Of a DNA stretch of 64,000 nt, positions 1 through 64,000 are shown piece after piece. Under the pieces are notes generated by a model. The model made no database searches, had not been told where the DNA came from, and saw only the letters and a program-made list of their open reading frames with translations. The stretch spans positions 1,398 to 65,397 of the forward strand of contig LBRM01000004.1 in the NCBI GenBank assembly GCA_000991415.1. The letters run 5' to 3'. The position numbers and the translations under genes were made by a program. Source of the stretch: Candidatus Nomurabacteria bacterium GW2011_GWA1_36_15. GTDB lineage: Bacteria > Patescibacteriota > Minisyncoccia > Phycocordibacterales > UBA9973. Within the stretch, counting starts at the first letter, position 1, and every line of letters begins with the position of its first letter.

Positions 1-249
1 GATCAATTTTTTCGTTTCGAAAAAGGAGAAGGCAAGTGTGTTATTGATGGTAATTTTTATGAGCTTAAAGACGGGTCGGTTATTATGGTTCCAGCTGGGG
101 CTGAACATAATATTATCAATACATCCAGTTCGGAAGATCTGAAACTTTATACGATTTATTCTCCCGCTCATCATAAAGATGGAATTGTAAAAACTACAAA
201 AAAAGAAGCAGAAAATGGGCCAGAATTTGACGGAGTGACAACAGAATAA
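1..249 (+). CDS. cupin-domain protein, C-terminal fragment (5' end outside window)
   Basis: Open frame from base 1 to TAA at 247-249; translation ...GSVIMVPAGAEHNIINTSSSEDLKLYTIYSPAHH resembles cupin beta-barrel motif G(x)5HxH...PxGxxH. Confidence 0.45.
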   Translation, partial: DQFFRFEKGEGKCVIDGNFYELKDGSVIMVPAGAEHNIINTSSSEDLKLYTIYSPAHHKDGIVKTTKKEAENGPEFDGVTTE

Positions 250-276
250 TAAATAAGATTGTGTTAGAATATCCGT

Positions 277-1023
277 ATGTCCGAGTATTACAAAGCCAAT
301 AGAATAAGAAATGTTTATAATCCAAAGAACCCAGATCCTTTTAAATTGTCTCGCTCTAAAATTGAACTTTTTACCGAGTGTCCAAAATGTTTTTATTTAG
401 ACCGCAGACTGGGAATAGGAAGACCGCCAGGGTTTCCTTTTAATTTAAATACTGCAGTCGATACGCTTTTGAAGAAAGAATTTGATATTCATAGAGCAAA
501 TAAGACCACGCATCCGTTGATGAAAGCATATAAGATAAACGCCATTCCTTTTGATCATGAAATGATGGATGAATGGAGAAGAAATTTTGGCGGAATACAA
601 TATCATCATGAACCCACTAATTTTATAATGACCGGGGCGGTGGATGATTTATGGATTAATCCCAGAGGGGAGCTTATTGTGGTGGACTATAAATCTACCA
701 GTAAACAGGAAAAAGTTACTCTTGATGCCGAGTGGCAAATGGGATACAAAAGACAAATGGAAATGTATCAATGGCTTCTCCGTCAGCTTGGGTTTAAGGT
801 GTCTGACACTGGTTACTTTGTTTACTGTAACGGAAAAACGGACCGCAAAGCATTTGACGGAAAACTGGAATTTGATATTGATTTGATTCCTTATACCGGT
901 GATGATTCGTGGGTAGAAGGTGCATTATTGAAAGTAAAAAAATGCCTGAACGGCAAGATACCAAAAGCCAGCCCCGGATGCGATTATTGTAATTATCGAG
1001 AAGCTGTACAAAAAATAAAGTAA
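277..1023 (+). CDS. PD-(D/E)XK nuclease superfamily protein (Cas4/RecB-like, with N- and C-terminal Cys pairs)
   Basis: 248 aa; core VVDYKST...E.K motif (D-x-K), N-terminal CPKC and C-terminal CDYCNY cysteine clusters as in Cas4/AddB-type Fe-S nucleases. Confidence 0.5.
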   Translation: MSEYYKANRIRNVYNPKNPDPFKLSRSKIELFTECPKCFYLDRRLGIGRPPGFPFNLNTAVDTLLKKEFDIHRANKTTHPLMKAYKINAIPFDHEMMDEWRRNFGGIQYHHEPTNFIMTGAVDDLWINPRGELIVVDYKSTSKQEKVTLDAEWQMGYKRQMEMYQWLLRQLGFKVSDTGYFVYCNGKTDRKAFDGKLEFDIDLIPYTGDDSWVEGALLKVKKCLNGKIPKASPGCDYCNYREAVQKIK

Positions 1024-1187
1024 AAATTAAAACAATAATCCAGGTCCATTATCCAGCCAGCCCAAGTAAAAACCCAAGACGATAAAAAGAATTGTTAAAA
1101 TAATTAAAATCCAGTCGGTTTTTTCCACGTTTTTATTATAACAAATATAGCAAAAAAGCCATTTTTGTGATATATTTTGTTAATCAA

Positions 1188-1913
1188 ATGGAGAAAGAAA
1201 TTAAAAAGAGTCCATCTGTCATGGCGGGTAAAGAGCATCCACTTTCAATATTGGCCAATCGAGCTTATGATATTTTTTCCTCGCTTGGCTTTGAAATTGC
1301 CGTCGGACCGGAGTTGGAAAGTGAATGGTATAACTTTGATGTTTTAAATGTTTCCAAAGATCATCCTGCCCGGGACATGCAAGACACTTTTTTTATCAAA
1401 GACCAAAAGGAAAAAGTACTTCGCACCCATACAACAAATGTTTCAGCTCGGGCAATCGAAAAAGCAAGCAAAGAGGGCAGAATACCGTGCGCATTCATTT
1501 CTATTGGGAAAGTTTTTAGAAATGAAGCAACAGATTCAACGCACGAAACGCAGTTTTTCCAGATAGACGGAACCATGATTGGCGAAGATATTTCCATTGC
1601 AGATTTAAAAGGTATCCTTACTTATTTTTATAAAAAAATGCTAGGCGATGAAGTGGAAATGGAATTTCGTCCAAGTTTTTTTCCTTTTGTTGAACCCGGC
1701 CTTGAAGTTTGGTTAAAATTTAAAGATCAGTGGTTAGAAGTTATGGGTGCTGGCATGCTTCATCCGAATGTATTAAAAAATGTCGGTCTTGATCCCAAAA
1801 AGATTCGAGGTTTTGCTTTTGGCGGAGGGCTTGATCGTATTGCTATGGTCAAATGGAATATTTCTGACGTTCGTCTTTTTTATCAAGGAGACTTAAGATT
1901 AAATCAATTTTGA
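1188..1913 (+). CDS. pheS: phenylalanine--tRNA ligase alpha subunit (short form)
   Basis: Class II aaRS motifs: DHPARDMQDTFF, RTHTTNVSARAIE, FRNEATDSTHETQFFQIDG, FFPFVEPGLEV, GAGMLHPNVL...GFAFGGGLDRIAM. ORF track starts at GTG 1167; ATG 1188 (MEKEIKK) preferred because TGATATATT -10-like box overlaps 1167. Confidence 0.9.
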   Translation: MEKEIKKSPSVMAGKEHPLSILANRAYDIFSSLGFEIAVGPELESEWYNFDVLNVSKDHPARDMQDTFFIKDQKEKVLRTHTTNVSARAIEKASKEGRIPCAFISIGKVFRNEATDSTHETQFFQIDGTMIGEDISIADLKGILTYFYKKMLGDEVEMEFRPSFFPFVEPGLEVWLKFKDQWLEVMGAGMLHPNVLKNVGLDPKKIRGFAFGGGLDRIAMVKWNISDVRLFYQGDLRLNQF

Positions 1914-1916
1914 AAA

Positions 1917-3752
1917 ATGAAAATATCTTATAATTGGCTCAAATGGTATATCCCGGAAATTCCAAAAGCAGAAAAATTACGAGATATTTTTACCTATTAT
2001 CTTTGTGAAGTTGAAAACATTGAAAAAAAAGGGGGCGATACTATTTTTGATGTAAATATTTTACCAAACAGGGCGCATGATTTGCTTAGCCACCTTGGTA
2101 TTGCTCGGGAACTCGCTTCACTTTTGAATATATCTTTTAAAGATCCAACTCCGATGTATAAAATTCCAGAGACGAAATCTACTAATTTAAAAATAAAATT
2201 GGAAACTGATAAATGCCGTCGTTATATGGGGCGGATCGTAAGAAATGTGAAAATTGGGCCCTCGCCCGACTGGGTACAGAAACATTTAGAGTCTATTGGG
2301 CAAAGAAGCATCAATAATATTGTAGATGCAACAAATATTGTTATGTATGATTCCGGACAGCCATGTCATGCTTTTGACTTGGATAAACTAGCGAACGAGA
2401 TATTAATTATTAGGCAGGCAAAAGAAGGAGAAAATATAACAACTCTTGATGGCAAAGAAGTGAAACTTTCGTCTATGGATATGGTGATTGCGGATGAAAA
2501 AAATATTCTAGCCATTGCTGGGGTGAAAGGCGGGAAGCTTGCCGAAGTGGATGGAAATACCAGAAATATTTTGATAGAAGTAGCGAGTTTTGATCCTATC
2601 TCTGTGCGTAAAACCTCAAAAAGAATGGGAATTTTAACTGATTCTTCTAAAAGATTTGAGAATAATTTATCTCCGGAAATTGTTTTTTATGCCATGAGAG
2701 AGATTTCGGGACTTTTAGTCGAATATGGCGGACTTGAGTTTGAAAAAATAATAGATATTTATCCAAACAAACAAAAACCCAGAGGACTTTCTTTTTCGGC
2801 TGATAAAATATCTAAAATTTTAGGGGTGGCAATATCGGAAACCGAAATAGAAAATATTTTGAAAAGATATAATTTTGAATATGAAAATAAAAATAGAGAA
2901 TTTAAAATTGTTATTCCACCGACGCGTTTTGATTTGGAGATAGAAGAGGATATGGCAGAAGAGATAGGAAGAATTTTGGGATACGATAAGGTAAAGCCAA
3001 AAATTCCGAAAATTAATTTCAAACCGAAAGTAAATAATACATATGCAAAAATTAGTTGGGCGCGGAATAAATTACTTAGTGAAGGTTATAGCGAAGTGAT
3101 GACTTATAGTTTTTGTAATAAAGGAGAAGTAGAAGTACTTGCCTCTGCATCAGATAAAAATTTTTTAAGAACAGGTTTGAATAACGGTTTAAAAGAAAGT
3201 TTGAAATTAAATCAACTCAATGCGCCCTTGTTTCAGATGGATGATATAAAAATTTTTGAAATTGGGACGGTATTTAAAAAAGGTACGGAAGAGATAAATA
3301 TTGCTTATGGTGATAAAAAAGAAATAAAAGAAATTGAATTAAATAAATTTGTTTCTGAAAAGCTTTCTTCTGAAGAGCACGGATATTTTTCTGCTGAAAA
3401 ATTCCTCGTGCTCGCGCCGTCGCGCTCCCAAGTCTCTTCAGGAGAAACTTTTCATTCACAAATTTTCAAAATGTGGTCAATGTATCCATTTATCACCCGT
3501 GATATTGCAGTCTGGGTTCCAGAAAATATTTCAAGTAGTGAGGTAGAGAAAGTTATAAAAAATAATGCCGGAGAACTTGTTATAAGGGGTCCAGAACTAT
3601 TTGATCAGTTTAAAAAAGGGAACCAAATTTCTTACGCTTTTAAGTTGGTTTTTCAATCTTATGAAAGAACTCTTACAGATGATGAAGTTAATGAAATTAT
3701 GGCTAAAATAGGCCATAAAATAAGCGAAAATTCAAGCTGGCAAATACGATAA
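1917..3752 (+). CDS. pheT: phenylalanine--tRNA ligase beta subunit (short form lacking N-terminal tRNA-binding domain)
   Basis: 611 aa; B3/B4 motif IVDATNIVMYDSGQPCHAFDLDKL, B5 and C-terminal FDX-ACB-like region; directly follows pheS. Confidence 0.88.
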   Translation: MKISYNWLKWYIPEIPKAEKLRDIFTYYLCEVENIEKKGGDTIFDVNILPNRAHDLLSHLGIARELASLLNISFKDPTPMYKIPETKSTNLKIKLETDKCRRYMGRIVRNVKIGPSPDWVQKHLESIGQRSINNIVDATNIVMYDSGQPCHAFDLDKLANEILIIRQAKEGENITTLDGKEVKLSSMDMVIADEKNILAIAGVKGGKLAEVDGNTRNILIEVASFDPISVRKTSKRMGILTDSSKRFENNLSPEIVFYAMREISGLLVEYGGLEFEKIIDIYPNKQKPRGLSFSADKISKILGVAISETEIENILKRYNFEYENKNREFKIVIPPTRFDLEIEEDMAEEIGRILGYDKVKPKIPKINFKPKVNNTYAKISWARNKLLSEGYSEVMTYSFCNKGEVEVLASASDKNFLRTGLNNGLKESLKLNQLNAPLFQMDDIKIFEIGTVFKKGTEEINIAYGDKKEIKEIELNKFVSEKLSSEEHGYFSAEKFLVLAPSRSQVSSGETFHSQIFKMWSMYPFITRDIAVWVPENISSSEVEKVIKNNAGELVIRGPELFDQFKKGNQISYAFKLVFQSYERTLTDDEVNEIMAKIGHKISENSSWQIR

Positions 3753-3840
3753 AACACTAGTTTTTTTGTTACTTTTTTGCTATAATATATAAAGCAAAAA
3801 TAGATTTTTGCTTTTATTTTTGAGTCAATTTTGACACCAA

Positions 3841-5928
3841 ATGGCTAAAGAAAAAGAGATAAAAAGTGGGCATCATTATGATGCCTCAGATATATCGGTT
3901 CTCGAAGGACTTGATCCGGTTAGACGTCGTCCCGGAATGTATATCGGAACCACAGGTCCCGAAGGATTACATCATTTAGTTTGGGAAATTTTTGATAACT
4001 CACGCGATGAAGCGATGGGTGGTTTTTGTGATGATATAGAAGTTGTGCTTTTACCAAATAATCGTGTTCGTGTGGCAGACAATGGCAGAGGCGTGCCTGT
4101 TGATATACATAAAAAAACTAAAGTATCCGCCTTAGAAACGGTAATGACCACACTTCATGCCGGAGGAAAATTCGGAGGGGAAAACAGTGGATATAAAGTT
4201 TCTGGAGGATTGCATGGTGTTGGGGCCTCCGTTGTGAATGCGCTTTCTATTTACTGTAAAGCAGAAGTGCACAAAGATGGTGGCAAATATATCCAGGAAT
4301 ATTCTCAGGGTAAGAAAAAATCTCTGGTGAAAAAAGTCAATTCTTCCAAGTTGCATGGAACTATTATCACTTTTGAACCAGATAAAGAAATTTTTAAAGA
4401 TATAAAATTTGATTGGAATACGATTATTGGTCACATTCGTCAACAAGCATATTTGGTAAAAGGGCTTAAAATTTTAATAATTGATGCTCGGGGATACGAG
4501 GGAAAAATAGATGATTCAGATGTTTTCTATTTTAGAGAGCTGGGACTTGAATTGCCTTCTGTCTCTTTTTATTTTGAGGGAGGGCTTACTTCGCTTATAA
4601 AATATTATAATAAGTTTCAGAAACCGGTTCATAATAGTATTTTTTATGTCGAGAAAGAATTGGATAATGTACTAGTAGAAATAGCTCTTCAATATGTGGA
4701 TGATATTGTGGACCGTATCATTCCTTTTGCCAACAATATTTATACGGGAGAAGGTGGCACGCATGTGACTGGCTTTAAAACTGCATTAACTAGAACCCTA
4801 AACACCTACTGCAAAAAAAATGAAATGATGAAAGAATCGGAAGGTGGTTTTACAGGGGATGATGTTTTAGAAGGTTTGACTTGTGTTATTTCCGTTAAGC
4901 TTCGGGAAATCCAATTTGAGGGCCAAACAAAAGCAAAATTGGGTTCTATGGAAGCACAGGGTGCCGTTGGTACCGTATTCGGGGAAACATTTACAAACTT
5001 TCTAGAAGAAAATCCAGATGAAGCGAAAGCTATAATTAATAAATCTGTGCTTGCTTTAAAAGCACGTAAAGCCGCCAAGGCAGCAAAAGATTCGGTACTT
5101 CGCAAAGGTGCGCTTGAAGGTATGACCCTTCCTGGTAAATTAGCAGATTGTCAAAGTAAAAGTGCAGAAGAATCTGAATTATTTTTAGTGGAAGGAGATT
5201 CAGCTGGTGGTTCAGCCAAACAAGGCAGAGATAGACGCATTCAAGCGGTGTTGCCTCTTCGCGGAAAAATTTTAAATGTTGAACGCGCGCGCATAGATAA
5301 AATGTTGGCCTCTAAAGAAGTAAGAGCTCTAGTTATTGCTATGGGAACTTCTATTGGAGATACTTTTGATCTTTCTAAAATGCGTTATCATAAAATAATT
5401 ATTGCGACAGATGCTGATGTTGATGGGGCGCATATTCGTACCCTTTTACTTACTCTTTTTTATAGATATTTTAGACAAGTCATTGAAACGGGATATATTT
5501 ATATTGCCCAACCACCGCTTTATAAGATAAAAAAAGGCAAAGAAATCAGTTATGCTTATTCTGATGCAGAAAAAATAAAAATTATTGGGAAAGAAACCGA
5601 TGTAAGTGAAATACAAGCGGTAGAAACTGATGTTGAAGTTCCGGAAGGGGAAATTATTGAAAATGAAAAATCACCCGCCCGAACGGCCGAGGCCTCTCGG
5701 TCGGGCGGGAATAAAATTCATATCCAACGCTACAAAGGTCTCGGGGAAATGAATCCGGAGGAACTCTGGGAAACGACTATGGATCCGGCCCATCGCGTAC
5801 TGAAGAAAGTAAATATAGACGATGCCGAAGAAGCCAATAAAGTTTTTGAAATTCTAATGGGCTCTGAAGTTCCTCCTCGCAAATCTTTTATTCAGTCCAA
5901 CGCCAAATTAGCGGAGATTGATATTTAA
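3841..5928 (+). CDS. gyrB: DNA gyrase subunit B
   Basis: GHKL ATPase HHLVWEIFDNSRDEAMGG, LHGVGASVVNALS; TOPRIM EGDSAGGSAKQGRDRR, IIIATDADVDGAHIRTLLLTLFYRY, PPLYKI. Confidence 0.95.
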   Translation: MAKEKEIKSGHHYDASDISVLEGLDPVRRRPGMYIGTTGPEGLHHLVWEIFDNSRDEAMGGFCDDIEVVLLPNNRVRVADNGRGVPVDIHKKTKVSALETVMTTLHAGGKFGGENSGYKVSGGLHGVGASVVNALSIYCKAEVHKDGGKYIQEYSQGKKKSLVKKVNSSKLHGTIITFEPDKEIFKDIKFDWNTIIGHIRQQAYLVKGLKILIIDARGYEGKIDDSDVFYFRELGLELPSVSFYFEGGLTSLIKYYNKFQKPVHNSIFYVEKELDNVLVEIALQYVDDIVDRIIPFANNIYTGEGGTHVTGFKTALTRTLNTYCKKNEMMKESEGGFTGDDVLEGLTCVISVKLREIQFEGQTKAKLGSMEAQGAVGTVFGETFTNFLEENPDEAKAIINKSVLALKARKAAKAAKDSVLRKGALEGMTLPGKLADCQSKSAEESELFLVEGDSAGGSAKQGRDRRIQAVLPLRGKILNVERARIDKMLASKEVRALVIAMGTSIGDTFDLSKMRYHKIIIATDADVDGAHIRTLLLTLFYRYFRQVIETGYIYIAQPPLYKIKKGKEISYAYSDAEKIKIIGKETDVSEIQAVETDVEVPEGEIIENEKSPARTAEASRSGGNKIHIQRYKGLGEMNPEELWETTMDPAHRVLKKVNIDDAEEANKVFEILMGSEVPPRKSFIQSNAKLAEIDI

Positions 5929-7682
5929 CTACTTTTCTCTTCTATTTCTTTTTTTAGCTTTGTGAGAAATTCTTCAGTGGAAATGTTTTCAAATTTTTTA
6001 TCGTTTCTGCCTTCCACGGTAAGCTTTTTTGATCCTTTTTCCCTGTCACCGATAATTATTAGATATGGAATTTTTTGTACCTTTGCGTTGCGAATTTTTT
6101 TACTCAAAGATTCATTAGATTCATCAAGCTCCACACGCACGTCATTTTCTTTTAGAGTTTTAAAAATTTCAGTGGCATAGTCCAGATGTTTGTCTCCCGA
6201 AATTGGAATAATTTTTATTTGCACTGGAGAGAGCCAAAGAGGGAATGCGCCAGCATAATGTTCAATTAAAATTCCCATAAATCTTTCAAAAGAACCCAAT
6301 ATAGCCACATGTAGAACTACTACTCGATGTTTTTTGCCGTCTTCTCCCACATAATCCATCTCGAAATTATTTGGTTGATTAAAATCAAGTTGTATTGTTG
6401 CTAGTTGCCATTCTCTTCCGATCGAATCTTTTATTTTTATGTCAATTTTAGGTCCATAAAATGCAGCTTCGCCTTCCTCAACGTTGTATTTTAGACCCAT
6501 TTTTTTTGCAGAATTAATTAATATTTTTTCTGCATTCTCCCATATTTCATCATTTCCGAAATATTTTTCTTTATTTTTAGTGTTTCGTGTAGAAACTTCG
6601 ACTTTGTAATTATCAAAACCAAATAATTTGTAAACTTTTCGCATCAAACTAAAAATCATTTCAATTTCTGATTCAATTTGATCAGTTCTTATGAAATGAT
6701 GAGTGTCGTCTTGGGTTAGATTTTTAACGCGCAGAAGTCCGGATAATTCACCGCTTTTTTCATTGCGATAGACGGTTGTATTTTCTGCTATACGTAAAGG
6801 TAAATCACGATAGCTATGTAGTTCTGCATTATATATTTCAAAATGATGAGGGCAATTCATCGCTTTCATGACAAATTCTTCACCATCTTCATCCGTCATA
6901 ATTGGCATCATTGCGTTATATTTACCTATGTGTCCGCTACGAATGTAGAGTTCTTTTCTGGCTATGTGTGGAATGGTTACAAAAAAATAACCCAATTTTT
7001 CTTTTTCTTTTCTTATGAAATTTTCTAATTCAGTTTTAATGATATTGCCTTTTGGTAAATACATTGGTAGCCCTTTGCCAACTAAATCTGAGATAGTAAA
7101 CAAACTAAGTTCTTTTCCTAATTTCTTGTGGTCCCTCTTTTCGGCTTCTTTACGCATTTTGATGTATTCATCAAGTTTTTCTTTTGTCTCAAAAGCCAAT
7201 CCGTAAATACGAGTAAGCATTTTGTTTTTTTCATTTCCACGCCAATATGCTCCAGCCACACGGTCTAACTTAAATGAATCAAATTTAATTTCTTTACTTG
7301 GATTTTTCAAATGTCCTCCTCGGCAAAGATCTGTAAAATCTCCACATTTATAAAAAGTTATTTTTTCACCTTTTCCAATGATTTCTTCTATCAGTTCTAT
7401 TTTGTATTCATTCTTTTTAAAATATTCTTTTGCCTCTTTTTCACTTTTTTCTTTACTCTCAAACTCTTTCCAAGATTTTAAAATCTCTTTCATTTTCTTC
7501 TCTATTTTAGGCAAATCTTTATCAGAAATAGGTGAACTAAACTCAAAATCATAATAAAAACCGTCTTCTATTGATGGGCCGATAGTATTTTTTGTATCTG
7601 GATATATCTTTAAAACAGCTGCAGCTAAAAGGTGAGCTAAAGAATGTCTTAAATTATGCAGTTTTTCATTCTTATTTTCCAT
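5925..7682 (-). CDS. thrS: threonine--tRNA ligase
   Basis: 585 aa; HSLAHLLAAA (HxxxH second-additional domain), class II core FYGPKIDIKIKDSIGREWQLATIQLDFNQP, anticodon-binding C-terminus. Confidence 0.9.
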   Translation of the reverse strand: MENKNEKLHNLRHSLAHLLAAAVLKIYPDTKNTIGPSIEDGFYYDFEFSSPISDKDLPKIEKKMKEILKSWKEFESKEKSEKEAKEYFKKNEYKIELIEEIIGKGEKITFYKCGDFTDLCRGGHLKNPSKEIKFDSFKLDRVAGAYWRGNEKNKMLTRIYGLAFETKEKLDEYIKMRKEAEKRDHKKLGKELSLFTISDLVGKGLPMYLPKGNIIKTELENFIRKEKEKLGYFFVTIPHIARKELYIRSGHIGKYNAMMPIMTDEDGEEFVMKAMNCPHHFEIYNAELHSYRDLPLRIAENTTVYRNEKSGELSGLLRVKNLTQDDTHHFIRTDQIESEIEMIFSLMRKVYKLFGFDNYKVEVSTRNTKNKEKYFGNDEIWENAEKILINSAKKMGLKYNVEEGEAAFYGPKIDIKIKDSIGREWQLATIQLDFNQPNNFEMDYVGEDGKKHRVVVLHVAILGSFERFMGILIEHYAGAFPLWLSPVQIKIIPISGDKHLDYATEIFKTLKENDVRVELDESNESLSKKIRNAKVQKIPYLIIIGDREKGSKKLTVEGRNDKKFENISTEEFLTKLKKEIEEKSS

Positions 7683-7837
7683 AAAAAGTCCTTTAATTAT
7701 AGCATTTTTATGATTAACAAAAGACTTGCTTTTTACATAGTATATGATATAATATATGAGACAAAATAATTGTTCTTTGTCACCTTTAAAACCGTGCCTG
7801 ACGGGTTTCAGGTAATAAATAAAAGGAGAAATAAATT

Positions 7838-8572
7838 ATGAACGACATGTTAGCACGCCAAAAAGCACGCGCTGTCGGTAAAATTACCACTGCTCTGCTT
7901 CTAAATGATCCTTCCGAAGAAGATCTACGAGTTATAAACTCGCTTCCTGACGCAACCATAAAAAGACGCGTCAAGACAATCTACTTTCCTGGTGTAAAGG
8001 GTCTTGTAAAAAAAGTTGAAGGGGTGTATCCGGAATCTCTACTTGAGTTTCACGATGGTTGGGTAGAATTCTATAAAAACTTTGGTATTACAATTGACTT
8101 AAATGATTTTCCACTTCCCAAAAATATAATTTTGGAACCGGAACAAAATTATTGGTCTATTGTTGTTCCAGATATGAATCCTCAAAAAGCATTCGAATTA
8201 CGCAAACAAATTACTTCTGTTTATGAATACACAAGTGTTTCAAAAATAATTGATGTGTATCCAAGAATAAAAGTGTCTGTAATTAAAGCTAATTTGGATA
8301 CCAAAGTTGAGTATCCTAATGTTTCGCTCAACAAAAGCATGGAACTTGGTCTATTTGGCACTACATTCACCGAAGGCTGTCTAATTGATGGTCGAGTGTT
8401 CAAAGATAGTGGTGTTCATCTTGATGTTAGTAGTTGGACACTTCACACCGGTTCTCGTGGCTCGGATGGCAGGGTTCCGCGCTCGCGCTGGCTCGACGTC
8501 GAGTTCAATGTGCGTTCCTATAATCCGGACTATGCGAGTCCTTACTTGTCTCTCCGCCAAAAGCAGTTTTAA
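7838..8572 (+). CDS. DGR target protein with C-terminal variable region (VR)
   Basis: 244 aa; AAAGGAG RBS; last ~40 codons (8449-8559) are near-identical to a downstream template repeat except at TR adenines; VR codons R/G/L/D/Y/S correspond to AAY (Asn) codons in TR. Confidence 0.8.
   Translation: MNDMLARQKARAVGKITTALLLNDPSEEDLRVINSLPDATIKRRVKTIYFPGVKGLVKKVEGVYPESLLEFHDGWVEFYKNFGITIDLNDFPLPKNIILEPEQNYWSIVVPDMNPQKAFELRKQITSVYEYTSVSKIIDVYPRIKVSVIKANLDTKVEYPNVSLNKSMELGLFGTTFTEGCLIDGRVFKDSGVHLDVSSWTLHTGSRGSDGRVPRSRWLDVEFNVRSYNPDYASPYLSLRQKQF
8449..8559 (+). repeat. DGR variable region (VR) at 3' end of target gene
   Basis: 111-nt block aligning to 8832-8942; by manual alignment ~22 mismatches, ~20 at positions where TR has A. 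Confidence 0.8.
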
Positions 8573-8601
8573 ACTTTTTGCTTTTGACTTTTAATCTTTT
8601 T

Positions 8602-8634
8602 CGCGTTAGTTTTTAGCTAACGCGATTTTTTTAT
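8602..8634 (+). terminator. rho-independent terminator / GC hairpin downstream of VR
   Basis: cgcgttag-tttttag-ctaacgcg perfect 8-bp stem followed by ATTTTTTT. Confidence 0.7.
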
Positions 8635-8831
8635 GTTAAAATATACTTGGCTAATAAACTGATCTTATAAAATTAAGATAACAGTTTGCCATGTTAAGAA
8701 ACTGCTTACAAAAAATTGAGCATAGATAATACAGTTTAGTAATGATGCTACATATTGCTCACAACCGTGAGAAAACACAGAGAATTAGGCAACTGATTTG
8801 TCGGTGGAATAGATGATTTTTTGTAATAGGA

Positions 8832-8942
8832 CGGTTCTCGTAATTCGGATGGCAATGTTCCGAACTCGAACTGGAACAACGACAAGTTCAATGTGAATTC
8901 AAATAATCCGGACAATGCGAATCCAAACTTGTCTCTCCGCCA
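8832..8942 (+). repeat. DGR template repeat (TR)
   Basis: Non-coding copy of VR; in VR frame encodes GSRNSDGNVPNSNWNNDKFNVNSNNPDNANPNLSLRQ, i.e. 12+ AAY codons, hallmark of adenine-directed mutagenesis templates; 3' end diverges from VR (IMH-like). Confidence 0.8.
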
Positions 8943-8956
8943 GAAGTTTCTCACTT

Positions 8957-8988
8957 AAATCCGCTTTCAATTTTGATTGAGCGGATTT
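8957..8988 (+). promoter_or_regulatory. stable hairpin immediately 3' of TR (possible DGR RNA structural element / terminator)
   Basis: aaatccgct-(14 nt loop)-agcggattt, 9-bp stem, followed by TTTTGTGTTT. Confidence 0.5.
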
Positions 8989-9302
8989 TGTGTTTGCAGA
9001 TATTTTAACCAACCATTTGTCATTTTAGAAATTTCTTGCAATTTTAGTTCTATGTTTAGATATGCTTTTTCTGTTATGACTTTTATTTCATATTCTGTTC
9101 TGAATAATTGTTTTAATGTTTCTATTTGGAGTCTTGCTTTCTTGACCGAAGTTACCTTTTCAGATTTTGGTTCAAGTGAAGCGTTTATTAAAAAAGAAAA
9201 AGCTTGTAAAAATTCTTTTTCAATATAATTATGAATTCCCAATTTGTCTCGTTTCGGCAACTTGTTGCCAATCGTATACACATAGATATATAATTTTCTC
9301 AT
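8967..9302 (-). CDS. avd: Avd-like accessory variability determinant (four-helix-bundle, TIGR02436-like)
   Basis: 111 aa; IYVYTIGNKLPKRDKLGIHNYIEKEF... matches FPKxEKyGLxsQirRAA pattern and C-terminal EIsKMtngWL of bAvd-type proteins; sits between TR and RT but on the opposite strand. Confidence 0.6.
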   Translation of the reverse strand: MRKLYIYVYTIGNKLPKRDKLGIHNYIEKEFLQAFSFLINASLEPKSEKVTSVKKARLQIETLKQLFRTEYEIKVITEKAYLNIELKLQEISKMTNGWLKYLQTQNPLNQN

Positions 9303-9328
9303 TTTGTGAACAACAGGGATGTTAAAAA

Positions 9329-10369
9329 TTGCGTCGGGGGGGGGCTGTTAAAAGTCTTTTCCATAATGTAATAAGTTTATCAAATTTACTTCAAGCTTGG
9401 AAGGAATTTAAAAGGTGTAAAACTAAAAAGACAGATGTTGCTGAATTCGAATTTGATTTAGAAAATAATCTATTTTCTCTACATCAAGAATTGATAAATA
9501 AAACTTACAAACCTACAAAATATCAAGCATTTTTTGTACATGATCCAAAACGCAGACATATACATAAGGCAATAGTCCTAGATAGAGTTTTAAATCAAGC
9601 TATTTTTAGAATTCTTTATCCTATTTTTGATAAACATTTTATTTCTGATTCATATTCTTCACGGGTTAAAAAGGGAACACACGAAGCATCAAGAAGACTT
9701 TTTATAGCTTTACGTAAAAAGAGCGAGAATTGGAAACGACCAGTTTTTGTTCTTAAGTGTGATATTAGAAAATTTTTTGATTCAATAGATCATATTATAT
9801 TATTTGAGTTAATTAAGAAAAAAATTTTAGATATAGATACTTTATGGCTAATCAGCATAATATTACAAAGTTTTGAGAAGTCTTCAAATACTGGGCTTCC
9901 TCTTGGCAATGCGACTAGTCAACTTTTTGCTAATATCTATTTAAATGAATTAGACCAGTTTATAAAACATAAACTCGAAGTTAAGCATTATTTTAGATAT
10001 GCTGATGATTTTGTCATTTTGCAAAATAACAAAATATATCTTGAAAACCTTTTAGAACAGACAGAAGATTTTTTAAAGAATAATTTAAAATTGAATTTGC
10101 ATCCAGATAAAGTTTTTATAAGGAAATTAAAACAAGGAATAGATTTTGTTGGTTATGTTATTTTACCTGATGTGACTGTATTGCGGACAAAAACAAAGAA
10201 AAGAATCTTAAAAAAACTAAAAAAAGCACAAAAAGAATTTCTAGCTGGAAAGATAAGCAAAAACGAGTTTCAACAAATTCAGGCTTCTTATATAGGCGTG
10301 TTGAAACATTGTAGAAGTAATAAAATTAAAAGAGAAATTAAAAAAAGAATGGTTGCTTTTAAAATATAA
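9329..10369 (+). CDS. DGR-type reverse transcriptase
   Basis: 346 aa; RT motifs: N-terminal LFHNVISLSNLLQAWKEFKRCK, KCDIRKFFDSIDH, GLPLGNATSQLFANIYL (DGR-specific (I/L)GxxxSQ), FRYADDFVIL (YxDD). Track start is TTG 9329; ATG 9319 is out of frame by 1 across a G9 homopolymer. Confidence 0.88.
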   Translation: MRRGGAVKSLFHNVISLSNLLQAWKEFKRCKTKKTDVAEFEFDLENNLFSLHQELINKTYKPTKYQAFFVHDPKRRHIHKAIVLDRVLNQAIFRILYPIFDKHFISDSYSSRVKKGTHEASRRLFIALRKKSENWKRPVFVLKCDIRKFFDSIDHIILFELIKKKILDIDTLWLISIILQSFEKSSNTGLPLGNATSQLFANIYLNELDQFIKHKLEVKHYFRYADDFVILQNNKIYLENLLEQTEDFLKNNLKLNLHPDKVFIRKLKQGIDFVGYVILPDVTVLRTKTKKRILKKLKKAQKEFLAGKISKNEFQQIQASYIGVLKHCRSNKIKREIKKRMVAFKI

Positions 10370-10389
10370 AATGCTAATATGTCTATATT

Positions 10390-10608
10390 ATGGTAGTACG
10401 AATGAGACATACAAAGTCGCATACAAAGAACAGGCGTTCTCATCATGCGTTAGTGAGCACAGGTCTTTCTAAGTGCGAAAATTGTAAGAATTTTAAGAAA
10501 CGCCACACAGTTTGCTTGTCCTGTGGATTTTATCGCGGAACGAAAGTATTAGATTTGATTAAAAAAATGGAAAAGAAGCAAAAGAGAGAAAAAGCAAAAA
10601 AGGCATAG
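10390..10608 (+). CDS. rpmF: 50S ribosomal protein L32
   Basis: MVVRMRHTKSHTKNRRSHHAL...CxxC...CxxCG zinc-ribbon typical of L32. Confidence 0.85.
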   Translation: MVVRMRHTKSHTKNRRSHHALVSTGLSKCENCKNFKKRHTVCLSCGFYRGTKVLDLIKKMEKKQKREKAKKA

Positions 10609-10614
10609 AATTAG

Positions 10615-10744
10615 TTAGAAAATTAATGAACGCAGTGAATATAATTTTCTAACCCTGTTAAATCCTATCATAGGCAGGCCTCGCAGAGCGAGGATTTAAC
10701 AGGGTGATGATTTTCATACTCACTTCATTCATTGAAAATCAATT
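10615..10744 (+). promoter_or_regulatory. repeated promoter + 5' hairpin + leader module, copy A (upstream of nusB)
   Basis: TTAGAAAA-19nt-TATAAT, then hairpin ccctgttaaatcct...aggatttaacaggg (14-bp stem), then conserved tail gattttcatactcacttcattcattgaaaatcaattATG; homologous to copies at 20275 and 57142. Confidence 0.6.
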
Positions 10745-11671
10745 ATGGCTAACCGGCACCTTTCAAGATCAATAGTACTCCAAACGCTTTTTGAGTGGGA
10801 TTTTATCTCTACCTCGGGGCAAAATAAAACTTGGACTGATAAAAAAATAAAAGAAGTTCTAAATAAAAATCTTAAAGAATTTGCTCCCGGATTGGAGGAT
10901 AATGTTTTTGTGTTTTCTTTAGTAGAGGAAGTATTGAAAAAATGTAAAGCAGTTGACGAGATAATAAAAAAAGCTGCACCAGACTGGCCGCTGGATAAAA
11001 TTTCCATTGTTGATAGAAATATTTTAAGAATTGGTTTGACAGAACTTCTTTTTGGTAATAGAAATCAAGTACCTCCCAAGGTGGCAATCAATGAAGCAAT
11101 AGAACTGGCTAAAACTTTTGGCGGGGAAAATTCCGGTAAATTTGTGAATGGCGTGCTGGGTGCAGTTTATAAAGAAATTGGCGAACCCGGCAAAGAACAA
11201 ATAAGCAAGAAGAAAAGAAAAGAAGAACCATTAGATATTACAAAGATGCCGGTTGAAAAATTAGGAGGGGCGTTGGTGTACGCAAAAAGAAATGGTAATA
11301 TTTTGTTCGCCTTGGTACATGATGTTTTTGGCTATTGGACTTTATCAAAAGGTAAAGTTGAAGAAAGTGAAGATGTAAAAAATGGCACAATAAGAGAAAT
11401 AAGAGAAGAGATTGGTTTAGATATTATAATTAAAGAAAAGTTGGGAGAAAATGAATATGTAGCTTCTCATCCAGAAAAAGGAAAAATTCTGAAAAAAGTG
11501 GTTTATTTTTTAGCAGAAAGTAAATACCAAAAACTCCAGCTTGAAAATTCCGGCGGGCTAGATGGAGCCAAATGGTTTCAGCTTTCAGAAATTCCGGAAC
11601 TTCGCATTTATAATGATATTATTCCACTTATCACCAAGGCGATTGAAATACTGAATAGTGGAAAGTTATAA
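10745..11671 (+). CDS. nusB: transcription antitermination factor NusB fused to C-terminal Nudix hydrolase domain
   Basis: N-terminal NusB (LFEWDF...DRNILRIGLTEL...ELAKTFGGENSGKFVNGVLG); C-terminal Nudix box GKVEESEDVKNGTIREIREEIGL (Gx5Ex7REUxEExGU). Confidence 0.8.
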   Translation: MANRHLSRSIVLQTLFEWDFISTSGQNKTWTDKKIKEVLNKNLKEFAPGLEDNVFVFSLVEEVLKKCKAVDEIIKKAAPDWPLDKISIVDRNILRIGLTELLFGNRNQVPPKVAINEAIELAKTFGGENSGKFVNGVLGAVYKEIGEPGKEQISKKKRKEEPLDITKMPVEKLGGALVYAKRNGNILFALVHDVFGYWTLSKGKVEESEDVKNGTIREIREEIGLDIIIKEKLGENEYVASHPEKGKILKKVVYFLAESKYQKLQLENSGGLDGAKWFQLSEIPELRIYNDIIPLITKAIEILNSGKL

Positions 11672-12395
11672 AGTTTATAAAGTAAAAAGTAAAAATATTA
11701 TGATTCGATTTTCGGATTTTGAAAAAAATACAAAAATAATCTTCAAAGACAAAAATTTATTGAAGCAAGCTTTTATACACCGTTCTTATATAAATGAGAA
11801 CCCGGGCTCTTTTCTTTCGCATAATGAACGTCTAGAATTTTTGGGTGATGCCGTGCTTGAACTTATTGTTACCGATTTTCTTTATAAAAAATATTTAAAT
11901 TATACGGAAGGAGAGCTGACTGCCATTCGTTCAGCTCTAGTGAATGCTGTTATTATTTCTGAAGTCGCCTTAAAAATTGGGATGAATGACTACTTGCTTT
12001 TGTCTAAAGGTGAAGCCAGAGACAATGGCAAGGCGAGACAATATATTTTAGCTAACACATACGAAGCGTATGTTGGGGCAGTTTATTTGGACCAGGGCTA
12101 TGATGTCGCAAATAAATTTATAGCCGCCACTCTTTTGCCTCATACGGAAGAAATTGTTTCTAAAAAACTTTGGCGAGATGCGAAAAGTTTAGTGCAGGAA
12201 AAAACGCAAGAATTTGTCGGGGTTACTCCTGTTTATAAAGTTTTACACGAGTCTGGTCCTGATCATGATAAGCATTTTACAGTGGGTATTTATTTTGGTC
12301 CTAATTTGATTACGGAAGGTAAAGGTAAATCAAAACAAGAAGCAGAACAAAAGGCGGCAGAGATGGCATTAAAAATAAAAAATTGGATTGAATAA
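11658..12395 (+). CDS. rnc: ribonuclease III
   Basis: Signature ERLEFLGDAVLELIV; C-terminal dsRBD (FTVGIYFGPNLITEGKGKSKQEAEQKAAEMAL). Confidence 0.92.
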   Translation: MESYKVYKVKSKNIMIRFSDFEKNTKIIFKDKNLLKQAFIHRSYINENPGSFLSHNERLEFLGDAVLELIVTDFLYKKYLNYTEGELTAIRSALVNAVIISEVALKIGMNDYLLLSKGEARDNGKARQYILANTYEAYVGAVYLDQGYDVANKFIAATLLPHTEEIVSKKLWRDAKSLVQEKTQEFVGVTPVYKVLHESGPDHDKHFTVGIYFGPNLITEGKGKSKQEAEQKAAEMALKIKNWIE

Positions 12396-14661
12396 TATGC
12401 GGCTGAAGAACCTTGAAATAAATGGTTTTAAATCTTTTTCTAGAAAAACAGTTTTAGAGTTTCAAAATCCCATTGTTTCTATCGTTGGTCCGAATGGATC
12501 TGGTAAATCGAACGTAGTGGAAGCACTTCGCTTTGTATTGGGAGAACAATCGATAAAATCAATGCGCGGATCTTTGGGGTCTGATTTAATTTTTAAAGGA
12601 TCAAAAAATTTACCTAAAAGCTCTCGGGCGGTTGTCGCCATATATTTTGATAATTCCGATAAAATTTTCAAACTTTCTAATGAAACAGGCGAGAATATTA
12701 ATTTGAATTATGATGTTATTTCAATTTCTCGCGAAGTTTATCCTGATGGGCTGAACAAATATATTTTAAACGGTTCGGAAGTAAGATTAAAGGATATTAA
12801 TAATCTTTTATCCTCAGTCAATATTGGTTCTTCGGGACATCAAATCATTTCTCAAGGTGAGGCGGATAGAATTTTAAATGCTTCTCCCAGAGATAGAAGG
12901 GAAATGGTGGAAGATGCCCTTGGCCTTAAAATTTATCAATACAAAATAAAAGAAGCCGGACGTAAACTGGAAAGGACAACCGACAACATGAAAGAAGTTT
13001 CGCTTTTGCGTCGGGAAAATGCTCCACATTTGAATTTTTTAAAAAAGCAAGTAGATAAATTCGAAAAAGCGAAAGAAATGCAGATAACCTTGTTATCTTT
13101 GTATAAAGAATATTTTAAAAAAGAAGACATTTATTTGGAAAAAGAACGATCCAGTTTGCTTTTGGAAAGGAATAAAATTTCTTCAGAATTAAAAAGTGTT
13201 AAAGAAAAAATTTCTGAAGTGGATGTGGTTGATAAAAAAGAGGAAAACAAAAACGAAGAGGAATTAAAAATTCTGGAGAAGAAAATTGGCGAGATTCATG
13301 GAATTAAAAATGAGATAGAACACAAACTGGGACGCCTTGAGGGAATGATGGAAATGGAAGAACATAGAAAAGAAAAAATGCCAGAAGTTGTAATAAAAAA
13401 CTCCGGAGAAATTAAAGAAATATTTGATGAAATTAGTTCTGAGATAGAAGGAGCTATAGTGGAAGATAATATAGCAGAAGTTAAAATCATTCTTTTAAGA
13501 ATTCGAAATATTTTAAAAGAATTTTCTGGAAATATAATTTCTTCAGGTCCTCGGTTCTCCGGGTCCCTATCCCGGCCAGACCATTCAAAAACTATATTTC
13601 CAGAGAATCCTGAGTTAAAAAAGAATCAGCAAGAAATTTTGGTTGAAATGCAAAATATTAAAGAAGAAGAAAATAAAATTTTTGAGAAGATAGAGATATT
13701 GAAAAGAAAAATTATCCAGGAGAATGAAACCTTACATACCAGAGAAAAGGAGAAGTTTAATTTTAGAGTTAGATATCAAGAACTAGCTTCTTCTTTAGGG
13801 CTTATATCTGTAAAGGAGGAAAATTTGGCAAAAGAAATAGAAGCCTTTAAAAATGAGATAAAAGAGGGTTCTATACTTATTGGAAGTGAGATTCTTTCTT
13901 ATAAAAGTTTTGAAATAAAGGGGTCAATAGATAGAAGTATACAAGAAGAACTAAAGAAAAAAATTGAACGTATTAAAATAAAATTGGAAGATGTTGGTTT
14001 GGGCGGGGGGTCTGAAGTAATTAAAGAATTTGAAGAAGTATCACGGAGAGATAATTTTTTGGCAAAAGAGATGGAAGATTTAGCTGTAAGCATAGAATCA
14101 CTGCGTAAGCTTATGGCAGACTTAAAGGAAAAAATAGACATAGAATTCAAAAATGGTGTCGAAAAAATAAACAAAGAATTTCATAAATTCTTTTCGCTTA
14201 TGTTTAATGGGGGGACAGGATCCCTTTCCATTATAATTGAAAACAAAAAGAAATCCTCCGTCGCCGAGACTTCGGAGGATGAGGAAGAAGAAAATATTGT
14301 ACAAGAACAGGGTATTGAAATTAATGTTTCACTTCCGCATAAAAAAGTAAAGGAACTTAATGCGCTTTCAGGCGGAGAAAGATCTCTTGCCTCTATTGCT
14401 CTTCTTTTTGCTATGTCCCAAGTGAATCCACCGCCTTTCTTAGTTTTAGATGAGACAGATGCTGCTCTGGATGAAGCAAATTCCTGCAAATATGGAGATA
14501 TGCTAGAAAAACTTTCCCAGCATTCTCAACTTATTGTTGTCACTCATAACAGGGAAACTATGTCTAGAGCTGATATTTTATATGGCGTAACCATAGGCAA
14601 CGACGGCGCCTCAAAACTTCTTTCGGTCAAACTCGATGAAGCTACCGCAATTGCGAAATAA
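12388..14661 (+). CDS. smc: SMC-family chromosome segregation ATPase (short form, 757 aa)
   Basis: N-terminal Walker A GPNGSGKSN; long coiled-coil K/E-rich middle; C-terminal signature LSGGERSLASIALLFAM and Walker B FLVLDETDAALD. Confidence 0.75.
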   Translation: MNNMRLKNLEINGFKSFSRKTVLEFQNPIVSIVGPNGSGKSNVVEALRFVLGEQSIKSMRGSLGSDLIFKGSKNLPKSSRAVVAIYFDNSDKIFKLSNETGENINLNYDVISISREVYPDGLNKYILNGSEVRLKDINNLLSSVNIGSSGHQIISQGEADRILNASPRDRREMVEDALGLKIYQYKIKEAGRKLERTTDNMKEVSLLRRENAPHLNFLKKQVDKFEKAKEMQITLLSLYKEYFKKEDIYLEKERSSLLLERNKISSELKSVKEKISEVDVVDKKEENKNEEELKILEKKIGEIHGIKNEIEHKLGRLEGMMEMEEHRKEKMPEVVIKNSGEIKEIFDEISSEIEGAIVEDNIAEVKIILLRIRNILKEFSGNIISSGPRFSGSLSRPDHSKTIFPENPELKKNQQEILVEMQNIKEEENKIFEKIEILKRKIIQENETLHTREKEKFNFRVRYQELASSLGLISVKEENLAKEIEAFKNEIKEGSILIGSEILSYKSFEIKGSIDRSIQEELKKKIERIKIKLEDVGLGGGSEVIKEFEEVSRRDNFLAKEMEDLAVSIESLRKLMADLKEKIDIEFKNGVEKINKEFHKFFSLMFNGGTGSLSIIIENKKKSSVAETSEDEEEENIVQEQGIEINVSLPHKKVKELNALSGGERSLASIALLFAMSQVNPPPFLVLDETDAALDEANSCKYGDMLEKLSQHSQLIVVTHNRETMSRADILYGVTIGNDGASKLLSVKLDEATAIAK

Positions 14662-14678
14662 CTTTTTAACAAAATTTA

Positions 14679-16571
14679 TTAATTAAATTCAATTTTTTCT
14701 TCCTTGCCTCCCGTTATTGTGTCTGGTTGGAAGAATTTATTCAATTTTAGAATATTTTTCTTGATAGACATATTTCCATTTTTCTCCAATTTAATTTCAA
14801 GAAGCATTCCCTTCATGGTATTTTCAGAGAAGCCTTGGTCAAAAATAAAATTGCCCAAAGAATAAGCAATAAAACCATTTTTATAAACTTCCGTATCTTC
14901 TATCACATGAGGATGATGGCCAACTACTATTTTAGCTCCAGCATCTATGGCTTTGTGGGCTAAGTATTCTTGTCTGGCATTGTGTTTAGTTTGGTATTCT
15001 TCACCAAAATGTATTGAGACTATTAAATACTCAACTTGTTTTGAGGCATTTTGGATTATTTCATCAAAACGCGGATTATTGGCAAGCAGGACACCAGCTT
15101 GATTTTCAGTTGATTTTATCCATTCAGGTCCAACATCAGAAAATCCTAAATATCCTATTTTAATTCCATATTTTTCTATAATTACAGGATTTTCTGCTTC
15201 GCTTGCATTCACCCCTCCACCTATATATGAGATTTCGTTTTCTTTTAAATGCGCCAAGGTATCAGTATAGGCATCACGCCCCCAATCTCCAACATGATTG
15301 TTGGCAACTGAAACTACGGAGATTCCTGCACCCTTCAAAGCAGGTACGGCGGAGGGATCCATTCTAAATGAATATAAATTGCGCATATCTTTCCCTACGT
15401 CAGATATTGGACCTTCCAGATTGGCAAAAACGATGTCAGATTTTTTCAAGATCCCTAATTTTTCGAAAAGCGCTGAATAATCCCCGTTAAAATTTTTATT
15501 TACGGAATTTTTAACTCCGCGATCAAGCATTATGTCTCCGCCCAAGAGGAGAGTTACAAAATCTTTATCATATATTTCAGGCATATCAGTTCTTTCTTTC
15601 ACCCAAGCCGTATTAGCATCTGCCTCCCCACCATAATATATATTTTTGTTTAAATATTTTAGAATATTTTCTACATCTTTGAAGCGATCTTTGCTTTGTA
15701 AAAGAGTAATTGCTATGTGGCGTACCCCAGTTTCTGATAAAGGAATTGAAAAAAGAGAAACAACTGTTTGTAAAGCGGGATCTGTATATCCGCTTTTACC
15801 GCCGAGATACCCTTCCTCATGTAAAAATTGATTATTGCTGGACCAGTTGTGTTTTTTGTTGGAATAACTGCGTTTGGTTGTGATTTGAAATAGGTCTGGT
15901 TTTTTTTGATTTAAATATCCAGCTAGTTTGAACATATCAAAAACAGTCGATTGGTTTTTGAGAGAAAGCCCACTCGGATCCCCGAAAGTAGTTTTAGATA
16001 ATTCTAATTTGTTGGCTGTCTGATTCATTTTTTTTATGAAAGTATCTCGACCGAAATATTCGGCTATTATTTCTGCAGCGTCATTGCTTGATTCTAAGAG
16101 CAGGGGATAAATAAGATCTGTAATTTTTATTTTTTCTCCTAATTTTAAGCTGCCATTTTCTCCATATGTCCCTAATGCTTTTTTAGAAACCTTAGCAATA
16201 TCATCTGGATTCATCAATTCTGTAGCGATAAAAGCAGTCATAAGCTTGGAAACTGAAGCGATCGGAAATTGTTGGTCTTGATTTTTTGTTAGGATAATCT
16301 CTCCTGTATCTAAATCACCAACTAAATAAGCCTCGGCTGAAACTTTTGGTTTTTGATTTAGATTTTTAGGATCTTTTATAGAATAAAAATATTTTGGTGT
16401 TGTTTCTTTGGCTGTCAAAGATTCTATTGCTATGGCTGTATTTTCGTATGGTTTTGTCGTTTTTTCATATCCAATATTTTTTAAAAAGAAAGATACAGAA
16501 AACACACCGATGATAATAGCGGATATTATCCAAAATCCAAATTTAATTTTTGAGTGGGAGACGAGCCTCAT
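14679..16571 (-). CDS. fusion protein: D-alanyl-D-alanine carboxypeptidase (S11/PBP5-like) + CapA/PgsA metallophosphatase domain
   Basis: N-terminal TM, SxxK (ASVSKLMT), SxN (SSND), KSG (GGKSGYT); C-terminal CapA motifs IVFANLEGP, VVSVANNHVGDWG, VVGHHPHV. Confidence 0.65.
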   Translation of the reverse strand: MRLVSHSKIKFGFWIISAIIIGVFSVSFFLKNIGYEKTTKPYENTAIAIESLTAKETTPKYFYSIKDPKNLNQKPKVSAEAYLVGDLDTGEIILTKNQDQQFPIASVSKLMTAFIATELMNPDDIAKVSKKALGTYGENGSLKLGEKIKITDLIYPLLLESSNDAAEIIAEYFGRDTFIKKMNQTANKLELSKTTFGDPSGLSLKNQSTVFDMFKLAGYLNQKKPDLFQITTKRSYSNKKHNWSSNNQFLHEEGYLGGKSGYTDPALQTVVSLFSIPLSETGVRHIAITLLQSKDRFKDVENILKYLNKNIYYGGEADANTAWVKERTDMPEIYDKDFVTLLLGGDIMLDRGVKNSVNKNFNGDYSALFEKLGILKKSDIVFANLEGPISDVGKDMRNLYSFRMDPSAVPALKGAGISVVSVANNHVGDWGRDAYTDTLAHLKENEISYIGGGVNASEAENPVIIEKYGIKIGYLGFSDVGPEWIKSTENQAGVLLANNPRFDEIIQNASKQVEYLIVSIHFGEEYQTKHNARQEYLAHKAIDAGAKIVVGHHPHVIEDTEVYKNGFIAYSLGNFIFDQGFSENTMKGMLLEIKLEKNGNMSIKKNILKLNKFFQPDTITGGKEEKIEFN

Positions 16572-18577
16572 ATTAATAGGTAATCTATCGTTTTTCTTTC
16601 CAAATCGACATTTTTCACTTTTATTTTAATACAATCACCCAGACGATATTTTTTCTTCTTTTTTTGTCCAACTAATTCTAATTTTTTTTCATTAAAAACA
16701 TAGAAATCGTCCTGTATATCTCTCACTCGCACCAAACCTTCGCATTTTGTTTCCATTTCTTCTACATAAACACCCCATTCCGTTACTCCACTTATAATTC
16801 CCTTAAATACTTGGCCGATGCGAGAAGACATATATTCAACTTGTTTATATTTTATAGAAGCTCGCTCCGCATCCGAAGCGCATTTCTCTTGTTCTGAAGA
16901 TTTTCTGGAAATTTCTTCATAGATGCTTAATTTTTCTTTACCTACTTTCAACCCTTTCAAATGATCAGTCAAAAGTCTATGTACCACTATATCGGGATAT
17001 CGTCTGATAGGAGAGGTAAAATGGGCATAATATTCGAAAGCCAGACCATAATGCCCGACATTTTTTGTGGAATAAATCGCTTTGGCCATGGAGCGTATAA
17101 CTGCGCGATGCACTGTATTTTCTTCATTTTTGCCTGACAGACTTTTTAAAAGATTATTTATTTCGTATGTCGGTATTATTCCGTCTATTAAAGATATTTT
17201 ATATCCCAAGCTTCTTAGAAAAAATGCCAAATCAGCCATTTTTTCTTTGCTGGGATTGTCATGAATACGATAGACAAATACATTATCTTCCTTTTTTGTG
17301 CCCTTAGAAATAGTTTCCGCCACTTTTTTATTTGCTAAAAGCATAAATTCTTCAATTAATTTATTAGAATCACCCTGTTCTTTTTTTATTACTTTTATCG
17401 GTACTCCATTTTTATCTAAAATAAATTTTACTTCTTCTTGATCAAGCGATATTGCGCCGTTGGCGAATCTTTCTTTAGTTAATTTCTTTGCTAAATCATT
17501 TAAAATAGAAAGTTCTTTATGCAATGGAGATTTTATTTTTTTAATGGATTCTTCTGCTTCTTCATAAGTAAACCTTTTTTGAGAATGTATGACAGTACGT
17601 CCGAACCATTCTTTTTTCACAATTGCATTTCTGTCTATAATAAAAACCGCGCTGATGGTAAGCCTGTCCTTATTAGGCAACAAAGAACATAAATCATTTG
17701 AAAGTATTTCTGGCAGCATCGGTATTGTCCTATCAACCAAATATACGGAAGTTCCTCTATTTTTCGCTTCGTGGTCAAGTTCACTTCCAATCTTTACATA
17801 ATGGGAAACATCAGCTATATGTATACCTATTTCATACATGCCCGCCATAGCCTTAGCGTCGGTGGGTTCGTTTCCGCTTATTTCCCTGAAAGATATTGCA
17901 TCGTCAAAATCTTTTGCATCTTCAGGATCAATAGTGAAAGTGAGAATTTTTCTGAAATCGCGTCGTCTCGTGAAATCCTCGTTTTTTATTCCAAGATCTC
18001 TAATTTTTTTAGCTTCTTCTTTTATTTTTTGGGGGAAATCACTGTCAAAACCCTTCTCTATAGCGATAGCGTGCATTTCCGCATTATTGTCACCTGGTTT
18101 TCCTAAAATTTTTATTACTTTTCCTTCTGGCGCTTTAAGTGGATCTTTCCAAGAAATGATTTCTACATAAACCTTCTGTCCAGCTTTTGCGCCGTTTAAC
18201 CCGCCCACTTCGCGATGCGAAGTGTTTCGGGCAGGCATTTTTTCTGGTATCAGGATGTCAGTATACATTTTAGTGTCGTCAGGTTTTAGAAAATATAATC
18301 CGTTTTCCTTTTCTAAAACTCCCGAAAAGCCGATTTTAGCACGTGAAATTATTTTAGAAACTTCTGCAGTGAGTCGTCCGTGACCTTTAGTATGCAAGAT
18401 AATTTCAACCATATCGCCATGCAAGGCTGTGTTTAAATGACGGAAATCAATCTCCGAATCTTCTTCATAATCAGGAGTCCTAACATACCCAATACCTTTA
18501 GAAGAAATTGATATGACACCCTGTGTTGTTTTCGTAATTTTTTTTGCTTCTTTTCTCATTGTTATTAAATATAACAT
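16568..18577 (-). CDS. rnr: ribonuclease R (RNB family 3'-5' exoribonuclease)
   Basis: 669 aa; RNB motif ILTFTIDPEDAKDFDDAISF, IGIHIADVSHYV; C-terminal S1 domain. Confidence 0.88.
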   Translation of the reverse strand: MLYLITMRKEAKKITKTTQGVISISSKGIGYVRTPDYEEDSEIDFRHLNTALHGDMVEIILHTKGHGRLTAEVSKIISRAKIGFSGVLEKENGLYFLKPDDTKMYTDILIPEKMPARNTSHREVGGLNGAKAGQKVYVEIISWKDPLKAPEGKVIKILGKPGDNNAEMHAIAIEKGFDSDFPQKIKEEAKKIRDLGIKNEDFTRRRDFRKILTFTIDPEDAKDFDDAISFREISGNEPTDAKAMAGMYEIGIHIADVSHYVKIGSELDHEAKNRGTSVYLVDRTIPMLPEILSNDLCSLLPNKDRLTISAVFIIDRNAIVKKEWFGRTVIHSQKRFTYEEAEESIKKIKSPLHKELSILNDLAKKLTKERFANGAISLDQEEVKFILDKNGVPIKVIKKEQGDSNKLIEEFMLLANKKVAETISKGTKKEDNVFVYRIHDNPSKEKMADLAFFLRSLGYKISLIDGIIPTYEINNLLKSLSGKNEENTVHRAVIRSMAKAIYSTKNVGHYGLAFEYYAHFTSPIRRYPDIVVHRLLTDHLKGLKVGKEKLSIYEEISRKSSEQEKCASDAERASIKYKQVEYMSSRIGQVFKGIISGVTEWGVYVEEMETKCEGLVRVRDIQDDFYVFNEKKLELVGQKKKKKYRLGDCIKIKVKNVDLERKTIDYLLI

Positions 18578-18696
18578 ATTTTTTTTTATTTGCCTTTTTT
18601 GTAAGTTATGTTAGACTGTCCTTACCTGTCCCATACTAAATTTTTGATTACGGGGCATAAAGGTAAAAGATTATTAGTTAAAATTTTGGTATTGGG

Positions 18697-19005
18697 ATGT
18701 TAAAAATAAGATTACAAAGAATTGGTAGAAAGAATGACCCATCATTTCGGGCGGTTTTGACTGACTCAAAAAATAGCACCAAAAGCGGAAAATTTTTGGA
18801 AATAGTCGGCACTTATAATCCAAAAGCGGGAGAGACTAATTTCAAAGTTGATCGAATAAAATATTGGGTGTCAAAAGGAGCACAACTCTCCGACACCATG
18901 CATAATTTTATGGTACATCAGAAAGCAGTAGAGGGTAAAAAAAGAAATGTGTTACCAAAAAAGAAACCGACCCAGAAAAGAAAGGAATTGAAAACAAAGA
19001 AATAG
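18697..19005 (+). CDS. rpsP: 30S ribosomal protein S16
   Basis: MLKIRLQRIGRKNDPSFRAV...GTYNP conserved S16 N-terminus. Confidence 0.9.
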   Translation: MLKIRLQRIGRKNDPSFRAVLTDSKNSTKSGKFLEIVGTYNPKAGETNFKVDRIKYWVSKGAQLSDTMHNFMVHQKAVEGKKRNVLPKKKPTQKRKELKTKK

Positions 19006-19103
19006 TTGTATATACTTATAGCAAGCAGTGGTAATAATTATTTTGGTCGTAACACTGCTCGTATAATTATTAAAGATTAAAAATAAAATATTTCTGAACA
19101 CAT

Positions 19104-19439
19104 ATGCAAGATGCAGACAAGATATTTCTGGAATATGTAGTAAAAGCTTTAGTTGACAATCCGAACGATGTAAAAATCGATCGTACTGTTGATGAGATGG
19201 GTGTGCTCATTAGTCTTACTGTGAATCCTGCCGATATGGGCAAGATTATCGGAAGGATGGGGAACACAGCCAAAGCTATTCGTACCCTATTGCGAATCAT
19301 AGGTATGAAGAATAATGCTCGAGTGAATTTAAAGATCAATGAGCCAGAAGGTGGAATGAGGCCTGAAGCAAGACCTGCAAATGGAGGAATGGCAACAAAA
19401 ACTGTAGATCAAGCAATGGAAGATTTGAAAGGGATTTAG
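19104..19439 (+). CDS. KH-domain RNA-binding protein (UPF0109/YlqC-like)
   Basis: KH fold GKIIGRMGNTAKAIRTLLRI; conserved rpsP-KH-trmD gene order. Confidence 0.75.
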   Translation: MQDADKIFLEYVVKALVDNPNDVKIDRTVDEMGVLISLTVNPADMGKIIGRMGNTAKAIRTLLRIIGMKNNARVNLKINEPEGGMRPEARPANGGMATKTVDQAMEDLKGI

Positions 19440-19450
19440 TTTTTCTAAAA

Positions 19451-19482
19451 AGAGCCCCGATTTGAATCGGGGCTCTTTTTTA
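19451..19482 (+). terminator. rho-independent terminator
   Basis: agagccccgat-ttgaa-tcggggctct followed by TTTTTT. Confidence 0.8.
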
Positions 19483-19496
19483 TGTATTATTAACTT

Positions 19497-20153
19497 ATGC
19501 GATTTTTTATCATTACAATTTTCCCAGATATTTTCAGCTCATATTTAAATAAGTCTATTATTGGACGAGCCATAAAAAGTAAGCTTATTTCAGTGAAATT
19601 TTATAATCCCAGAGATTTTATAAAAGGAAGTAAAAGCAATTATAAACCAGTAGATGATAAGCCATACGGTGGGGGTCCTGGAATGGTAATGCGAGCCGAG
19701 CCACTACTGAAAGCAGTGGCGAAGGTCCTGAGCTTGTCGAAGGGCAAGAACAAAAAAATTCTCGTAATTAATTTTATTCCAAGCGCCGAAAAACTTACCA
19801 CTGCATTTGCCAAAAAAATTTCTAAAAGATATACAGATATTATTTTGATTTGTGGAAGATATGAGGGTATAGATGCGCGGGTAGATAAAATTTTGAAAAC
19901 CAAAAAACTTTCAGTAGGGAACTATGTCTTAACTGGTGGCGAAATTCCGGCTATGGTTTTGATAGATTGTGTTTCTCGTCAAATTCCTGGAGTTTTGGGT
20001 AAATATGAATCTTTAGAAGAAGAACGAGTATCAACAAGCGAAGTTTACACTCGTCCGGAAAAATTAGTTTATAAAGGAAAAAGTTATAAAGTTCCAAAAG
20101 TTTTACTTTCCGGGAATCATAAAAAAATAGAGGAGTGGAAGAAGAAAAAATAA
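19497..20153 (+). CDS. trmD: tRNA (guanine37-N1)-methyltransferase
   Basis: SPOUT motifs PYGGGPGMVM, ICGRYEGIDARV, LTGGEIPAMVLIDCVSRQIPGVLG. Confidence 0.92.
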   Translation: MRFFIITIFPDIFSSYLNKSIIGRAIKSKLISVKFYNPRDFIKGSKSNYKPVDDKPYGGGPGMVMRAEPLLKAVAKVLSLSKGKNKKILVINFIPSAEKLTTAFAKKISKRYTDIILICGRYEGIDARVDKILKTKKLSVGNYVLTGGEIPAMVLIDCVSRQIPGVLGKYESLEEERVSTSEVYTRPEKLVYKGKSYKVPKVLLSGNHKKIEEWKKKK

Positions 20154-20274
20154 TTCCCAGGTAAATTTGACAAAAAATCGAATATGAGTATACTAGGAAG
20201 TAAGAGATTGATTGAGTTTCGGATGTATCTCCGTTTGTATTAATAGAGCTTAATCATAAATATCTAAATAATTT

Positions 20275-20412
20275 TTAGAAAAATAAGGAATGCAATAACT
20301 ATATTTTTCTTAACCCTGTTAAATGAAATCTATCGGGTTTCAACTTTTGCTAAGCAAAAGTTATTTAACAGGGTGGCATTTTTATAGTCGTTTTACTCCT
20401 TAAAAATTAGCC
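20275..20412 (+). promoter_or_regulatory. repeated promoter + 5' hairpin + leader module, copy B (upstream of rpoB)
   Basis: TTAGAAAA-19nt-TATATT, hairpin ccctgttaaat...atttaacaggg enclosing cttttgc-taa-gcaaaag, then tail gcatttttatagtcgttttactccttaaaaattagccATG. Confidence 0.6.
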
Positions 20413-23400
20413 ATGCAAACAGAAAAACGTCCGAAAAAATATTTTTCAAGGTATAAAAACCCGCTAATAGAATTTCCGAATTTAATAGAAGCTCAAACTA
20501 AATCCTATAAATGGCTGGTAGAAGAGGGTTTAAAAGAAGTTTTTAAAGAATTTTCTCCAATCATAGATTACTCTGGGAAAAAATTTGAACTTGAATTTAC
20601 CTCCTTTTCTCTGAGCGAACCGAACTGCGAAGAAAATGACGCTAAAATAAATAAACTATCGTATCAAGGGCTCCTTAAAACTCGGGTAAAATTAACGAAC
20701 AAAATATTAGGTACGGTTAAAGAACAGGAGATTTTTATGTCAGAAATTCCCTTAATGACCCCGCACGGAACTTTCATTATAAATGGGGTGGAACGTGTTA
20801 TTGTTCCTCAGCTGGCACGTTCTTTCGGAGTTTTCTTTACTGAGTCAGAAAGTAAAGGTTATATAAGAATAGACAAAAAAAGAAAATTTCCTGCCACAGC
20901 CCTATTGCGTGTTCTGGGTTATAACACCAATGAAACGATATTAAAAGCATTTGAGAAAACTCCTAATTGCAAAGAAGTAATTGAAGCTTGTTTAGCGAAG
21001 GATGTCGCTAAAACATTAAGTGATTCATATATTGAAATATATAAACGTTTAAGAGATGGAGACATGGCTACACCTGAAAATGCTAAAGAGTTCATCAATT
21101 CTTTGTTTACTCCCGAAAGATATGATCTTTCTCCGGTTGGACGATATAGATTCAATAAACGTTTCGATAAGTCATTAGAGGAAAAAGAACTTGTACGCCG
21201 AACTATCTCTAAAGAAGATTTGATGACAGTAATTGCGAATATTATTGTCTTGAACAATACTCTGGGCGCCAAATCTGATGACATAGACCATTTGGGGCAA
21301 AGACGTGTTCGATTTGTTGGAGAAATGCTTCAGCAAAAAGTACGCACAGGCATGATGCAGATTAAAAGAAATATTCAAGACAGAATGTCTATTATTGACG
21401 TTGATACTGCTATGCCTATTCACATTATTAACCAGCGTCCACTTCAAGCCCGCATCAAGGAATTTTTTACTACCAATCAACTTTCACAATTTATGGCGCA
21501 AGAAAATGTACTTTGCGAAATGGAGCACTTGCGTACTCTTTCAGCCCTTGGTCCTGGTGGTCTGACTCGTGAACGTGCAGGTCTCGAGGTGCGAGATGTA
21601 CATCCAAGTCACTATGGAAGAGTTTGTCCAATTCACACTCCGGAAGGCCCTAACATCGGACTTATTTTACATCTTTCTACTTATGCAAAAATTAATGATT
21701 TCGGAATTATTGAAACCCCGTATATAAAAGTAAAAAATGGAAAAATTACCAAGGAAATTCAATATTTAAATGCGCTTGAAGAAGAGAAGTACAATATTGC
21801 TCATGCAGGAATTCCTTATGATGAAAATGGGAAAATAACAGAAGAAAAAGTGGAAGCTAGAGTAAAAACTAATCCGGGTATGATTACTCGCAACCAAGTT
21901 GATTTTATTGATGTGGCAGCCAATCAGGGTTTTTCTGTAGCCACTTCTATGATTCCTTTCTTGGAACACAACGACGCCAATCGCGCCCTGATGGGATCTA
22001 ATATGCAGAAACAAGCTGTTCCTTGCGTGCTTCCCGAAGTACCTTTGGTGGCAACGGGCGTTGAAGCTTTGGCTTCTCGTGACTCTGGCAGAATGGTTCT
22101 TGCCTCAGAGGATGGGGTTGTTTCTTATTTAGATGCAAAAAAAATAATAGTAAAAGGAAAGACAGAAAAAATATATTCTCTTGTTAATTTTTTGAGAAAT
22201 AATAATTTTTCTGCATTTCATCAACGCCCGGCGGTAAATATCGGTCAAAAGGTGAAAAAAGGTGATGTATTAGCCGATACAACAAGCACCGTAGATGGAC
22301 AAATCTCAATTGGTCAGAATGTTTTTATCGCTTTCTTGTCTTGGTCTGGATTAAACTATGAAGATGCTGTCATTATTTCCGAACGGCTGGTAAAGAAAAG
22401 TAAATTTACCAGCGTGTATGTTGAAGAATTTGTCTGCACGGTTCGTGATACCAAACTTGGACCTGAAATTACTACTCGGGACATACCTAATGTCGGAGAA
22501 TTAAAACTTAAAGACTTGGATGAGGACGGCATTGTTCGTATTGGAGCCGAAGTCAGAGAAAATGATATTTTAATCGGTAAAATTACACCTAAAGGTGAGA
22601 CTGAACTTACCCCGGAAGAACGATTATTACGTTCAATTTTTGCTGAAAAAGCGCGTGATGTTAAGGACACCTCCCTTCGTATGGAGCATGGAAAACGCGG
22701 ACGTATTATCGGCATTAAAATTTTCTCCCGTGACTTGGGTCATACTCTTGAGGCAGGGATCATCAAGAAAATTGTTATTGAGGTTGCTCAAATTAGAAAT
22801 ATTTCAGTTGGAGATAAACTTTCTGGACGACATGGAAACAAGGGAGTTATTTCTAGAATCCTTCCGGAGGAAGATATGCCTTACACAGCAGAAGGCATAC
22901 CAGTTGATATAATACTTTCACCCCTGGGTGTTCCTTCTCGTATGAATTTAGGACAAATTTTAGAAATGCATCTTGGCATGGCAGCTAATGCTCTAGGTTA
23001 TCAAGCCGTTGTTCCTCCATTTCTAGGAGCAAAACGCGAAGAAATAAAAGAGGAGTTGAAAAAAGCCGGGCTTCCAGAAAATGGCAAATTAAAACTTTTT
23101 GATGGGCGTACCGGGGAAAGTTTTGATCAGGATGTGGCTGTCGGCTATATGTATATGTTGAAATTGCATCACATGGTGGAAGATAAAATTCATATGCGAT
23201 CTATTGGACCTTATTCTCTTATTACTCAACAGCCTTTAGGGGGAAAAGCTCAAGGTGGAGGACAAAGATTTGGAGAAATGGAAGTTTGGGCCTTGGAAGG
23301 ATATGGGGCAGCCTATACATTGCGAGAAATGCTTACCATCAAGTCCGATGATATTTTGGGTCGTTCTCAGACATTTGATTCTATTATAAAAAATGAAATC

Positions 23401-23499
23401 ATTAAACCGCCAAATTCTCCTGCCTCATTTAATGTTTTGCTTAATTATCTACGAGGACTTGCGCTTGATGTTAACTTGAAAAAATATGAAAACTCTTAA
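20413..23499 (+). CDS. rpoB: DNA-directed RNA polymerase subunit beta
   Basis: 1028 aa; conserved regions incl. GPGGLTRERAGLEVRDVHPSHYGRVCPIHTPEGPNIGL, NMQKQAVP, GRHGNKGV, MVEDKIHMRSIGPYSLITQQPLGGKAQGGGQRFGEMEVWALEGYGAAYTLREML. Confidence 0.97.
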   Translation: MQTEKRPKKYFSRYKNPLIEFPNLIEAQTKSYKWLVEEGLKEVFKEFSPIIDYSGKKFELEFTSFSLSEPNCEENDAKINKLSYQGLLKTRVKLTNKILGTVKEQEIFMSEIPLMTPHGTFIINGVERVIVPQLARSFGVFFTESESKGYIRIDKKRKFPATALLRVLGYNTNETILKAFEKTPNCKEVIEACLAKDVAKTLSDSYIEIYKRLRDGDMATPENAKEFINSLFTPERYDLSPVGRYRFNKRFDKSLEEKELVRRTISKEDLMTVIANIIVLNNTLGAKSDDIDHLGQRRVRFVGEMLQQKVRTGMMQIKRNIQDRMSIIDVDTAMPIHIINQRPLQARIKEFFTTNQLSQFMAQENVLCEMEHLRTLSALGPGGLTRERAGLEVRDVHPSHYGRVCPIHTPEGPNIGLILHLSTYAKINDFGIIETPYIKVKNGKITKEIQYLNALEEEKYNIAHAGIPYDENGKITEEKVEARVKTNPGMITRNQVDFIDVAANQGFSVATSMIPFLEHNDANRALMGSNMQKQAVPCVLPEVPLVATGVEALASRDSGRMVLASEDGVVSYLDAKKIIVKGKTEKIYSLVNFLRNNNFSAFHQRPAVNIGQKVKKGDVLADTTSTVDGQISIGQNVFIAFLSWSGLNYEDAVIISERLVKKSKFTSVYVEEFVCTVRDTKLGPEITTRDIPNVGELKLKDLDEDGIVRIGAEVRENDILIGKITPKGETELTPEERLLRSIFAEKARDVKDTSLRMEHGKRGRIIGIKIFSRDLGHTLEAGIIKKIVIEVAQIRNISVGDKLSGRHGNKGVISRILPEEDMPYTAEGIPVDIILSPLGVPSRMNLGQILEMHLGMAANALGYQAVVPPFLGAKREEIKEELKKAGLPENGKLKLFDGRTGESFDQDVAVGYMYMLKLHHMVEDKIHMRSIGPYSLITQQPLGGKAQGGGQRFGEMEVWALEGYGAAYTLREMLTIKSDDILGRSQTFDSIIKNEIIKPPNSPASFNVLLNYLRGLALDVNLKKYENS

Positions 23500-26400
23500 T
23501 AAAACTGATTTTGATTATATTTCGCTCAAACTTGCATCTCCCGAGCAGATAAAAGACTGGTCTTATGGAGAAGTCACTAAACCGGAAACCATAAATTATC
23601 GTACAGGTAGATCTGAACGAGGAGGTCTTTTTGATGAAAAAATATTCGGACCGGAAAAAGATTATGAATGCTATTGTGGAAAATATCGTCGCATTCGCTA
23701 CAAGGATATTATTTGTGAGAAATGCGGAGTGGAAGTAACTCGTTCTATTGTTAGGCGTGAAAGAATGGGGCATATTGAGTTATCAACACCCGTTGCTCAC
23801 ATTTGGTTTTTGCGGGGAGTGCCTTCTCGCATGAGCATCCTTCTGAATATTTCAGTATCCGATCTTGAGAAAGTGATATATTTTGCCGGATATATTATTA
23901 CCAAAGTGCATGAAGATGAAAAAGAAAAAATAATTAGTAATTTAGAAAAAGAATATAAAGCTAAATTAAAAAATGCGACTGATGATGACACGCGTAAAAG
24001 ATTAAAAGATTTATTTTCTAATACTAAAAAAGAAATTTTAGAAATTTATGAAGGGAAAGTTTTAAATGAAATTTCTTTTCATCATTATTCTTTGAAATAC
24101 GGTATTTGTTTTGAAGCAAATATAGGAGCTGAAGCTATTTATTCTATTTTCAAAAATCTTGATTTGAATAAATTAAAAATTCACACCGAGAAAATGATTG
24201 AAAAGGCAAGTATCATAGAAAAAGAAAAATTACAGAAAAGACTCTCACTCATTCGTGCTATGACTTATGCCGGTATTCGTCCAGAATGGATGTTTTTGAC
24301 TGTTATTCCGGTTATTCCTCCAGTTTTGCGTCCAATGGTTGCCTTAGACGGGGGACGCCATGCAACGTCGGATTTGAATGACCTTTATCGTCGAGTAATA
24401 AATCGCAATAATCGCTTGAAAAAATTGAAAGAAATAAATGCACCAGATGTAATCTTGCGAAACGAAAAAAGAATTATTCAAGAAGCAGTGGATGCGCTTA
24501 TAGATAATTCAATTGCCAAACAAAATGACAGTGCTGCCATGAGTCAATCTCAAAAACGTCCTTTGAAATCTTTATCTGATAATCTAAAATCCAAACAAGG
24601 TTTGTTTCGTCAGAATTTGCTCGGTAAGCGCGTAGATTATTCAGGTCGTTCGGTTATCGTGGTTGGTCCGGAACTCAGACTTAATCAATGCGGATTGCCG
24701 AAACATATGGCTCTTGAACTTTTTAGGCCGTTTGTCATTTCTAAAATTTTACAAGCTGAATTGGCATTTAATATTCGTGGGGCCAATAAACTCATAGAAG
24801 AACGCACTCCGGAAGTCTGGGCGATGTTAGAAGAAGTAATTCAAGGAAAATATGTTCTCTTAAACCGCGCCCCCACTCTTCATCGTCTGGGTATTCAGGC
24901 TTTTAATCCGATTCTGATTGAAGGAAATGCTATTCAAGTGCATCCGCTTGTTTGTCAGGCTTTTAACGCTGACTTCGACGGAGACCAAATGGCGGTGTAT
25001 GTTCCTCTTTTAGAAGAGGCTCAATGGGAAGCCAAAGAATTAATGGCTGCTAATAAAAATCTTCTTAAACCTCAAAACGGCGACCCGATAGTGCATCCCA
25101 GCAAGGATATAGTACTTGGATCTTACTGGATGACTAAATCCGTTGACGGTGAACTTGGTGAGGGTAAATATTTTTCCAGCCCTAATACCGCCATCACTGC
25201 TTATGAATATGGAGTTGTTTCTCTTAGAGCCAAGATAAAAGTTCTGGCAACGAACAATCGTAAATACCTTAAATTTAATGAAGGATTTTTTGATACTTCC
25301 GTTGGCAAACTTCTTTTTAACAGCATTTTACCGAGTGATTTTTCTTATGTCAGTGATGAAATGACCCAAAAGAGATTATCTTCTCTTGTTGATGAGCTTA
25401 TTATACACTATGGGGTGGACGATACTCCTCCTATCTTGGACAAGATAAAAAGTTTCGGTTTCAAATATTCCACATTCTCCGGCACCACTTGGGGATTAGA
25501 TAATGTTAAAGTGCCTTCTGAAAAAGCAAAAATTGTTGAAGAGGGGAGGAAATTGGAAGAGAAAACAATCTCAGAGTGGAAAGAAGGCCTTCTTTCCGAA
25601 GAAGAAAGATATCAAAAAATTATCGAAATTTGGACTTATACTAAAAAAGAATTGGAAAAAGTTCTTCCCAAGACCCTTGATAAAAATGGTTCTACTTACG
25701 ATTTGTTTATGTCCGGAGCCAGGGGCACTATGACCTCTTTAATCCAAATGGCGGGAATGAAAGGCCTTATTCAGAACAACCAGGGTAAAACATTGGAATT
25801 TCCTATCATTCCTAGTTATCAAGAAGGACTTTCTCCCATTGAATATTTCGTCACTACTCACGGCGCTCGTAAGGGGGCCTCAGATACCGCCTTAAATACT
25901 GCTAAAGCCGGATATTTAACCCGCAGACTGGTTGATGTTGCGCAGGATGTAGTTATTACTGAAAAAGATTGCGGAACAAAAGAAGGAAAAGTAGTAAGTC
26001 GAGAAAATATCTCCGGAATTGAAATTCCTCTCTCAAAAAATATCAGCGGACGTGTATTGGCGGGCGACCTTAAAGACAAAGACGGCAAAGTAATTTATAA
26101 GAAAAAGTTTTTAATTACTAAAGAAGAGGCACATAAAATTGAAGGAGCAGGTTTTGAGGAAGTGTTTGTTCGTTCTCCACTTACTTGTCGTACCACTCAC
26201 GGGCTTTGCCAGATGTGTTATGGATTGGATTTGGGACGAAATCGTCTTGTTGACTTGGGAGAAGCGGTTGGTATTATCGCCGCTCAAGCCATAGGAGAAC
26301 CGGGTACTCAGCTCACCTTGCGCACCTTTCATGCCGGAGGAGTGGCTGGCACAGACATCACTACAGGATTGCCTCGTATTGAAGAAATTTTTGAAAGACG

Positions 26401-27091
26401 CATTCCCAAAAATCCAGCTATCATTTCTGAAACTGATGGGGAAGTTTTTGAAATAAAAGATAAAGATGCGAAAGAAAAAATAATTAAGGTACTTTCTGAC
26501 GTCAAAAATGGCAAATCTAATGAAATAGAATACACTGTACCATTCCGCAGGATGCCGATAGTAAAAGTAGGCCAGAGAGTAAAGAAAGGCGAGCTTCTAA
26601 CTGACGGGTCTGCGGATATTACTGAAATATTTAAATTCGGGACTAAAGAATTAGTTGAAGAATATATCATTCGAGAAATAAACAAAGTTTACGAATTGCA
26701 AAGCGCCTCGATTTCCAGAAAACATACTGAAATAATTATTCGCCAAATGTTTTCACGCAAAAAAATAAAAGATGCCGGCGAAACTAATTTCTCTATTGGT
26801 GATATTGTTGAAAATACAGCCTTTATTGAAGAAAATGAAAGAGTAGCTAAATTAAAACAAGAGGAAGCCAGAGCGGAAACAATCGTTCTTGGTATTACGG
26901 AAGTATCTCTTCGCACTAAGAGTTGGCTCTCTGCCGCCTCTTTCCAAAATACCAATCGGGTGCTCATCGAGAATGCAGTAAAAGGCGGAGTTGACTCTCT
27001 AAGAGGTTTGAAGGAAAATGTCATTATTGGACGATTAATTCCAGCCGGTACTGGATTTAAGAGCAAAGTTTCTTTACCAGAAGAGGAATAA
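23486..27091 (+). CDS. rpoC: DNA-directed RNA polymerase subunit beta'
   Basis: 1201 aa; zinc-binding CYCGKYRRIRYKDIICEKCGVEV, NADFDGDQM catalytic motif, conserved C-terminal G-loop regions. Confidence 0.97.
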   Translation: MKTLNKTDFDYISLKLASPEQIKDWSYGEVTKPETINYRTGRSERGGLFDEKIFGPEKDYECYCGKYRRIRYKDIICEKCGVEVTRSIVRRERMGHIELSTPVAHIWFLRGVPSRMSILLNISVSDLEKVIYFAGYIITKVHEDEKEKIISNLEKEYKAKLKNATDDDTRKRLKDLFSNTKKEILEIYEGKVLNEISFHHYSLKYGICFEANIGAEAIYSIFKNLDLNKLKIHTEKMIEKASIIEKEKLQKRLSLIRAMTYAGIRPEWMFLTVIPVIPPVLRPMVALDGGRHATSDLNDLYRRVINRNNRLKKLKEINAPDVILRNEKRIIQEAVDALIDNSIAKQNDSAAMSQSQKRPLKSLSDNLKSKQGLFRQNLLGKRVDYSGRSVIVVGPELRLNQCGLPKHMALELFRPFVISKILQAELAFNIRGANKLIEERTPEVWAMLEEVIQGKYVLLNRAPTLHRLGIQAFNPILIEGNAIQVHPLVCQAFNADFDGDQMAVYVPLLEEAQWEAKELMAANKNLLKPQNGDPIVHPSKDIVLGSYWMTKSVDGELGEGKYFSSPNTAITAYEYGVVSLRAKIKVLATNNRKYLKFNEGFFDTSVGKLLFNSILPSDFSYVSDEMTQKRLSSLVDELIIHYGVDDTPPILDKIKSFGFKYSTFSGTTWGLDNVKVPSEKAKIVEEGRKLEEKTISEWKEGLLSEEERYQKIIEIWTYTKKELEKVLPKTLDKNGSTYDLFMSGARGTMTSLIQMAGMKGLIQNNQGKTLEFPIIPSYQEGLSPIEYFVTTHGARKGASDTALNTAKAGYLTRRLVDVAQDVVITEKDCGTKEGKVVSRENISGIEIPLSKNISGRVLAGDLKDKDGKVIYKKKFLITKEEAHKIEGAGFEEVFVRSPLTCRTTHGLCQMCYGLDLGRNRLVDLGEAVGIIAAQAIGEPGTQLTLRTFHAGGVAGTDITTGLPRIEEIFERRIPKNPAIISETDGEVFEIKDKDAKEKIIKVLSDVKNGKSNEIEYTVPFRRMPIVKVGQRVKKGELLTDGSADITEIFKFGTKELVEEYIIREINKVYELQSASISRKHTEIIIRQMFSRKKIKDAGETNFSIGDIVENTAFIEENERVAKLKQEEARAETIVLGITEVSLRTKSWLSAASFQNTNRVLIENAVKGGVDSLRGLKENVIIGRLIPAGTGFKSKVSLPEEE

Positions 27092-27096
27092 AAAAT

Positions 27097-27483
27097 ATGG
27101 AAAAAGAATATGATAATTGGAATAAATTAAAAAAAGATTTATCAACCAAGGAATCAAAAATTTTCTTTCATGAAAGGGAAGTTTGGTACTGCTCTTTAGG
27201 TAAAAATATTGGTTACGAAGAAGACGGCAAAAATGAATTATTTGAAAGACCAATTCTTATCGTTAGAAAATTTAATAATGATATATTCCTAGCTATTCCA
27301 TTAACTAGTTCAAAAAAAGATAATAAATACTACCATCAATACGAATTCAGTGGAAAAACTTTTGCTGGTATCCTATCGCAAATAAGATTATTAGACAGTA
27401 GGAGGCTTTCTAGAAAAATTGGGATGATAAAAGAAAGTGATTTTAGTACTATAATTAAAAAGATTCACAATGTTCTTCCATAA
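27097..27483 (+). CDS. mazF: PemK/MazF-family endoribonuclease toxin (orphan; no adjacent small antitoxin ORF)
   Basis: 128 aa; EREVWYCSLGKNIGYEEDGKNELFERPILIVRKFNNDIFLAIPLTS and GILSQIRLLDSRRLSRKIGMIKESDF align with EndoA/MazF core (GDVY..L.P..GSEQ.G.RPVLVI...TS...QIRTIDKQRL..KI..L); starts 5 bp after rpoC stop. Confidence 0.75.
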   Translation: MEKEYDNWNKLKKDLSTKESKIFFHEREVWYCSLGKNIGYEEDGKNELFERPILIVRKFNNDIFLAIPLTSSKKDNKYYHQYEFSGKTFAGILSQIRLLDSRRLSRKIGMIKESDFSTIIKKIHNVLP

Positions 27484-27488
27484 AAGAC

Positions 27489-27515
27489 GAAACCCCCTTG
27501 CGGGGGTTTCTCGGA
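27489..27515 (+). terminator. hairpin / probable terminator
   Basis: gaaaccccc-ttgc-gggggtttc 9-bp GC-rich stem; weak U-tract. Confidence 0.45.
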
Positions 27516-27558
27516 GGCCGAAGCCATTTACCACTAGAGTATAGCAAATGTAAAATAT

Positions 27559-28191
27559 ATGTCAAATGAAGAAGTGGAAAATATAAATCCCTTTAAAAAA
27601 GTAGAAAATTCTTTAACCAAAGAGCAATTTTTAAATATAGATGAGGTATTTAAGGATAATCTCGAAATAGCTAATATATTTAATGCAAACAAAGAATTAT
27701 TTCAGAAATATCTTGATAGTATTTTTCCAGATAGTAAGGTTAAGGAAATTGTCTGGCATGGAACAAATTCAAAATTTGAAGAAGAAAAATTTGATAAATC
27801 AAGAATAGGTACATCTACTCAAAATATTACTAGTAAATTTGGATTTTATTTTGTTCCAGATAAAAAAGTCGCTGGAATTTTTACAAAAGGAAGTAAAATA
27901 GAAGCAGATAAGGGAATTATTCGACCCGAGAATTCAAAAATATATCCTGTACTTTTATTAATAAAAAATCCTGAAATAATAGAAGGAAAAATTTTTAGAG
28001 AATATGCTGAAAGAAATGAAATGCCACCTCTAAGACTAAATGGTGATTCTATTATAATTAATGCACAGACTAGTGATGCTAATGTTGAATTTTGTGTTAA
28101 AAACTATGTAGTATTTGAACCAGAACAAATTCATATTCTAGGTTCAGAGCAAGATATCTTACAAGCTAAAGAATGGTTAAAAAACAAATGA
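27559..28191 (+). CDS. putative ADP-ribosyltransferase-fold protein (PARP/Tpt1-like H-G-T ... Y ... E)
   Basis: 210 aa; EIVWHGTNSKFEEEKF resembles PARP LLWHGSRTTNF and KptA LYHGTASRFLDEIKK; FGFYFVPD resembles GIYFAD; C-terminal NYVVFEPEQIHILG resembles tankyrase/PARP NEYVIYRGEQ catalytic-Glu strand. Assignment by motif inspection only. Confidence 0.4.
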   Translation: MSNEEVENINPFKKVENSLTKEQFLNIDEVFKDNLEIANIFNANKELFQKYLDSIFPDSKVKEIVWHGTNSKFEEEKFDKSRIGTSTQNITSKFGFYFVPDKKVAGIFTKGSKIEADKGIIRPENSKIYPVLLLIKNPEIIEGKIFREYAERNEMPPLRLNGDSIIINAQTSDANVEFCVKNYVVFEPEQIHILGSEQDILQAKEWLKNK

Positions 28192-29015
28192 TGATAAACT
28201 CTCCCGTGCAACAAATTAAGGAGAGGCTTTCAATCGAAGAAATAGTCTCTTCCTATATAAAGTTAGAAAAGGCAGGCGCGAATTTTAAAGCCAGATGTCC
28301 ATTTCATAACGAAAAAACACCGTCTTTTTTTGTGTCGCCGGATCGCGCCAGTTACTATTGTTTCGGTTGCGGAGCCAAAGGCGATATTTTTTCTTTTATT
28401 GAAGAATTTGAAGGGCTTGATTTTAAGGGCGCCTTAAAAATCCTGGCAGAGCGAGCGGGAATTCCTTTAGTGCAGTACAGTAAAGAAAAAGAAGGAGAGA
28501 AAGAAAAATTATACCGAGCGATGGAAGAAGCTACCAAATTTTTTGAAAAAAATTTAGCAGAAAATAAGAAAATACTGGAATACTTGAAATCAAGAGGTCT
28601 AGAAGAAAAAACAATCGGAGATTTTAAAATTGGATTTTCTTTGCTTGATTGGAGAACGTTATTTGAGTATTTGAAATCTAAAGGTTTTTCTGATAAAGAA
28701 ATTGAACTTGCTGGTTTGGTAAAGAAGACAGAGAAAGGATTTTATGACAGATTTCGCGGAAGAATAATGTTTCCAATTTCTGATTCAAGCGGTCGCATTA
28801 TTGCTTTTTCCGGCAGGATTTTTGAAGATGACGGTAAATCAGCCAAATATCTGAATAGCCCGGACACTCCAATCTTCAGTAAATCGGCAGTTTTGTATGG
28901 ATTGGATAAAGCCAAAGAATCGATTCGCAAAAATAATTTTTCTATTCTGGTGGAAGGACAAATGGATTTGATCTTATCTCATCAGGCTGGATTTAGAAAT
29001 ACCGTAGCCATTTAG
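28173..29015 (+). CDS. dnaG: DNA primase DnaG, N-terminal fragment (zinc-binding + start of TOPRIM), truncated by TAG created by 19-bp tandem duplication
   Basis: CPFHNEKTPSFFVSPDRASYYCFGCGAKGD CHC2 zinc finger; RNA-polymerase domain; ends ...ILVEGQMDLILSHQAGFRNTVAI*. Confidence 0.85.
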   Translation: MVKKQMMINSPVQQIKERLSIEEIVSSYIKLEKAGANFKARCPFHNEKTPSFFVSPDRASYYCFGCGAKGDIFSFIEEFEGLDFKGALKILAERAGIPLVQYSKEKEGEKEKLYRAMEEATKFFEKNLAENKKILEYLKSRGLEEKTIGDFKIGFSLLDWRTLFEYLKSKGFSDKEIELAGLVKKTEKGFYDRFRGRIMFPISDSSGRIIAFSGRIFEDDGKSAKYLNSPDTPIFSKSAVLYGLDKAKESIRKNNFSILVEGQMDLILSHQAGFRNTVAI

Positions 29016-29029
29016 AAATACCGTAGCCA
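28992..29029 (+). repeat. perfect 19-bp tandem duplication (tttagaaataccgtagcca x2) inside dnaG
   Basis: Copy 1 28992-29010, copy 2 29011-29029; removing one copy restores a single dnaG frame reading ...GFRNTVATSGTALSDA... (canonical TOPRIM motif). Confidence 0.9.
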
Positions 29030-29193
29030 CCTCCGGTACAGCTCTTTCAGATGCTACGGTTTCCAAAGAAAATGTCGTTTCAAATTTAGGATTATTACGC
29101 CGTCTTTCCGGGAATATTATTCTGGCTTTTGACGCAGATCGGGCAGGCTTTAATGCTTCTTCCCGGGCCGGCAAAATTGCTCTTTCTTTCGGT

Positions 29194-29925
29194 ATGGATG
29201 TAAAAGTAGTTTCTATGTCGGAAGGGATTGACCCGGCAAGTTTAATTTCCCAAGATGGCACAGATGCATGGCGCACGGCTATTCGTAACTCAAAGCACAT
29301 CATAGAATTTCTTTTGGACAAGATTTTGAATAGCCACAAAGAAGATATGCGCAAGGTTGGCAGAGAAATAAGAGAAAAAATATTGCCGTATGTCGATTCC
29401 ATTGAAAGCGCCATCGAAAAATCACATTTTATTAAAATTATCAGCAACAAATCTGGTATAGCTGAGAACGCTCTTTTAGAAGATCTGAAAAAGGTTCAGT
29501 CTGAATTGAAATTTGAAACAGAAGAGATAAGAACTGCTAAAGAAAATGTGGAGAAAAAAATGAGAAAAGATCCGATTGAACGCAGACTTCTAGGTATAGC
29601 CTTTTGGCAGGAGAACATTCAAGATAAAACCATTGATCCGGAATTGATTTTTCAAAAATTAGACAAAGCGAAAGAAATTTATAAGGATATAGAAGAAGAT
29701 TTAATTTATGAAGCGGAGGAATTTTATTCAAACAGCGAGAATTTGCAAAAAGATGTAGATGAAATGCTGTTAAATATTGAAGAGGAATATTTAAACGAAG
29801 AACTGAATAAAAAGATGGTGGAACTTAATAATTTTAAAAATAAAAAAGAGGAGATGGAAATTTTGAAAAAGATAAATGAAATAATTAAGAAAAAAGAAGA
29901 AATTAGAAATAATCGTAGTCGCTAA
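29194..29925 (+). CDS. dnaG: DNA primase DnaG, C-terminal fragment (frame open from 29008; first Met at 29194)
   Basis: Frame contiguous with post-duplication dnaG: TSGTALSDATVSKENVVSNLGLLRRLSGNIILAFDADRAG (TOPRIM DxD) ... C-terminal helical domain. Confidence 0.8.
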
Positions 29926-29933
29926 TAAAAAAC

Positions 29934-31163
29934 ATGAAAACAAAAAACAAAAAATCAAAGAAAAAAATCGCAAAATCTAAATCAAAAAAGATCCACAAGA
30001 AAGCTGTAAAAAAGGTGACAAAAAAAAGAAAAGCACTTAAAAAATTCAAAAAACCCTTAAAAACAAAGGCTCTAAAAAAACTGACCTCTGCAGAAAAAAA
30101 AGCAGACGCCTTTGCTCGTCTTTCAAGTGAATTGATAGAAAAAGGGCGAAAAAGAGGATTTATCACCTATGATGAAATACTAAAGACTTTTCCGGATGTT
30201 GAAAATAATATTTTCTTCCTAGACGAACTGTATGAGAAATTTGCCATTGCGGGCATAGATGTACTGGAAGGCGGAAACTTGCTTAATCTGGATGATGATA
30301 ATCTTGATAAGGATTTAAATAAATCTACCATCCATGACTCTATTCAAATGTATTTGAAAGAAATAGGACAATATTCGCTTATTCATGCAAGCGATGAAAA
30401 ATATCTCGCTAAACGCATAGAACTAGGCGATCTGGAGGCGAAAAATTTATTAGCCAGAGCGAATCTACGCTTAGTGGTTTCAATTGCTAAAAAATATGTA
30501 GGTAGAAGCGCTAATTTAAACCTCTTGGATCTAATTCAAGAAGGGAATTTAGGACTATTTAAGGCAGTTGAAAAATTCGATTGGACTAAAGGATATAAAT
30601 TTTCCACTTATGCCACCTGGTGGATTCGTCAATCTATTACTCGTGCCTTAGCTGACCAAAGCAGGACCATTCGTATACCGGTGCATATGGTGGAAACTAT
30701 TTCAAAATATAAACAAACATATCGAAAACTTAGCCAAGACCTGGGACGAGAACCGTTAGCGGAAGAAATTGCCACAGAAATGAATATTCCCGTTGAAAAA
30801 ATCCACGTAATTGAAAACATCAGCCAAGAGACTGTTTCTCTAGAACAGCCGGTGGGGGACGATGACGATAAGTCAACTCTTGAAAATTTTATTCCGGATG
30901 ATAAAATTTTGCGTCCGGATCAGGAATCTTCTCGCAGGATCTTGTCCGATCAGATTCGGGAAGTTTTAAACGAACTGAATCCGAAAGAATGCAAAATACT
31001 GGAAATGCGTTATGGATTAGTAGATGGCATTCAACATACTCTTGAACGAGTAGGGGAGGAGTTTGGTGTTACTCGCGAACGTATTCGTCAAATAGAAGCG
31101 AAAGTTCATGAAAAACTTCGCCAACACGAAAAAATCACAAGGTTAAAGAATTATTTTGACTAA
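29934..31163 (+). CDS. rpoD: RNA polymerase sigma factor RpoD (sigma-70) with Lys-rich N-terminal tail
   Basis: Regions 2-4: [52 protein letters not shown]-terminal [20 protein letters not shown]; follows dnaG (MMS operon order). Confidence 0.95.
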
Positions 31164-31189
31164 ATATATTTATATACTACAATATAAAC

Positions 31190-31597
31190 ATGCAAGAAAA
31201 TGGTCCAGAAAAATTATCACCTGAAGCAAAACTAATAGCGTTAGGTGTTTCTGAAAAAATTGCAACTGATAAAATTGCAAGACTGAAAAATTCTCCTGAC
31301 CTTGTTGCGTTGAAGACCAACGTGAGAAGGACATCTCTAAGTATTCCACAGTTTTTATCATTTTTATTCAAAAATTTATATCAACAAAAACAAGTCAAAC
31401 AAAGAGTTATCGAAAGACTTCAAGAATTTAATCTTACGTCCAAAATGACTGATTATATGTTTATTTACGGTGCTGGAGAACCATTTTTGCTATTTTTTAA
31501 TGAGTATAAAAATATTATCCCTAAAGAAAAAGAAGATAAATTTGTAGAAACAGTAAATGATATCATGCTTCAAGAGTTAAGGGCATATTTATTTTAG
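31190..31597 (+). CDS. hypothetical protein
   Basis: 135-aa ORF, no recognisable motifs. Confidence 0.4.
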   Translation: MQENGPEKLSPEAKLIALGVSEKIATDKIARLKNSPDLVALKTNVRRTSLSIPQFLSFLFKNLYQQKQVKQRVIERLQEFNLTSKMTDYMFIYGAGEPFLLFFNEYKNIIPKEKEDKFVETVNDIMLQELRAYLF

Positions 31598-31671
31598 CTA
31601 AAATTTTTGTCCTCTAAAAAGTATTTAGTGCTAACCCAAATTGGGCTTGTTTACGTATTGTATCTTATTAT

Positions 31672-31691
31672 ATCTCAGCCATGGCGTAGAT
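31672..31691. promoter_or_regulatory. 20-bp imperfect palindrome atctcagccatggcgtagat (operator-like), overlaps promoter of 31718 gene
   Basis: 18/20 self-complementary; partner perfect copy at 32101-32120; TATAAT at 31705-31710 follows. Confidence 0.5.
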
Positions 31692-31717
31692 GTACTTTAG
31701 GGTGTATAATTAGAATT

Positions 31718-32086
31718 ATGGTTACAGGAAGAAAATTAAGATATAAAGGTGTATCAGTAAATATGTTCGGTATTCCGAATTTAAGTGAACCTCAAAAAGA
31801 AGAGAAAGTTTTGAAGCGCAAATATCTTCATTCTTTTATATCTGATTTTAAAAAAGATACGCCCAAAAATTTACTACTTATGTATGACATTCCTCACACA
31901 AGAAAGAAGGAAAGAGATTGGTTTCGTCGTCAGCTTAAAAACTTTGATTTTGTTATGATTCAAAAAAGTGTTTGGGTCGGTCCATCACCATTACCAAAAG
32001 ACTTCTTTAATTACTTAAAAAGAATTGGTTTGCAAAAAGAATTTAAAACATTTAAATTAGCTAAATCTTATACAAATAAGGCTTGA
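31718..32086 (+). CDS. hypothetical small basic protein (weak Cas2/VapD-like YDI...R...G...Q-SVW motif), probably leaderless
   Basis: ORF track begins at 31607 but first 37 codons cover a palindromic operator and a TATAAT box; ATG 31718 lies 8 nt after TATAAT. LLLMYDIPHTRKKERDWFRRQLKNFDFVMIQKSVW motif. Confidence 0.45.
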   Translation: MVTGRKLRYKGVSVNMFGIPNLSEPQKEEKVLKRKYLHSFISDFKKDTPKNLLLMYDIPHTRKKERDWFRRQLKNFDFVMIQKSVWVGPSPLPKDFFNYLKRIGLQKEFKTFKLAKSYTNKA

Positions 32087-32100
32087 TTATACTTTCACTA

Positions 32101-32120
32101 ATCTACGCCATGGCGTAGAT
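32101..32120. promoter_or_regulatory. 20-bp perfect palindrome atctacgccatggcgtagat downstream of 31718 gene
   Basis: Perfect inverted repeat; near-identical to site at 31672. Confidence 0.5.
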
Positions 32121-32264
32121 ATAGATTGAATATATAAATTCTAAATTAAATGTTGACATCTTGTTGAAGCACTTTTAGGGATGTGGTATAATTATCTTAT
32201 ATTATTTGAACCCACTTAAATCGTCGTTTGGGTGGATATATTATAAATTAACCCTATTAACATT

Positions 32265-32567
32265 ATGTGTAAAGATTGTTGTAAAAAAGGTGGTTGTACT
32301 ACAGCTTTGGTTGGCAAGATTCTAGTAATTGTGGGAGGAGTAAACTGGGGTTTGGTAGGTTTAGGTATGCTTTTAGGTAGTGTGGGGGGTTGGAATGTTG
32401 TAAATATGATTTTGGGTTCTGTGCCTGTGTTGGAAGCAGTGGTTTACGTATTGGTAGGTATTTCGGCTGTGATGATGATTTTTGGTTGTAAATGCGGCAA
32501 ATGTGTGAATGGTGTTTGTGCTTGTTGCGCAAATACGGATGCAAATAAAACAGAGGGAGGAATGTAA
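32265..32567 (+). CDS. DUF378-family small membrane protein with Cys-rich N- and C-termini
   Basis: GGVNWGLVGLGMLLGSVGGWNVV matches DUF378 GLNWGLVG core; flanked by CKDCCKKGGC and CKCGKCVNGVCACC; TTGAAG-17-TATAAT promoter upstream. Confidence 0.6.
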   Translation: MCKDCCKKGGCTTALVGKILVIVGGVNWGLVGLGMLLGSVGGWNVVNMILGSVPVLEAVVYVLVGISAVMMIFGCKCGKCVNGVCACCANTDANKTEGGM

Positions 32568-32587
32568 TTTACACAGTTTTTTCAAAA

Positions 32588-32619
32588 AAGAGCGAAAACT
32601 TTTGTATTCGCTCTTTTTT
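32588..32619 (+). terminator. rho-independent terminator
   Basis: agagcgaa-loop-ttcgctct followed by TTTTTT. Confidence 0.75.
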
Positions 32620-32663
32620 CGTTTGCTTTTTCCATCTAAGATGCTATATTCTAATATATAAAT

Positions 32664-33938
32664 ATGGTTTCATTTTCAGGTGTGGTATTCTATGTTTTGA
32701 CTTTTTTGTCTGTTTATGTGCAGGTGTTTTTTCTGATTACTTTTCTTGAGAATAGAAAAAAAATAATTATAAGAAATGAACCAGTTAAACTTGCTAAGTA
32801 TCCGAAGGTGACAATCATTGTTCCTTGTTGGGATGAAGAAAAAACAATTTACAAAACAGTACGTTCTTTACTTAACTTGAATTATCCGAAAGATAAAATT
32901 GAAATTTTTTTAATCGATGATGGATCCACTGATGGCACCTGGAATATCATTAGAAAATTTGCTAAACCTGCCCGACCCAACGGTCGTTCGGGCGGGTATC
33001 CCAATATAAGAATTTTTCATAAAGAAAATGGCGGTAAGTATACTGCCCTGAATCTAGGTCTCAAATACGTTCAAACTAATTTTTTGGGTTGTCTTGATGC
33101 TGACTCTGTGGCGGACCCCGAATCCCTTGTTCGTGTCATAAGTTATTTTGAAAAGGATCCTAACATTATGGCAGTGGCTCCGTCAATCATAGCTTTCAAA
33201 TCCAAAAATATAATTCAAAATGCTCAAAAAGCTGAATATGATATGTCTGTTTATATCAAAAAAATGCTTGGTTTTTTAGGGGCTATTCATGTTACTCCCG
33301 GTCCGTTAACCATCTTTCGCAGAAAAGTCTTTGATGATTTGGGTCCTTATCGTCATGCGCACAACACAGAAGACATGGAAATCGCTTACAGAATGCAAAA
33401 AAATCATTACAGAATAGAACAATGCAATGACGCTTATGTTTATACCAATACTCCTTTAACGATTAGAAAACTTTATAGGCAGAGATTGCGTTGGATTTAT
33501 GGATTCATAAATAATACGATCGATTATCGGAAAATACTTTTTAGAAAAAATTACGGTAATTTTTCACTCTTTACCATACCTTCCAGCATTATTTCTATTT
33601 TTGCTGTCGGTTTTCTTTTTGGGAAAATGATTTATAGTTTGGGTAGTTTTTTATTCTCAAAAATTATTCAATTTCAGGCCATAGGTCTTCATTTACCGAA
33701 TAAGGTAGATTATCTTGATCCATTTTTCATCAATACTCAGACTTTATTTTTTATTGTGGTAATATTATATTTTTTGATAATGTTTTCGATAATCTTGGGA
33801 AGAAAAATGACTGAAGGCAAATGGGGTTTTTCTTTTGATATGATTTACTTTCTTTTAATTTTCAGCGCTATTGGCCCGTTCTGGCTTTTAAAGGCGGTTT
33901 ATAATACTGTTTTATCCAGGAAACCAGGCTGGAGATAA
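32664..33938 (+). CDS. family-2 processive beta-glycosyltransferase (PgaC/IcaA/cellulose-synthase-like)
   Basis: N-terminal TM, DDGSTDGT, YTALNLG, LDADSVADPESL (DxD), QRLRWIYG (QxxRW), C-terminal TM helices. Confidence 0.75.
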   Translation: MVSFSGVVFYVLTFLSVYVQVFFLITFLENRKKIIIRNEPVKLAKYPKVTIIVPCWDEEKTIYKTVRSLLNLNYPKDKIEIFLIDDGSTDGTWNIIRKFAKPARPNGRSGGYPNIRIFHKENGGKYTALNLGLKYVQTNFLGCLDADSVADPESLVRVISYFEKDPNIMAVAPSIIAFKSKNIIQNAQKAEYDMSVYIKKMLGFLGAIHVTPGPLTIFRRKVFDDLGPYRHAHNTEDMEIAYRMQKNHYRIEQCNDAYVYTNTPLTIRKLYRQRLRWIYGFINNTIDYRKILFRKNYGNFSLFTIPSSIISIFAVGFLFGKMIYSLGSFLFSKIIQFQAIGLHLPNKVDYLDPFFINTQTLFFIVVILYFLIMFSIILGRKMTEGKWGFSFDMIYFLLIFSAIGPFWLLKAVYNTVLSRKPGWR

Positions 33939-33978
33939 AGAGTAGTAAAAAGTTTGTAAAGTAATCAAGTTATAAAGT

Positions 33979-34680
33979 ATGGAAAATAATACTCATATTG
34001 ATTGGAAAAAATATGTAATTGTCTTTTTGTTTACGGTTGGACTTTTTCTAAGCGCCAGTTATGTCAGCAATTATTTTGGCAACAAGAAAATTGATCAATT
34101 GAAATTGATTCAAGATAAAATTTCTATCGATATCTTATCTTCCGAGACTCAATTTTCGTTACTCTCAGAACTTTCTTGTAAAAATATTTCTGATTCTATA
34201 ATTTCTGGTGAGCTCGGCGAGCTAGGGCGTAAACTAGAATGGGGACAGGAAAATATAGGTATGACTGATACAGTTTCCTATTTGAAAAAATATTATTCTC
34301 TGCTAGAAATTAAAGACTATCTTTTAACAAAAAAGATTTCTGCCCGTTGTAATACAAAATCCGCATTTATTCTTTATTTTTATACCACCGCGGAAAATTG
34401 CAGTGAATGTGAAAAGCAGGGACTAGCCCTTTCAGCTCTCAGGGATAAATATCCGGAACTCCGCGTATACTCTTTTGATTATAGTATTGATCTTTCAGCT
34501 GTAAAGGCGATGCTTCAAATATACAAAATAGAAGATACAAAGCTTCCCGCATTAGTTATTGATGAAGACGTATTGACTGGTTTCCATAGTATAGACGAGC
34601 TTGAAATTCGCGTAAAAGAATCTTTCAAGCTTCAGGAAACGAAGCCGGAAGAGGCTGTTCCACAAAAAACTCAGTTATAA
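33979..34680 (+). CDS. membrane-anchored thioredoxin-like protein (CSEC active-site-like motif)
   Basis: N-terminal TM; ILYFYTTAENCSECEKQ resembles Trx-fold WCxxC region; otherwise uncharacterised. Confidence 0.35.
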   Translation: MENNTHIDWKKYVIVFLFTVGLFLSASYVSNYFGNKKIDQLKLIQDKISIDILSSETQFSLLSELSCKNISDSIISGELGELGRKLEWGQENIGMTDTVSYLKKYYSLLEIKDYLLTKKISARCNTKSAFILYFYTTAENCSECEKQGLALSALRDKYPELRVYSFDYSIDLSAVKAMLQIYKIEDTKLPALVIDEDVLTGFHSIDELEIRVKESFKLQETKPEEAVPQKTQL

Positions 34681-34806
34681 ATCTTTTCTGGCGGACAAAA
34701 CGAAGCCAGTGCCCGCAGGCGAAAAGCTTTATAACTGAGTTTTTTTAGTTTTCCACAGTTTCACCTTGACTATACCCCCTAGGGGTATATACTTTTAATA
34801 AATATT

Positions 34807-35214
34807 ATGAAATATTTATTTACATCAATTTTAATTATTAGTTTCGTCGGGATAGCTATTTTGGGCTTTTCCATTTTTAATCATGGTATGAGTAACGCAG
34901 ATTATAGCTGTGTCACCTCTCCAATAGATGGAACAGTATGTCCGACCAATATTGTCGCTATGACTTTAGACCATATCTCTACCCTGCAGGCGCTTACAAT
35001 ATCAGTAACGCCATTAGTTTCCAGTTTGCTATTATTACTCGCGTCTTTGCTTCTCATTTTATTTTTGGTATTTATATTTTATAAATATTTGTTATATCCA
35101 AAACTTGAATTGTTATTCCAGCGTTTTAAAAGTCTGGTATTTAATTTTTTGTATAGTCAACGAAAGATTATTTCTTGGCTTTCTCTTTTGGAAAATAGTC
35201 CCTCTGTATCATAA
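34807..35214 (+). CDS. hypothetical small membrane protein (2 predicted TM helices)
   Basis: Hydrophobic segments ILIISFVGIAILGF and LLLLLASLLLILFLVFIFY. Confidence 0.4.
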   Translation: MKYLFTSILIISFVGIAILGFSIFNHGMSNADYSCVTSPIDGTVCPTNIVAMTLDHISTLQALTISVTPLVSSLLLLLASLLLILFLVFIFYKYLLYPKLELLFQRFKSLVFNFLYSQRKIISWLSLLENSPSVS

Positions 35215-35306
35215 AGAACATCTCAAAATACCTTCTTTTTATTAGATTTTTTGAGATGCGAAAATCCTTAGTCGAGGATTTTTTAATCATTTAATACTTA
35301 AACTTT

Positions 35307-35819
35307 ATGAAAACAAAAACCATTATTTCTATTCTTATTGTAATTTTCTTTATCGCAGGGCTCTATATCTGGGGTTATTCTACTAAAGGCGGTACAGCTA
35401 ATTCTGTTCAGGATGCTCCAACTCTAAATATTTCCAATGGTTCACTTGTTGCTGCGGAAAAATTTTATGATTTTGGCGCAATCTCGATGAAAAACGGGGA
35501 AGTGGCCAAAGAATTTACAATAACTAATCCTAACGACGGAGATATTATTCTAAGCAAGGTATTGACTTCTTGTATGTGTACAAACGCGTATATAGTAAGA
35601 CCAGATGGCAGTATGAAAGGTCCATTTGGTATGGCTGGACATGGAGCTTCTTCGATTGACGAAGTTATAAAGGCCGGAGAAAATCGAATTGTTCGGGTAA
35701 TCTTCGACCCTAATGCTCACGGACCAGCCGGTATTGGGAACATAGACAGATTTATTAGTCTAACAGATACCTCAGGCAATACGCTTCAACTTGAAATAAA
35801 AGCATTGGTAACTCCATAA
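35307..35819 (+). CDS. DUF1573-domain protein (secreted/membrane-anchored)
   Basis: FYDFGAISMKNGEVAKEFTITNPNDGDIILSKVLTSCMCT matches DUF1573 signature (hDFG.V..GE....F.F.N.G..PL.I..V..SCGCT). Confidence 0.6.
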   Translation: MKTKTIISILIVIFFIAGLYIWGYSTKGGTANSVQDAPTLNISNGSLVAAEKFYDFGAISMKNGEVAKEFTITNPNDGDIILSKVLTSCMCTNAYIVRPDGSMKGPFGMAGHGASSIDEVIKAGENRIVRVIFDPNAHGPAGIGNIDRFISLTDTSGNTLQLEIKALVTP

Positions 35820-35824
35820 TAATT

Positions 35825-36604
35825 ATGAAAAAAATTACAACAGTATTAATAATCATAGTTCTTGCCATTGTTGGCATAGTTATTTTGAAGAACAGTTCAG
35901 TAACTGCTTCATTTATCTGGGACTTAAGCAACAAAGGCGCATGGCTTTTGCCTCTCGTTTTAATTTCTGCGCTTCTTGATAGCGTGCATCCATGTTCATT
36001 CTCCATTCTTCTGATTACTATTGCATTTCTGTTTGGTATACAAATGACCAGGAAAAAAATTCTTCAGATAGGCGGAATATACATTGCCGGGATTTTTACG
36101 GCCTATCTTTTAATTGGTCTCGGTATTTTAAAAGTTTTGCATCTTTTCAATACCCCGCACTTTATGGGGAAATTAGGTGCAACTCTTTTAATTGTGTTTG
36201 GAATTATAAATCTGGTAAATTATCTTTTTCCAAAATTTCCAATCAAATTCAAAATTCCATCAGTTTCTCATACGGCAATGGGAAAGCTAATGGAAAAAGC
36301 TTCTTTTCCAGCATCTTTTGGCTTGGGTCTGTTGGTTGGTATTTGTCAATTTCCATGTATGGGTGGTCCATATCTTATGGTAATTGGATTATTGCGTGAT
36401 CAAGTTACATATTTTAGCGGTTTTGGTTACTTAGTACTCTATAATTTAATTCTCATCATACCTTTGGTGACAGTACTTTGGATAACGGCTGATAAAATAA
36501 TTGTTGATAAAATGCAGGAATGGAAAAAAACAAATATGCAAGGAGTGCGATTTTGGGCCGGCCTTGCTATGATTATTATTGGTATCTTAATCTTTTTTAT
36601 CTAA
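35825..36604 (+). CDS. CcdA/DsbD-like transmembrane thiol-disulfide transfer protein (cytochrome c biogenesis family)
   Basis: Polytopic membrane protein with conserved Cys in TM segments (DSVHPCSFS and GICQFPCMGGPYL) as in DsbD_2/CcdA family. Confidence 0.45.
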   Translation: MKKITTVLIIIVLAIVGIVILKNSSVTASFIWDLSNKGAWLLPLVLISALLDSVHPCSFSILLITIAFLFGIQMTRKKILQIGGIYIAGIFTAYLLIGLGILKVLHLFNTPHFMGKLGATLLIVFGIINLVNYLFPKFPIKFKIPSVSHTAMGKLMEKASFPASFGLGLLVGICQFPCMGGPYLMVIGLLRDQVTYFSGFGYLVLYNLILIIPLVTVLWITADKIIVDKMQEWKKTNMQGVRFWAGLAMIIIGILIFFI

Positions 36605-36608
36605 AATT

Positions 36609-37511
36609 ATGAATAAATTTTTGAAAGAATATTCTCTTCAGATGAGTATAGTTGTTACTGCTCTTGTTTTTGCCGGCGCTTGGATATATACGGCGGGGTT
36701 GAAAGATAGAATGCAACAAAAAGCGAATGTTGCGGTAAATCAGGATGAAGCTTTAATGTCTGGATTAGAAGAATCTGTTTTACCTTCGGAAGGCGTTATA
36801 TTGCCAGTAGTATGGGGAGACCTTGGAAAAAAATTAGCTGATACTGGCATAATAGACGAAACTAAATTCAAAGCTATTTACGAACAAAGGGGAACCTTTA
36901 CTGATGAATATAAAAACTTACTTCTTGGGGAAAACAACGGCAAGTTAAAAATAACCAAAGAAAATTCCGGTTATTTATTAAATATGCTTTGGGCTCTTGG
37001 TTTAGCAAATAAAAATTCTATTTTAGAGACAGGTGAAATGATGAATCCAATATATGGCGGAGCGCAAAATTTTGCTTCTACTGGCGGCTGGAATTTGGCT
37101 AGAGGAAATGCAATGGATCATTACAGTATGTATAAATTGTTTATTTTGACACCGGAACAGCAAGCCCTGGTGGAAAAAATATCTATGGGTATTTATAGAC
37201 CATGTTGTGGCAATTCAACTCATTTTCCTGACTGCAATCACGGAATGGCAATGTTGGGACTTCTTGAACTTATGGCTTCGCAAAATGTGAGCGAACAAGA
37301 TATGTGGAAAACTGCTCTAGTAGTTAATTCTTATTGGTTTCCTGATACATATATGACTATAGCGACTTATATGCAAAATAAAGGAATTGAATGGAAAGAT
37401 GTGAGTGCGCAAGAGATACTTGGAGCCGATTATTCCAGCGCAAGAGGATATCAAAACATAGCTTCTCAAATTGTTGTGCCAAAACGACAGCAAAATGGAT
37501 GTGGAATTTAG
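36609..37511 (+). CDS. hypothetical exported Cys-containing protein
   Basis: N-terminal TM/signal; Cys cluster YRPCCGNSTHFPDCNHG; no family recognised. Confidence 0.35.
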   Translation: MNKFLKEYSLQMSIVVTALVFAGAWIYTAGLKDRMQQKANVAVNQDEALMSGLEESVLPSEGVILPVVWGDLGKKLADTGIIDETKFKAIYEQRGTFTDEYKNLLLGENNGKLKITKENSGYLLNMLWALGLANKNSILETGEMMNPIYGGAQNFASTGGWNLARGNAMDHYSMYKLFILTPEQQALVEKISMGIYRPCCGNSTHFPDCNHGMAMLGLLELMASQNVSEQDMWKTALVVNSYWFPDTYMTIATYMQNKGIEWKDVSAQEILGADYSSARGYQNIASQIVVPKRQQNGCGI

Positions 37512-37545
37512 TAAAAAATTATAAACTTAATTAATAAAAAATATT

Positions 37546-38076
37546 ATGACAACAGAACATAAAGTTATTGGAGGAATTATAATACTAACATTGGTTATTA
37601 TATTCGGTAGCGTGTGGTTTTCCAGTAAACAAGCGGTAGAAAATAAAGATAGACTCAGTAAACCCATGATGGGAGAAAAAATGGCAGATGAAGGTGCACA
37701 GCATGTCAAAGAAGGAGAATCACATGAACCATATAATTCAAATCCCCCGACTTCTGGTCCGCATTGGGCCGATGTGGCAGGACCTGGGATAAAAGACGAG
37801 TTTATTCCTGACGAACTTGTTCTTCACAGTATGGAACATGGCGCGGCGGTCGTGTGGTATAGGGAAGGATTGGATTCAAATGAAGTAGATAAAATTAAAC
37901 AAGCATTTAATGATTCTTCTGGAAAGAAAATAATATTAGCTCGCGAAGATCTTGATGTGCCAGTCGCTTTAACGTCATGGGGCTATCTTTTGAAACTTCA
38001 GACAATCGATGAAGCAATGATTAAAGAATTTATTGAAACAAATAACGATAGGGCACCAGAGGAGGCGCCTATTTAA
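37546..38076 (+). CDS. DUF3105-domain membrane-anchored protein
   Basis: YNSNPPTSGPHW...LVLHSMEHGAAVVWY matches DUF3105 conserved core. Confidence 0.55.
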   Translation: MTTEHKVIGGIIILTLVIIFGSVWFSSKQAVENKDRLSKPMMGEKMADEGAQHVKEGESHEPYNSNPPTSGPHWADVAGPGIKDEFIPDELVLHSMEHGAAVVWYREGLDSNEVDKIKQAFNDSSGKKIILAREDLDVPVALTSWGYLLKLQTIDEAMIKEFIETNNDRAPEEAPI

Positions 38077-38171
38077 TGAATTGTTCATCCACAGCTCTCG
38101 ATTTGACATATAGGGTATAGGGGTATATAGTATAAGTAAGGTCGAAATTTATACATTAATTTATAAAATTT

Positions 38172-38444
38172 ATGTTGGATCAAAAATTAAAAAAGAAAGC
38201 GCTTCACAGAGCAAGAATAATTCGTGGTCAAATTGAAGGCTTAATAAAAGCGATAGAAGAGGAAAAGTATTGTATTGATTTAATAACACAGTCGAGATCA
38301 GTGCAACTCTCTCTAAAAAGTATGGATAGAGTTCTTTTAGCAAATCATCTTGGCAGTCATGTAAAGCATATGCTTAATGATACAAAACAAGAAGGTAAAG
38401 CAATTAAAGAACTTGTAAACCTATACGCATTATCAAATAAATAA
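38172..38444 (+). CDS. csoR: CsoR/RcnR-family metal-sensing transcriptional repressor
   Basis: 90 aa; [31 protein letters not shown]...HLGSHVKH (Cys/His metal ligands in DUF156 pattern). Confidence 0.7.
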
Positions 38445-38455
38445 AACAAAATTAT

Positions 38456-38704
38456 ATGATGTATGGAATATATAATGGTTATGAAGGATGGGGTGTGGAG
38501 AATATGATGGGTTTTTGGGGAGGTGGTATTTTGATGATTTTATTTTGGGCCATAGTTATTTATTTTATTGTTTGGCTTGTTCGCAATAACAAGGCAAATG
38601 GAAAGGATAGTAATAAAGCCCTCGATATCTTGAAAGAAAGATATGCAAAAGGCGAGATAGATAAAAAAGAATTTGAAGAAAAGAAGAAAGAATTAAATGA
38701 TTAA
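38456..38704 (+). CDS. SHOCT-domain membrane protein
   Basis: TM helix then [26 protein letters not shown] (SHOCT motif). Confidence 0.75.
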
Positions 38705-38727
38705 TTATAGTTTAATATATAAAATTT

Positions 38728-39114
38728 ATGGAATTTGATTATACCTTAACTACAACTAAAACTTTTGACCAGACAGTTAAAAGAATACAAGATGAAATTG
38801 CCAAAGTCGGCATGCGGGTTTTATACATTCATGACGTTCAAAAAACTTTAGCCGAGAAGGGCTTTGAGAGAGAACCGTTTAAGATTGTCGAGTTTTGTAG
38901 CGCGAAATTTGCCAACGAGTTTTTGAATAAGGATATAAAAATCGGTCTTTGTCTGCCATGCAAGATAAATGTATACACCAAAGACGAACAGACTTTTATT
39001 TCTGGTATGCGTCCAATTGTTCTGCCACAGTTTTTCCCGCAGGCCGATTTAGGAGAAAGGCCCAAAGAAATTGACCAAATCATTCAAAACATTATCAATA
39101 ACGCGATAAATTAA
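38728..39114 (+). CDS. DUF302-domain protein
   Basis: 128 aa; pattern FDQTVKRIQDEIAKVGMRVLYIHDV...FKIVEFCSAKFANEFL...IGLCLPCKINVY typical of DUF302. Confidence 0.65.
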   Translation: MEFDYTLTTTKTFDQTVKRIQDEIAKVGMRVLYIHDVQKTLAEKGFEREPFKIVEFCSAKFANEFLNKDIKIGLCLPCKINVYTKDEQTFISGMRPIVLPQFFPQADLGERPKEIDQIIQNIINNAIN

Positions 39115-39120
39115 CTATTT

Positions 39121-39297
39121 ATGTTTAATATTTTTAAAGAAAAATGTCCAGTTTGCAAGATGGAACTAGAAAAAGGAAAAGATTATCCCGAAGAGTTTGG
39201 TAAAAAGTTTTGTTCGGAAAATTGCAAGGAAGAATATAAAAAGCAACCTGTTCGAGAACATTCACAGCATTCTGGTAGTGGATGTTGCCATTAAAAG
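39121..39297 (+). CDS. small TRASH/YHS-like metal-binding protein (58 aa; not in ORF track)
   Basis: MFNIFKEKCPVCKMELEKGKDYPEEFGKKFCSENCKEEYKK...GSGCCH: C-x2-C-x18-C-x3-C TRASH pattern plus C-terminal CCH; sits in copper operon. Confidence 0.5.
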
Positions 39298-39386
39298 CGA
39301 AGTCCCGTACCGAAGCGAAGCTTCTGGTTCGGGGGTCTAAAAAATTGAAAATTGAAAATTGATTATTAACCATTTAAATTAGAATT

Positions 39387-39659
39387 ATGGAAAAATTATC
39401 ACTAAAAAAATATGGCTGGAAATGTGTTTTGGGTTCAGAAATAATTTATTTTGTTTGTCTCTTGGGGGGTTTCTTAACTTTGCGTTCTGTCGAGGCTACG
39501 AAATTGCATCATACATTCTTCGAAATATTTCCTGGATTTACGTGGATCACTGTTGGAAGCGTGATACTCGGGGCCATTTATTTCTTTGTTTTCGCTTGGA
39601 TCTTCGCTTCCTATTTTGTTTGGATGCATAATTCAAGTTTGGTTGAAATAAAAAAATAA
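39387..39659 (+). CDS. hypothetical small membrane protein
   Basis: Two hydrophobic helices; 90 aa. Confidence 0.4.
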   Translation: MEKLSLKKYGWKCVLGSEIIYFVCLLGGFLTLRSVEATKLHHTFFEIFPGFTWITVGSVILGAIYFFVFAWIFASYFVWMHNSSLVEIKK

Positions 39660-39691
39660 AATTAATTTATAAAATTTAGAATGATAAGCAT

Positions 39692-39892
39692 ATGAATCAC
39701 GATAATCACAGTTCTAAAGCGATGTGGTGGATGATGATTCCCTGTCTTCTTTTGGTGGTAGTCATACTTTTAGGTGAGGGAAAATTGGCTTCATTTAGAT
39801 ATCTATGGCTTGTCATACTTGGTATCTGTGTGATCCCTCATATATGGATGATGCTTAAGGGACATAGAAGACATGGAAAAAATGATGAATAA
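39692..39892 (+). CDS. hypothetical small membrane protein
   Basis: 66 aa, two predicted TM helices. Confidence 0.35.
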   Translation: MNHDNHSSKAMWWMMIPCLLLVVVILLGEGKLASFRYLWLVILGICVIPHIWMMLKGHRRHGKNDE

Positions 39893-40325
39893 TAATATCA
39901 CAAAACCCATTCTGTACGGAATACTTGCAAGCACAATCTTGCTAGGAGTTTATTTTACAATACTCACATTGGTATCCGACTGGAGTTTTACACAAGATCA
40001 ATTTGCACGTTATTGGTATTTTGTTGTGGGTTTAGCAATGGGTTTTGGAATTCAGATTGCATTGTACCAGCATATTAAAAGTCTAGTACATGGCGGCCAA
40101 GGCATGGGCAAAGTAGTTGGTGTATCTGGAACTACTTCCACCGCTGCTATGATTTCTTGTTGCGTGCATTATTTAGTAAATCTGATACCTGTACTTGGGG
40201 TAACTGGACTTGTAACATTTGTTGCGCAATACCAGGTTGAATTGTTTTGGGTTGGTCTAACTTTTAATATATTCGGTATCGGGTATATGGCAAGTAGAAT
40301 TATTGGATTTAAAAAACATCTGTAG
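39873..40325 (+). CDS. hypothetical polytopic membrane protein with SCC motif (possible metal permease)
   Basis: 150 aa, 4 hydrophobic helices, AAMISCCVHY vicinal Cys reminiscent of MerT-type metal-binding CC. Confidence 0.4.
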   Translation: MEKMMNNNITKPILYGILASTILLGVYFTILTLVSDWSFTQDQFARYWYFVVGLAMGFGIQIALYQHIKSLVHGGQGMGKVVGVSGTTSTAAMISCCVHYLVNLIPVLGVTGLVTFVAQYQVELFWVGLTFNIFGIGYMASRIIGFKKHL

Positions 40326-40399
40326 ACACTTAGGAATTGAAAATTTCCGGCATAGGCGGTGTGGCAAGAAGTTTTACTTGGCAATTCAAATAAAATTAT

Positions 40400-42955
40400 A
40401 TGAAAAAAGAGACATACAAAATTCACGGGATGCATTGCGCCAGTTGTGTTATTACCATTGAAAAAGCACTTTCAAAAACGAATGGAGTGCATTCTGCTTC
40501 AGTCAATTACGCCACAGAATCAGCTCTGATTGAATTTGATGAAAATATTATTTCTGAGCTAGATCTTGCCAAGGTTGTGGATGGAGCAGGGTATCATCTT
40601 ATTATTTCTAATGATACCAAAGTTGATTCTCTTAAAAAAAATGAAATGACTACCGGTGAAAATAGTGAAACAGTTTCAATAAAAGTTTTGGGTATGGATT
40701 CACCACATTGCGCTATGGTTGTGGAAGAAGCCATAAAGAAGTTGTCAGGCATAAAAAATACGGATGTTGATTTTTCAAATCAGCGGGCGAAAGTTGTTTT
40801 TGATTCCCCTTTGCTGAATATTGACGCTATTTTGAAAGTCATTCTTGACGCAGGTTATAAACCAATCAAAGAAGAAGGCGAGGCAGAAGAAATTTTAGAT
40901 AAAGAAAAAATTGAAAGGAAAAAACAGCTAAAAACACTGAAGAGTAAGCTAATTATTGGTGGTATTCTTTCTGCTTTTATATTTTTGGGCAGTTTTCCTG
41001 AATGGTTTTCTTTTGTCCCTAAAATTGTAAACAATAATTTGGTACTTCTTTTGTTGACGACACCAGTGCAGTTTTGGGTAGGTTCTCAATTTTATAGCGG
41101 ACTAAAGCTTCTTTTTAAATATCGCGCGGTTGATATGAATACTTTGATTGCTATTGGAACGTTGGCGGCATATTTTTACAGTGTGGTGGTGACGGTTTTT
41201 CCCTCCTTTTTTATAAAAGGAGGCATAACACCGGCAATCTATTTTGATACATCGGCTATCATTATAGTTTTGATTCTTTTGGGAAAATATTTTGAAGTTT
41301 TAATGAAAGGAAGAGCTTCAGAGGCTATAAAGAAATTGATTGGTTTACAACCGAAAACCGCGAAAATTCTGCGAGATGGCAAAGAAATTGAAATATCAAT
41401 ATCAGAAGTGCAAGTTGGAGATTTAATAGTTGTCCGACCGGGAGAAAGGATTCCAGTGGATGGAAAAATAGTTGAGGGAGAATCGGAAATTGATGAATCA
41501 ATGATTACCGGGGAATCAATGCCGGTCCATAAAAAAATAGATGGCCTTGTTATCGGTAGTACTATAAATAAATTTGGTGCTTTTACTTTCCGTGCGACCA
41601 AGATTGGTAAGGACACGATGCTCTCGCGAATTATTAAAATGGTAGAGGAGGCACAGGGTTCTAAAGCGCCGATTCAACGATTGGCTGATATTGTTTCTTC
41701 TTACTTCGTTCCGGCCGTATTTATCATAGCTGTTCTGAGTTTTATTATTTGGTTCATTTTTGGACCAAATCCTGCTTTTACATTTGCTCTCATTAATTTC
41801 GTAGCAGTTTTGATAATTGCTTGTCCTTGTGCTTTAGGGCTTGCTACCCCCATGGCTATTATGGTTTCTTCCGGTAGTGCTGCTTCTCGAGGTATCTTAA
41901 TTAAAGATGCAGCTTCCCTTGAAATTGCTAATAAAATAAATACAGTAATTTTGGATAAAACAGGCACCCTAACTCAAGGGAAACCGCAACTGACCGATAT
42001 TATTGCGTTTAATGCCAGCCGACAAACAGAGATTCTTACCTTGGCTGCTTCTTTGGAACAGCGTTCAGAACATTCTTTGGCGCAAGCCATATTGCAATAT
42101 GCGGTAAGCCTTGATCAAAAATCTTCACACCCACTCGATAAAATTATCATAGATGAGGCGATAAAAGAAAAAATTGAACTGTATAGATTGGAAGATTTCA
42201 AAGCTATTTCCGGAAAAGGCCTGAAGGGATTTTTGCAGATTCAATCCCAAAAAGTTGAGGCATACTTGGGAAACCGGGCTTTGGTTGCAGATCTTGGATT
42301 GGATGTTTCTTCTTATGAAAATAATATTAGTAAACTTGAAAACGAAGGCAAGACTGTGATGATTCTAGTGGTTGATAAAATTGTTAGAGGCGCACTGGCC
42401 GTGGCCGATGTGTTGAAAAAAGAATCAATTGAAGCAATACAAGCACTCAAAAAAAATGGCATAGAAGTTTGGATGCTTACAGGGGACAATGACCGCACAG
42501 CTAAAGCTATAGCTTCTCAAGTAGGCATAGATAATGTGATGAGTGAAGTATTACCGGATAAAAAGTCAGAAAAAGTGCGCGAGCTTCAAGAACAAGGAAA
42601 AATAGTGGCAATGATTGGAGATGGGATAAACGACGCTCCAGCGCTTACTCAAGCAAATATCGGCATTGCCATGGGTGAAGGTACAGATATCGCTATGGAA
42701 TCAGCCAACATTACTTTGATAAGAGGTGATTTAATGCTTATTTTTGAAGTAATAAAAATTTCAAAACGAACGATGAGAATAATAAAGCAGAATCTTTTCT
42801 GGGCATTTTTCTATAATATTGCCTTTATTCCCGTTGCCGCTGGCGTTCTCTATCCGTTTTTTGGAATTCTACTTAATCCGATTTTTGCCGCTGTGGCTAT
42901 GGCTTTTAGTAGTATCAGTGTTGTCTTCAATTCCTTGAGATTAAGAAGAATATAA
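40400..42955 (+). CDS. copA: copper-translocating P1B-type ATPase
   Basis: N-terminal HMA GMHCASCV plus second degenerate HMA; TM CPC motif IACPCALGLATP; DKTGTLT phosphorylation site; GDGINDAPAL. Confidence 0.93.
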   Translation: MKKETYKIHGMHCASCVITIEKALSKTNGVHSASVNYATESALIEFDENIISELDLAKVVDGAGYHLIISNDTKVDSLKKNEMTTGENSETVSIKVLGMDSPHCAMVVEEAIKKLSGIKNTDVDFSNQRAKVVFDSPLLNIDAILKVILDAGYKPIKEEGEAEEILDKEKIERKKQLKTLKSKLIIGGILSAFIFLGSFPEWFSFVPKIVNNNLVLLLLTTPVQFWVGSQFYSGLKLLFKYRAVDMNTLIAIGTLAAYFYSVVVTVFPSFFIKGGITPAIYFDTSAIIIVLILLGKYFEVLMKGRASEAIKKLIGLQPKTAKILRDGKEIEISISEVQVGDLIVVRPGERIPVDGKIVEGESEIDESMITGESMPVHKKIDGLVIGSTINKFGAFTFRATKIGKDTMLSRIIKMVEEAQGSKAPIQRLADIVSSYFVPAVFIIAVLSFIIWFIFGPNPAFTFALINFVAVLIIACPCALGLATPMAIMVSSGSAASRGILIKDAASLEIANKINTVILDKTGTLTQGKPQLTDIIAFNASRQTEILTLAASLEQRSEHSLAQAILQYAVSLDQKSSHPLDKIIIDEAIKEKIELYRLEDFKAISGKGLKGFLQIQSQKVEAYLGNRALVADLGLDVSSYENNISKLENEGKTVMILVVDKIVRGALAVADVLKKESIEAIQALKKNGIEVWMLTGDNDRTAKAIASQVGIDNVMSEVLPDKKSEKVRELQEQGKIVAMIGDGINDAPALTQANIGIAMGEGTDIAMESANITLIRGDLMLIFEVIKISKRTMRIIKQNLFWAFFYNIAFIPVAAGVLYPFFGILLNPIFAAVAMAFSSISVVFNSLRLRRI

Positions 42956-43031
42956 GCGATGAATTCCTTGTTTACTGACAGATGATTATTTGTAAAAGAA
43001 TATAAAATTTGATAGTATACAGGAATTATAA

Positions 43032-43104
43032 GCCGGCATAGCTCAGTTGGTAGAGCGCCACTTTTGTAAAGTGGATGTCGAGGGTTCAAATCCTTCTGCC
43101 GGCT
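43032..43104 (+). tRNA. tRNA-Thr (anticodon TGT)
   Basis: Cloverleaf: acceptor gccggca/tgccggc, D-arm gctc-agttggta-gagc, anticodon stem ccact/agtgg with loop ttTGTaa, T-arm gaggg-ttcaaat-ccttc; CCA not encoded. Confidence 0.85.
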
Positions 43105-43106
43105 CA

Positions 43107-43520
43107 TTATTCTATACCTTCTTCTTCTTTTATTCTATGTTTTATTGCTCTAATCTTATGTCTATATTCTGAAATTATTTTTAAATATTTTGAAACTTCT
43201 TTTTTTTCTGCTGTTTCATCTGAAGTATCTTTTCTAAATTTCTTAAATCTAGTTTTTATTTCTTTTGCTAAAATAGTACTTTTATTTTTTATAAAACTTG
43301 AAGATTTAATGAAGAATCTAAGCATTATGAAAAGGGTTACATAACTTAATTTTTTAGTACCCTTAGAAGCCAGATATTTTATTTTTTGCAAATCTGGAAC
43401 AAAAGGATGCGAATGTTGTGTTTTTACAACCAAACCATTTTTAACAAGTACAAGCTCACGCCATACCATTATAATGATACCGGCTAGTGATAAGAAAAAT
43501 AAAATTAAGGGTAAATACAT
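43107..43520 (-). CDS. hypothetical membrane-anchored protein
   Basis: 137 aa, N-terminal TM helix, K-rich. Confidence 0.4.
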   Translation of the reverse strand: MYLPLILFFLSLAGIIIMVWRELVLVKNGLVVKTQHSHPFVPDLQKIKYLASKGTKKLSYVTLFIMLRFFIKSSSFIKNKSTILAKEIKTRFKKFRKDTSDETAEKKEVSKYLKIISEYRHKIRAIKHRIKEEEGIE

Positions 43521-43527
43521 AATATTT

Positions 43528-44325
43528 TTATATTGAATAACGTATTACTTCTTTTATCTTTGCCTTGTTTTTGTCTAAGAGTCCGCTTATTGTTTCCTCT
43601 CCGTTTTTTATAAATACTTGGTCCAGCAAGGTCTTCTCTTTGAAATAGGTATTTATCTTGCCTTCCAATATTTTTTTCTTTATTTCTTCCGGTTTGTCAA
43701 CGCCGGCAATTTCTTTTTGGAAAATTTCACTGATTGTTTTTTTCACATTCTCGGTTATCTCACTTTGGAAAATATATTCTGGTTTCATGGCAGTGATGTG
43801 CATAGCGATATCTTTGGCCAATTCTTCATTTCCGCCCTCTAGAGAAACAACAACAGCAATCTTATTATTATGTACGTAATTTCCCAAAACATTTCCTTTT
43901 ATTTCATATACATCACCAAGTTCTATTTTTTCTCCAGTTTTCTGAATGACAAGATCAATCATGCTTTTTGCTTCCTCTTTCATCTTTTCTATGCCTTCTT
44001 TCATGGCTTTATCTCCCAAATTAGAAAGTAAAGTTACAAAGTCTTCATTTCTGGAAACAAAGTCAGTTTCACAATGAAGGCTAACTAAGATAGATTTTTT
44101 TCCTGTCTGTCCAGGCAAGTTTTCTACTTTAATACAGACTCTTCCATCTTTGGTTTCGCGACTTGCTTTTTTCAAGGCGATATCTGAGCTTGTCTTTTTT
44201 AGAATAGCCAGAGCTTTTTTCATATCTCCTTCAGCTTCTTCTAGTGCATTTTTACACTGCATTACGGAGATGCCTGTCTCATCTCTAAGTTCTTTTATCA
44301 ACTTAGTAGTTATATCTTTAGACAT
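43528..44325 (-). CDS. tsf: translation elongation factor Ts
   Basis: N-terminal UBA-like LIKELRDETGISVMQCKNALEEAEGDMKKALAIL; follows rpsB. Confidence 0.9.
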   Translation of the reverse strand: MSKDITTKLIKELRDETGISVMQCKNALEEAEGDMKKALAILKKTSSDIALKKASRETKDGRVCIKVENLPGQTGKKSILVSLHCETDFVSRNEDFVTLLSNLGDKAMKEGIEKMKEEAKSMIDLVIQKTGEKIELGDVYEIKGNVLGNYVHNNKIAVVVSLEGGNEELAKDIAMHITAMKPEYIFQSEITENVKKTISEIFQKEIAGVDKPEEIKKKILEGKINTYFKEKTLLDQVFIKNGEETISGLLDKNKAKIKEVIRYSI

Positions 44326-44330
44326 ATTGT

Positions 44331-45137
44331 TTATTTTTCTTTGACGGATAAAGACATTGAGCCTTTTTTATAAGCATCAGCGATAGAAGCAGTAAAAAAC
44401 TTGATGGACAATATGCCGGAATCATTGCCGACTATCGGATAATTTATGTCTTTGATATTTGAATCGGAATTTACCAATGCCACGACAGGCACATCTGATT
44501 TTTTGGCTTCTGTGGCAGCTATGTGTTCCGCCTTTGGGTCAATGACAAATAAAGCGTCAGGAGTCTTTTTTAAGCTGATTAAACCCCCGTAATACTTTGA
44601 AAGCTTTTCCATTTTTTTAGCCATAACTACTCGCTCTTTCTTTGTATATTTTTCAAGTCCGCCCTCTACGCTTTCTTTATTATATTTTTCAAGTTCAGTA
44701 ATTCTTTTTTTTATTTCTGTAAAATTACTCAAGGTGCCTCCGATCCAGCGTATATTCACATAAGGCATATTTAAATTTGACGCTTCATTTTTTATTATAT
44801 CTCTAGCCTCGGGTTTTGTACCGACGAAAAGAATAATTTTATTTTGAGCGCCTAGATTTTTAACAAATTCCATTGCTTCTTCAAGCATAACGCTTGTTTT
44901 TTCAAGATCTATTATGTCGCTATTATTTTTGGTGGCATATATATATGAAGAAACAGAAGGATGTCTTCTTGATTTTCCATAGCCATAATGCGCCCCCGCC
45001 TCGAACATTTTTTCTATGCTTGTGGAAACACTCGCATTTCTATTTTCTACCTTCTGTGGCTTCAGGCTCGTAGTTTGTGGCTTCAAGCTTGTAGTTTGCA
45101 TAAGGGTCATTCTAGCAAAAGATTCGCATTTTTGCAA
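44331..45137 (-). CDS. rpsB: 30S ribosomal protein S2 (with ~40-aa N-terminal extension containing a 7-aa tandem repeat)
   Basis: Conserved core from MFEAGAHYGYGKSRRHP...; extension MQ...TTSLKPQTTSLKPQ encoded by 21-bp tandem repeat at ~45055-45096; true start may be internal. Confidence 0.88.
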   Translation of the reverse strand: MQKCESFARMTLMQTTSLKPQTTSLKPQKVENRNASVSTSIEKMFEAGAHYGYGKSRRHPSVSSYIYATKNNSDIIDLEKTSVMLEEAMEFVKNLGAQNKIILFVGTKPEARDIIKNEASNLNMPYVNIRWIGGTLSNFTEIKKRITELEKYNKESVEGGLEKYTKKERVVMAKKMEKLSKYYGGLISLKKTPDALFVIDPKAEHIAATEAKKSDVPVVALVNSDSNIKDINYPIVGNDSGILSIKFFTASIADAYKKGSMSLSVKEK

Positions 45138-45204
45138 CCGAGCTATTAATAATAGAGAGTTTTATAACTTTGACCAAAAGACTTTTTTCGGTTAATATGA
45201 AGGA

Positions 45205-46464
45205 ATGAGACAATCTAAACTTTTTACTAAGACTAAGAAAGAGGTTCCAACCGACGAAATGTCAAAAAATGCGGAACTGCTTCTTCGTGGAGGCTTTATT
45301 CATAAGGAAATAGCCGGGGTATATTCATATTTACCTCTTGGCTTGAGTGTTTTAAATAAAATTGAAAATATTATTCGTGAGGAAATGAATGCCATTGGCG
45401 GACAGGAAATTGTTATGACCGCACTTCAAAACCCGGAACTTTGGAAAAAAACTGATCGCTGGGATGATCAAAAAGTAGATATCTGGTTCAAAACAAAATT
45501 AAAAAATGATACAGAACTTGGTTTAGGATTTACTCACGAAGAACCTTTAACTAACATAATGAAAAATTATATAAGTTCCTACCGGGATTTGCCGTGCTAT
45601 GTTTATCAATTTCAAACAAAATTTCGCAACGAAATTCGCGCAAAAAGTGGAGTGATGCGCACTCGGGAGTTTATGATGAAAGACCTTTATTCGTTTTCCA
45701 AAGATGAAAAAGAGCATAATGAATTTTATGAAAAATCAAAAGAGGCTTACAAAAATATTTTTAAAAGAGTAGGCATAGGGCATCTAACTTACATCACTTT
45801 CGCCTCAGGCGGATCTTTTTCAAAATTTTCTCATGAATTTCAGACAGTTAGTGCTACGGGGGAAGATACAATTTATATTAATGAAGAAAATAATGTTGCT
45901 GTCAATAAAGAAGTTTGCGATGATGAAGTTATTTCTAGTCTTGGTTTGGAGAAGAATAAATTAGTTGAAAAAAAAGCAGTGGAAGTTGGAAATATATTTA
46001 CCTTGGGAACTCGTTTTTCAGATGCCCTAGATTTGACTTATCAAACAGAAAAAGGGGATAAAAAGCCAGTATTTATGGGTTCTTATGGTATCGGACCGGC
46101 CCGTCTGATGGGTGCTGTGGTAGAGGTATTAGCCGATGATAAAGGTATAATATGGCCGGAGTCTATTGCTCCCTTTAAGGTACATCTTCTGTCTCTAGGT
46201 GAAGAAGAAAATGTTAAAAAACAAGCGGAATATGTTTATGATACTTTAATGAAAAAAAATATTGAAGTGCTTTTTGACGACAGAAAGGGAATATCCCCGG
46301 GTGAAAAATTTGCTGAGGCGGATCTTTTAGGTATGCCTTATCGGGTAGTTATTTCTGCTCGAAGTATGAAAGATAACGGTATAGAAATAAAAAAACGCAA
46401 CGAAGAAAAAGGACAAAGTGTCTCTTTAGAAGAATTATTAAAATTACTAGCGTCTAATCACTAG
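45205..46464 (+). CDS. proS: proline--tRNA ligase (short bacterial form without editing insertion)
   Basis: MRQSKLFTKTKKEVPTDEMSKNAELLLRGGFIHKEIAGVYSYLPLGLSVLNKIENIIREEMN; motif 2 RTREFMMKDLYSF. Confidence 0.88.
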   Translation: MRQSKLFTKTKKEVPTDEMSKNAELLLRGGFIHKEIAGVYSYLPLGLSVLNKIENIIREEMNAIGGQEIVMTALQNPELWKKTDRWDDQKVDIWFKTKLKNDTELGLGFTHEEPLTNIMKNYISSYRDLPCYVYQFQTKFRNEIRAKSGVMRTREFMMKDLYSFSKDEKEHNEFYEKSKEAYKNIFKRVGIGHLTYITFASGGSFSKFSHEFQTVSATGEDTIYINEENNVAVNKEVCDDEVISSLGLEKNKLVEKKAVEVGNIFTLGTRFSDALDLTYQTEKGDKKPVFMGSYGIGPARLMGAVVEVLADDKGIIWPESIAPFKVHLLSLGEEENVKKQAEYVYDTLMKKNIEVLFDDRKGISPGEKFAEADLLGMPYRVVISARSMKDNGIEIKKRNEEKGQSVSLEELLKLLASNH

Positions 46465-46485
46465 AACCCAACAGCTAATTATTTA

Positions 46486-47532
46486 ATGTTTGATAAAATT
46501 TACAAATTAATTTCAAATGACATTGGCATAGATTTGGGTACCTCAAATACTTTAGTTTATTTGAAAGGGCACGGCATTGTCATTAATGAACCTTCGGTGG
46601 TAGCGGTAAATATTAAAACTAACCAAATTCTGGCAGTAGGTGAAAAAGCGAAAGAGATGCTTGGACGAACTCCCGGACATATCAAAGCAGTTCGTCCGCT
46701 GGTGGATGGCGTCATCTCAGATTTTGAAGTGACAGAAGAAATGCTTTCATATTTGATAAATAAAGCAGATAAAATATCTAAAAAATTTACCAGACCAAGA
46801 GTCTTAATCGGTGTTCCGTCTGGTACCACTAATGTTGAAACGCGCGCTGTTTATGATGCTGCTCGTTCGGCCGGCGCGCGAGAAGTATTTTTGGTAGAAG
46901 AACCAATGGCAGCAGCTATCGGTATTAAACTTCCCATCAGAGATCCTGTTGGCTCTATGATTATAGATATCGGCGGTGGCACAACAGACATCGCAGTAAT
47001 TTCTTTAGGCGGAATTGTTAAATCAAAAAATTTGAAAGTGGCGGGTGACAAATTAAACAATGATATTATTACATACATGCGGGATGAATTTAAAATTTTA
47101 ATCGGTGAAACTACGGCTGAAATGGTTAAAATAGTTATCGGTTCCGCTCTTGCTGGAGAATATATGGAAACAGAAGTACGTGGACGCGATTTATTAACGG
47201 GCTTGCCTCGCGAAGTAGTGGTAACGGATTCCGATATTCGTGAAGCATTTTCCGCCTCAATCAAAGAGCTTATAGAAGGGGTGAAAGACGTATTGGAAAC
47301 AACACCTCCTGAAATTCTATCTGACATAATGCATAGAGGGATTACTCTTTCCGGGGGCGGAGCATTATTACCGGGACTTGGAGAACTCTTGCAGAATGTT
47401 CTTAAAATTCCTGTTTATGTGATAGATGATCCGCTTACGGCCGTGGCTCGAGGCACGGGTGTTATTTTGGATGATATTTCCTCCTATGATGAAGTTTTGA
47501 TTTACAATCAAGATGAGTTACCTCTTAGATAA
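46486..47532 (+). CDS. mreB: rod shape-determining protein MreB
   Basis: Actin-fold motifs IGIDLGTSNTLVY, DIGGGTTDIAVISLGG, LSGGGALLPGL. Confidence 0.93.
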   Translation: MFDKIYKLISNDIGIDLGTSNTLVYLKGHGIVINEPSVVAVNIKTNQILAVGEKAKEMLGRTPGHIKAVRPLVDGVISDFEVTEEMLSYLINKADKISKKFTRPRVLIGVPSGTTNVETRAVYDAARSAGAREVFLVEEPMAAAIGIKLPIRDPVGSMIIDIGGGTTDIAVISLGGIVKSKNLKVAGDKLNNDIITYMRDEFKILIGETTAEMVKIVIGSALAGEYMETEVRGRDLLTGLPREVVVTDSDIREAFSASIKELIEGVKDVLETTPPEILSDIMHRGITLSGGGALLPGLGELLQNVLKIPVYVIDDPLTAVARGTGVILDDISSYDEVLIYNQDELPLR

Positions 47533-48304
47533 AAAAATAAAAAGAAATAAATTTTTCAAATATATACTTTTTATCATAGCTTTATTTATTTTAATTTATT
47601 TTAGATCTGGTATTTTTTATGGACTTTCTTATATTTCCAGCATCGTTTTTCGTCCTGTTTTGATTTTAGGAAATAATGTTGGTGAAAAATTATCAAATAC
47701 TGGTTCTTATTTTTATTCTAAAAACTCTCTTCTCTTGGAAAATGAAAATTTTAAATTTAAATTAAAAGAACAAGAAGCAAAAATATCAAATTATAATTCC
47801 ATTTTGGATGAAAATTTAAAGATTAAAGAAATTTTAGGACGCAAACAAGAGAAAACTAATATGGTTCTAGCTAGTATTTTATCTAAACCCAATCAATCTC
47901 CTTACGATACACTCATTATTGATGTGGGTGTGAAAAATGGAATATTGTTAGGACAAAAAGTTTTTGCCTTAGGGAATATACCAATTGGATATATCGCTGA
48001 AATTTACCCAAATTCCGCCAAAGTTATTTTGTTTTCGAATCCGGGAGAAAAAACAGAAGTCATAATTTCTGGAAGGGACACCTTTATGCAAGTGATCGGG
48101 CGGGGCGGAGGAAATTTTGAAATGATTTTGCCGAGGGATTTTATTTTGGAAAAAGGGACGGAAGTGGTTTTACCGGGTATCACGCCTTATACATTGGGAA
48201 TAGTCCAGACGATTCTTTCCGACCCGCGCGACTCCTTCCAAAAAGCATTACTTGCCAGTCCGGTGAATATTTTTGAATTGAAATTTGTGGAAGTGGAACA
48301 GTAA
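47513..48304 (+). CDS. mreC: rod shape-determining protein MreC
   Basis: N-terminal TM, coiled-coil, C-terminal beta domain; follows mreB with overlap. Confidence 0.8.
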   Translation: MSYLLDKKIKRNKFFKYILFIIALFILIYFRSGIFYGLSYISSIVFRPVLILGNNVGEKLSNTGSYFYSKNSLLLENENFKFKLKEQEAKISNYNSILDENLKIKEILGRKQEKTNMVLASILSKPNQSPYDTLIIDVGVKNGILLGQKVFALGNIPIGYIAEIYPNSAKVILFSNPGEKTEVIISGRDTFMQVIGRGGGNFEMILPRDFILEKGTEVVLPGITPYTLGIVQTILSDPRDSFQKALLASPVNIFELKFVEVEQ

Positions 48305-49746
48305 TGCAATTTAGAATTGAAAAAAAGTTGAAGAATAGTTTAGGGAGAGCAGGGGTGATTACTACATTGCATGGAGAAATAAAAACTCCAGCTTTTGTGC
48401 CTGTAGGTACAAAAGCAAGTGTCAAAGCTTTAACCCCCTCACAAGTGTCCGATTTAGGCGCGGAAGTTATATTAGGAAATACCTATCATTTGTATTTACA
48501 ACCTGGGGATGAAATCGTGCGTGCAGCTGGCGGTATCGGCAAATTTATGAATTGGCCGGGTCCAACTATGACAGATTCAGGAGGTTTCCAAGTTTTTTCT
48601 TTAGGGGTTGCTTATAGTAAAGACCCCGAAGGAAAGCAAGCTTCCAACGGGGCAGGTATTTCTAAGGTAATGACTAAGGCTGACTTACTTCTTATTCCAG
48701 AACGTTTTGATGATAGCGATGCGCCAAGATTGGCTAAGATAGGACAAGATGGAGTTTCTTTTAAATCACATTTGGATGGAAGCATTCATTATATAACCCC
48801 CGAGAAATCAATTCAGATTCAACATAATCTCGGGGCAGATATAATTTTTGCATTTGATGAATGTACCAGTCCGGCTGAAGATTTGAAATATCAAGAAGAA
48901 GCGTTAGAACGTACTCATCGTTGGGCGGAACGAAGTTTGCGGGAACATCAAAAATTGCTGCTTTTTCACGGCTCGCACTCCAACCTGAATGTGGTAACTG
49001 AATCTAATATTGCGTATGCCGAAAAAAGCACAATTTTTGATGCTCTTAAAAAAACAGAAGAATATTCTTTAGAGGGTGTCTCGCAGACTGACGAGTCGAG
49101 AGGCAGCGCTAAGCCAGCAGGATTAGACAGCGACCCTATAAAGAATGATTCTTCTGTTTTTTCTTCAGCACTGTTCGGTATCGTGCAAGGTGGACGGGAA
49201 GAATTTTTGCGAAAAAAATCAGCAAAGATTATTGCAGAAACTAATGTAGATGGAAAATATTTTGATGGTTTTGGAATCGGTGGCTCGTTTGCCAAAGAAG
49301 ATATGTCTTCGGCGGTAAAATGGGTGAATGAAATTTTGCCGGAAGACAAACCAAGACACCTGCTCGGCATAGGGGAGCCGGAGGATTTATTTATGGGGAT
49401 AGAAAATGGGGTAGATCTTTTTGATTGCGTTGCGCCGACTCGCAATGCCCGCAACGGAACACTTTTTACTAAATACGGAAAAATAAATATAAGCAATGCA
49501 AAATATAAAAATGATTTTTCACCGATTGAAAAAGATTGTCAATGCTACACTTGTAAAAATTATACAAAGGCATACGTTTCCCATCTCTTTCATGGCAAAG
49601 AAATGCTGGCTGGAACTCTTGCTTCAATTCACAATTTATATTTTATTATTCATCTTGTAAATAATATTCGTCAATCAATACTTAATGATACGTTCCATGA
49701 ATACAAAAAAGAATTTTTAAAAATGTTTAAGGGCAATCTCGGCTAA
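48304..49746 (+). CDS. tgt: queuine tRNA-ribosyltransferase with ~100-aa low-complexity insertion
   Basis: PAFVPVGTKASVKALTPSQVSDLGAEVILGNTYHL, MTDSGGFQVFSL, FAFDECT, LFGIVQGG, zinc site CQCYTCKNY...H. Confidence 0.88.
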   Translation: MQFRIEKKLKNSLGRAGVITTLHGEIKTPAFVPVGTKASVKALTPSQVSDLGAEVILGNTYHLYLQPGDEIVRAAGGIGKFMNWPGPTMTDSGGFQVFSLGVAYSKDPEGKQASNGAGISKVMTKADLLLIPERFDDSDAPRLAKIGQDGVSFKSHLDGSIHYITPEKSIQIQHNLGADIIFAFDECTSPAEDLKYQEEALERTHRWAERSLREHQKLLLFHGSHSNLNVVTESNIAYAEKSTIFDALKKTEEYSLEGVSQTDESRGSAKPAGLDSDPIKNDSSVFSSALFGIVQGGREEFLRKKSAKIIAETNVDGKYFDGFGIGGSFAKEDMSSAVKWVNEILPEDKPRHLLGIGEPEDLFMGIENGVDLFDCVAPTRNARNGTLFTKYGKINISNAKYKNDFSPIEKDCQCYTCKNYTKAYVSHLFHGKEMLAGTLASIHNLYFIIHLVNNIRQSILNDTFHEYKKEFLKMFKGNLG

Positions 49747-50257
49747 GGGGTACAGTATATCCTCCGTCGTCACTATTCCCCCAAATACCATCTGGCCCAG
49801 CAGATCTAATAGTATCCAAACGACAATCAGTAGGTCCCCCCTCTCTTTCATTTTCATCTAATGTATAAGGACTACCCCAAGGATCTCGCAACATATTATC
49901 AATACCCAATACCGTGCCAGCAGTAGCATTTTGTATTGCGGTTAAAGCACTTAACCATTGAGTATAGCAAGAATCACTAGTCGGAATATTTCTGATATCG
50001 CGACCTCTGCAAACACAATCACTACACCCACTGCCTGTTATTTCTAGTAAAGTTTTACCGCTTTCCCCTTGGGCGATTATTGCTGTTTTAACAAATTCAT
50101 TCATTTCAATTTGTGCTTTTGCATATTTTGCTTTTGTTCTGGCGCTATTAAGACTTGATAAAACAATACTTGATAAAAGTCCTATAATGGCAACAACAAC
50201 AAGAAGTTCTATTAGTGTAAAACCTCTACTGTTTTTGTTTTGTAAAATAAGTTTCAT
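49727..50257 (-). CDS. type IV pilin / pseudopilin (prepilin N-terminal methylation motif)
   Basis: SRGFTLIELLVVVAIIGLLSSIVL class III signal peptide. Confidence 0.85.
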   Translation of the reverse strand: MKLILQNKNSRGFTLIELLVVVAIIGLLSSIVLSSLNSARTKAKYAKAQIEMNEFVKTAIIAQGESGKTLLEITGSGCSDCVCRGRDIRNIPTSDSCYTQWLSALTAIQNATAGTVLGIDNMLRDPWGSPYTLDENEREGGPTDCRLDTIRSAGPDGIWGNSDDGGYTVPLSRDCP

Positions 50258-50268
50258 AATTATAAAGC

Positions 50269-50613
50269 TTATCGCAAGTCTTCAGGTCTAGGAGGATTTT
50301 GATATTCGGGTGTATTGGGAATATTTCCTCTAAAACCAGCTGGTGCTTCTGATGGCCCACTAAAAGCATTTAATGATAAAATAATTGTTATAATAATTAC
50401 TACTACCACAAATCCTAAAAGAATATATAGTGCATGTTTTTCATTTTTAACAGAACCGCCGGAATATTTTATTACCCATTGGATCATTCTTGGAATTTCA
50501 GGATTTATTGGAGCTGAAGGAGTTTGTTGCTTTTGTTCAACATTTTTCATTTCAAATTCTTTAAGTGCCTTTTTTATTTCTAGATTTTCATTTAAATTCA
50601 AATCCTTATTCAT
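50269..50613 (-). CDS. hypothetical membrane protein upstream of pilin gene
   Basis: 114 aa, single TM helix, Pro-rich C-terminus. Confidence 0.4.
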   Translation of the reverse strand: MNKDLNLNENLEIKKALKEFEMKNVEQKQQTPSAPINPEIPRMIQWVIKYSGGSVKNEKHALYILLGFVVVVIIITIILSLNAFSGPSEAPAGFRGNIPNTPEYQNPPRPEDLR

Positions 50614-50696
50614 AACAAAATTATATCACGCTAGCCAAAATTTACAAATCCCCCTTTGCATTTTTTTTAGATGCTGGTATAATTATTTTCACCTAA

Positions 50697-52112
50697 ATGG
50701 CCAGGAAAAAAACAAAAAAACACAGCTTGCACCGACGCAAGGTGGGAAAGAATTGGAAGAAATTTTGGAAACTTGGAGTAGACGAATGGAATACGCAATT
50801 TTTTGGTGTGAATAAAGACGGCGACTTGACAGTTACAGAGGGTCATCATATTTATAATCTGAACGGACTGGCGCAAAAATATGGCACACCTCTGCAAGTT
50901 GTTTTTCCTTTTATGCTGGAGGACAGACTGAAAGATTTAATCGGATATTTTCAGGCCTATATGAAAATTTATGGATATAAAGGCAGGTTTTTCTATCACT
51001 ATCCGATGAAAGTAAACCAAAATAAAGATTTTATTTTACCGCTTCTGTCAGAAGGGGCAAATTTAGAAGTGACATCCGCCAACGAACTTTGGCTGGTCAA
51101 AAAACTTTGGGAAGGAGAAAAATTTAATAATAAGATACGTGTCCTTTGCAATGGTCCCAAGACGCATCAATATTTGGATTTGGTGGAAGAATTGCGTTCC
51201 AAGGGCATGAATATAGTGCCGATTATTGAAAGTTCAGAAGAAATTGAAAGACTCATAAAATATAAAGGCGATATAGGAATACGAATAGATTTGGCTATTA
51301 AAGCTGACACGCATTGGGATAAAAGATTTGACCGTTTTGGCCTTTCAGAAAGAGAGGTGTTAGATTTGCCTAAAATGAAGAATCTGAAGATATTACACTA
51401 TCATTTAGGTTCACAAATAAAGACTCAGAAAAGCATTCTAGAAGGTATAAAACACGCATTTAGCATTTATGTTGAATTGCAAAAAACCCATCCCAATCTG
51501 GATACTTTGGATATTGGCGGGGGATTTGGAATTCCATACGAGAAAAAGAAGTTTTATACGGCTAAATCTGTCTCCAGCAAAATAGTTAAAGTTTTAAAAA
51601 ATTTGTCGGACAAAGCAGGCATAAAACATCCTAATCTTGCAGTTGAATGGGGTCAGTATATAGTTGCTCCGGCCCAAGTGACTCTATATAAAATTATTTC
51701 TAAAAAATATATTGATAAAGCGAATGCCAAAGCCTGGTATGTCATTGACGGTAGTTTTATAAATGATCTTAAGGATACTTGGGCCATACATCAGAAATGG
51801 CATATCATACCGGCAAACAATATGGACGGCGCTTTAAAAAGAGTTTGGCTGGCGGGAAGTAGTTGTGATTCTGATGATAAATATACTGCGGGAGGAGATT
51901 ATATTCTTTTACCTAAAATAAATGAGGAAGATCAATACATTGCAATTCTTGATACCGGATGGTGCCAAGATGGTTTAGCTTCGCATCATTGTTTGCTTTC
52001 TCTGCCGGCAAAAATTATTGCTCAAGATGGAGAAATAAAAATTGCTCGCAAGCATGAGACGGCGGAATACATCGGCAAACTTTTTGGTTGGACTAATGGA
52101 GACCATAAGTAA
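50697..52112 (+). CDS. speA: biosynthetic arginine decarboxylase-like PLP-dependent decarboxylase (fold-III Orn/DAP/Arg family)
   Basis: N-terminus WNTQFFGVNKDGDLTV...YGTPLQVVFPFMLEDRLKDL parallels SpeA; PLP-Lys motif YPMKVN; Gly-rich GGGFGIPYE. Confidence 0.65.
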   Translation: MARKKTKKHSLHRRKVGKNWKKFWKLGVDEWNTQFFGVNKDGDLTVTEGHHIYNLNGLAQKYGTPLQVVFPFMLEDRLKDLIGYFQAYMKIYGYKGRFFYHYPMKVNQNKDFILPLLSEGANLEVTSANELWLVKKLWEGEKFNNKIRVLCNGPKTHQYLDLVEELRSKGMNIVPIIESSEEIERLIKYKGDIGIRIDLAIKADTHWDKRFDRFGLSEREVLDLPKMKNLKILHYHLGSQIKTQKSILEGIKHAFSIYVELQKTHPNLDTLDIGGGFGIPYEKKKFYTAKSVSSKIVKVLKNLSDKAGIKHPNLAVEWGQYIVAPAQVTLYKIISKKYIDKANAKAWYVIDGSFINDLKDTWAIHQKWHIIPANNMDGALKRVWLAGSSCDSDDKYTAGGDYILLPKINEEDQYIAILDTGWCQDGLASHHCLLSLPAKIIAQDGEIKIARKHETAEYIGKLFGWTNGDHK

Positions 52113-52133
52113 TAAAAAGTTATAAAGTAAAAA

Positions 52134-52598
52134 ATGCAAAATAGAAATATTTTTTTTATTCTGGTAGTTATTGTTTTTTTGGTAATAGAATTTTTTTTAA
52201 TAAAAAATAATTCTCCTAAAAATGTGGAAGTGAATCAAATTCACTTTGTAAAAATTGCGGGGAAAATTTTAAAAGTTGACCTAGCTTTAACCCTGGAAGA
52301 ACAAGAGCAAGGTCTCTCGGGAAGAAATAAATTAAGAGAAGATGAAAGTATGTTATTTGTTTTTGATTATATAAACAAACATCCTTTTTGGATGAAGGAT
52401 ATGAATTTTGCTATAGATATTATCTGGATTGGGGAAAATTTGCGAGTGGTTTATATTAAAAAAAATGCTCAACCGGAGTCATATCCGGAGACTTTTTTGC
52501 CGAAGCAAGACGCCAAGTATGTTTTGGAGGTTTTGTCCCAATTTTCGGAAAAGAATAATTTAAAAGAAGGGGACAGGGTAGAATTTTTGCCCTCTTAG
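52134..52598 (+). CDS. DUF192-domain protein
   Basis: GLSGRNKLREDESMLFVF...HPFWMKDMNFAIDIIWI matches DUF192 core. Confidence 0.75.
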   Translation: MQNRNIFFILVVIVFLVIEFFLIKNNSPKNVEVNQIHFVKIAGKILKVDLALTLEEQEQGLSGRNKLREDESMLFVFDYINKHPFWMKDMNFAIDIIWIGENLRVVYIKKNAQPESYPETFLPKQDAKYVLEVLSQFSEKNNLKEGDRVEFLPS

Positions 52599-52717
52599 GG
52601 CTTGTCATTTCAGCCTTTAAGGAAATATCTATTTACAGTCACTTCAAACTGTTTTTATGTGTTGTTTTTTCTTGTTTTCCACTCGCCTAAATTATTTTTT
52701 GGAAGTATAATCACCTG

Positions 52718-55087
52718 ATGGAAAAAGATTTTATTTTAGGCAAGAAGGAATTGAATAAAATTAAGAATGTCAGAAACCGTGAAGGAGAAATAATTCCTTT
52801 CAACATAAATAAAATCGCGGATGCGATATACAAAGCATTCGTCATGACCAATGAAGGAGAAAAAAAGGAAGCAAAAGACGTTGCTACCAGAGTCTTTCAT
52901 AAATTAATTCAAATTAAAGTAAAAAGTAACGAAAAAAAGTTTATTCCGATGGTAGAAATGATCCAGGACCTGGTAGAAGCCGAACTTATGGACTTGGGAT
53001 ACCATCTTACCGCAAAATCCTATATTTTATATAGGTCCAAGAGAGCAGAACTAAGACGTGAAGTGGGTACTATTCCAACCGAGAGCAAGAAAATTTTTGA
53101 TGAATCAAGCTCTTATTTCGTAAGTTCTTATGAAGAATTTATTTTTTACAGAACATATTCAAAATGGCAAGATGCTTTAGGCAGGCGTGAGACCTGGATA
53201 GAGACCATTGACCGCTTTATGGCTTATATGAAAAAAAATCTTGGCGATAAAATGTCTCAGAAAGATTATTCTGAAGTAAAGGAAGCAATTTTAAAACAAG
53301 AAGTTTGTCCATCAATGAGATTGCTTTGGTCTGCTGGAGAAGCATGTGATAAGACGAATGTCTGGGCTTACAATTGTTCTTATGTGGCGCCTTCTGCTTG
53401 GCAAGATTTAGGAGAGATAATGTACATCTTAATGTGTGGAGCAGGTTTAGGTTTTTCTGTTGAATCTGAAACTGTCCAAAAATTTCCGCAAATAAAAAGA
53501 CAGACAGGGAAAAAACTTGCCACTCATGTGGTAGAAGATAGTAAGGAAGGTTGGGCGGACGCATTTGTCTTAGGTTGCAAAACTTGGGCTGACGGTTATG
53601 ATATAGATTTTGATTTTAGTAAAATTCGTCCGTCAGGCTCCAGATTGAAAGTAGCTGGCGGTCGCGCTTCGGGGCCTCAACCGCTGATTGATCTTATCAA
53701 TTTTGCCAAAAAGAAAATATTATCAAGGCAAGCAAAACGTCTTACTAACTTAGACCTTCACGACATAATCTGCCAAATCGGTCTGATTGTGGTGGCTGGA
53801 GGAGTCCGTCGCAGTGCCTTAATATCTCTTTCTGACATTGACGATGAGTCTATGCGTAAATCAAAACAAGGACAGTTTTGGATTGATAACGGACAACGTT
53901 CCATGGCCAATAACTCGGCTGTATATAGCCAAAAACCGGGAGCTTCGGAATTTTTGAATGAATGGATAGAATTAATAAAATCGGGCACCGGAGAGAGAGG
54001 TATATTCAATAGAGGCGGATTGATGACCCAACTTCCAAAACGTCGAATCGATAACTGGGAAAAAGCTGGTATTATAGACGACCAGAATGTTATTGTCGGC
54101 TTGCCGGGGTCAAATCCTTGCGGAGAAATCACTCTTCAATCCAAGCAATTCTGCAATCTTACTTCTATTGTAGTTCGCCCGGGTGATAATGCGGAAGATT
54201 TAAAAAGGAAAGTCAGACTTTCTACAATCTTAGGCACTTATCAAGCAACTCTGACCAACTTCGGCTATTTATCGAAAGAATGGAAAGAAAATTGTGAAGC
54301 AGAGGCGCTCTTGGGTGTTTCCATCACCGGGTATTATGATAATAAAACAATCAGAACAGAAAAAGTTTTAACAGAGCTTCGCGAGGAATCCATAAAAGTA
54401 AATAAAGAGTATGCCAAAAAATTCGGCATCAATTATTCTACTTGCATTACCACTATCAAGCCTCACGGCAACTCGGGCCAGCTCCTGTATGTCGGTTCCG
54501 GTATGCATCCATGGTATGCAAAATATTATATCAGACGTGTTCGTATTTCTACTAATGATCCTCTGTATCAGTTGATTAAAGACCAAGGTGTTCCTTTCAA
54601 AGCCGAAGTTGGATATTCTACCGCTAATTCAACTGTAGCCGTAGTTGAATTTCCAATTAAAGCGCCGGAAGGAGCTGTTACCCGCGATCAAGTTTCCGCC
54701 ATAGATTTACTGAATGAATGGAAAAAATTAAAAATTAATTATATTGAACACAATCCTTCCGTTACTATTTATGTGGGCAATGATGAATGGATTAAAGTGG
54801 CAAACTTTATTTATGAAAACTGGGATATTGTCGGCGGACTTTCTTTCTTGCCCCGATCCGAACATGTTTACCAGCTTGCGCCGTACGAAGAGATTTCAAA
54901 AGAAGAATATGAAAAAAGAGTCAAGGAAATAAAACATATTGATTTTTCTAAACTTATTTATTACGAGCAAGAAGACAATACCATGGGTGCCAAAGAATTT
55001 GCTTGTGTTTCCGGAGTTTGTTCTATTGATGATGTTTTGGCTGAAGAAGCTCAAAAAGAAAAAGTGGAAGGTCTTTCCGATATCTAA
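52718..55087 (+). CDS. nrdJ: ribonucleotide reductase, class II (adenosylcobalamin-dependent) with N-terminal ATP-cone
   Basis: ATP-cone VRNREGEIIPFNINKIADAIYKAF; thiyl-radical loop SNPCGEITLQSKQFCNLTSI (class II NPCGE, not class I NLCxE); C-terminal Cys pair CVSGVC. Confidence 0.6.
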   Translation: MEKDFILGKKELNKIKNVRNREGEIIPFNINKIADAIYKAFVMTNEGEKKEAKDVATRVFHKLIQIKVKSNEKKFIPMVEMIQDLVEAELMDLGYHLTAKSYILYRSKRAELRREVGTIPTESKKIFDESSSYFVSSYEEFIFYRTYSKWQDALGRRETWIETIDRFMAYMKKNLGDKMSQKDYSEVKEAILKQEVCPSMRLLWSAGEACDKTNVWAYNCSYVAPSAWQDLGEIMYILMCGAGLGFSVESETVQKFPQIKRQTGKKLATHVVEDSKEGWADAFVLGCKTWADGYDIDFDFSKIRPSGSRLKVAGGRASGPQPLIDLINFAKKKILSRQAKRLTNLDLHDIICQIGLIVVAGGVRRSALISLSDIDDESMRKSKQGQFWIDNGQRSMANNSAVYSQKPGASEFLNEWIELIKSGTGERGIFNRGGLMTQLPKRRIDNWEKAGIIDDQNVIVGLPGSNPCGEITLQSKQFCNLTSIVVRPGDNAEDLKRKVRLSTILGTYQATLTNFGYLSKEWKENCEAEALLGVSITGYYDNKTIRTEKVLTELREESIKVNKEYAKKFGINYSTCITTIKPHGNSGQLLYVGSGMHPWYAKYYIRRVRISTNDPLYQLIKDQGVPFKAEVGYSTANSTVAVVEFPIKAPEGAVTRDQVSAIDLLNEWKKLKINYIEHNPSVTIYVGNDEWIKVANFIYENWDIVGGLSFLPRSEHVYQLAPYEEISKEEYEKRVKEIKHIDFSKLIYYEQEDNTMGAKEFACVSGVCSIDDVLAEEAQKEKVEGLSDI

Positions 55088-55156
55088 TTTACCCACACAT
55101 TATATTAATACAATATGTGGGTTTACTTTTTATTTCTTTTATTTTATAATCTAATT

Positions 55157-55542
55157 GGTCCTGTATTGGATAGTTGCCCCTCACTGATTTTTAATTCAGT
55201 GGGGGGAGGAAAGTCCGAACACAGCGATCCCTTTTTCTAGGGTGGGAATAGTAGTGGGTAACACCCACATATAGCAATATATAGGTGCGAACAGAGACGT
55301 TTTGTGGTGAAAGCCCCAGAACATCCCCCACCAATTTTACGGTTGGTGGGGGATGAGTTCTACGGTAACGTAGAAAATGAAACGGCTAAATCCTTACTTC
55401 TGTGCAAGATCGTGTTCCCCACCCAGATTCTGGGTGGGGGGAGAATCGCTTGAGTCCTAGAGCAATCTAGGACCTAGATAAATAACTATCACCCTGAACT
55501 TTTTGTAAAGGGCACAGAATTCGGCTTATAGATACAAGACCA
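55157..55542 (+). ncRNA. rnpB: RNase P RNA (bacterial type A)
   Basis: P4 strands GGAGGAAAGTCCGAACACAG and ACAGAATTCGGCTTA (cf. E. coli GGAGGAAAGUCCGGGCUCC / ACAGAACCCGGCUUA); terminal P1 pairing ggtcctgtat/atacaagacc; GNRA-rich internal hairpins. Confidence 0.85.
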
Positions 55543-55550
55543 AAAATATG

Positions 55551-55580
55551 AAAAATCCTCTCGCAAGAGAGGATTTTTCT
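55551..55580 (+). terminator. rho-independent terminator after rnpB
   Basis: aatcctctc-gcaa-gagaggatt + TTTTT. Confidence 0.8.
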
Positions 55581-55685
55581 GTTGTACGGGGTAAAAACTT
55601 GCTTTTTTATTTAATATATGATATACTCGTTTTGTGAGTGTGAGGTTAGATTCATACTTATCGTAAACAACATAAGTGCCGCAAA

Positions 55686-55710
55686 GACCCGCCGCAAGGC
55701 GGGTTTTTTG
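55686..55710 (+). terminator. rho-independent terminator
   Basis: acccgcc-gcaa-ggcgggt + TTTTTT. Confidence 0.75.
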
Positions 55711-55774
55711 TTATTGACTTTTGTATTGAACTATGATAGTATTCTAGGTAGAATAAAAGTAAGGAAATAAGAAA

Positions 55775-55984
55775 ATGGAATATCCAGATTATTTCTATGA
55801 TATTACGTTACCAGGTTTTCCTGGTAATAAAAAATATCAGAAAGAGCTTGCAGAAGCTCAAAAAGTGTTCTTATCAAAAATTATTTTAGCAAAAAGAATT
55901 CATCCTGATGCTAAAAAAATTTGTCTGAATTGTTTCACTCCAATTTTTGAGGTTGGAGGAAGGTGTCCTAATTGTGAAGAATGA
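55775..55984 (+). CDS. hypothetical protein with C-terminal zinc-ribbon (CxxC...CxxC)
   Basis: 69 aa; CLNCF...CPNCEE; TTGACT-17-TAGTAT promoter upstream; terminator hairpin downstream. Confidence 0.5.
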   Translation: MEYPDYFYDITLPGFPGNKKYQKELAEAQKVFLSKIILAKRIHPDAKKICLNCFTPIFEVGGRCPNCEE

Positions 55985-56076
55985 AAAGCCCGCGGTTTAA
56001 CCAAGGGCTTTTTTTATTATTAAATCTTGGTATAATTATATTGTAGGATAAAAATTCCGCACTGAATTACGGATTT

Positions 56077-56928
56077 TTGTTTATCAAAATGAGAAATTCA
56101 AAGAAAAAAAATAATAAAAAAGTTTTTGAAAAGATGAAGTTAAAACATCTTCTTATAGTGTTATTTTTTTTAGTCAGTGCTCTTTTGGGTATAGTTTATT
56201 ATTACGGTTTAGATCCGGCTCTTCTGACCAAATTATCTTTTTATGAAAATTTAGCCAATCCTAATATTTATATTGTCAGAGTGCCGGAAGGTTTGCGTAA
56301 AGAAGAAATAGCGGAAATTATGGCGGACAGGCTTAGTTGGGACGAAAGCGAGAAAAATGATTTTGTAAATATCCACCTTGCTTTGAATAGTACTAATTTA
56401 GAAGGTCATTATTTTCCGAAGACTTACTTGATTAATAAAAATGAAAATCCGTCTGCGGTCAGCGCCACTATGTTTGATGAATTTTCCCAAAAAACGGCTA
56501 AAATTAAAAAGTCAAAAGTAGCTCAAATAATAAACGAAGATACAGCTATAAAAATCGCCTCTATTATTCAGCGTGAAGCAGGAGGAAAAAACGATATGAA
56601 GTTGATATCAGGAATTATCTGGAACCGTATTTTTGACGGCATGAAATTGCAAATAGATGCCACTTTGCAGTATGCCAAAGGCAGTGAAGAAAAAGGTTGG
56701 TGGGAACAAGTTAATCCAGAAGACAAAAAAATAAAATCTTCCTATAACACATATTTATATGAAGGTCTTCCACCGGGAGCCATTGCTAATCCCGGCGTGG
56801 ATGCTATTTTTGCCGCCTATAATCCTCAGAAAACAAACTGTCTATTTTATCTGCATGACAAAAACAGGAAAATTCACTGCGCGGTAACATATGAAGAACA
56901 TAAGAAAAATATTGAGAAATACTATTAG
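56077..56928 (+). CDS. mltG: endolytic murein transglycosylase MltG/YceG family
   Basis: N-terminal TM; YceG motifs IASIIQREAG, IWNRI, LQIDATLQY, YNTYLYEGLPPGAIANPG. Confidence 0.8.
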   Translation: MFIKMRNSKKKNNKKVFEKMKLKHLLIVLFFLVSALLGIVYYYGLDPALLTKLSFYENLANPNIYIVRVPEGLRKEEIAEIMADRLSWDESEKNDFVNIHLALNSTNLEGHYFPKTYLINKNENPSAVSATMFDEFSQKTAKIKKSKVAQIINEDTAIKIASIIQREAGGKNDMKLISGIIWNRIFDGMKLQIDATLQYAKGSEEKGWWEQVNPEDKKIKSSYNTYLYEGLPPGAIANPGVDAIFAAYNPQKTNCLFYLHDKNRKIHCAVTYEEHKKNIEKYY

Positions 56929-57141
56929 TAAAAAGCATAAATAAACAGATACTAAGAATTATCCCTATTTTTATTGGAGATATTTAAAGGACATAGTAAT
57001 GTCCGATAGAATAATTTATGTCCTTTATAGCAAAAAAGAAAAAAAATTTTTTGCTTTTTTGTCCTATTAAATTATTTTACGGACATATAAGCTTGACATT
57101 ATATTTTCTATATGTAATATATCTATTAGCAAAAATAATTA

Positions 57142-57276
57142 TTAAAATAATGAGCGAAGCGAATATATTTAAATAACCCCGTTAAATAACTTTTGCAAAG
57201 CAAAAGTTGAAATCTAAAAGATTTCATTTAACAGGGTAATGATTTTTATAGTCACTTTACTCCTTAAAAATCAATT
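57142..57276 (+). promoter_or_regulatory. repeated promoter + 5' hairpin + leader module, copy C (upstream of secreted repeat protein)
   Basis: TATATT box, hairpin ccccgttaaat...atttaacaggg enclosing cttttgc-aaa-gcaaaag and gaaatc-taaaa-gatttc, then tail gatttttatagtcactttactccttaaaaatcaattATG. Confidence 0.6.
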
Positions 57277-58908
57277 ATGAAAAACATTAAATCAAAAGTC
57301 TTATCATTCGCTATCGTTTTGTTTTTGCTTCTTTCTTTTGGCAGTTTGAATACTTCAATAGCCCAAGCTGTTGAAGCTCAGCCTGTTTGCACTCTTGAAC
57401 AAATATCCGGCAGAACCATTGTTGACCTTACTCCTTATAACGGATTACGTTCAGATTCGGATGAAGCGGCTGCTACAGGAGGACCGTTTGCTACAGTATT
57501 AGTAGCAGGAACATATGATGTAACCTTGCAGTCTTATGATAATCATACAGAGAAAAATCAAATCCAGCCAAATGAACAGTGGTATCTTATTTTGAAAGAT
57601 ATAGGAGATAGCACTATTGCCACCACTTCTGCCATTAGTGATTTACCTGACGATATAGACAACTTGACAGAAATCGTGGATACAAATTTTGTTTTAACGA
57701 GTTCTGTTACATCAGCCACAACCTATCATGATGCTTATCCAGATTCTACTAGTGCAAATAGTATCCGTCCTGTCTGTGCAGCCTTTGATTTAGTTCTTCC
57801 CCCAACCGCTACCATTGAAGCTGTAAAAATTATTTGTCCGACCGAAGATCTACTTCCGAATTGGGGAGCAGGTGGAGAAGACATAACATCCGATACTGCA
57901 AGTGCTTTTTTGGAAGCTAATCCGACTTGTTATACTGAAGATTGGACATTTGAATGGGCTCCAGACAGTACGGTAAATCCAGGCAACCAGACAGAAACGG
58001 GAGGTGAGGATTGGACTGCTTTCACTTCTAGCGCTACAGTTCCAGCAGGAGCCTTAATCTGGGTTCGCGAACAATTCAATAGTGATTACATTTCATTTAG
58101 CGGAGACACTACCGAACCCCGAGATGAAGATGTTTCCGCGGAATTTTACTGCAGTAACGATGTATTAAATTATGATAACTATGATTTTATTGACCCGGTA
58201 GAAGCAGACCAGACTTACTACTGCGTAGGATTCAATGCGCCGATAGAACAACCGACAACAAATCCGCAATGTTCCGATGATGTTGATAATGACGGGGATG
58301 AACTTATAGATTCTGCCGACCCAGGCTGTCATAGTGATGGGAATGCAAGCGATACAGAATCATATGTTCCTAGTGACAATGATGAAACGGATGAAGATGA
58401 TGACGGTGGCGGAGGTGGTGGCGGGGGAAGTGGCAGCCATACGCGATGTTCCGATAACGACGATGGATTAGTAGATAGCGCTGACCCTGGATGCCATTCT
58501 GACGGTAATGCAAGTAATGCTGACTCATACGTTCCATCTGATAGTGACGAACAAAATGGAGGTCAAGTGCTCGGCGCTCAGACTTCCTGCGGTATTTATG
58601 TTGATAAATATCTGCGCAGGGGTTATAAAAACGACGCAGAGGCGGTTAAAAAAGTACAGCTATTTTTGAATGATTACTTGAAATTAAAATTAGAAGTAGA
58701 CGGAATCTATGGGTCTAAAACCGAAGAAGCGGTAAGGGTTTTCCAGATTTTGCACAAAGATAAGATTTTAACCCCATGGGGTGTTACGGCTTCTACCGGC
58801 ATATTCTATCTGACCACTCAAACCGAGGTGAATAATATTATGTGTCCGGATTTGAACTTGCAAATTCCAAGCAACTTGATTAACTTTACCGCTAGTATGA
58901 TTAATTGA
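57277..58908 (+). CDS. secreted repeat-containing protein with C-terminal peptidoglycan-binding (PG_binding_1-like) domain
   Basis: Signal peptide; two ~40-aa Asp-rich repeats CSDxxDNDGDxLxDSADPGCHSDGNASxxxSYVPSDxDE separated by poly-Gly; C-terminus VQLFLNDYLKLKLEVDGIYGSKTEEAVRVFQ. Confidence 0.6.
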   Translation: MKNIKSKVLSFAIVLFLLLSFGSLNTSIAQAVEAQPVCTLEQISGRTIVDLTPYNGLRSDSDEAAATGGPFATVLVAGTYDVTLQSYDNHTEKNQIQPNEQWYLILKDIGDSTIATTSAISDLPDDIDNLTEIVDTNFVLTSSVTSATTYHDAYPDSTSANSIRPVCAAFDLVLPPTATIEAVKIICPTEDLLPNWGAGGEDITSDTASAFLEANPTCYTEDWTFEWAPDSTVNPGNQTETGGEDWTAFTSSATVPAGALIWVREQFNSDYISFSGDTTEPRDEDVSAEFYCSNDVLNYDNYDFIDPVEADQTYYCVGFNAPIEQPTTNPQCSDDVDNDGDELIDSADPGCHSDGNASDTESYVPSDNDETDEDDDGGGGGGGGSGSHTRCSDNDDGLVDSADPGCHSDGNASNADSYVPSDSDEQNGGQVLGAQTSCGIYVDKYLRRGYKNDAEAVKKVQLFLNDYLKLKLEVDGIYGSKTEEAVRVFQILHKDKILTPWGVTASTGIFYLTTQTEVNNIMCPDLNLQIPSNLINFTASMIN

Positions 58909-59179
58909 ATACTATTTCCTTAAATAGCTTAAAATTCTGATGAGAATCAGCCTTTTTGGCGTTGTTAATTTGCGAGTATAATTTCTAAAGGACATAATAT
59001 AAACATGTCCGATAAAGCATTGATGTTCGATAGAAAATGATAAAATTATTTTAGCAATGGGGATTTTTGTATTTTGAAGTTATACACATGTTGTATATGT
59101 TTTTGGTTTTTTTTGCTTACTTTTTGGTTGCTTTTTGATATAATAAACACCATATTATTAATAATTAATTATAAAAATT

Positions 59180-59992
59180 ATGACTAAGAAAACTTTTTTT
59201 ATTCTTTTTGTAGTCTTGTTTCTTACCGGTATTTTAACCAGTAATGCAAATGCGAATCATTCATGGAATGGATATCACTGGGCCCGTACAGGGAATCCAT
59301 TCACCTTAAAACTGGGAGATAATGTCTCTTCCTTGTGGGATAACTATCTTGGAGTTGCATCAACTGATTGGACTCTGTCATCGGTTTTAAATACTACTAT
59401 TGTATCTGGACTTGGAGGTAAAAATTGTAAACCATCTGCCGGTCGAGTTGAAGTCTGTAATAAGAAATATGGAAATAATGGCTGGCTTGGTATAGCGCAA
59501 ATATGGGTGAATGGTAGTCATATTACCCAAGCTGTTACAAAAATGAACGATACCTACTTTAATCTAAAAACTTACAATACCCCGGCATGGAAACAATTTG
59601 TGGTTTGCCAAGAAATTGGGCATACGTTCGGACTAGACCATCAAGATGAAAACTTTAGTAACGCGAACTTAGGCACTTGTATGGATTACACTAATGACCC
59701 TGACGGTACTATTAGGGGACAAATGGATAACAAACATCCCAACCAACATGATTACGATATGCTTGAAACAATTTATGCGCATCTAGACAGTTTTAGCACT
59801 CTTCTTGGTAAAATTGGGAAAACCCCTTCTGCATCTATATTGGTAGAAAAAGTAGACGATAACATTGATATTTCAAATTCGTCAGAATGGGGTAAGGTTA
59901 TAAGAAAAGGGAGTGATGGACGTAGCTCTCTCCATGAACGTGACTTAGGTAAAGGAAACAAGGTATTTACCTTTGTTATCTGGGCGGAATAG
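59180..59992 (+). CDS. secreted metzincin-like protein with variant zinc motif QEIGHTFGLDH (first His replaced by Gln) and Met-turn
   Basis: Signal peptide; QEIGHTFGLDHQ cf. matrixin HEFGHSLGLDHS; downstream CMDY Met-turn. Confidence 0.55.
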   Translation: MTKKTFFILFVVLFLTGILTSNANANHSWNGYHWARTGNPFTLKLGDNVSSLWDNYLGVASTDWTLSSVLNTTIVSGLGGKNCKPSAGRVEVCNKKYGNNGWLGIAQIWVNGSHITQAVTKMNDTYFNLKTYNTPAWKQFVVCQEIGHTFGLDHQDENFSNANLGTCMDYTNDPDGTIRGQMDNKHPNQHDYDMLETIYAHLDSFSTLLGKIGKTPSASILVEKVDDNIDISNSSEWGKVIRKGSDGRSSLHERDLGKGNKVFTFVIWAE

Positions 59993-60161
59993 AATATTTT
60001 TAGTTTAAGCAAGGACTGTCCTTGCTTAGCTCAAATAACTTCATAGATATTTATACTTTGCTTTTTAAGTTTTAAGAGATGATTCGTAGATATTTATTGT
60101 TTTTACTTATCCACACAAACTCTTGTGCTTATTTGCAGTATAGCATATAATTTAAACCAAA

Positions 60162-60180
60162 GGTACCCATATTTGGGTAC
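60162..60180. promoter_or_regulatory. inverted repeat ggtacccatatttgggtac in abiEi promoter region (candidate autoregulatory operator)
   Basis: 7-bp perfect arms, 3-nt spacer, between CATATAAT -10-like box and ATG 60206. Confidence 0.45.
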
Positions 60181-60205
60181 TAACAGAGTATACAATCACA
60201 ATACT

Positions 60206-60796
60206 ATGGAAAAAGATTACATTTTAGACCTAATGAGATCAAACAAAACAGTCTTTACTTTCAAAGATGTAATTTTACTGTGGGGAGAATCAGATATGAA
60301 TTTTGTTAAGAAAAAGATTAATCGCTATGTTAAAGCAGGTAAACTAAATGCAATACGTAGAGGTATTTATTCAAAAGACAAAAATTATGATAAATACGAA
60401 TTGGCCACAAAAATATATACTCCTTCATACATTAGTTTGGAAACAGCATTAGGCGCGGCCGGAATCACATTTCAGTTCTATGGCCAGATTTTTGCTGTCT
60501 CCTATCAAACAAAGGAAATTGAATGCGACAAACAAAAATATTCTTATCGTAAAATTAAAGATACTATTCTCACTAATCAAGCCGGTATAGAGTCAAGAGA
60601 AAATTACAATATCGCTTCGCCCGAGAGAGCATTCTTAGATGTTGTCTATCTTAATAAAGATTATCACTTTGATAATCTTTCGGCTTTGAATTGGGATAAG
60701 GTTTATGAAATTTTACCTGTTTATGGTGGTAACAAACGAATGGCAAAAATGGTGAAAATATATCATAAAGCAATGAAACAAAATTTAAAGCAATAA
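60206..60796 (+). CDS. abiEi: AbiEi-family antitoxin/transcriptional regulator (type IV TA / abortive infection)
   Basis: N-terminal wHTH FTFKDVILLWGESDMNFVKKKINRYVKAGKLNAIRRGIY; PSYISLETALGAAGI; ERAFLDVVYL - matches AbiEi conserved blocks. ORF track start 60125 probably too far upstream. Confidence 0.7.
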   Translation: MEKDYILDLMRSNKTVFTFKDVILLWGESDMNFVKKKINRYVKAGKLNAIRRGIYSKDKNYDKYELATKIYTPSYISLETALGAAGITFQFYGQIFAVSYQTKEIECDKQKYSYRKIKDTILTNQAGIESRENYNIASPERAFLDVVYLNKDYHFDNLSALNWDKVYEILPVYGGNKRMAKMVKIYHKAMKQNLKQ

Positions 60797-60823
60797 TCAT
60801 ATTTATAGTGAATTTTTTGAACT

Positions 60824-61528
60824 ATGGCTCTTAATACCGCAAAACATAAAAATATTTTCATAAAAATCCTTAAAGATATCTATACTGATTCCACTATTAG
60901 TACGATTTTAGGATTTAAAGGTGGAACAGCTGCTGCACTTTTCTATAATCTTGACCGTTTCTCGGTAGATTTGGATTTTGATTTGCTTGACGCCGAAAAA
61001 GAGGACTATGTATTTGAACGTGTCAAAGCAATACTTGAAAATTACGGAAAATTAAAGCAGGTACAGAAGAAAAGGTTTAACTTTTTTTACATCCTTTCCT
61101 ATGACGAAAAAGATATTAACGCTCAAAATATCAAGGTGGAAATCAATCGCCGTGAATTTGGCTCAAAATACGATGTGAAATCATTCCTTGGTATTTCTAT
61201 GCAGGTAATGATTAAAGAGGATATGGCCGCCCATAAGCTCTGTGCGATGTACGAGCGAATCGGTAAAACCAATCGAGATATTTTTGATGTGCAATTTATT
61301 TTGGCACATGATTGGCCGGTGAACAAAAAGATTGTTGAGATTCGTACGGGTATGACCTATAAAGATTTTATAAATAAGGCCATTGACGTTATGGAAAAAT
61401 TTAATGACAGAAATATACTTTCCGGTATGGGTGAATTATTGACCGAGAAACAAAAAACATGGGCAAGAGCAAAGCTAAAATCTGATACAATTTTCTTATT
61501 GAAAGTTATGGCTAAGTTCAACAAGTAA
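60824..61528 (+). CDS. abiEii: AbiEii/AbiGii-family nucleotidyltransferase toxin (DUF1814)
   Basis: ILGFKGGTAAALFYNLDRFSVDLDFD (GS/GGTAL...R.S.DLDF NTase core), downstream of abiEi. Confidence 0.7.
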   Translation: MALNTAKHKNIFIKILKDIYTDSTISTILGFKGGTAAALFYNLDRFSVDLDFDLLDAEKEDYVFERVKAILENYGKLKQVQKKRFNFFYILSYDEKDINAQNIKVEINRREFGSKYDVKSFLGISMQVMIKEDMAAHKLCAMYERIGKTNRDIFDVQFILAHDWPVNKKIVEIRTGMTYKDFINKAIDVMEKFNDRNILSGMGELLTEKQKTWARAKLKSDTIFLLKVMAKFNK

Positions 61529-61681
61529 GTGCAACACTTCTAGTAAATAGCAAGGACCGTTCTTACTATTTGTGTTATTTGAGAAGTGGGAGTTGTGGGT
61601 AGTTGTTGTGTAGATTATCAGATTTTTGGGTAGATTTAGTGAATACTTGTGTAGTTTTGGATAATATGATAGTATTTATTT

Positions 61682-62401
61682 ATGGAAGAGGAATTATTTA
61701 CAATCAGCCAGGCGGCTAAATATCTCGGGGTTTCTTTGAATACGTTGCGTCGTTGGGACGAAAACGGTAGATTAATTGCTATAAGAAAAGATGGAGGCAC
61801 TCATCGGTATTATCGAGAAAAAGAGTTAGAAATTTTTGCCAGCGATTTGATGAAATTTGCCTCCGAGTGGATTCAAGAAAGCGTGGAGTTTCCTAATAGG
61901 TTTTATTGTTCAACAAGCTCTATTTTCAACGCAAGACTGACAAAGATGGAGTATGAACTTATGCAAAAACCAGGTTTTGAAAAATTATACTCTTTGATTG
62001 TTTTAATTACTGGAGAAATAGGTGATAATTCATTTGCTCATAATTTGGGTAAGTGGCCTGATACAGCTGGAATTTTTTTTGGATATGATCTCGTCAAACG
62101 TATTATTGTTCTGGCGGATAGAGGATTGGGTATTTTAGAAACATTACGTCAGGTTCGACCAGAACTTCCAAGCCACGTTATGGCGGTGGAAGTTGCGTTT
62201 ACTGAATTCATTTCTGGGCGCTCACCGGAAAAGCGTGGTAATGGACTTAAGCTTGTTCGCGAGGTGGTCCTGGAGCAGTCGATTGATTTATTTTTTACGA
62301 GTGGCGATGCCGAAGTACGCATGAAAGGTTCCGGTAAGGTATTTCATGTTACGCGTGGTCAGCGTATTGTGCGAGGGTGTTTAGCAAAGATAGAGTTTTA
62401 A
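61682..62401 (+). CDS. MerR/excisionase-type HTH fused to GHKL (histidine-kinase-like, RsbW-like) ATPase domain
   Basis: N-terminus TISQAAKYLGVSLNTLRRWDENGRLIAIRKDGGTHRYYREKELEIF; GHKL N-box EIGDNSFAHN, G1 DRGLGI, G2 GNGLKLV. Confidence 0.6.
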   Translation: MEEELFTISQAAKYLGVSLNTLRRWDENGRLIAIRKDGGTHRYYREKELEIFASDLMKFASEWIQESVEFPNRFYCSTSSIFNARLTKMEYELMQKPGFEKLYSLIVLITGEIGDNSFAHNLGKWPDTAGIFFGYDLVKRIIVLADRGLGILETLRQVRPELPSHVMAVEVAFTEFISGRSPEKRGNGLKLVREVVLEQSIDLFFTSGDAEVRMKGSGKVFHVTRGQRIVRGCLAKIEF

Positions 62402-62712
62402 TAAATTTAAAAAAATATATGAAATTACAATTAGAAAAGTTTGGCAAAACATTAATATCACGGGAAGTGGGCAGTGAGGCTTTTAAGGCATTTCAGCCAA
62501 CCTTGCGTGAGTTTTCTAAAGATGAAGAGCTGGAAATAGATTTTTCTGGCGTATTAACATTATCGCCGTCCTGGGCTGATGAATTTTTAAGTCCCTTATT
62601 TGCTCTTCTGGATAATCGCTTAGTGTTTTTACCGAGCGATAATCTTTCAGTGCACGCGACGCTTAAGATTCTAGAAGAGGTTAACAAACGACCATTCAAG
62701 ATTAAATCTTAA
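62377..62712 (+). CDS. DUF4325-like STAS-domain protein (partner of preceding GHKL ATPase; 25-bp overlap)
   Basis: 111 aa; LEIDFSGVLTLSPSWADEFLSPLF resembles STAS/anti-sigma-antagonist-like DUF4325 core. Confidence 0.5.
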   Translation: MFSKDRVLINLKKYMKLQLEKFGKTLISREVGSEAFKAFQPTLREFSKDEELEIDFSGVLTLSPSWADEFLSPLFALLDNRLVFLPSDNLSVHATLKILEEVNKRPFKIKS

Positions 62713-63374
62713 CCTATTTGTTTTTAAAATATTTAAAGGATGTTGGTAAACAATGTGATGTCCGATAGAAAAATCAGTTACTAAATTTTTGTTATTAGCA
62801 CATAACATTGACAAGATGTCTAGTTTATGCTAATGTATAGTTAGTTACTTGAAAGCCCGGTGATGGACACTAGATAATTGCTTTTTATAAAGCAGTTCCC
62901 TTATTTAGTGTTCATCATCGGGCTTTTTTGTTTCTTGTTGACTAGACAAGACCTAGTCAAAGACCTAGTCAAAGCATAATATATAATGGCTATTACTATT
63001 ATACGACCTGAAGCAATAAAACGAAAGGTATGGGGATTTTATACACAGTTTATTAACAGATACTATTTGACATATTTGTGTGAAATGGCAATATAGTTCG
63101 TAGTAGTATATTCACAAACCAATGAATTGGTTTTATGGATAGAAAAATAAATCAAGATTCTTGCTGGGAACCAAGAGTATGGATATTGGAGTAAAGATAA
63201 AAGATCAAGGAATCTGATTTATGTTAAAAAAATTCTCAAGATCAATATTTACTCAATAAATATTCTATATTTATATAAAATCCTATTTGATATAGGATTC
63301 TGTTCTTTAATAAATCCGAATCGTTGTGTTTTGTATTTTATTAAATTTTTCAAAATATAGAAAGGAAAATATGT

Positions 63375-64000
63375 TATGGCAAAACTAATCATCATTGGTA
63401 GCGGGATTGTAGGTAGAGCAACGGGTGGGGGTTTTATTGCTGGAGGGCACGAGGTAGTCTTTTGTGATATTAACTTAGAAGTTTTAGCTAAGTTACAAAA
63501 TCAAGGACATAAAGTTTGTTCTCCAAATTTACTTGAACAAGAGACCAACGTGAAGGCGTTTTTCTTGGCCATATCCACACCAACCGTGGATAACAAAATC
63601 AAACTGGATTTTTTGGAATCAGCTGTCGCTAGTCTGGGGGAAGGTGCTCTAAAAAAATGCAATGACTATTGCATTGTTGTAATAAGAAGTACTGTACCAC
63701 CAAACACGATTGAAAGTACGTTGATTCCTCTTCTTGAAAAATACTCTGGGAAAAAAGCAGGCAAAGATTTTGGTGTCTGCATGAATCCAGAATATTTAAG
63801 AGAAAATAGCAACGAAGAAGATTTCAAAAATCCATGGATTATCGTTATCGGCGAACTGGATATCAAGTCGGGTAAAGTACTTGACGAGATATACGGCCCG
63901 CGTGATTGTCCGATTATTCACACCTCAATCAAGGAAGCGGAGGCGCAAAAATATATCCACAACCTCTTCAACGCCTGTAAAATTTCGTTTTTTAACGAGA
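63375..64000 (+). CDS. ugd: UDP-glucose/GDP-mannose 6-dehydrogenase family protein, N-terminal part (runs off window)
   Basis: Rossmann IIIGSGIVGRATGG; NPEYLRENSNEEDFKNP (cf. NPEFLREGSAIxDF); AAAGGA RBS before ATG. Confidence 0.7.

What the first reader, a model, noticed from the sequence alone, without database searches (positions are those of the whole stretch)
56985..57036. Recurring motif TAAAGGACAT...ATGTCCGATAGA(A) in three intergenic regions of the terminal accessory island
Sites at 56985-57027, 58984-59037 and 62734-62772 each contain AAAGGA followed a few to 20 nt later by ATGTCCGATAGAA. The site at 58984 has two ATG copies. Two readings are possible. One is a conserved SD plus start codon of tiny leader peptides beginning MSDR: 23 aa at 56999, MSDKALMFDRK at 59003, MSDRKISY at 62758. 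These would precede the secreted repeat protein, the metzincin and the ugd gene, in other words leader-peptide or uORF control. The other reading is an operator with GGACAT/ATGTCC inverted arms (ggacat-agta-atgtcc; ggacat-N9-atgtcc) overlapping the -10/TSS of these promoters. Related AAGGAC-cored hairpins occur at 60005-60025 and 61549-61560.
Basis: seen in the sequence. Interest (0 to 1): 0.55.

Follow-up and report, generated by a model that had tools for sequence, protein, structure and literature searches.

The report
Conserved Patescibacteria operator-like DNA repeats
The three sites are real copies of a 12-13 bp DNA half-site (ATGTCC-nnT-AGAA) that is conserved across many uncultivated Patescibacteria, sits beside genes for secreted cell-surface proteins, and saturates the gene and promoter of a lineage-specific DNA-binding protein, so it is most likely that protein's binding site, not a leader peptide.

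Summary
AAAGGA-N(3-30)-ATGTYCGATARA occurs three times in the window, with none expected by chance. The unit is a 12-13 nt half-site, ATGTCC[G/T][A/T]TA[G/T]AA. "TAAAGGACAT" is the same half-site read on the other strand.

Public-collection scans found the same element in about 60 Patescibacteria contigs and only chance-like single hits elsewhere.

- **Inside a regulator gene.** About half of the copies lie in one lineage-specific gene encoding a four-helix bundle, a disordered linker and a C-terminal winged helix. There the DNA motif dictates the peptides KGH, SIGH, MSDR and IKDI through strongly biased codons in two reading frames. That gene's promoter carries a palindrome of the half-site over its -10 box.
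- **Intergenic copies.** The rest share an A-B-C architecture and sit mostly next to signal-peptide genes, above all large PG_binding_1 proteins, as in the window.

My best reading is an operator array for that regulator, controlling a cell-envelope gene set (confidence about 0.6). The leader-peptide reading fails because ORF length, sequence and SD spacing are not conserved. RNA pairing shows no covariation.

Not shown: protein binding, and whether this genome encodes the regulator. I found no description of the element in Rfam or in the paper library.

The parts
56980..56994 (-). Site 1, box A: half-site ATGTCCTTTAAATAT on the minus strand (plus strand TAAAGGACAT at 56985-56994).
   Evidence: Weight-matrix score 13.0 bits. 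Identical in relatives L133, L137 and L138.
56999..57011 (+). Site 1, box B: ATGTCCGATAGAA.
   Evidence: Exact 13-mer, 15.6 bits. The same 13-mer occurs in about 60 Patescibacteria loci.
57018..57029 (+). Site 1, box C: ATGTCCTTTATA. It is a direct repeat of box B 19 nt downstream and the inverted partner of box A.
   Evidence: 15.0 bits. The A-B-C architecture is shared with 12 independent intergenic elements.
57059..57086 (.). Two weak half-sites, TTGTCCTATTAAATT (+) and ATGTCCGTAAAATAA (-), just upstream of the -35 box.
   Evidence: 9.0 and 9.1 bits. Conserved in relatives. Membership in the family is uncertain.
57093..57120 (+). Best sigma-70-like promoter for the secreted PG_binding_1 gene (TTGACA-16-TAATAT).
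   Evidence: 10 of 12 consensus positions. Conserved in L133, L137 and L138. A consensus match only, not evidence of function.
57277..58908 (+). Signal-peptide protein with a PG_binding_1 domain. This is the gene family most consistently found next to the element.
   Evidence: Pfam PF01471. Homologous or analogous PG_binding_1 genes neighbour the element in L040, L049, L074, L103 and L148, and follow the regulator gene in L057, L061, L089, L100 and L151.
58981..58995 (-). Site 2, box A: ATGTCCTTTAGAAAT on the minus strand (plus strand TAAAGGACAT at 58986-58995).
   Evidence: 17.1 bits, the best hit in the window. Conserved in L137 and L138.
59005..59016 (+). Site 2, box B1: ATGTCCGATAAA.
   Evidence: 12.5 bits. 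The same variant is kept in L137 and L138.
59023..59035 (+). Site 2, box B2: ATGTTCGATAGAA, 18 nt after B1. It carries a C-to-T change relative to the consensus.
   Evidence: Relatives L137 and L138 have the consensus ATGTCCGATAGAA at this position.
59180..59992 (+). Signal-peptide metzincin-like protein downstream of site 2. This is a variable cassette.
   Evidence: Weak Reprolysin matches. A source names it an M10 peptidase domain protein. In L137 it is replaced by a 118-aa membrane ORF behind the same promoter.
62734..62743 (+). Site 3, degenerate box A: TAAAGGATGT.
   Evidence: It has two mismatches to the half-site core. L137 has an intact TAAAGGACAT at the equivalent place, but a decayed box B.
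62758..62770 (+). Site 3, box B: ATGTCCGATAGAA.
   Evidence: Exact 13-mer, 15.8 bits.
62808..62935 (+). Downstream of site 3: a promoter-like TTGACA-17-TAATGT, a long hairpin and a T run (a small-RNA-like unit), ahead of the ugd/glycosyltransferase operon.
   Evidence: inverted repeat I3. 93% conserved in L137. No Rfam family. Function unknown.

Best explanation
The three sites are arrays of a 12-13 bp DNA half-site, ATGTCC[G/T][A/T]TA[G/T]AA.
- Box A is the half-site inverted.
- Boxes B and C are direct copies, spaced about one or two helical turns apart.

They belong to a cis-regulatory element conserved across Patescibacteria. The most likely binder is a lineage-specific regulator of about 270-330 aa, with an N-terminal four-helix bundle, a disordered linker of about 100 aa and a C-terminal winged helix. 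Its long flexible tether would let the DNA-binding domains reach half-sites of variable spacing and orientation.

That regulator would control its own gene. A half-site palindrome lies over its -10 box, and further sites lie in its 5' UTR and throughout its coding region. It would also control a small set of cell-envelope genes, chiefly large secreted peptidoglycan-binding proteins.

In the window the targets would be:
- the PG_binding_1 protein (site 1);
- the metzincin-like protein (site 2);
- the small-RNA/ugd polysaccharide region (site 3).

**Shown:** motif reality, conservation, gene associations, selection on the nucleotide sequence inside the regulator gene, and the regulator's fold.
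**Inferred:** that this protein binds the motif, the direction of regulation (repression at its own promoter; unknown at the window's sites), and that the window's genome encodes it.
For: 1. The motif is non-random in the window.
2. The degenerate pattern scan of species-representative genomes gave 82 loci. About 16 are Patescibacteria, despite their tiny share of the database, and these carry clustered extra copies. The rest are single, chance-like hits.
3. The strict scan of metagenomes gave 48 loci, essentially all of Patescibacteria type.
4. 12 of those 16 loci, and about 22 of the 48, lie in or next to one protein family. That family has at least 780 members, and every source name given for one is a Patescibacteria lineage.
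5. The AlphaFold model shows a four-helix bundle, a disordered stretch at residues 145-245 and a winged helix. Foldseek matches the C-terminal domain to ArsR, BlaI/MecI and Fur DNA-binding domains. Pfam gives HTH_DeoR.
6. Codon evidence for selection on the DNA:
   - KGH is AAAGGACAT in 34 of 35 cases, against 0.17 expected from codon usage.
   - IKDI inside the winged helix is ATAAAGGACAT in 21 of 24 cases, against about 0.06 expected. It is in a different reading frame and was not part of the search pattern.
   - SIG[HQ] is TCTATNGGACA in 18 of 18 cases.
7. In 10 or more orthologues the regulator's promoter is TTGACT-N18-TATAAT with ATGTCCGTTATATAATGGACA over the -10 box, plus 2-3 AAAGGACA sites in the 5' UTR.
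8. Three orthologues were fetched by protein identity rather than by the DNA pattern (L151, L157, L158). They have 6, 10 and 9 half-site hits, all in or within 200 nt of that gene, and none in the remaining 3.5-12 kb.
9. Intergenic copies share the A-B-C architecture. B-to-C spacing is 12 or 19-21 nt.
10. Intergenic copies sit in promoter regions, several between divergent genes, next to signal-peptide genes, a pilB-like ATPase, or yraN-tRNA-Pro.
11. The regulator gene is always followed by a large PG_binding_1 gene. This is the same family that the window's sites 1 and 2 flank.
12. The site 1 intergenic region is 96-100% conserved in relatives whose flanking coding sequence is about 85% identical.
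Against: - No homologue of the regulator lies in the 64-kb window or in the 8.7 kb beyond it. I could not locate one in this genome.
- No binding data exist.
- The element's distance to the nearest sigma-70-like promoter varies from 14 to about 118 nt, so there is no single promoter geometry.
- The weight matrix was trained largely on sites inside the regulator gene. Its hits in orthologous genes are therefore partly homology rather than independent evidence.
- Boxes A and C can also form a 10-bp RNA stem, which sequence conservation alone cannot exclude.
- Site 3 is degenerate, and so is its counterpart in L137. It may be decaying.
Confidence: 0.6

Rival explanations
1. It is an RNA element. 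Boxes A and C form a 10-bp stem with box B presented in the loop (or A pairs with the first 6 nt of B). The structure would act in the 3' UTR of the upstream gene or the 5' UTR of the downstream gene, for example as a protein-binding hairpin, a processing site or a stabiliser.
For: - Site 1 folds into a 12-bp hairpin with z = -4.2.
- RNAalifold predicts the A:C stem in all 13 independent elements.
- About 74% of copies point the same way as a downstream gene.
- Site 3's GGAUGU could still pair with AUGUCC through G-U pairs on the plus strand only.
Against: - There are no compensatory changes. The four deviating cells break pairs, and the covariation term is unfavourable.
- Sites 2 and 3 do not fold better than shuffles.
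- Both arms and the 'loop' box B are conserved in sequence, not just in pairing.
- Several copies lie upstream of the predicted -35 box of a gene with no co-directional gene before them, for example between divergent genes in L040, L049, L104 and L148, and ahead of the tRNA-Pro promoter.
- In the regulator gene the boxes occur singly and in both orientations.
- No Rfam family matches.
Confidence: 0.15
2. Boxes A and B form a promoter for an alternative sigma factor of the sigma-28 (FliA/SigD/WhiG) type, whose consensus is TAAA-N15-GCCGATAA (recalled from general knowledge).
For: Compact copies read TAAA-N12-17-TCCGATAG. The resemblance to the sigma-28 consensus rests on my own knowledge and was not tested.
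Against: - The A-B gap ranges over 2-7, 8-16 and 24 nt. Sigma-28 spacing is tight.
- This reading does not explain box C, the reverse copies of box B, or the palindrome over the sigma-70-type -10 box of the regulator gene.
- The only sigma gene seen in the window is rpoD.
Confidence: 0.05
3. The sites are translated leader peptides or uORFs (MSDR...), with AAAGGA serving as the Shine-Dalgarno sequence.
For: - Site 1 has a canonical 7-nt SD-to-ATG spacing.
- Several compact copies have 5-9 nt spacing.
- The motif is read as in-frame MSDR inside the regulator gene.
Against: - ORF length runs from 5 to more than 50 codons.
- Nothing is conserved past the motif-encoded residues.
- Spacing ranges from 3 to 31 nt.
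- The ORFs run into tRNA genes in L136 and L064.
- The same half-site also functions inverted, as box A and as SIGH.
Confidence: 0.03
4. It is a selfish or recombinational repeat: either a REP/MITE-like palindromic element, or an att/attC-like site at which the accessory cassettes are exchanged.
For: - The sites bracket variable genes. The metzincin cassette and the HTH/STAS cassette differ between the window and L137.
- The regulator's linker also hosts other palindromic REP-like inserts.
Against: - Only three sites occur in 73 kb.
- There is no integrase or transposase nearby.
- The cassette breakpoints do not coincide with the element. The metzincin swap starts about 140 nt downstream of site 2, behind the promoter, and the HTH/STAS insertion lies upstream of an element that L137 also has.
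- The element keeps syntenic positions across distant lineages, such as the regulator promoter and yraN-tRNA-Pro.
Confidence: 0.05

Closest known systems
Autoregulated winged-helix repressors with repeat operators (ArsR/SmtB, BlaI/MecI and DeoR types)
   Same: - The C-terminal winged helix matches these folds.
- A palindromic site lies over the -10 box of the regulator's own promoter.
- Further copies lie upstream of a small set of other genes.
   Different: - The domain order is reversed, with the DNA-binding domain at the C-terminus.
- The partner domain is a four-helix bundle of the 23S-rRNA-IVS-protein type.
- A disordered linker of about 100 aa separates the two.
- Many extra sites lie inside the coding region.
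- No Pfam or NCBIfam family covers the whole protein.
AraC-type binding through a flexible tether (general knowledge)
   Same: The half-sites occur as direct and as inverted repeats with variable spacing. A flexibly tethered DNA-binding domain would tolerate this.
   Different: There is no sequence or fold relationship. This is an analogy of mechanism only and is untested.
ParB/Spo0J with a parS site inside its own gene (general knowledge)
   Same: The binding sites are embedded in the coding sequence of the presumed binder. The gene lies next to ftsK, and a perfect DnaA box lies just downstream in several loci.
   Different: There is no ParB domain. Here there are several half-sites per gene in two reading frames, plus a promoter palindrome. 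Copies elsewhere lie in promoter regions of envelope genes and are not clustered at an origin.
Sigma-28 (FliA/SigD) promoter consensus TAAA-N15-GCCGATAA (general knowledge)
   Same: There is a surface resemblance between TAAAGG...TCCGATAG and this consensus in compact copies.
   Different: The spacing is not fixed, and the extra boxes and inverted copies are left unexplained.

Membership tests
Transcription-factor operator (autoregulated winged-helix regulator) | A candidate binder with a DNA-binding domain exists and co-occurs with the motif. | tested here: met
   The HTH_DeoR/winged-helix protein family is found in or next to 12 of about 16 genome hits and about 22 of 48 metagenome hits.
Transcription-factor operator (autoregulated winged-helix regulator) | The motif lies on the regulator's own promoter and is conserved across orthologues. 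| tested here: met
   ATGTCCGTTATATAATGGACA lies over the -10 box in 10 or more orthologues. It is also present in orthologues fetched by protein identity.
Transcription-factor operator (autoregulated winged-helix regulator) | The motif lies in upstream regions of a coherent gene set. | tested here: met
   Intergenic copies sit next to PG_binding_1 and other signal-peptide genes, a pilB-like gene, SIMPL and tRNA-Pro. The gene set was inspected by eye and not tested statistically.
Transcription-factor operator (autoregulated winged-helix regulator) | The same genome encodes the regulator. | tested here: inconclusive
   The regulator is absent from the window and from the extra 8.7 kb. The rest of the genome could not be fetched, and protein searches did not single out this assembly.
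Transcription-factor operator (autoregulated winged-helix regulator) | Direct protein-DNA binding. | not testable with these tools
   This needs EMSA, DAP-seq or ChIP.
Leader peptide / uORF control | A conserved small ORF with a functional SD spacing, located in the 5' UTR. | tested here: not met
   ORF length runs from 5 to more than 50 aa, spacing from 3 to 31 nt, and nothing is conserved beyond the motif. Most copies lie upstream of the predicted promoter.
Structured RNA family (Rfam or a new one) | A match to a curated family, or covariation that supports a helix. | tested here: not met
   No Rfam hit appears at the sites at gathering score or at E up to 5. None of the 12 predicted pairs shows a compensatory change.
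Sigma-28-type promoter | Fixed spacing between the TAAA and CCGATAA elements. | tested here: not met
   The gap between boxes varies from 2 to 24 nt.
REP/MITE-like repeat or integron-type attC site | High copy number, or an adjacent recombinase with cassette junctions at the repeat. | tested here: not met
   There are three sites in 73 kb. No integrase or transposase is present. The breakpoints against L137 lie outside the element.

The most novel reading that the evidence does not exclude
The regulator gene is itself a binding platform. A dozen copies of its own half-site are written into its promoter, its 5' UTR and its coding sequence in two reading frames. This forces the peptides KGH, SIGH, MSDR and IKDI into the protein.

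On this reading the gene would act as a nucleation or titration centre, parS-like or a roadblock-type autoregulator. It would couple the level of a lineage-wide regulator to expression of the giant peptidoglycan-binding surface proteins that episymbiotic Patescibacteria may use on their hosts.

The window's sites would be satellite operators of a phylum-wide regulon that has not been described.
Probability: 0.25. Interest if true: 0.75.

Novelty: new variant of a known kind. Interest (0 to 1): 0.6.

Why it matters
Almost nothing is known about gene regulation in Patescibacteria (CPR), which are uncultivated, have tiny genomes and encode few regulators.

This analysis yields a concrete, testable pairing:
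- a defined 12-13 bp site;
- a conserved lineage-specific regulator;
- candidate targets dominated by large secreted peptidoglycan-binding proteins, pilus and envelope genes, which are the kind of proteins expected to mediate attachment to hosts.

It is also a clear case of a DNA signal constraining a protein sequence. Codon choice in two reading frames is fixed by the site. This matters for interpreting 'conserved peptide motifs' in disordered linkers.

Tried and rejected
- **Rfam.** Scans at gathering score and at E up to 5 found nothing at the sites.
- **Viral contigs.** The scan gave only single chance hits. One look-alike, L007, lies inside a phage ORF.
- **Direct repeats bounding inserted cassettes.** I rejected this after aligning the window with L137, because the breakpoints are not at the element.
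- **Sigma-70 promoter formed by the boxes themselves.** Site 1 gives TTTAAA-18-TAGAAT, but no consistent -35 box appears across copies.
- **Relic of a decayed regulator gene.** No protein or HMM similarity exists in the window, and the A-B-C architecture is conserved independently of the gene.
- **Local regulators as the binder** (MerR-type HTH at 61682, AbiEi). I rejected these because their cassette is variable while the sites persist.
- **Finding the regulator in the window's own genome.** Two extra protein searches and synteny with ftsK/recA both failed.
- **Literature.** Searches for the 13-mer and for Patescibacteria regulons found nothing relevant.

Full report
**1. The observation**

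The sequence at 56985-57036, 58984-59037 and 62734-62772 is as described.
- The composite pattern AAAGGA-N{3,30}-ATGTYCGATARA occurs three times, with none in 100 dinucleotide shuffles.
- The 12-mer with up to 2 mismatches gives 9 matches against 4.1 expected. The four best all lie at the three sites.
- The hexamer ATGTCC/GGACAT occurs 24 times in 64 kb, and four copies lie within 100 nt at site 1.

All three sites are intergenic. They sit 22-78 nt after the stop codons of yceG, of a signal-peptide PG_binding_1 protein and of a STAS/DUF4325 protein. They lie 144-606 nt before the next start codons.

**2. Origin of the window**

The window is a Candidatus Nomurabacteria (Patescibacteria/CPR) population genome from Rifle groundwater. 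It is present in GCA_000990665.1 and GCA_000991125.1. The rest of the window is core genome: pheST, gyrB, rpoBC, dnaG, rpoD, RNR and rnpB.

**3. Anatomy of the element**

TAAAGGACAT is the reverse complement of ATGTCCTTTA. The unit is therefore one half-site, ATGTCC[G/T][A/T]TA[G/T]AA (weight matrix).
- **Site 1:** inverted half-site A (56980-56994), B (56999-57011), and C (57018-57029), which lies 19 nt after B.
- **Site 2:** A (58981-58995), B1 (59005-59016) and B2 (59023-59035).
- **Site 3:** a degenerate A (62734-62743) and B (62758-62770).

A matrix built only from other organisms gives four hits of at least 13 bits in the window. All four lie in these sites.

**4. The element is conserved across Patescibacteria**

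- A degenerate two-box scan of one genome per species gave 82 loci. About 16 are Patescibacteria (Yonath-, Nomura-, Ryan-, Paceibacterota and Saccharibacteria), and these carry clustered extra copies. The others are isolated matches of the kind chance would give.
- A strict scan of metagenomes gave 48 loci, essentially all of this type.
- The viral scan gave only chance hits.

Thirteen independent intergenic elements share the architecture tTTCTAAAGGACAT - N2-16 - ATGTCCGATAGAA - (0 or 8-9 nt) - (A)TGTCCTTTA(G/T)AA. B-to-C spacing is 12 or 19-21 nt, which is about one or two helical turns.

**5. Close relatives of the window**

Relatives at 80-95% identity (L133, L137, L138) keep site 1 at 96-100% identity, while the flanking genes are about 85% identical. 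They also keep both B copies of site 2.

The genes around the sites are variable.
- In L137 the metzincin gene is replaced by a 118-aa membrane ORF behind the same promoter.
- The MerR-HTH/STAS cassette is absent from L137.
- An element-like sequence still precedes the same downstream promoter in L137.

The breakpoints are not at the element, so it is not a cassette junction.

**6. The link to a regulator**

Twelve of the roughly 16 genome hits, and about 22 of the 48 metagenome hits, lie inside one protein family. In the Ryanbacteria locus the element lies immediately 3' of the gene.
- The family has at least 780-824 members. Every source name given for a member is a Patescibacteria lineage, annotated 'DeoR family' or hypothetical.
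- AlphaFold predicts a four-helix bundle (residues 19-143), a disordered linker (145-245) and a C-terminal winged helix.
- Foldseek matches the bundle to 23S-rRNA-IVS-type proteins (2gsc, 2rld). It matches the C-terminal domain to ArsR, BlaI/MecI and Fur DNA-binding domains.
- Synteny is constant: recA, a small gene and ftsK on one side, divergent from the regulator gene, which is followed by a large PG_binding_1 protein gene.

**7. The DNA, not the peptide, is selected**

In the linker the motif is translated as KGH (AAAGGACAT), SIGH/SIGQ (TCTATCGGACA, the reverse B) and MSDR (ATGTCCGATAGA). Of the 120 best family members, 78 contain MSDR, 86 contain KGH and 80 contain SIG[HQ].

Codon usage in 26 unique genes:

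| Peptide | Nucleotides | Observed | Expected from codon usage |
|---|---|---|---|
| KGH | AAAGGACAT | 34 of 35 | 0.17 |
| IKDI (in the winged helix) | ATAAAGGACAT | 21 of 24 | about 0.06 |
| SIG[HQ] | TCTATNGGACA | 18 of 18 | not computed for the whole word (TCT 0.26, GGA 0.40) |

- The IKDI site is in a different reading frame and was not part of the search pattern.
- The one MSDR outside the motif context uses ATGAGTGATCGT.

**8. Signature of autoregulation**

In 10 or more orthologues the regulator's promoter is TTGACT-N18-TATAAT, with ATGTCCGTTATATAATGGACA across the -10 box. Two or three AAAGGACA(C/T) sites lie in the 5' UTR.

Three orthologues were fetched by protein identity and so were not selected on the DNA pattern (L151, L157, L158). 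They have 6, 10 and 9 half-site hits of at least 11 bits. All are in or within 200 nt of the gene, and none are in the other 3.5-12 kb of each locus.

One caveat applies. The matrix was trained mostly on sites in such genes, so some of these hits reflect homology.

**9. Candidate targets**

Intergenic copies lie next to the following:
- PG_binding_1/PKD giant proteins (L040 on both sides, L049, L074, L103, L129, L148);
- other signal-peptide proteins;
- SIMPL/DUF541;
- a pilB/GspE-like ATPase (L104, L114);
- EamA-like genes;
- the yraN-tRNA-Pro junction, where box C sits 14-16 nt before a -10 box.

Several copies lie between divergent genes, so they cannot be 3' UTRs. In the window the best sigma-70-like promoters lie about 40-110 nt downstream of the element. 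The direction of regulation at these sites is therefore unknown.

**10. Rival readings**

- **Leader peptide.** ORFs from the box B ATG are 5 to more than 50 codons long. They share nothing past the motif, have SD spacings of 3-31 nt, and in two loci run into a tRNA gene.
- **RNA hairpin.** Site 1 folds well (z = -4.2), but sites 2 and 3 do not. The A:C stem shows no compensatory change among 13 elements, and the variants that exist break pairs. No Rfam family matches.
- **Sigma-28-like promoter.** The box spacing is not fixed.
- **REP/MITE or att site.** Copy number is low, no recombinase is nearby, and the breakpoints lie elsewhere.

**11. What is not shown**

- That the protein binds the site.
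- That the window's genome encodes the protein. It is absent from the 73 kb I could read, and I could not retrieve the rest of the genome.
- Whether the effect is activation or repression.

**12. Novelty**

Full-text searches found no description of the 13-mer or of such a regulon, and Rfam has no family for it. Within these limits it is an undescribed regulator-operator pair. The kind of system is familiar, but its sites are embedded in coding sequence to an unusual degree.

Noticed in passing
window 55134-55583 (rnpB at 55158-55544): The RNase P RNA gene is inverted relative to its flanks in close relatives. L133 carries it on the minus strand while the RNR and yceG flanks stay collinear. 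L138 shows the same pattern by BLAST. I found no clear flanking inverted repeats.
   Followed up: partly
window 62808-62935: A small-RNA-like unit: a TTGACA-17-TAATGT promoter, a hairpin with 26-nt arms (62852-62926) and a T run. It is 93% conserved in L137 and matches no Rfam family.
   Followed up: partly
window 62940-62975; L137 and L138 just downstream of site 2: A second recurring motif, GACTAG(A/G)CAAGACCTAGT(C/T)AAAG. It contains a TGACTAG/CTAGTCA inverted repeat and is present in 2.5 copies here. In relatives it sits at a different intergenic position.
   Followed up: no
window 59180-59992 and 61554-62785: Cassette variation against L137. The metzincin-like gene is swapped for a 118-aa membrane ORF behind an unchanged promoter and 5' leader. 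The MerR-type HTH protein (61682-62401) plus the STAS/DUF4325 protein (62419-62712) are present only in the window.
   Followed up: partly
window 60107-60115; L057 about 1770-1790; L151 about 6935: A perfect DnaA box (TTATCCACA) lies upstream of the AbiEi gene in the window. A perfect box also recurs between the regulator gene and the PG_binding_1 gene in unrelated loci. L089 has ATCCACA.
   Followed up: no
window about 8,900-10,400: A pair typical of a diversity-generating retroelement: a bAvd accessory protein next to an RVT_1 reverse transcriptase.
   Followed up: no
window 60206-61528 and about 27,100-28,200: Toxin-antitoxin or defence genes: an AbiEi/AbiEii pair, and a PemK toxin plus an ART-PolyVal protein between rpoC and dnaG.
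   Followed up: no
L057, L039, L051, L052 and many P-numbered proteins (regulator linker): The disordered linker of the regulator also carries other palindromic, REP-like DNA inserts, translated as SLRGGTTKQSS or RSDLAGTPEGRTFM. In L057 the same palindrome serves as the hairpin after the gene's stop codon.
   Followed up: no
L110 858-893; L141 1346-1389: The element also recurs at the 3' end of, or just after, the CCA-adding enzyme gene in two unrelated contigs.
   Followed up: no

What the first reader, a model, noticed from the sequence alone, without database searches (positions are those of the whole stretch)
61682..62712. Translationally coupled HTH-GHKL ATPase and DUF4325/STAS-like pair next to AbiE: a partner-switching-like module of unknown role
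Gene 1 fuses a MerR/excisionase-type HTH to a GHKL ATPase (RsbW-like N-box, G1 and G2 motifs). Gene 2 overlaps it by 25 bp and resembles STAS/anti-sigma-antagonist-like DUF4325. This looks like an RsbW/RsbV-type kinase and antagonist pair, but with the kinase carrying its own DNA-binding domain. That would give a direct phosphorylation- or ATP-controlled transcription switch, with no sigma factor involved. It lies within a defence-like island and adjacent to the SD+ATGTCC motif site.
Basis: partly seen in the sequence, partly recalled or inferred. Interest (0 to 1): 0.55.

Follow-up and report, generated by a model that had tools for sequence, protein, structure and literature searches.

The report
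DNA-binding RsbW-like ATPase with STAS partner
This is a two-gene module, strongly conserved across Patescibacteria (CPR): a DNA-binding domain fused to an anti-sigma-kinase-like ATPase, plus a small STAS-fold partner, which most likely regulates its own promoter through three evenly spaced direct repeats; nobody has characterised it.

Summary

The pair is conserved in about 160 Patescibacteria loci at 65-90% amino-acid identity, although synonymous sites are near saturation and the neighbours vary. AbiE adjacency is incidental (3 of 148 immediate neighbours). The downstream palindromes are not conserved.

The conserved DNA element lies upstream: three or four direct repeats, TGnnTAGATTT, spaced 20-21 bp. 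The last repeat supplies the -35 of an extended -10 promoter that probably gives a leaderless mRNA. The variable dinucleotide covaries with HTH residue 20, which corresponds to a base-contacting residue in BldC.

Best reading: a self-regulating, sigma-independent, partner-switching-like switch. Kinase activity, the direction of regulation and the physiological output are inferred. I rate it a new variant of a known kind, of moderately high interest.

The parts
61596..61605 (+). Extra upstream repeat unit R0 (TGGGTAGTTG), 11 bp before R1
   Evidence: Read from the sequence. A fourth unit occurs in about 20% of related loci, usually at -96/-97 from the ATG.
61607..61616 (+). Direct repeat R1 (TGTGTAGATT), proposed HTH binding unit
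   Evidence: The position class -75/-76 from the ATG is found in most of 126 non-redundant loci.
61627..61636 (+). Direct repeat R2 (TGGGTAGATT), 20 bp after R1
   Evidence: Position class -55/-56; consensus TTTtTGggTAGaTTT.
61648..61657 (+). Direct repeat R3 (TGTGTAGTTT), 21 bp after R2; it overlaps the -35 hexamer TTGTGT (61647-61652)
   Evidence: Consensus cTTGtgTAGATTT at -34/-35 from the ATG in 115 non-redundant loci.
61667..61675 (+). Extended -10 element (TG-a-TAGTAT), 17 nt after the -35. The ATG follows 6 nt later, so a leaderless mRNA is predicted.
   Evidence: Conserved TATGaTAnnAT block with a fixed 6-7 nt distance to the ATG. The transcription start is inferred, not measured.
61682..61846 (+). 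Gene 1, residues 1-55: BldC/excisionase-like winged HTH. N20 and R24 lie on the recognition helix.
61847..61981 (+). Gene 1, residues 56-100: helical linker (conserved W63 and F82)
   Evidence: AF2 helices 56-65 and 79-95. Conservation.
61982..62401 (+). Gene 1, residues 101-239 plus stop: SpoIIAB/RsbW-like GHKL ATP-binding domain. N-box 62015-62044, G1 62117-62131, G2 62234-62251.
62402..62418 (+). Intergenic spacer, A-rich (AAAAAAATAT before the ATG), no Shine-Dalgarno
   Evidence: Conserved AAAAATAT-ATG; 8 of 128 distinct spacers have an SD-like tetramer.
62419..62712 (+). Gene 2, 97 aa: STAS-fold DUF4325-like partner. Invariant P50-S51-W52-x-D54-E55-F56, with S51 (62569-62571) at the N-cap of helix 2.
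62851..62934 (+). Long, perfect hairpin plus U-tract. Probably the local terminator. Not part of the conserved module.
   Evidence: RNA fold -49.3 kcal/mol, z -11.75. Downstream regions of other loci show no similarity to it.

Best explanation
This is a self-contained, autoregulated two-gene switch.

Gene 1 encodes a BldC-like winged HTH joined by a helical linker to a SpoIIAB/RsbW-type GHKL ATP-binding domain. Gene 2 encodes a STAS-fold (DUF4325) partner.

- DNA binding: the HTH binds three (sometimes four) direct repeats, TG-nn-TAGATTT. They are spaced 20-21 bp apart, so they sit on one face of the helix. The promoter-proximal repeat overlaps the -35 of the operon's own extended -10, probably leaderless, promoter. 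Occupancy therefore most likely represses the operon.
- Partner binding: the GHKL domain binds ATP. By analogy with SpoIIAB-SpoIIAA, RsbW-RsbV and SiaB-SiaC, it binds the STAS partner in a nucleotide-dependent way and probably phosphorylates it on the invariant Ser51 at the N-cap of helix 2.
- Switching: binding and release of the partner changes the oligomeric state or DNA affinity of the HTH-GHKL protein. The ATP/ADP state, or an unknown signal acting on the STAS protein, is thereby converted directly into promoter occupancy without a sigma factor.

Shown here: the folds, the motifs, the obligate pairing, the repeat architecture, and the covariation between the HTH and the repeats.

Inferred: ATP use, phosphotransfer, repression rather than activation, and the physiological output.
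For: Folds and motifs
- Gene 2 matches SpoIIAA, RsbV and MlaB.
- The GHKL N-box, G1 and G2 are invariant in 46 divergent relatives.
- S51 and the PSWxDEF motif are invariant, including in 41-47%-identical partners.

Pairing
- The genes are adjacent and co-oriented in 79/80 genome loci.
- The same holds in divergent relatives that carry other HTH types or none.

Operator
- Repeats lie at -75, -55 and -34 from the ATG in about 115 non-redundant loci. They are conserved even though four-fold synonymous sites are near saturation.
- Phased repeat pairs occur 288 times in these promoters and 0 times elsewhere in 1.3 Mb of flanks.

Specificity covariation
- Residue 20 is N with TG(G/T)GTAG (67/70 loci), D with TGCATAG (38/38) and Q with TGTATAG (one locus). 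Mutual information is 0.83, against at most 0.39 for any column outside the HTH.
- The repeat class changes about 16 times on a tree built from residues 60-239.
- Residue 20 aligns with BldC Lys26 and invariant R24 with BldC Arg30. These are the two base-contacting residues of BldC, which binds direct repeats head-to-tail (PMC5859096).
- A 45%-identical relative with D20 has ACATAGATTT just after its -10. A 49%-identical relative with T20 has AATGAGTAGGTT twice, 21 bp apart. An HTH-less relative has no such motif.
Against: - No biochemical data exist.
- No Pfam HATPase or STAS model reaches threshold on the window proteins.
- No PP2C-type phosphatase appears among recurrent neighbours, so a reversible phospho-switch is incomplete.
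- The promoter repeats and the HTH codons are less than 150 bp apart. Recombination could move them together, which would inflate the apparent number of independent covariation events.
- No second target site was found in the 64-kb window or in the flanks. The output beyond self-regulation is therefore unknown.
- Repeat spacing is 20-21 bp, unlike the contiguous 9-10 bp units of BldC, so the binding geometry must differ.
Confidence: 0.58

Rival explanations
1. A toxin-antitoxin or abortive-infection-like defence cassette. The GHKL kinase phosphorylates an essential host or phage target when freed. The STAS protein is its pseudo-substrate antitoxin or sensor. The HTH only provides the operon autoregulation typical of TA systems (compare HipBA).
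For: - It is a compact two-gene autoregulated operon with no other operator sites nearby.
- It sits in variable regions. The most recurrent families within +/-6 kb are type I RM, Schlafen-type helicase, GIY-YIG, NYN, Fic and AbiE.
- DUF4325 is reported as coupled to VapC-like PIN.4 genes (PMC5499597) and occurs in a Francisella prophage accessory region (PMC7924643).
- Operator-like arrays occur in some viral contigs.
Against: - Both proteins are under very strong purifying selection: 75-90% identity with saturated synonymous sites. They are far more conserved than TypA, ABC-F or P-type ATPase orthologues in the same genome pairs. This is atypical for defence and TA genes.
- There is no PADLOC system match beyond a generic HTH.
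- Many loci are flanked by housekeeping genes.
- The pair is nearly absent from viral contigs and absent from plasmids.
Confidence: 0.14
2. An ATP-driven clamp rather than a kinase. The GHKL domain dimerises on ATP, like MutL, GyrB or MORC, to bring HTH domains into register on the phased repeats. The STAS protein modulates ATPase turnover and is not phosphorylated.
For: - A 20-21 bp repeat spacing needs protein-mediated bridging.
- No phosphatase partner was seen.
- MlaB, a non-phosphorylated STAS regulator of an ATPase, is the top hit for gene 2.
Against: - The domain lacks a transducer domain.
- The N-box follows the ExxxNxxxH signature as I recall it for RsbW/SpoIIAB; that is from memory, not tested here.
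- An invariant Ser sits at the position I infer, from secondary-structure order, to be the SpoIIAA/RsbV phospho-acceptor position.
Confidence: 0.15
3. A genuine anti-sigma factor. The GHKL domain sequesters a sigma factor encoded elsewhere, possibly the primary one, and the STAS protein releases it. The HTH merely tethers or autoregulates.
For: - The closest structures are anti-sigma factors.
- Interaction with the conserved transcription machinery would explain the extreme conservation.
- The repeats contain -35-like TTGnnT.
Against: - No sigma-factor gene recurs next to the pair.
- Partner-switch modules without a sigma factor exist, such as SiaB/SiaC.
- Nothing tested here addresses sigma binding.
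Confidence: 0.08
4. An accessory regulator or recombination directionality factor of an integrative mobile element. The excisionase-type HTH acts at the repeats to control excision.
For: - There are HTH_17/excisionase hits.
- One viral contig has a 49% relative directly after a serine integrase.
- Serine recombinases occur in 2/148 immediate neighbours.
- The gene tree does not follow taxonomy.
Against: - An integrase or recombinase is absent from nearly all neighbourhoods.
- The repeats are always in the module's own promoter, not at element ends.
- Synonymous saturation argues against recent mobility.
Confidence: 0.05

Closest known systems
SpoIIAB-SpoIIAA and RsbW-RsbV partner-switching modules (Bacillus)
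   Same: - A small GHKL domain of about 140 aa with ExxxNxxxH, DxGxG and GxGL motifs, encoded in the same operon as a STAS-fold protein of about 100 aa.
- These are the best structural matches for both proteins.
- A conserved Ser lies at the N-cap of STAS helix 2.
   Different: - The GHKL protein carries an N-terminal DNA-binding domain and a helical linker.
- No sigma factor or PP2C phosphatase is in the operon.
- Gene order is kinase then STAS.
- The STAS protein belongs to DUF4325 (motif PSWxDEF) and not to the DSSG-type anti-sigma antagonists.
- Sequence identity is only 7-15%.
SiaB-SiaC (Pseudomonas aeruginosa; PDB 6kko)
   Same: - A sigma-independent partner switch: an RsbW-like kinase plus a divergent STAS-like protein (DUF1987).
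   Different: - The SiaC output is a diguanylate cyclase, and the system includes the SiaA phosphatase (from my own knowledge).
- It has no DNA-binding domain.
BldC (Streptomyces; PDB 6AMK/6AMA; PMC5859096)
   Same: - A MerR-like winged HTH without a coiled coil that binds direct repeats directionally.
- It is the best PDB sequence hit and has rmsd 1.4 A.
- The base-contacting residues K26 and R30 align with the covarying residue 20 and the invariant R24.
- An AT-rich tract lies next to the recognised bases.
   Different: - BldC is a 68-aa stand-alone protein that binds contiguous 9-10 bp repeats and controls a developmental regulon.
- Here the HTH is fused to a GHKL domain, repeats are 20-21 bp apart, and they were found only at the module's own promoter.
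- The NCBIfam HTH_BldC score is 28.6, against a cut-off of 77.
Pfam DUF4325 (STAS-like domain of unknown function)
   Same: - Gene 2 and all 32 orthologues tested hit it (best E 3e-6).
- Many database homologues carry the precomputed PF14213 assignment.
   Different: - The window protein scores 20.4 bits, below the 23-bit cut-off.
- DUF4325 has no assigned function. It pairs with other partners elsewhere: PIN.4 and a 293-aa prophage protein.
HipBA-type kinase toxin-antitoxin operons
   Same: A two-gene operon, autoregulated through an HTH, that contains a protein kinase-like component.
   Different: - HipA has a different fold, and the HTH is on the antitoxin (from my own knowledge).
- No toxicity evidence exists here.
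- Conservation is far higher than is usual for TA genes.

Membership tests
GHKL (Bergerat-fold) ATPase/kinase superfamily | Bergerat alpha/beta sandwich fold | tested here: met
GHKL (Bergerat-fold) ATPase/kinase superfamily | N-box Asn (Mg2+), G1 DxGxG and G2 GxxGxG-type motifs | tested here: met
   E112, N116, H120, D146, G148, G150, G186 and G188 are invariant in 46 relatives of 31-50% identity.
GHKL (Bergerat-fold) ATPase/kinase superfamily | Significant match to a Pfam HATPase model | tested here: not met
   No HATPase hit for the window protein at E<=1. There are weak HATPase_c_2 hits in 7/46 relatives (best 8.7e-4) and HATPase_c hits in 3/46.
GHKL (Bergerat-fold) ATPase/kinase superfamily | ATP binding or hydrolysis | not testable with these tools
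   Needs biochemistry.
Anti-sigma serine kinases (SpoIIAB/RsbW) with STAS antagonist | Encoded next to a STAS-fold partner | tested here: met
Anti-sigma serine kinases (SpoIIAB/RsbW) with STAS antagonist | Phosphorylates a conserved Ser/Thr at the N-terminus of STAS helix 2 | tested here: inconclusive
   Invariant S51 lies at the N-cap of helix 50-67. Equivalence to SpoIIAA Ser58 was judged from secondary-structure order, not from a superposition. Phosphotransfer is untested.
Anti-sigma serine kinases (SpoIIAB/RsbW) with STAS antagonist | Binds and inhibits a cognate sigma factor, usually co-encoded | tested here: not met
   No sigma-factor gene appears among the recurrent neighbours. Binding to a distal sigma factor is not testable here.
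Anti-sigma serine kinases (SpoIIAB/RsbW) with STAS antagonist | PP2C phosphatase (RsbU/RsbP/SpoIIE) resets the antagonist | tested here: not met
   None was seen among neighbour families. The rest of the genomes was not searched.
STAS domain / DUF4325 | STAS fold (four- or five-stranded beta sheet with flanking helices) | tested here: met
STAS domain / DUF4325 | Pfam PF14213 above the gathering score | tested here: inconclusive
   The window protein scores 20.4 bits against a cut-off of 23. All 32 orthologues hit at E<0.1, best 3e-6. Many database homologues carry the precomputed PF14213 assignment.
BldC family of MerR-like regulators | MerR-type winged HTH lacking the coiled-coil dimerisation helix | tested here: met
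BldC family of MerR-like regulators | Binds direct repeats, not palindromes | tested here: inconclusive
   Conserved direct repeats lie in its own promoter, and residue 20 covaries with them. Binding was not measured.
BldC family of MerR-like regulators | NCBIfam NF033787 above cut-off; small stand-alone protein | tested here: not met
   28.6 bits against a cut-off of 77. The protein is 239 aa with a fused GHKL domain.
Known anti-phage defence systems (PADLOC) | Match to a system's component models | tested here: not met
   Only the HTH matches mad1 (residues 1-53). Gene 2 has no hit.

The most novel reading that the evidence does not exclude
The pair is a lineage-wide master switch of Patescibacteria. 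A DNA-tethered, anti-sigma-like kinase and its STAS partner read the cell's ATP/ADP state, or a host-derived signal, and gate growth against dormancy in these energy-poor episymbionts. It would act on its own promoter and also on distal genomic or phage-borne operator arrays; operator-like TGCATAGATTT arrays were seen in some viral contigs. That role would explain why both proteins are more conserved than translation GTPases across CPR classes.
Probability: 0.12. Interest if true: 0.85.

Novelty: new variant of a known kind. Interest (0 to 1): 0.6.

Why it matters
Partner-switching modules normally act through a sigma factor or an enzyme. Here the kinase-like component is itself the DNA-binding protein, which would be the shortest possible route from ATP or phosphorylation state to promoter occupancy.

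The module is confined largely to Patescibacteria, whose regulation is almost unknown. It is very strongly conserved. It also comes with a ready-made, testable recognition code: residue 20 N, D or Q against the repeat dinucleotide GG/TG, CA or TA.

That combination makes it an unusually tractable entry point for studying gene regulation in uncultivated CPR bacteria in vitro. It would also give DUF4325 a first functional context.

Tried and rejected
- Direct Pfam, NCBIfam and PADLOC scans gave only the HTH and a sub-threshold DUF4325 hit. PDB sequence searches, with the single protein and with a profile, found only HTH proteins.
- The 111-aa ORF from GTG 62377 was rejected as the gene 2 model.
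- The downstream palindromes and repeats at 62938-62975 were rejected as the operator. Regions downstream of gene 2 in other loci share nothing with the window.
- Rfam found nothing meaningful in 59000-64000.
- An apparent gene 1-gene 2 fusion in L059 is an artefact of masked Ns.
- Recent horizontal transfer was rejected as the cause of the high identity, because four-fold degenerate sites are only about 40-50% identical. Older transfer among CPR lineages remains likely, since the nearest relatives of the Peregrinibacteria copy are from Parcubacteria-type MAGs.
- A phage or plasmid origin was rejected: 1 hit in 2.9 M viral contigs, none in cultured phages or plasmids, and no viral structure with this architecture.
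- Literature searches for DUF4325, 'STAS-like'+GHKL, and partner-switching+Patescibacteria found no functional study.
- A complex prediction could not be run. The afdb50 fold library was unavailable.
- The taxonomy of divergent representatives could not be obtained.
Full report
**1. What is in the sequence**

ORF listing shows gene 1 at 61682-62401 (239 aa). It also shows an ORF at 62377-62712 whose first possible start is a GTG inside gene 1.

Database homologues of the second protein are 96-98 aa. In 157 of 157 related loci the conserved N-terminus MKLxLEKFG begins at an ATG. In 115 of them no upstream in-frame start exists at all. Gene 2 therefore starts at ATG 62419.

The genes are separated by 17 nt, so they do not overlap by 25 bp. 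In other loci the spacer is 3-65 nt, with a median of about 20. It is A-rich, ends in a conserved AAAAATAT-ATG, and has a Shine-Dalgarno-like tetramer in only 8 of 128 distinct spacers.

The window protein is identical to a hypothetical protein of a Candidatus Peregrinibacteria MAG.

**2. Domains**

- Sequence models see only the N-terminal HTH: HTH_17 and MerR, the excisionase TIGRFAM and a weak HTH_BldC match, and mad1 in PADLOC. DUF4325 is just below threshold for gene 2 (20.4 bits against 23).
- A library-wide search with residues 60-239 found a small family: 287 representatives at the 50% identity level.
- An alignment of 46 divergent members shows invariant E112, N116, H120 and N121; D146, G148 and G150; and R185, G186, G188, L189 and K190. 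These are the GHKL N-box, G1 and G2.
- Seven of the 46 members weakly hit HATPase_c_2, the RsbW/SpoIIAB-type Pfam family.
- All 32 gene 2 orthologues tested hit DUF4325.

**3. The pair is an obligate, self-contained unit**

- In 80 species-level genome loci, gene 1 is followed on the same strand by gene 2 in 79. The exception is cut by a contig end.
- Relatives at about 45% identity keep the DUF4325 partner. One has a MerR-type HTH (L162). One has no HTH at all and sits between def and fmt (L164).
- Among divergent relatives the N-terminal domain is sometimes replaced by XRE-, MarR- or other wHTH-type domains. A DNA-binding domain is therefore a recurrent, but exchangeable, part of the architecture.
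- Divergent partners keep P50-S51-W52-x-D54-E55-F56. S51 sits at the N-cap of helix 2. From secondary-structure order, this is the position of the phosphorylated serine of SpoIIAA/RsbV. That equivalence is my inference, not a superposition.

**4. Genomic context**

Neighbours are heterogeneous. Among 148 non-redundant immediate neighbours, no Pfam family occurs more than three times.

- Defence or mobile-type neighbours: AbiEii 3, Fic 3; EcoRI methylase, RhuM, serine recombinase and Bro-N 2 each.
- Housekeeping neighbours: EF-G/TypA-type GTPases, DnaJ, Mur ligase and YchF, 2 each.
- Within +/-6 kb of 81 loci the most recurrent families are a Schlafen-type helicase (10 loci), GIY-YIG (10), HsdM (8), NYN (7), a P-type ATPase (7), Fic (5) and HsdR (5).

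There is thus a soft tendency to lie in variable, defence-island-like regions, but no fixed partner. The AbiE adjacency in the window is incidental.

The module is essentially absent from mobile-element collections. It gave one relative in 2.9 million viral contigs, next to a serine integrase. It gave none in cultured phages or plasmids, and no viral structure has this architecture.

**5. Unusual conservation**

- Across MAGs labelled Yanofsky-, Doudna-, Komeili-, Taylor-, Uhr-, Falkow-, Nomura-, Staskawicz-, Peregrini-, Kerfeld- and Magasanikbacteria among others, gene 1 is 65-90% identical (mostly 72-90%) and gene 2 66-88% identical.
- Four-fold degenerate third positions are only about 40-50% identical to the window copy; the median over all pairs is 39%. 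The high identity therefore reflects strong purifying selection, not recent transfer.
- In the same genome pairs, flanking orthologues are much more diverged: TypA 52% against gene 1 77%, ABC-F 55% against 87%, and P-type ATPase 57% against 80%.
- The gene tree does not follow taxonomy. The Peregrinibacteria copy is closest to Parcubacteria-type copies, so old transfers among CPR lineages are likely.

**6. The conserved DNA element is upstream, not downstream**

Aligning the upstream regions revealed three direct repeats of consensus TG-nn-TAGATTT. They start at -75/-76, -55/-56 and -34/-35 from the ATG, so the spacing is 20-21 bp. A fourth unit is present in about 20% of loci.

The proximal repeat begins one base inside a -35-like TTGTGT/TTGCAT. 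Seventeen nt later comes a conserved extended -10 (TG-a-TAnnAT), and the ATG follows after 6-7 nt. A leaderless transcript is therefore predicted; this is an inference.

In the window the elements are:
- R0: 61596-61605
- R1: 61607-61616
- R2: 61627-61636
- R3: 61648-61657
- -35: 61647-61652
- Extended -10: 61667-61675

Phased repeat pairs occur 288 times in these promoters and never elsewhere in 1.3 Mb of flanking DNA. They do not occur elsewhere in the 64-kb window either.

**7. Evidence that the HTH reads these repeats**

The variable dinucleotide of the repeat covaries with HTH residue 20, the first residue of the recognition helix.

- N20 goes with TG(G/T)GTAG in 67 of 70 loci.
- D20 goes with TGCATAG in 38 of 38 loci.
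- The single Q20 protein has TGTATAG in both scored repeats (R2 and R3).
- Residue 14 (Y or I) follows the same split.
- Mutual information is 0.83 for residue 20 and 0.78 for residue 14. The third-ranked column, residue 19, is also in the HTH (0.47). No column outside the HTH exceeds 0.39.
- On a tree built from residues 60-239, the repeat class changes about 16 times. This is not one deep clade split.

One caveat applies. The repeats and the HTH codons are physically linked, so recombination could move them together.

The alignment to BldC, with the numbering given in the BldC paper, places residue 20 at BldC Lys26 and the invariant R24 at BldC Arg30. These are the two residues reported to contact bases in the major groove, while the wing sits in an AT-rich minor groove. 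BldC binds direct repeats head-to-tail (PMC5859096).

The code extends to distant relatives:
- A 45%-identical protein with D20 has ACATAGATTT immediately after a TTGACA-17-TAATAT promoter.
- A 49%-identical protein with T20 has AATGAGTAGGTT twice, 21 bp apart.
- An HTH-less relative has no such motif.

**8. Mechanism proposed**

The HTH-GHKL protein occupies the phased repeats and probably represses, because R3 overlaps the -35. The 20-21 bp spacing implies that protomers are bridged by their GHKL or linker parts and not by HTH-HTH contacts as in BldC.

By analogy with SpoIIAB/SpoIIAA, RsbW/RsbV and SiaB/SiaC, the STAS partner binds the GHKL domain depending on the bound nucleotide. It is probably phosphorylated on S51, and this toggles DNA occupancy.

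Because no phosphatase is encoded nearby, resetting may depend on new synthesis from the autoregulated operon or on the ATP/ADP ratio. Everything from ATP binding onward is inference.

**9. Rivals**

- A TA- or Abi-like kinase/antitoxin cassette. This fits the closed autoregulatory loop and the island-like locations. It does not fit the extreme conservation or the housekeeping contexts.
- An ATP-driven clamp without phosphotransfer.
- A true anti-sigma factor for a distal sigma factor.
- A mobile-element excision regulator.

Probabilities and refuting results are given in the Rival explanations section of this report.

**10. Comparison and novelty**

The module works like a partner-switching pair but fails three membership features of the anti-sigma class: no co-encoded sigma factor, no phosphatase, and no significant family HMM match. 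It also adds a DNA-binding domain.

The HTH works like BldC, but it is fused, uses a different repeat spacing and falls below the BldC family threshold.

No paper in the searchable library assigns a function to DUF4325 or describes this architecture.

I rate it a new variant of a known kind, with interest 0.6.

Noticed in passing
window 62810-62934: A promoter-like TTGACA-17-TAATGT at 62810-62838 is followed by a near-perfect hairpin of about 34 bp plus a U-tract (62851-62934; -49.3 kcal/mol, z -11.75). It is either a very strong terminator for the pair or a small RNA. It is not conserved downstream of the pair in other loci, and the only Rfam match is a chance-level miRNA hit.
   Followed up: partly
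window 62938-62975: An inverted repeat TTGACTAG...CTAGTCAA overlaps a tandem AGACCTAGTCAA x2. It has no counterpart in other loci, and its function is unknown.
   Followed up: partly
L189 10080-10135 (identical in L188); L171 about 5719-5790 (minus strand); also L170, L176, L178, L181, L200: Viral contigs carry arrays that look like the D-class operator, with no gene 1 or HTH homologue in the fetched stretch. One example is AATGAGTAGATT-N10-TGCATAGATTT-N10-TGCATAGATTT inside a non-coding region of about 900 bp between divergent phage genes. The pattern hit 38 contigs, against 12 for one permuted control. The N-class pattern hit 0. The enrichment is weak and the meaning is unresolved.
   Followed up: partly
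L081 4188-6714: This is the only viral contig encoding a relative (49% identity). The gene sits directly after a large serine recombinase and downstream of a terminase, at the contig end. It is possibly a CPR prophage boundary.
   Followed up: partly
L164 4280-5152 (same in L165): An HTH-less relative (194 aa) and its DUF4325 partner are inserted between peptide deformylase (def) and methionyl-tRNA formyltransferase (fmt), next to rpsP, a KH-domain gene and trmD. This is a purely housekeeping context.
   Followed up: partly
L070 193-597: A second, divergent DUF4325 paralogue (134 aa) lies about 5.5 kb upstream of the canonical pair on the same contig. Some genomes may therefore carry two such modules.
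   Followed up: no
window 60125-61528: An AbiEi/AbiEii type IV TA / abortive-infection pair (PADLOC 1.4e-62 and 4.8e-73). The AbiEi ORF as listed starts at a GTG, but the model match begins at residue 30, so the true start is probably the ATG near 60206.
   Followed up: partly
window 57277-59992: Two predicted secreted proteins lie upstream. One is 543 aa with an acidic, Gly-rich repeat region and duplicated CSDxxDNDGDxLxDSADPGCHSDGNAS motifs. The other is 270 aa with an HExxH-like QEIGHTFGLDH metalloprotease motif.
   Followed up: no
window 62402-62418 and the equivalent spacers in about 128 loci: Gene 2 is preceded by a conserved A-rich AAAAATAT-ATG with no Shine-Dalgarno, and gene 1 is probably leaderless. 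Both genes appear to use non-SD initiation.
   Followed up: partly
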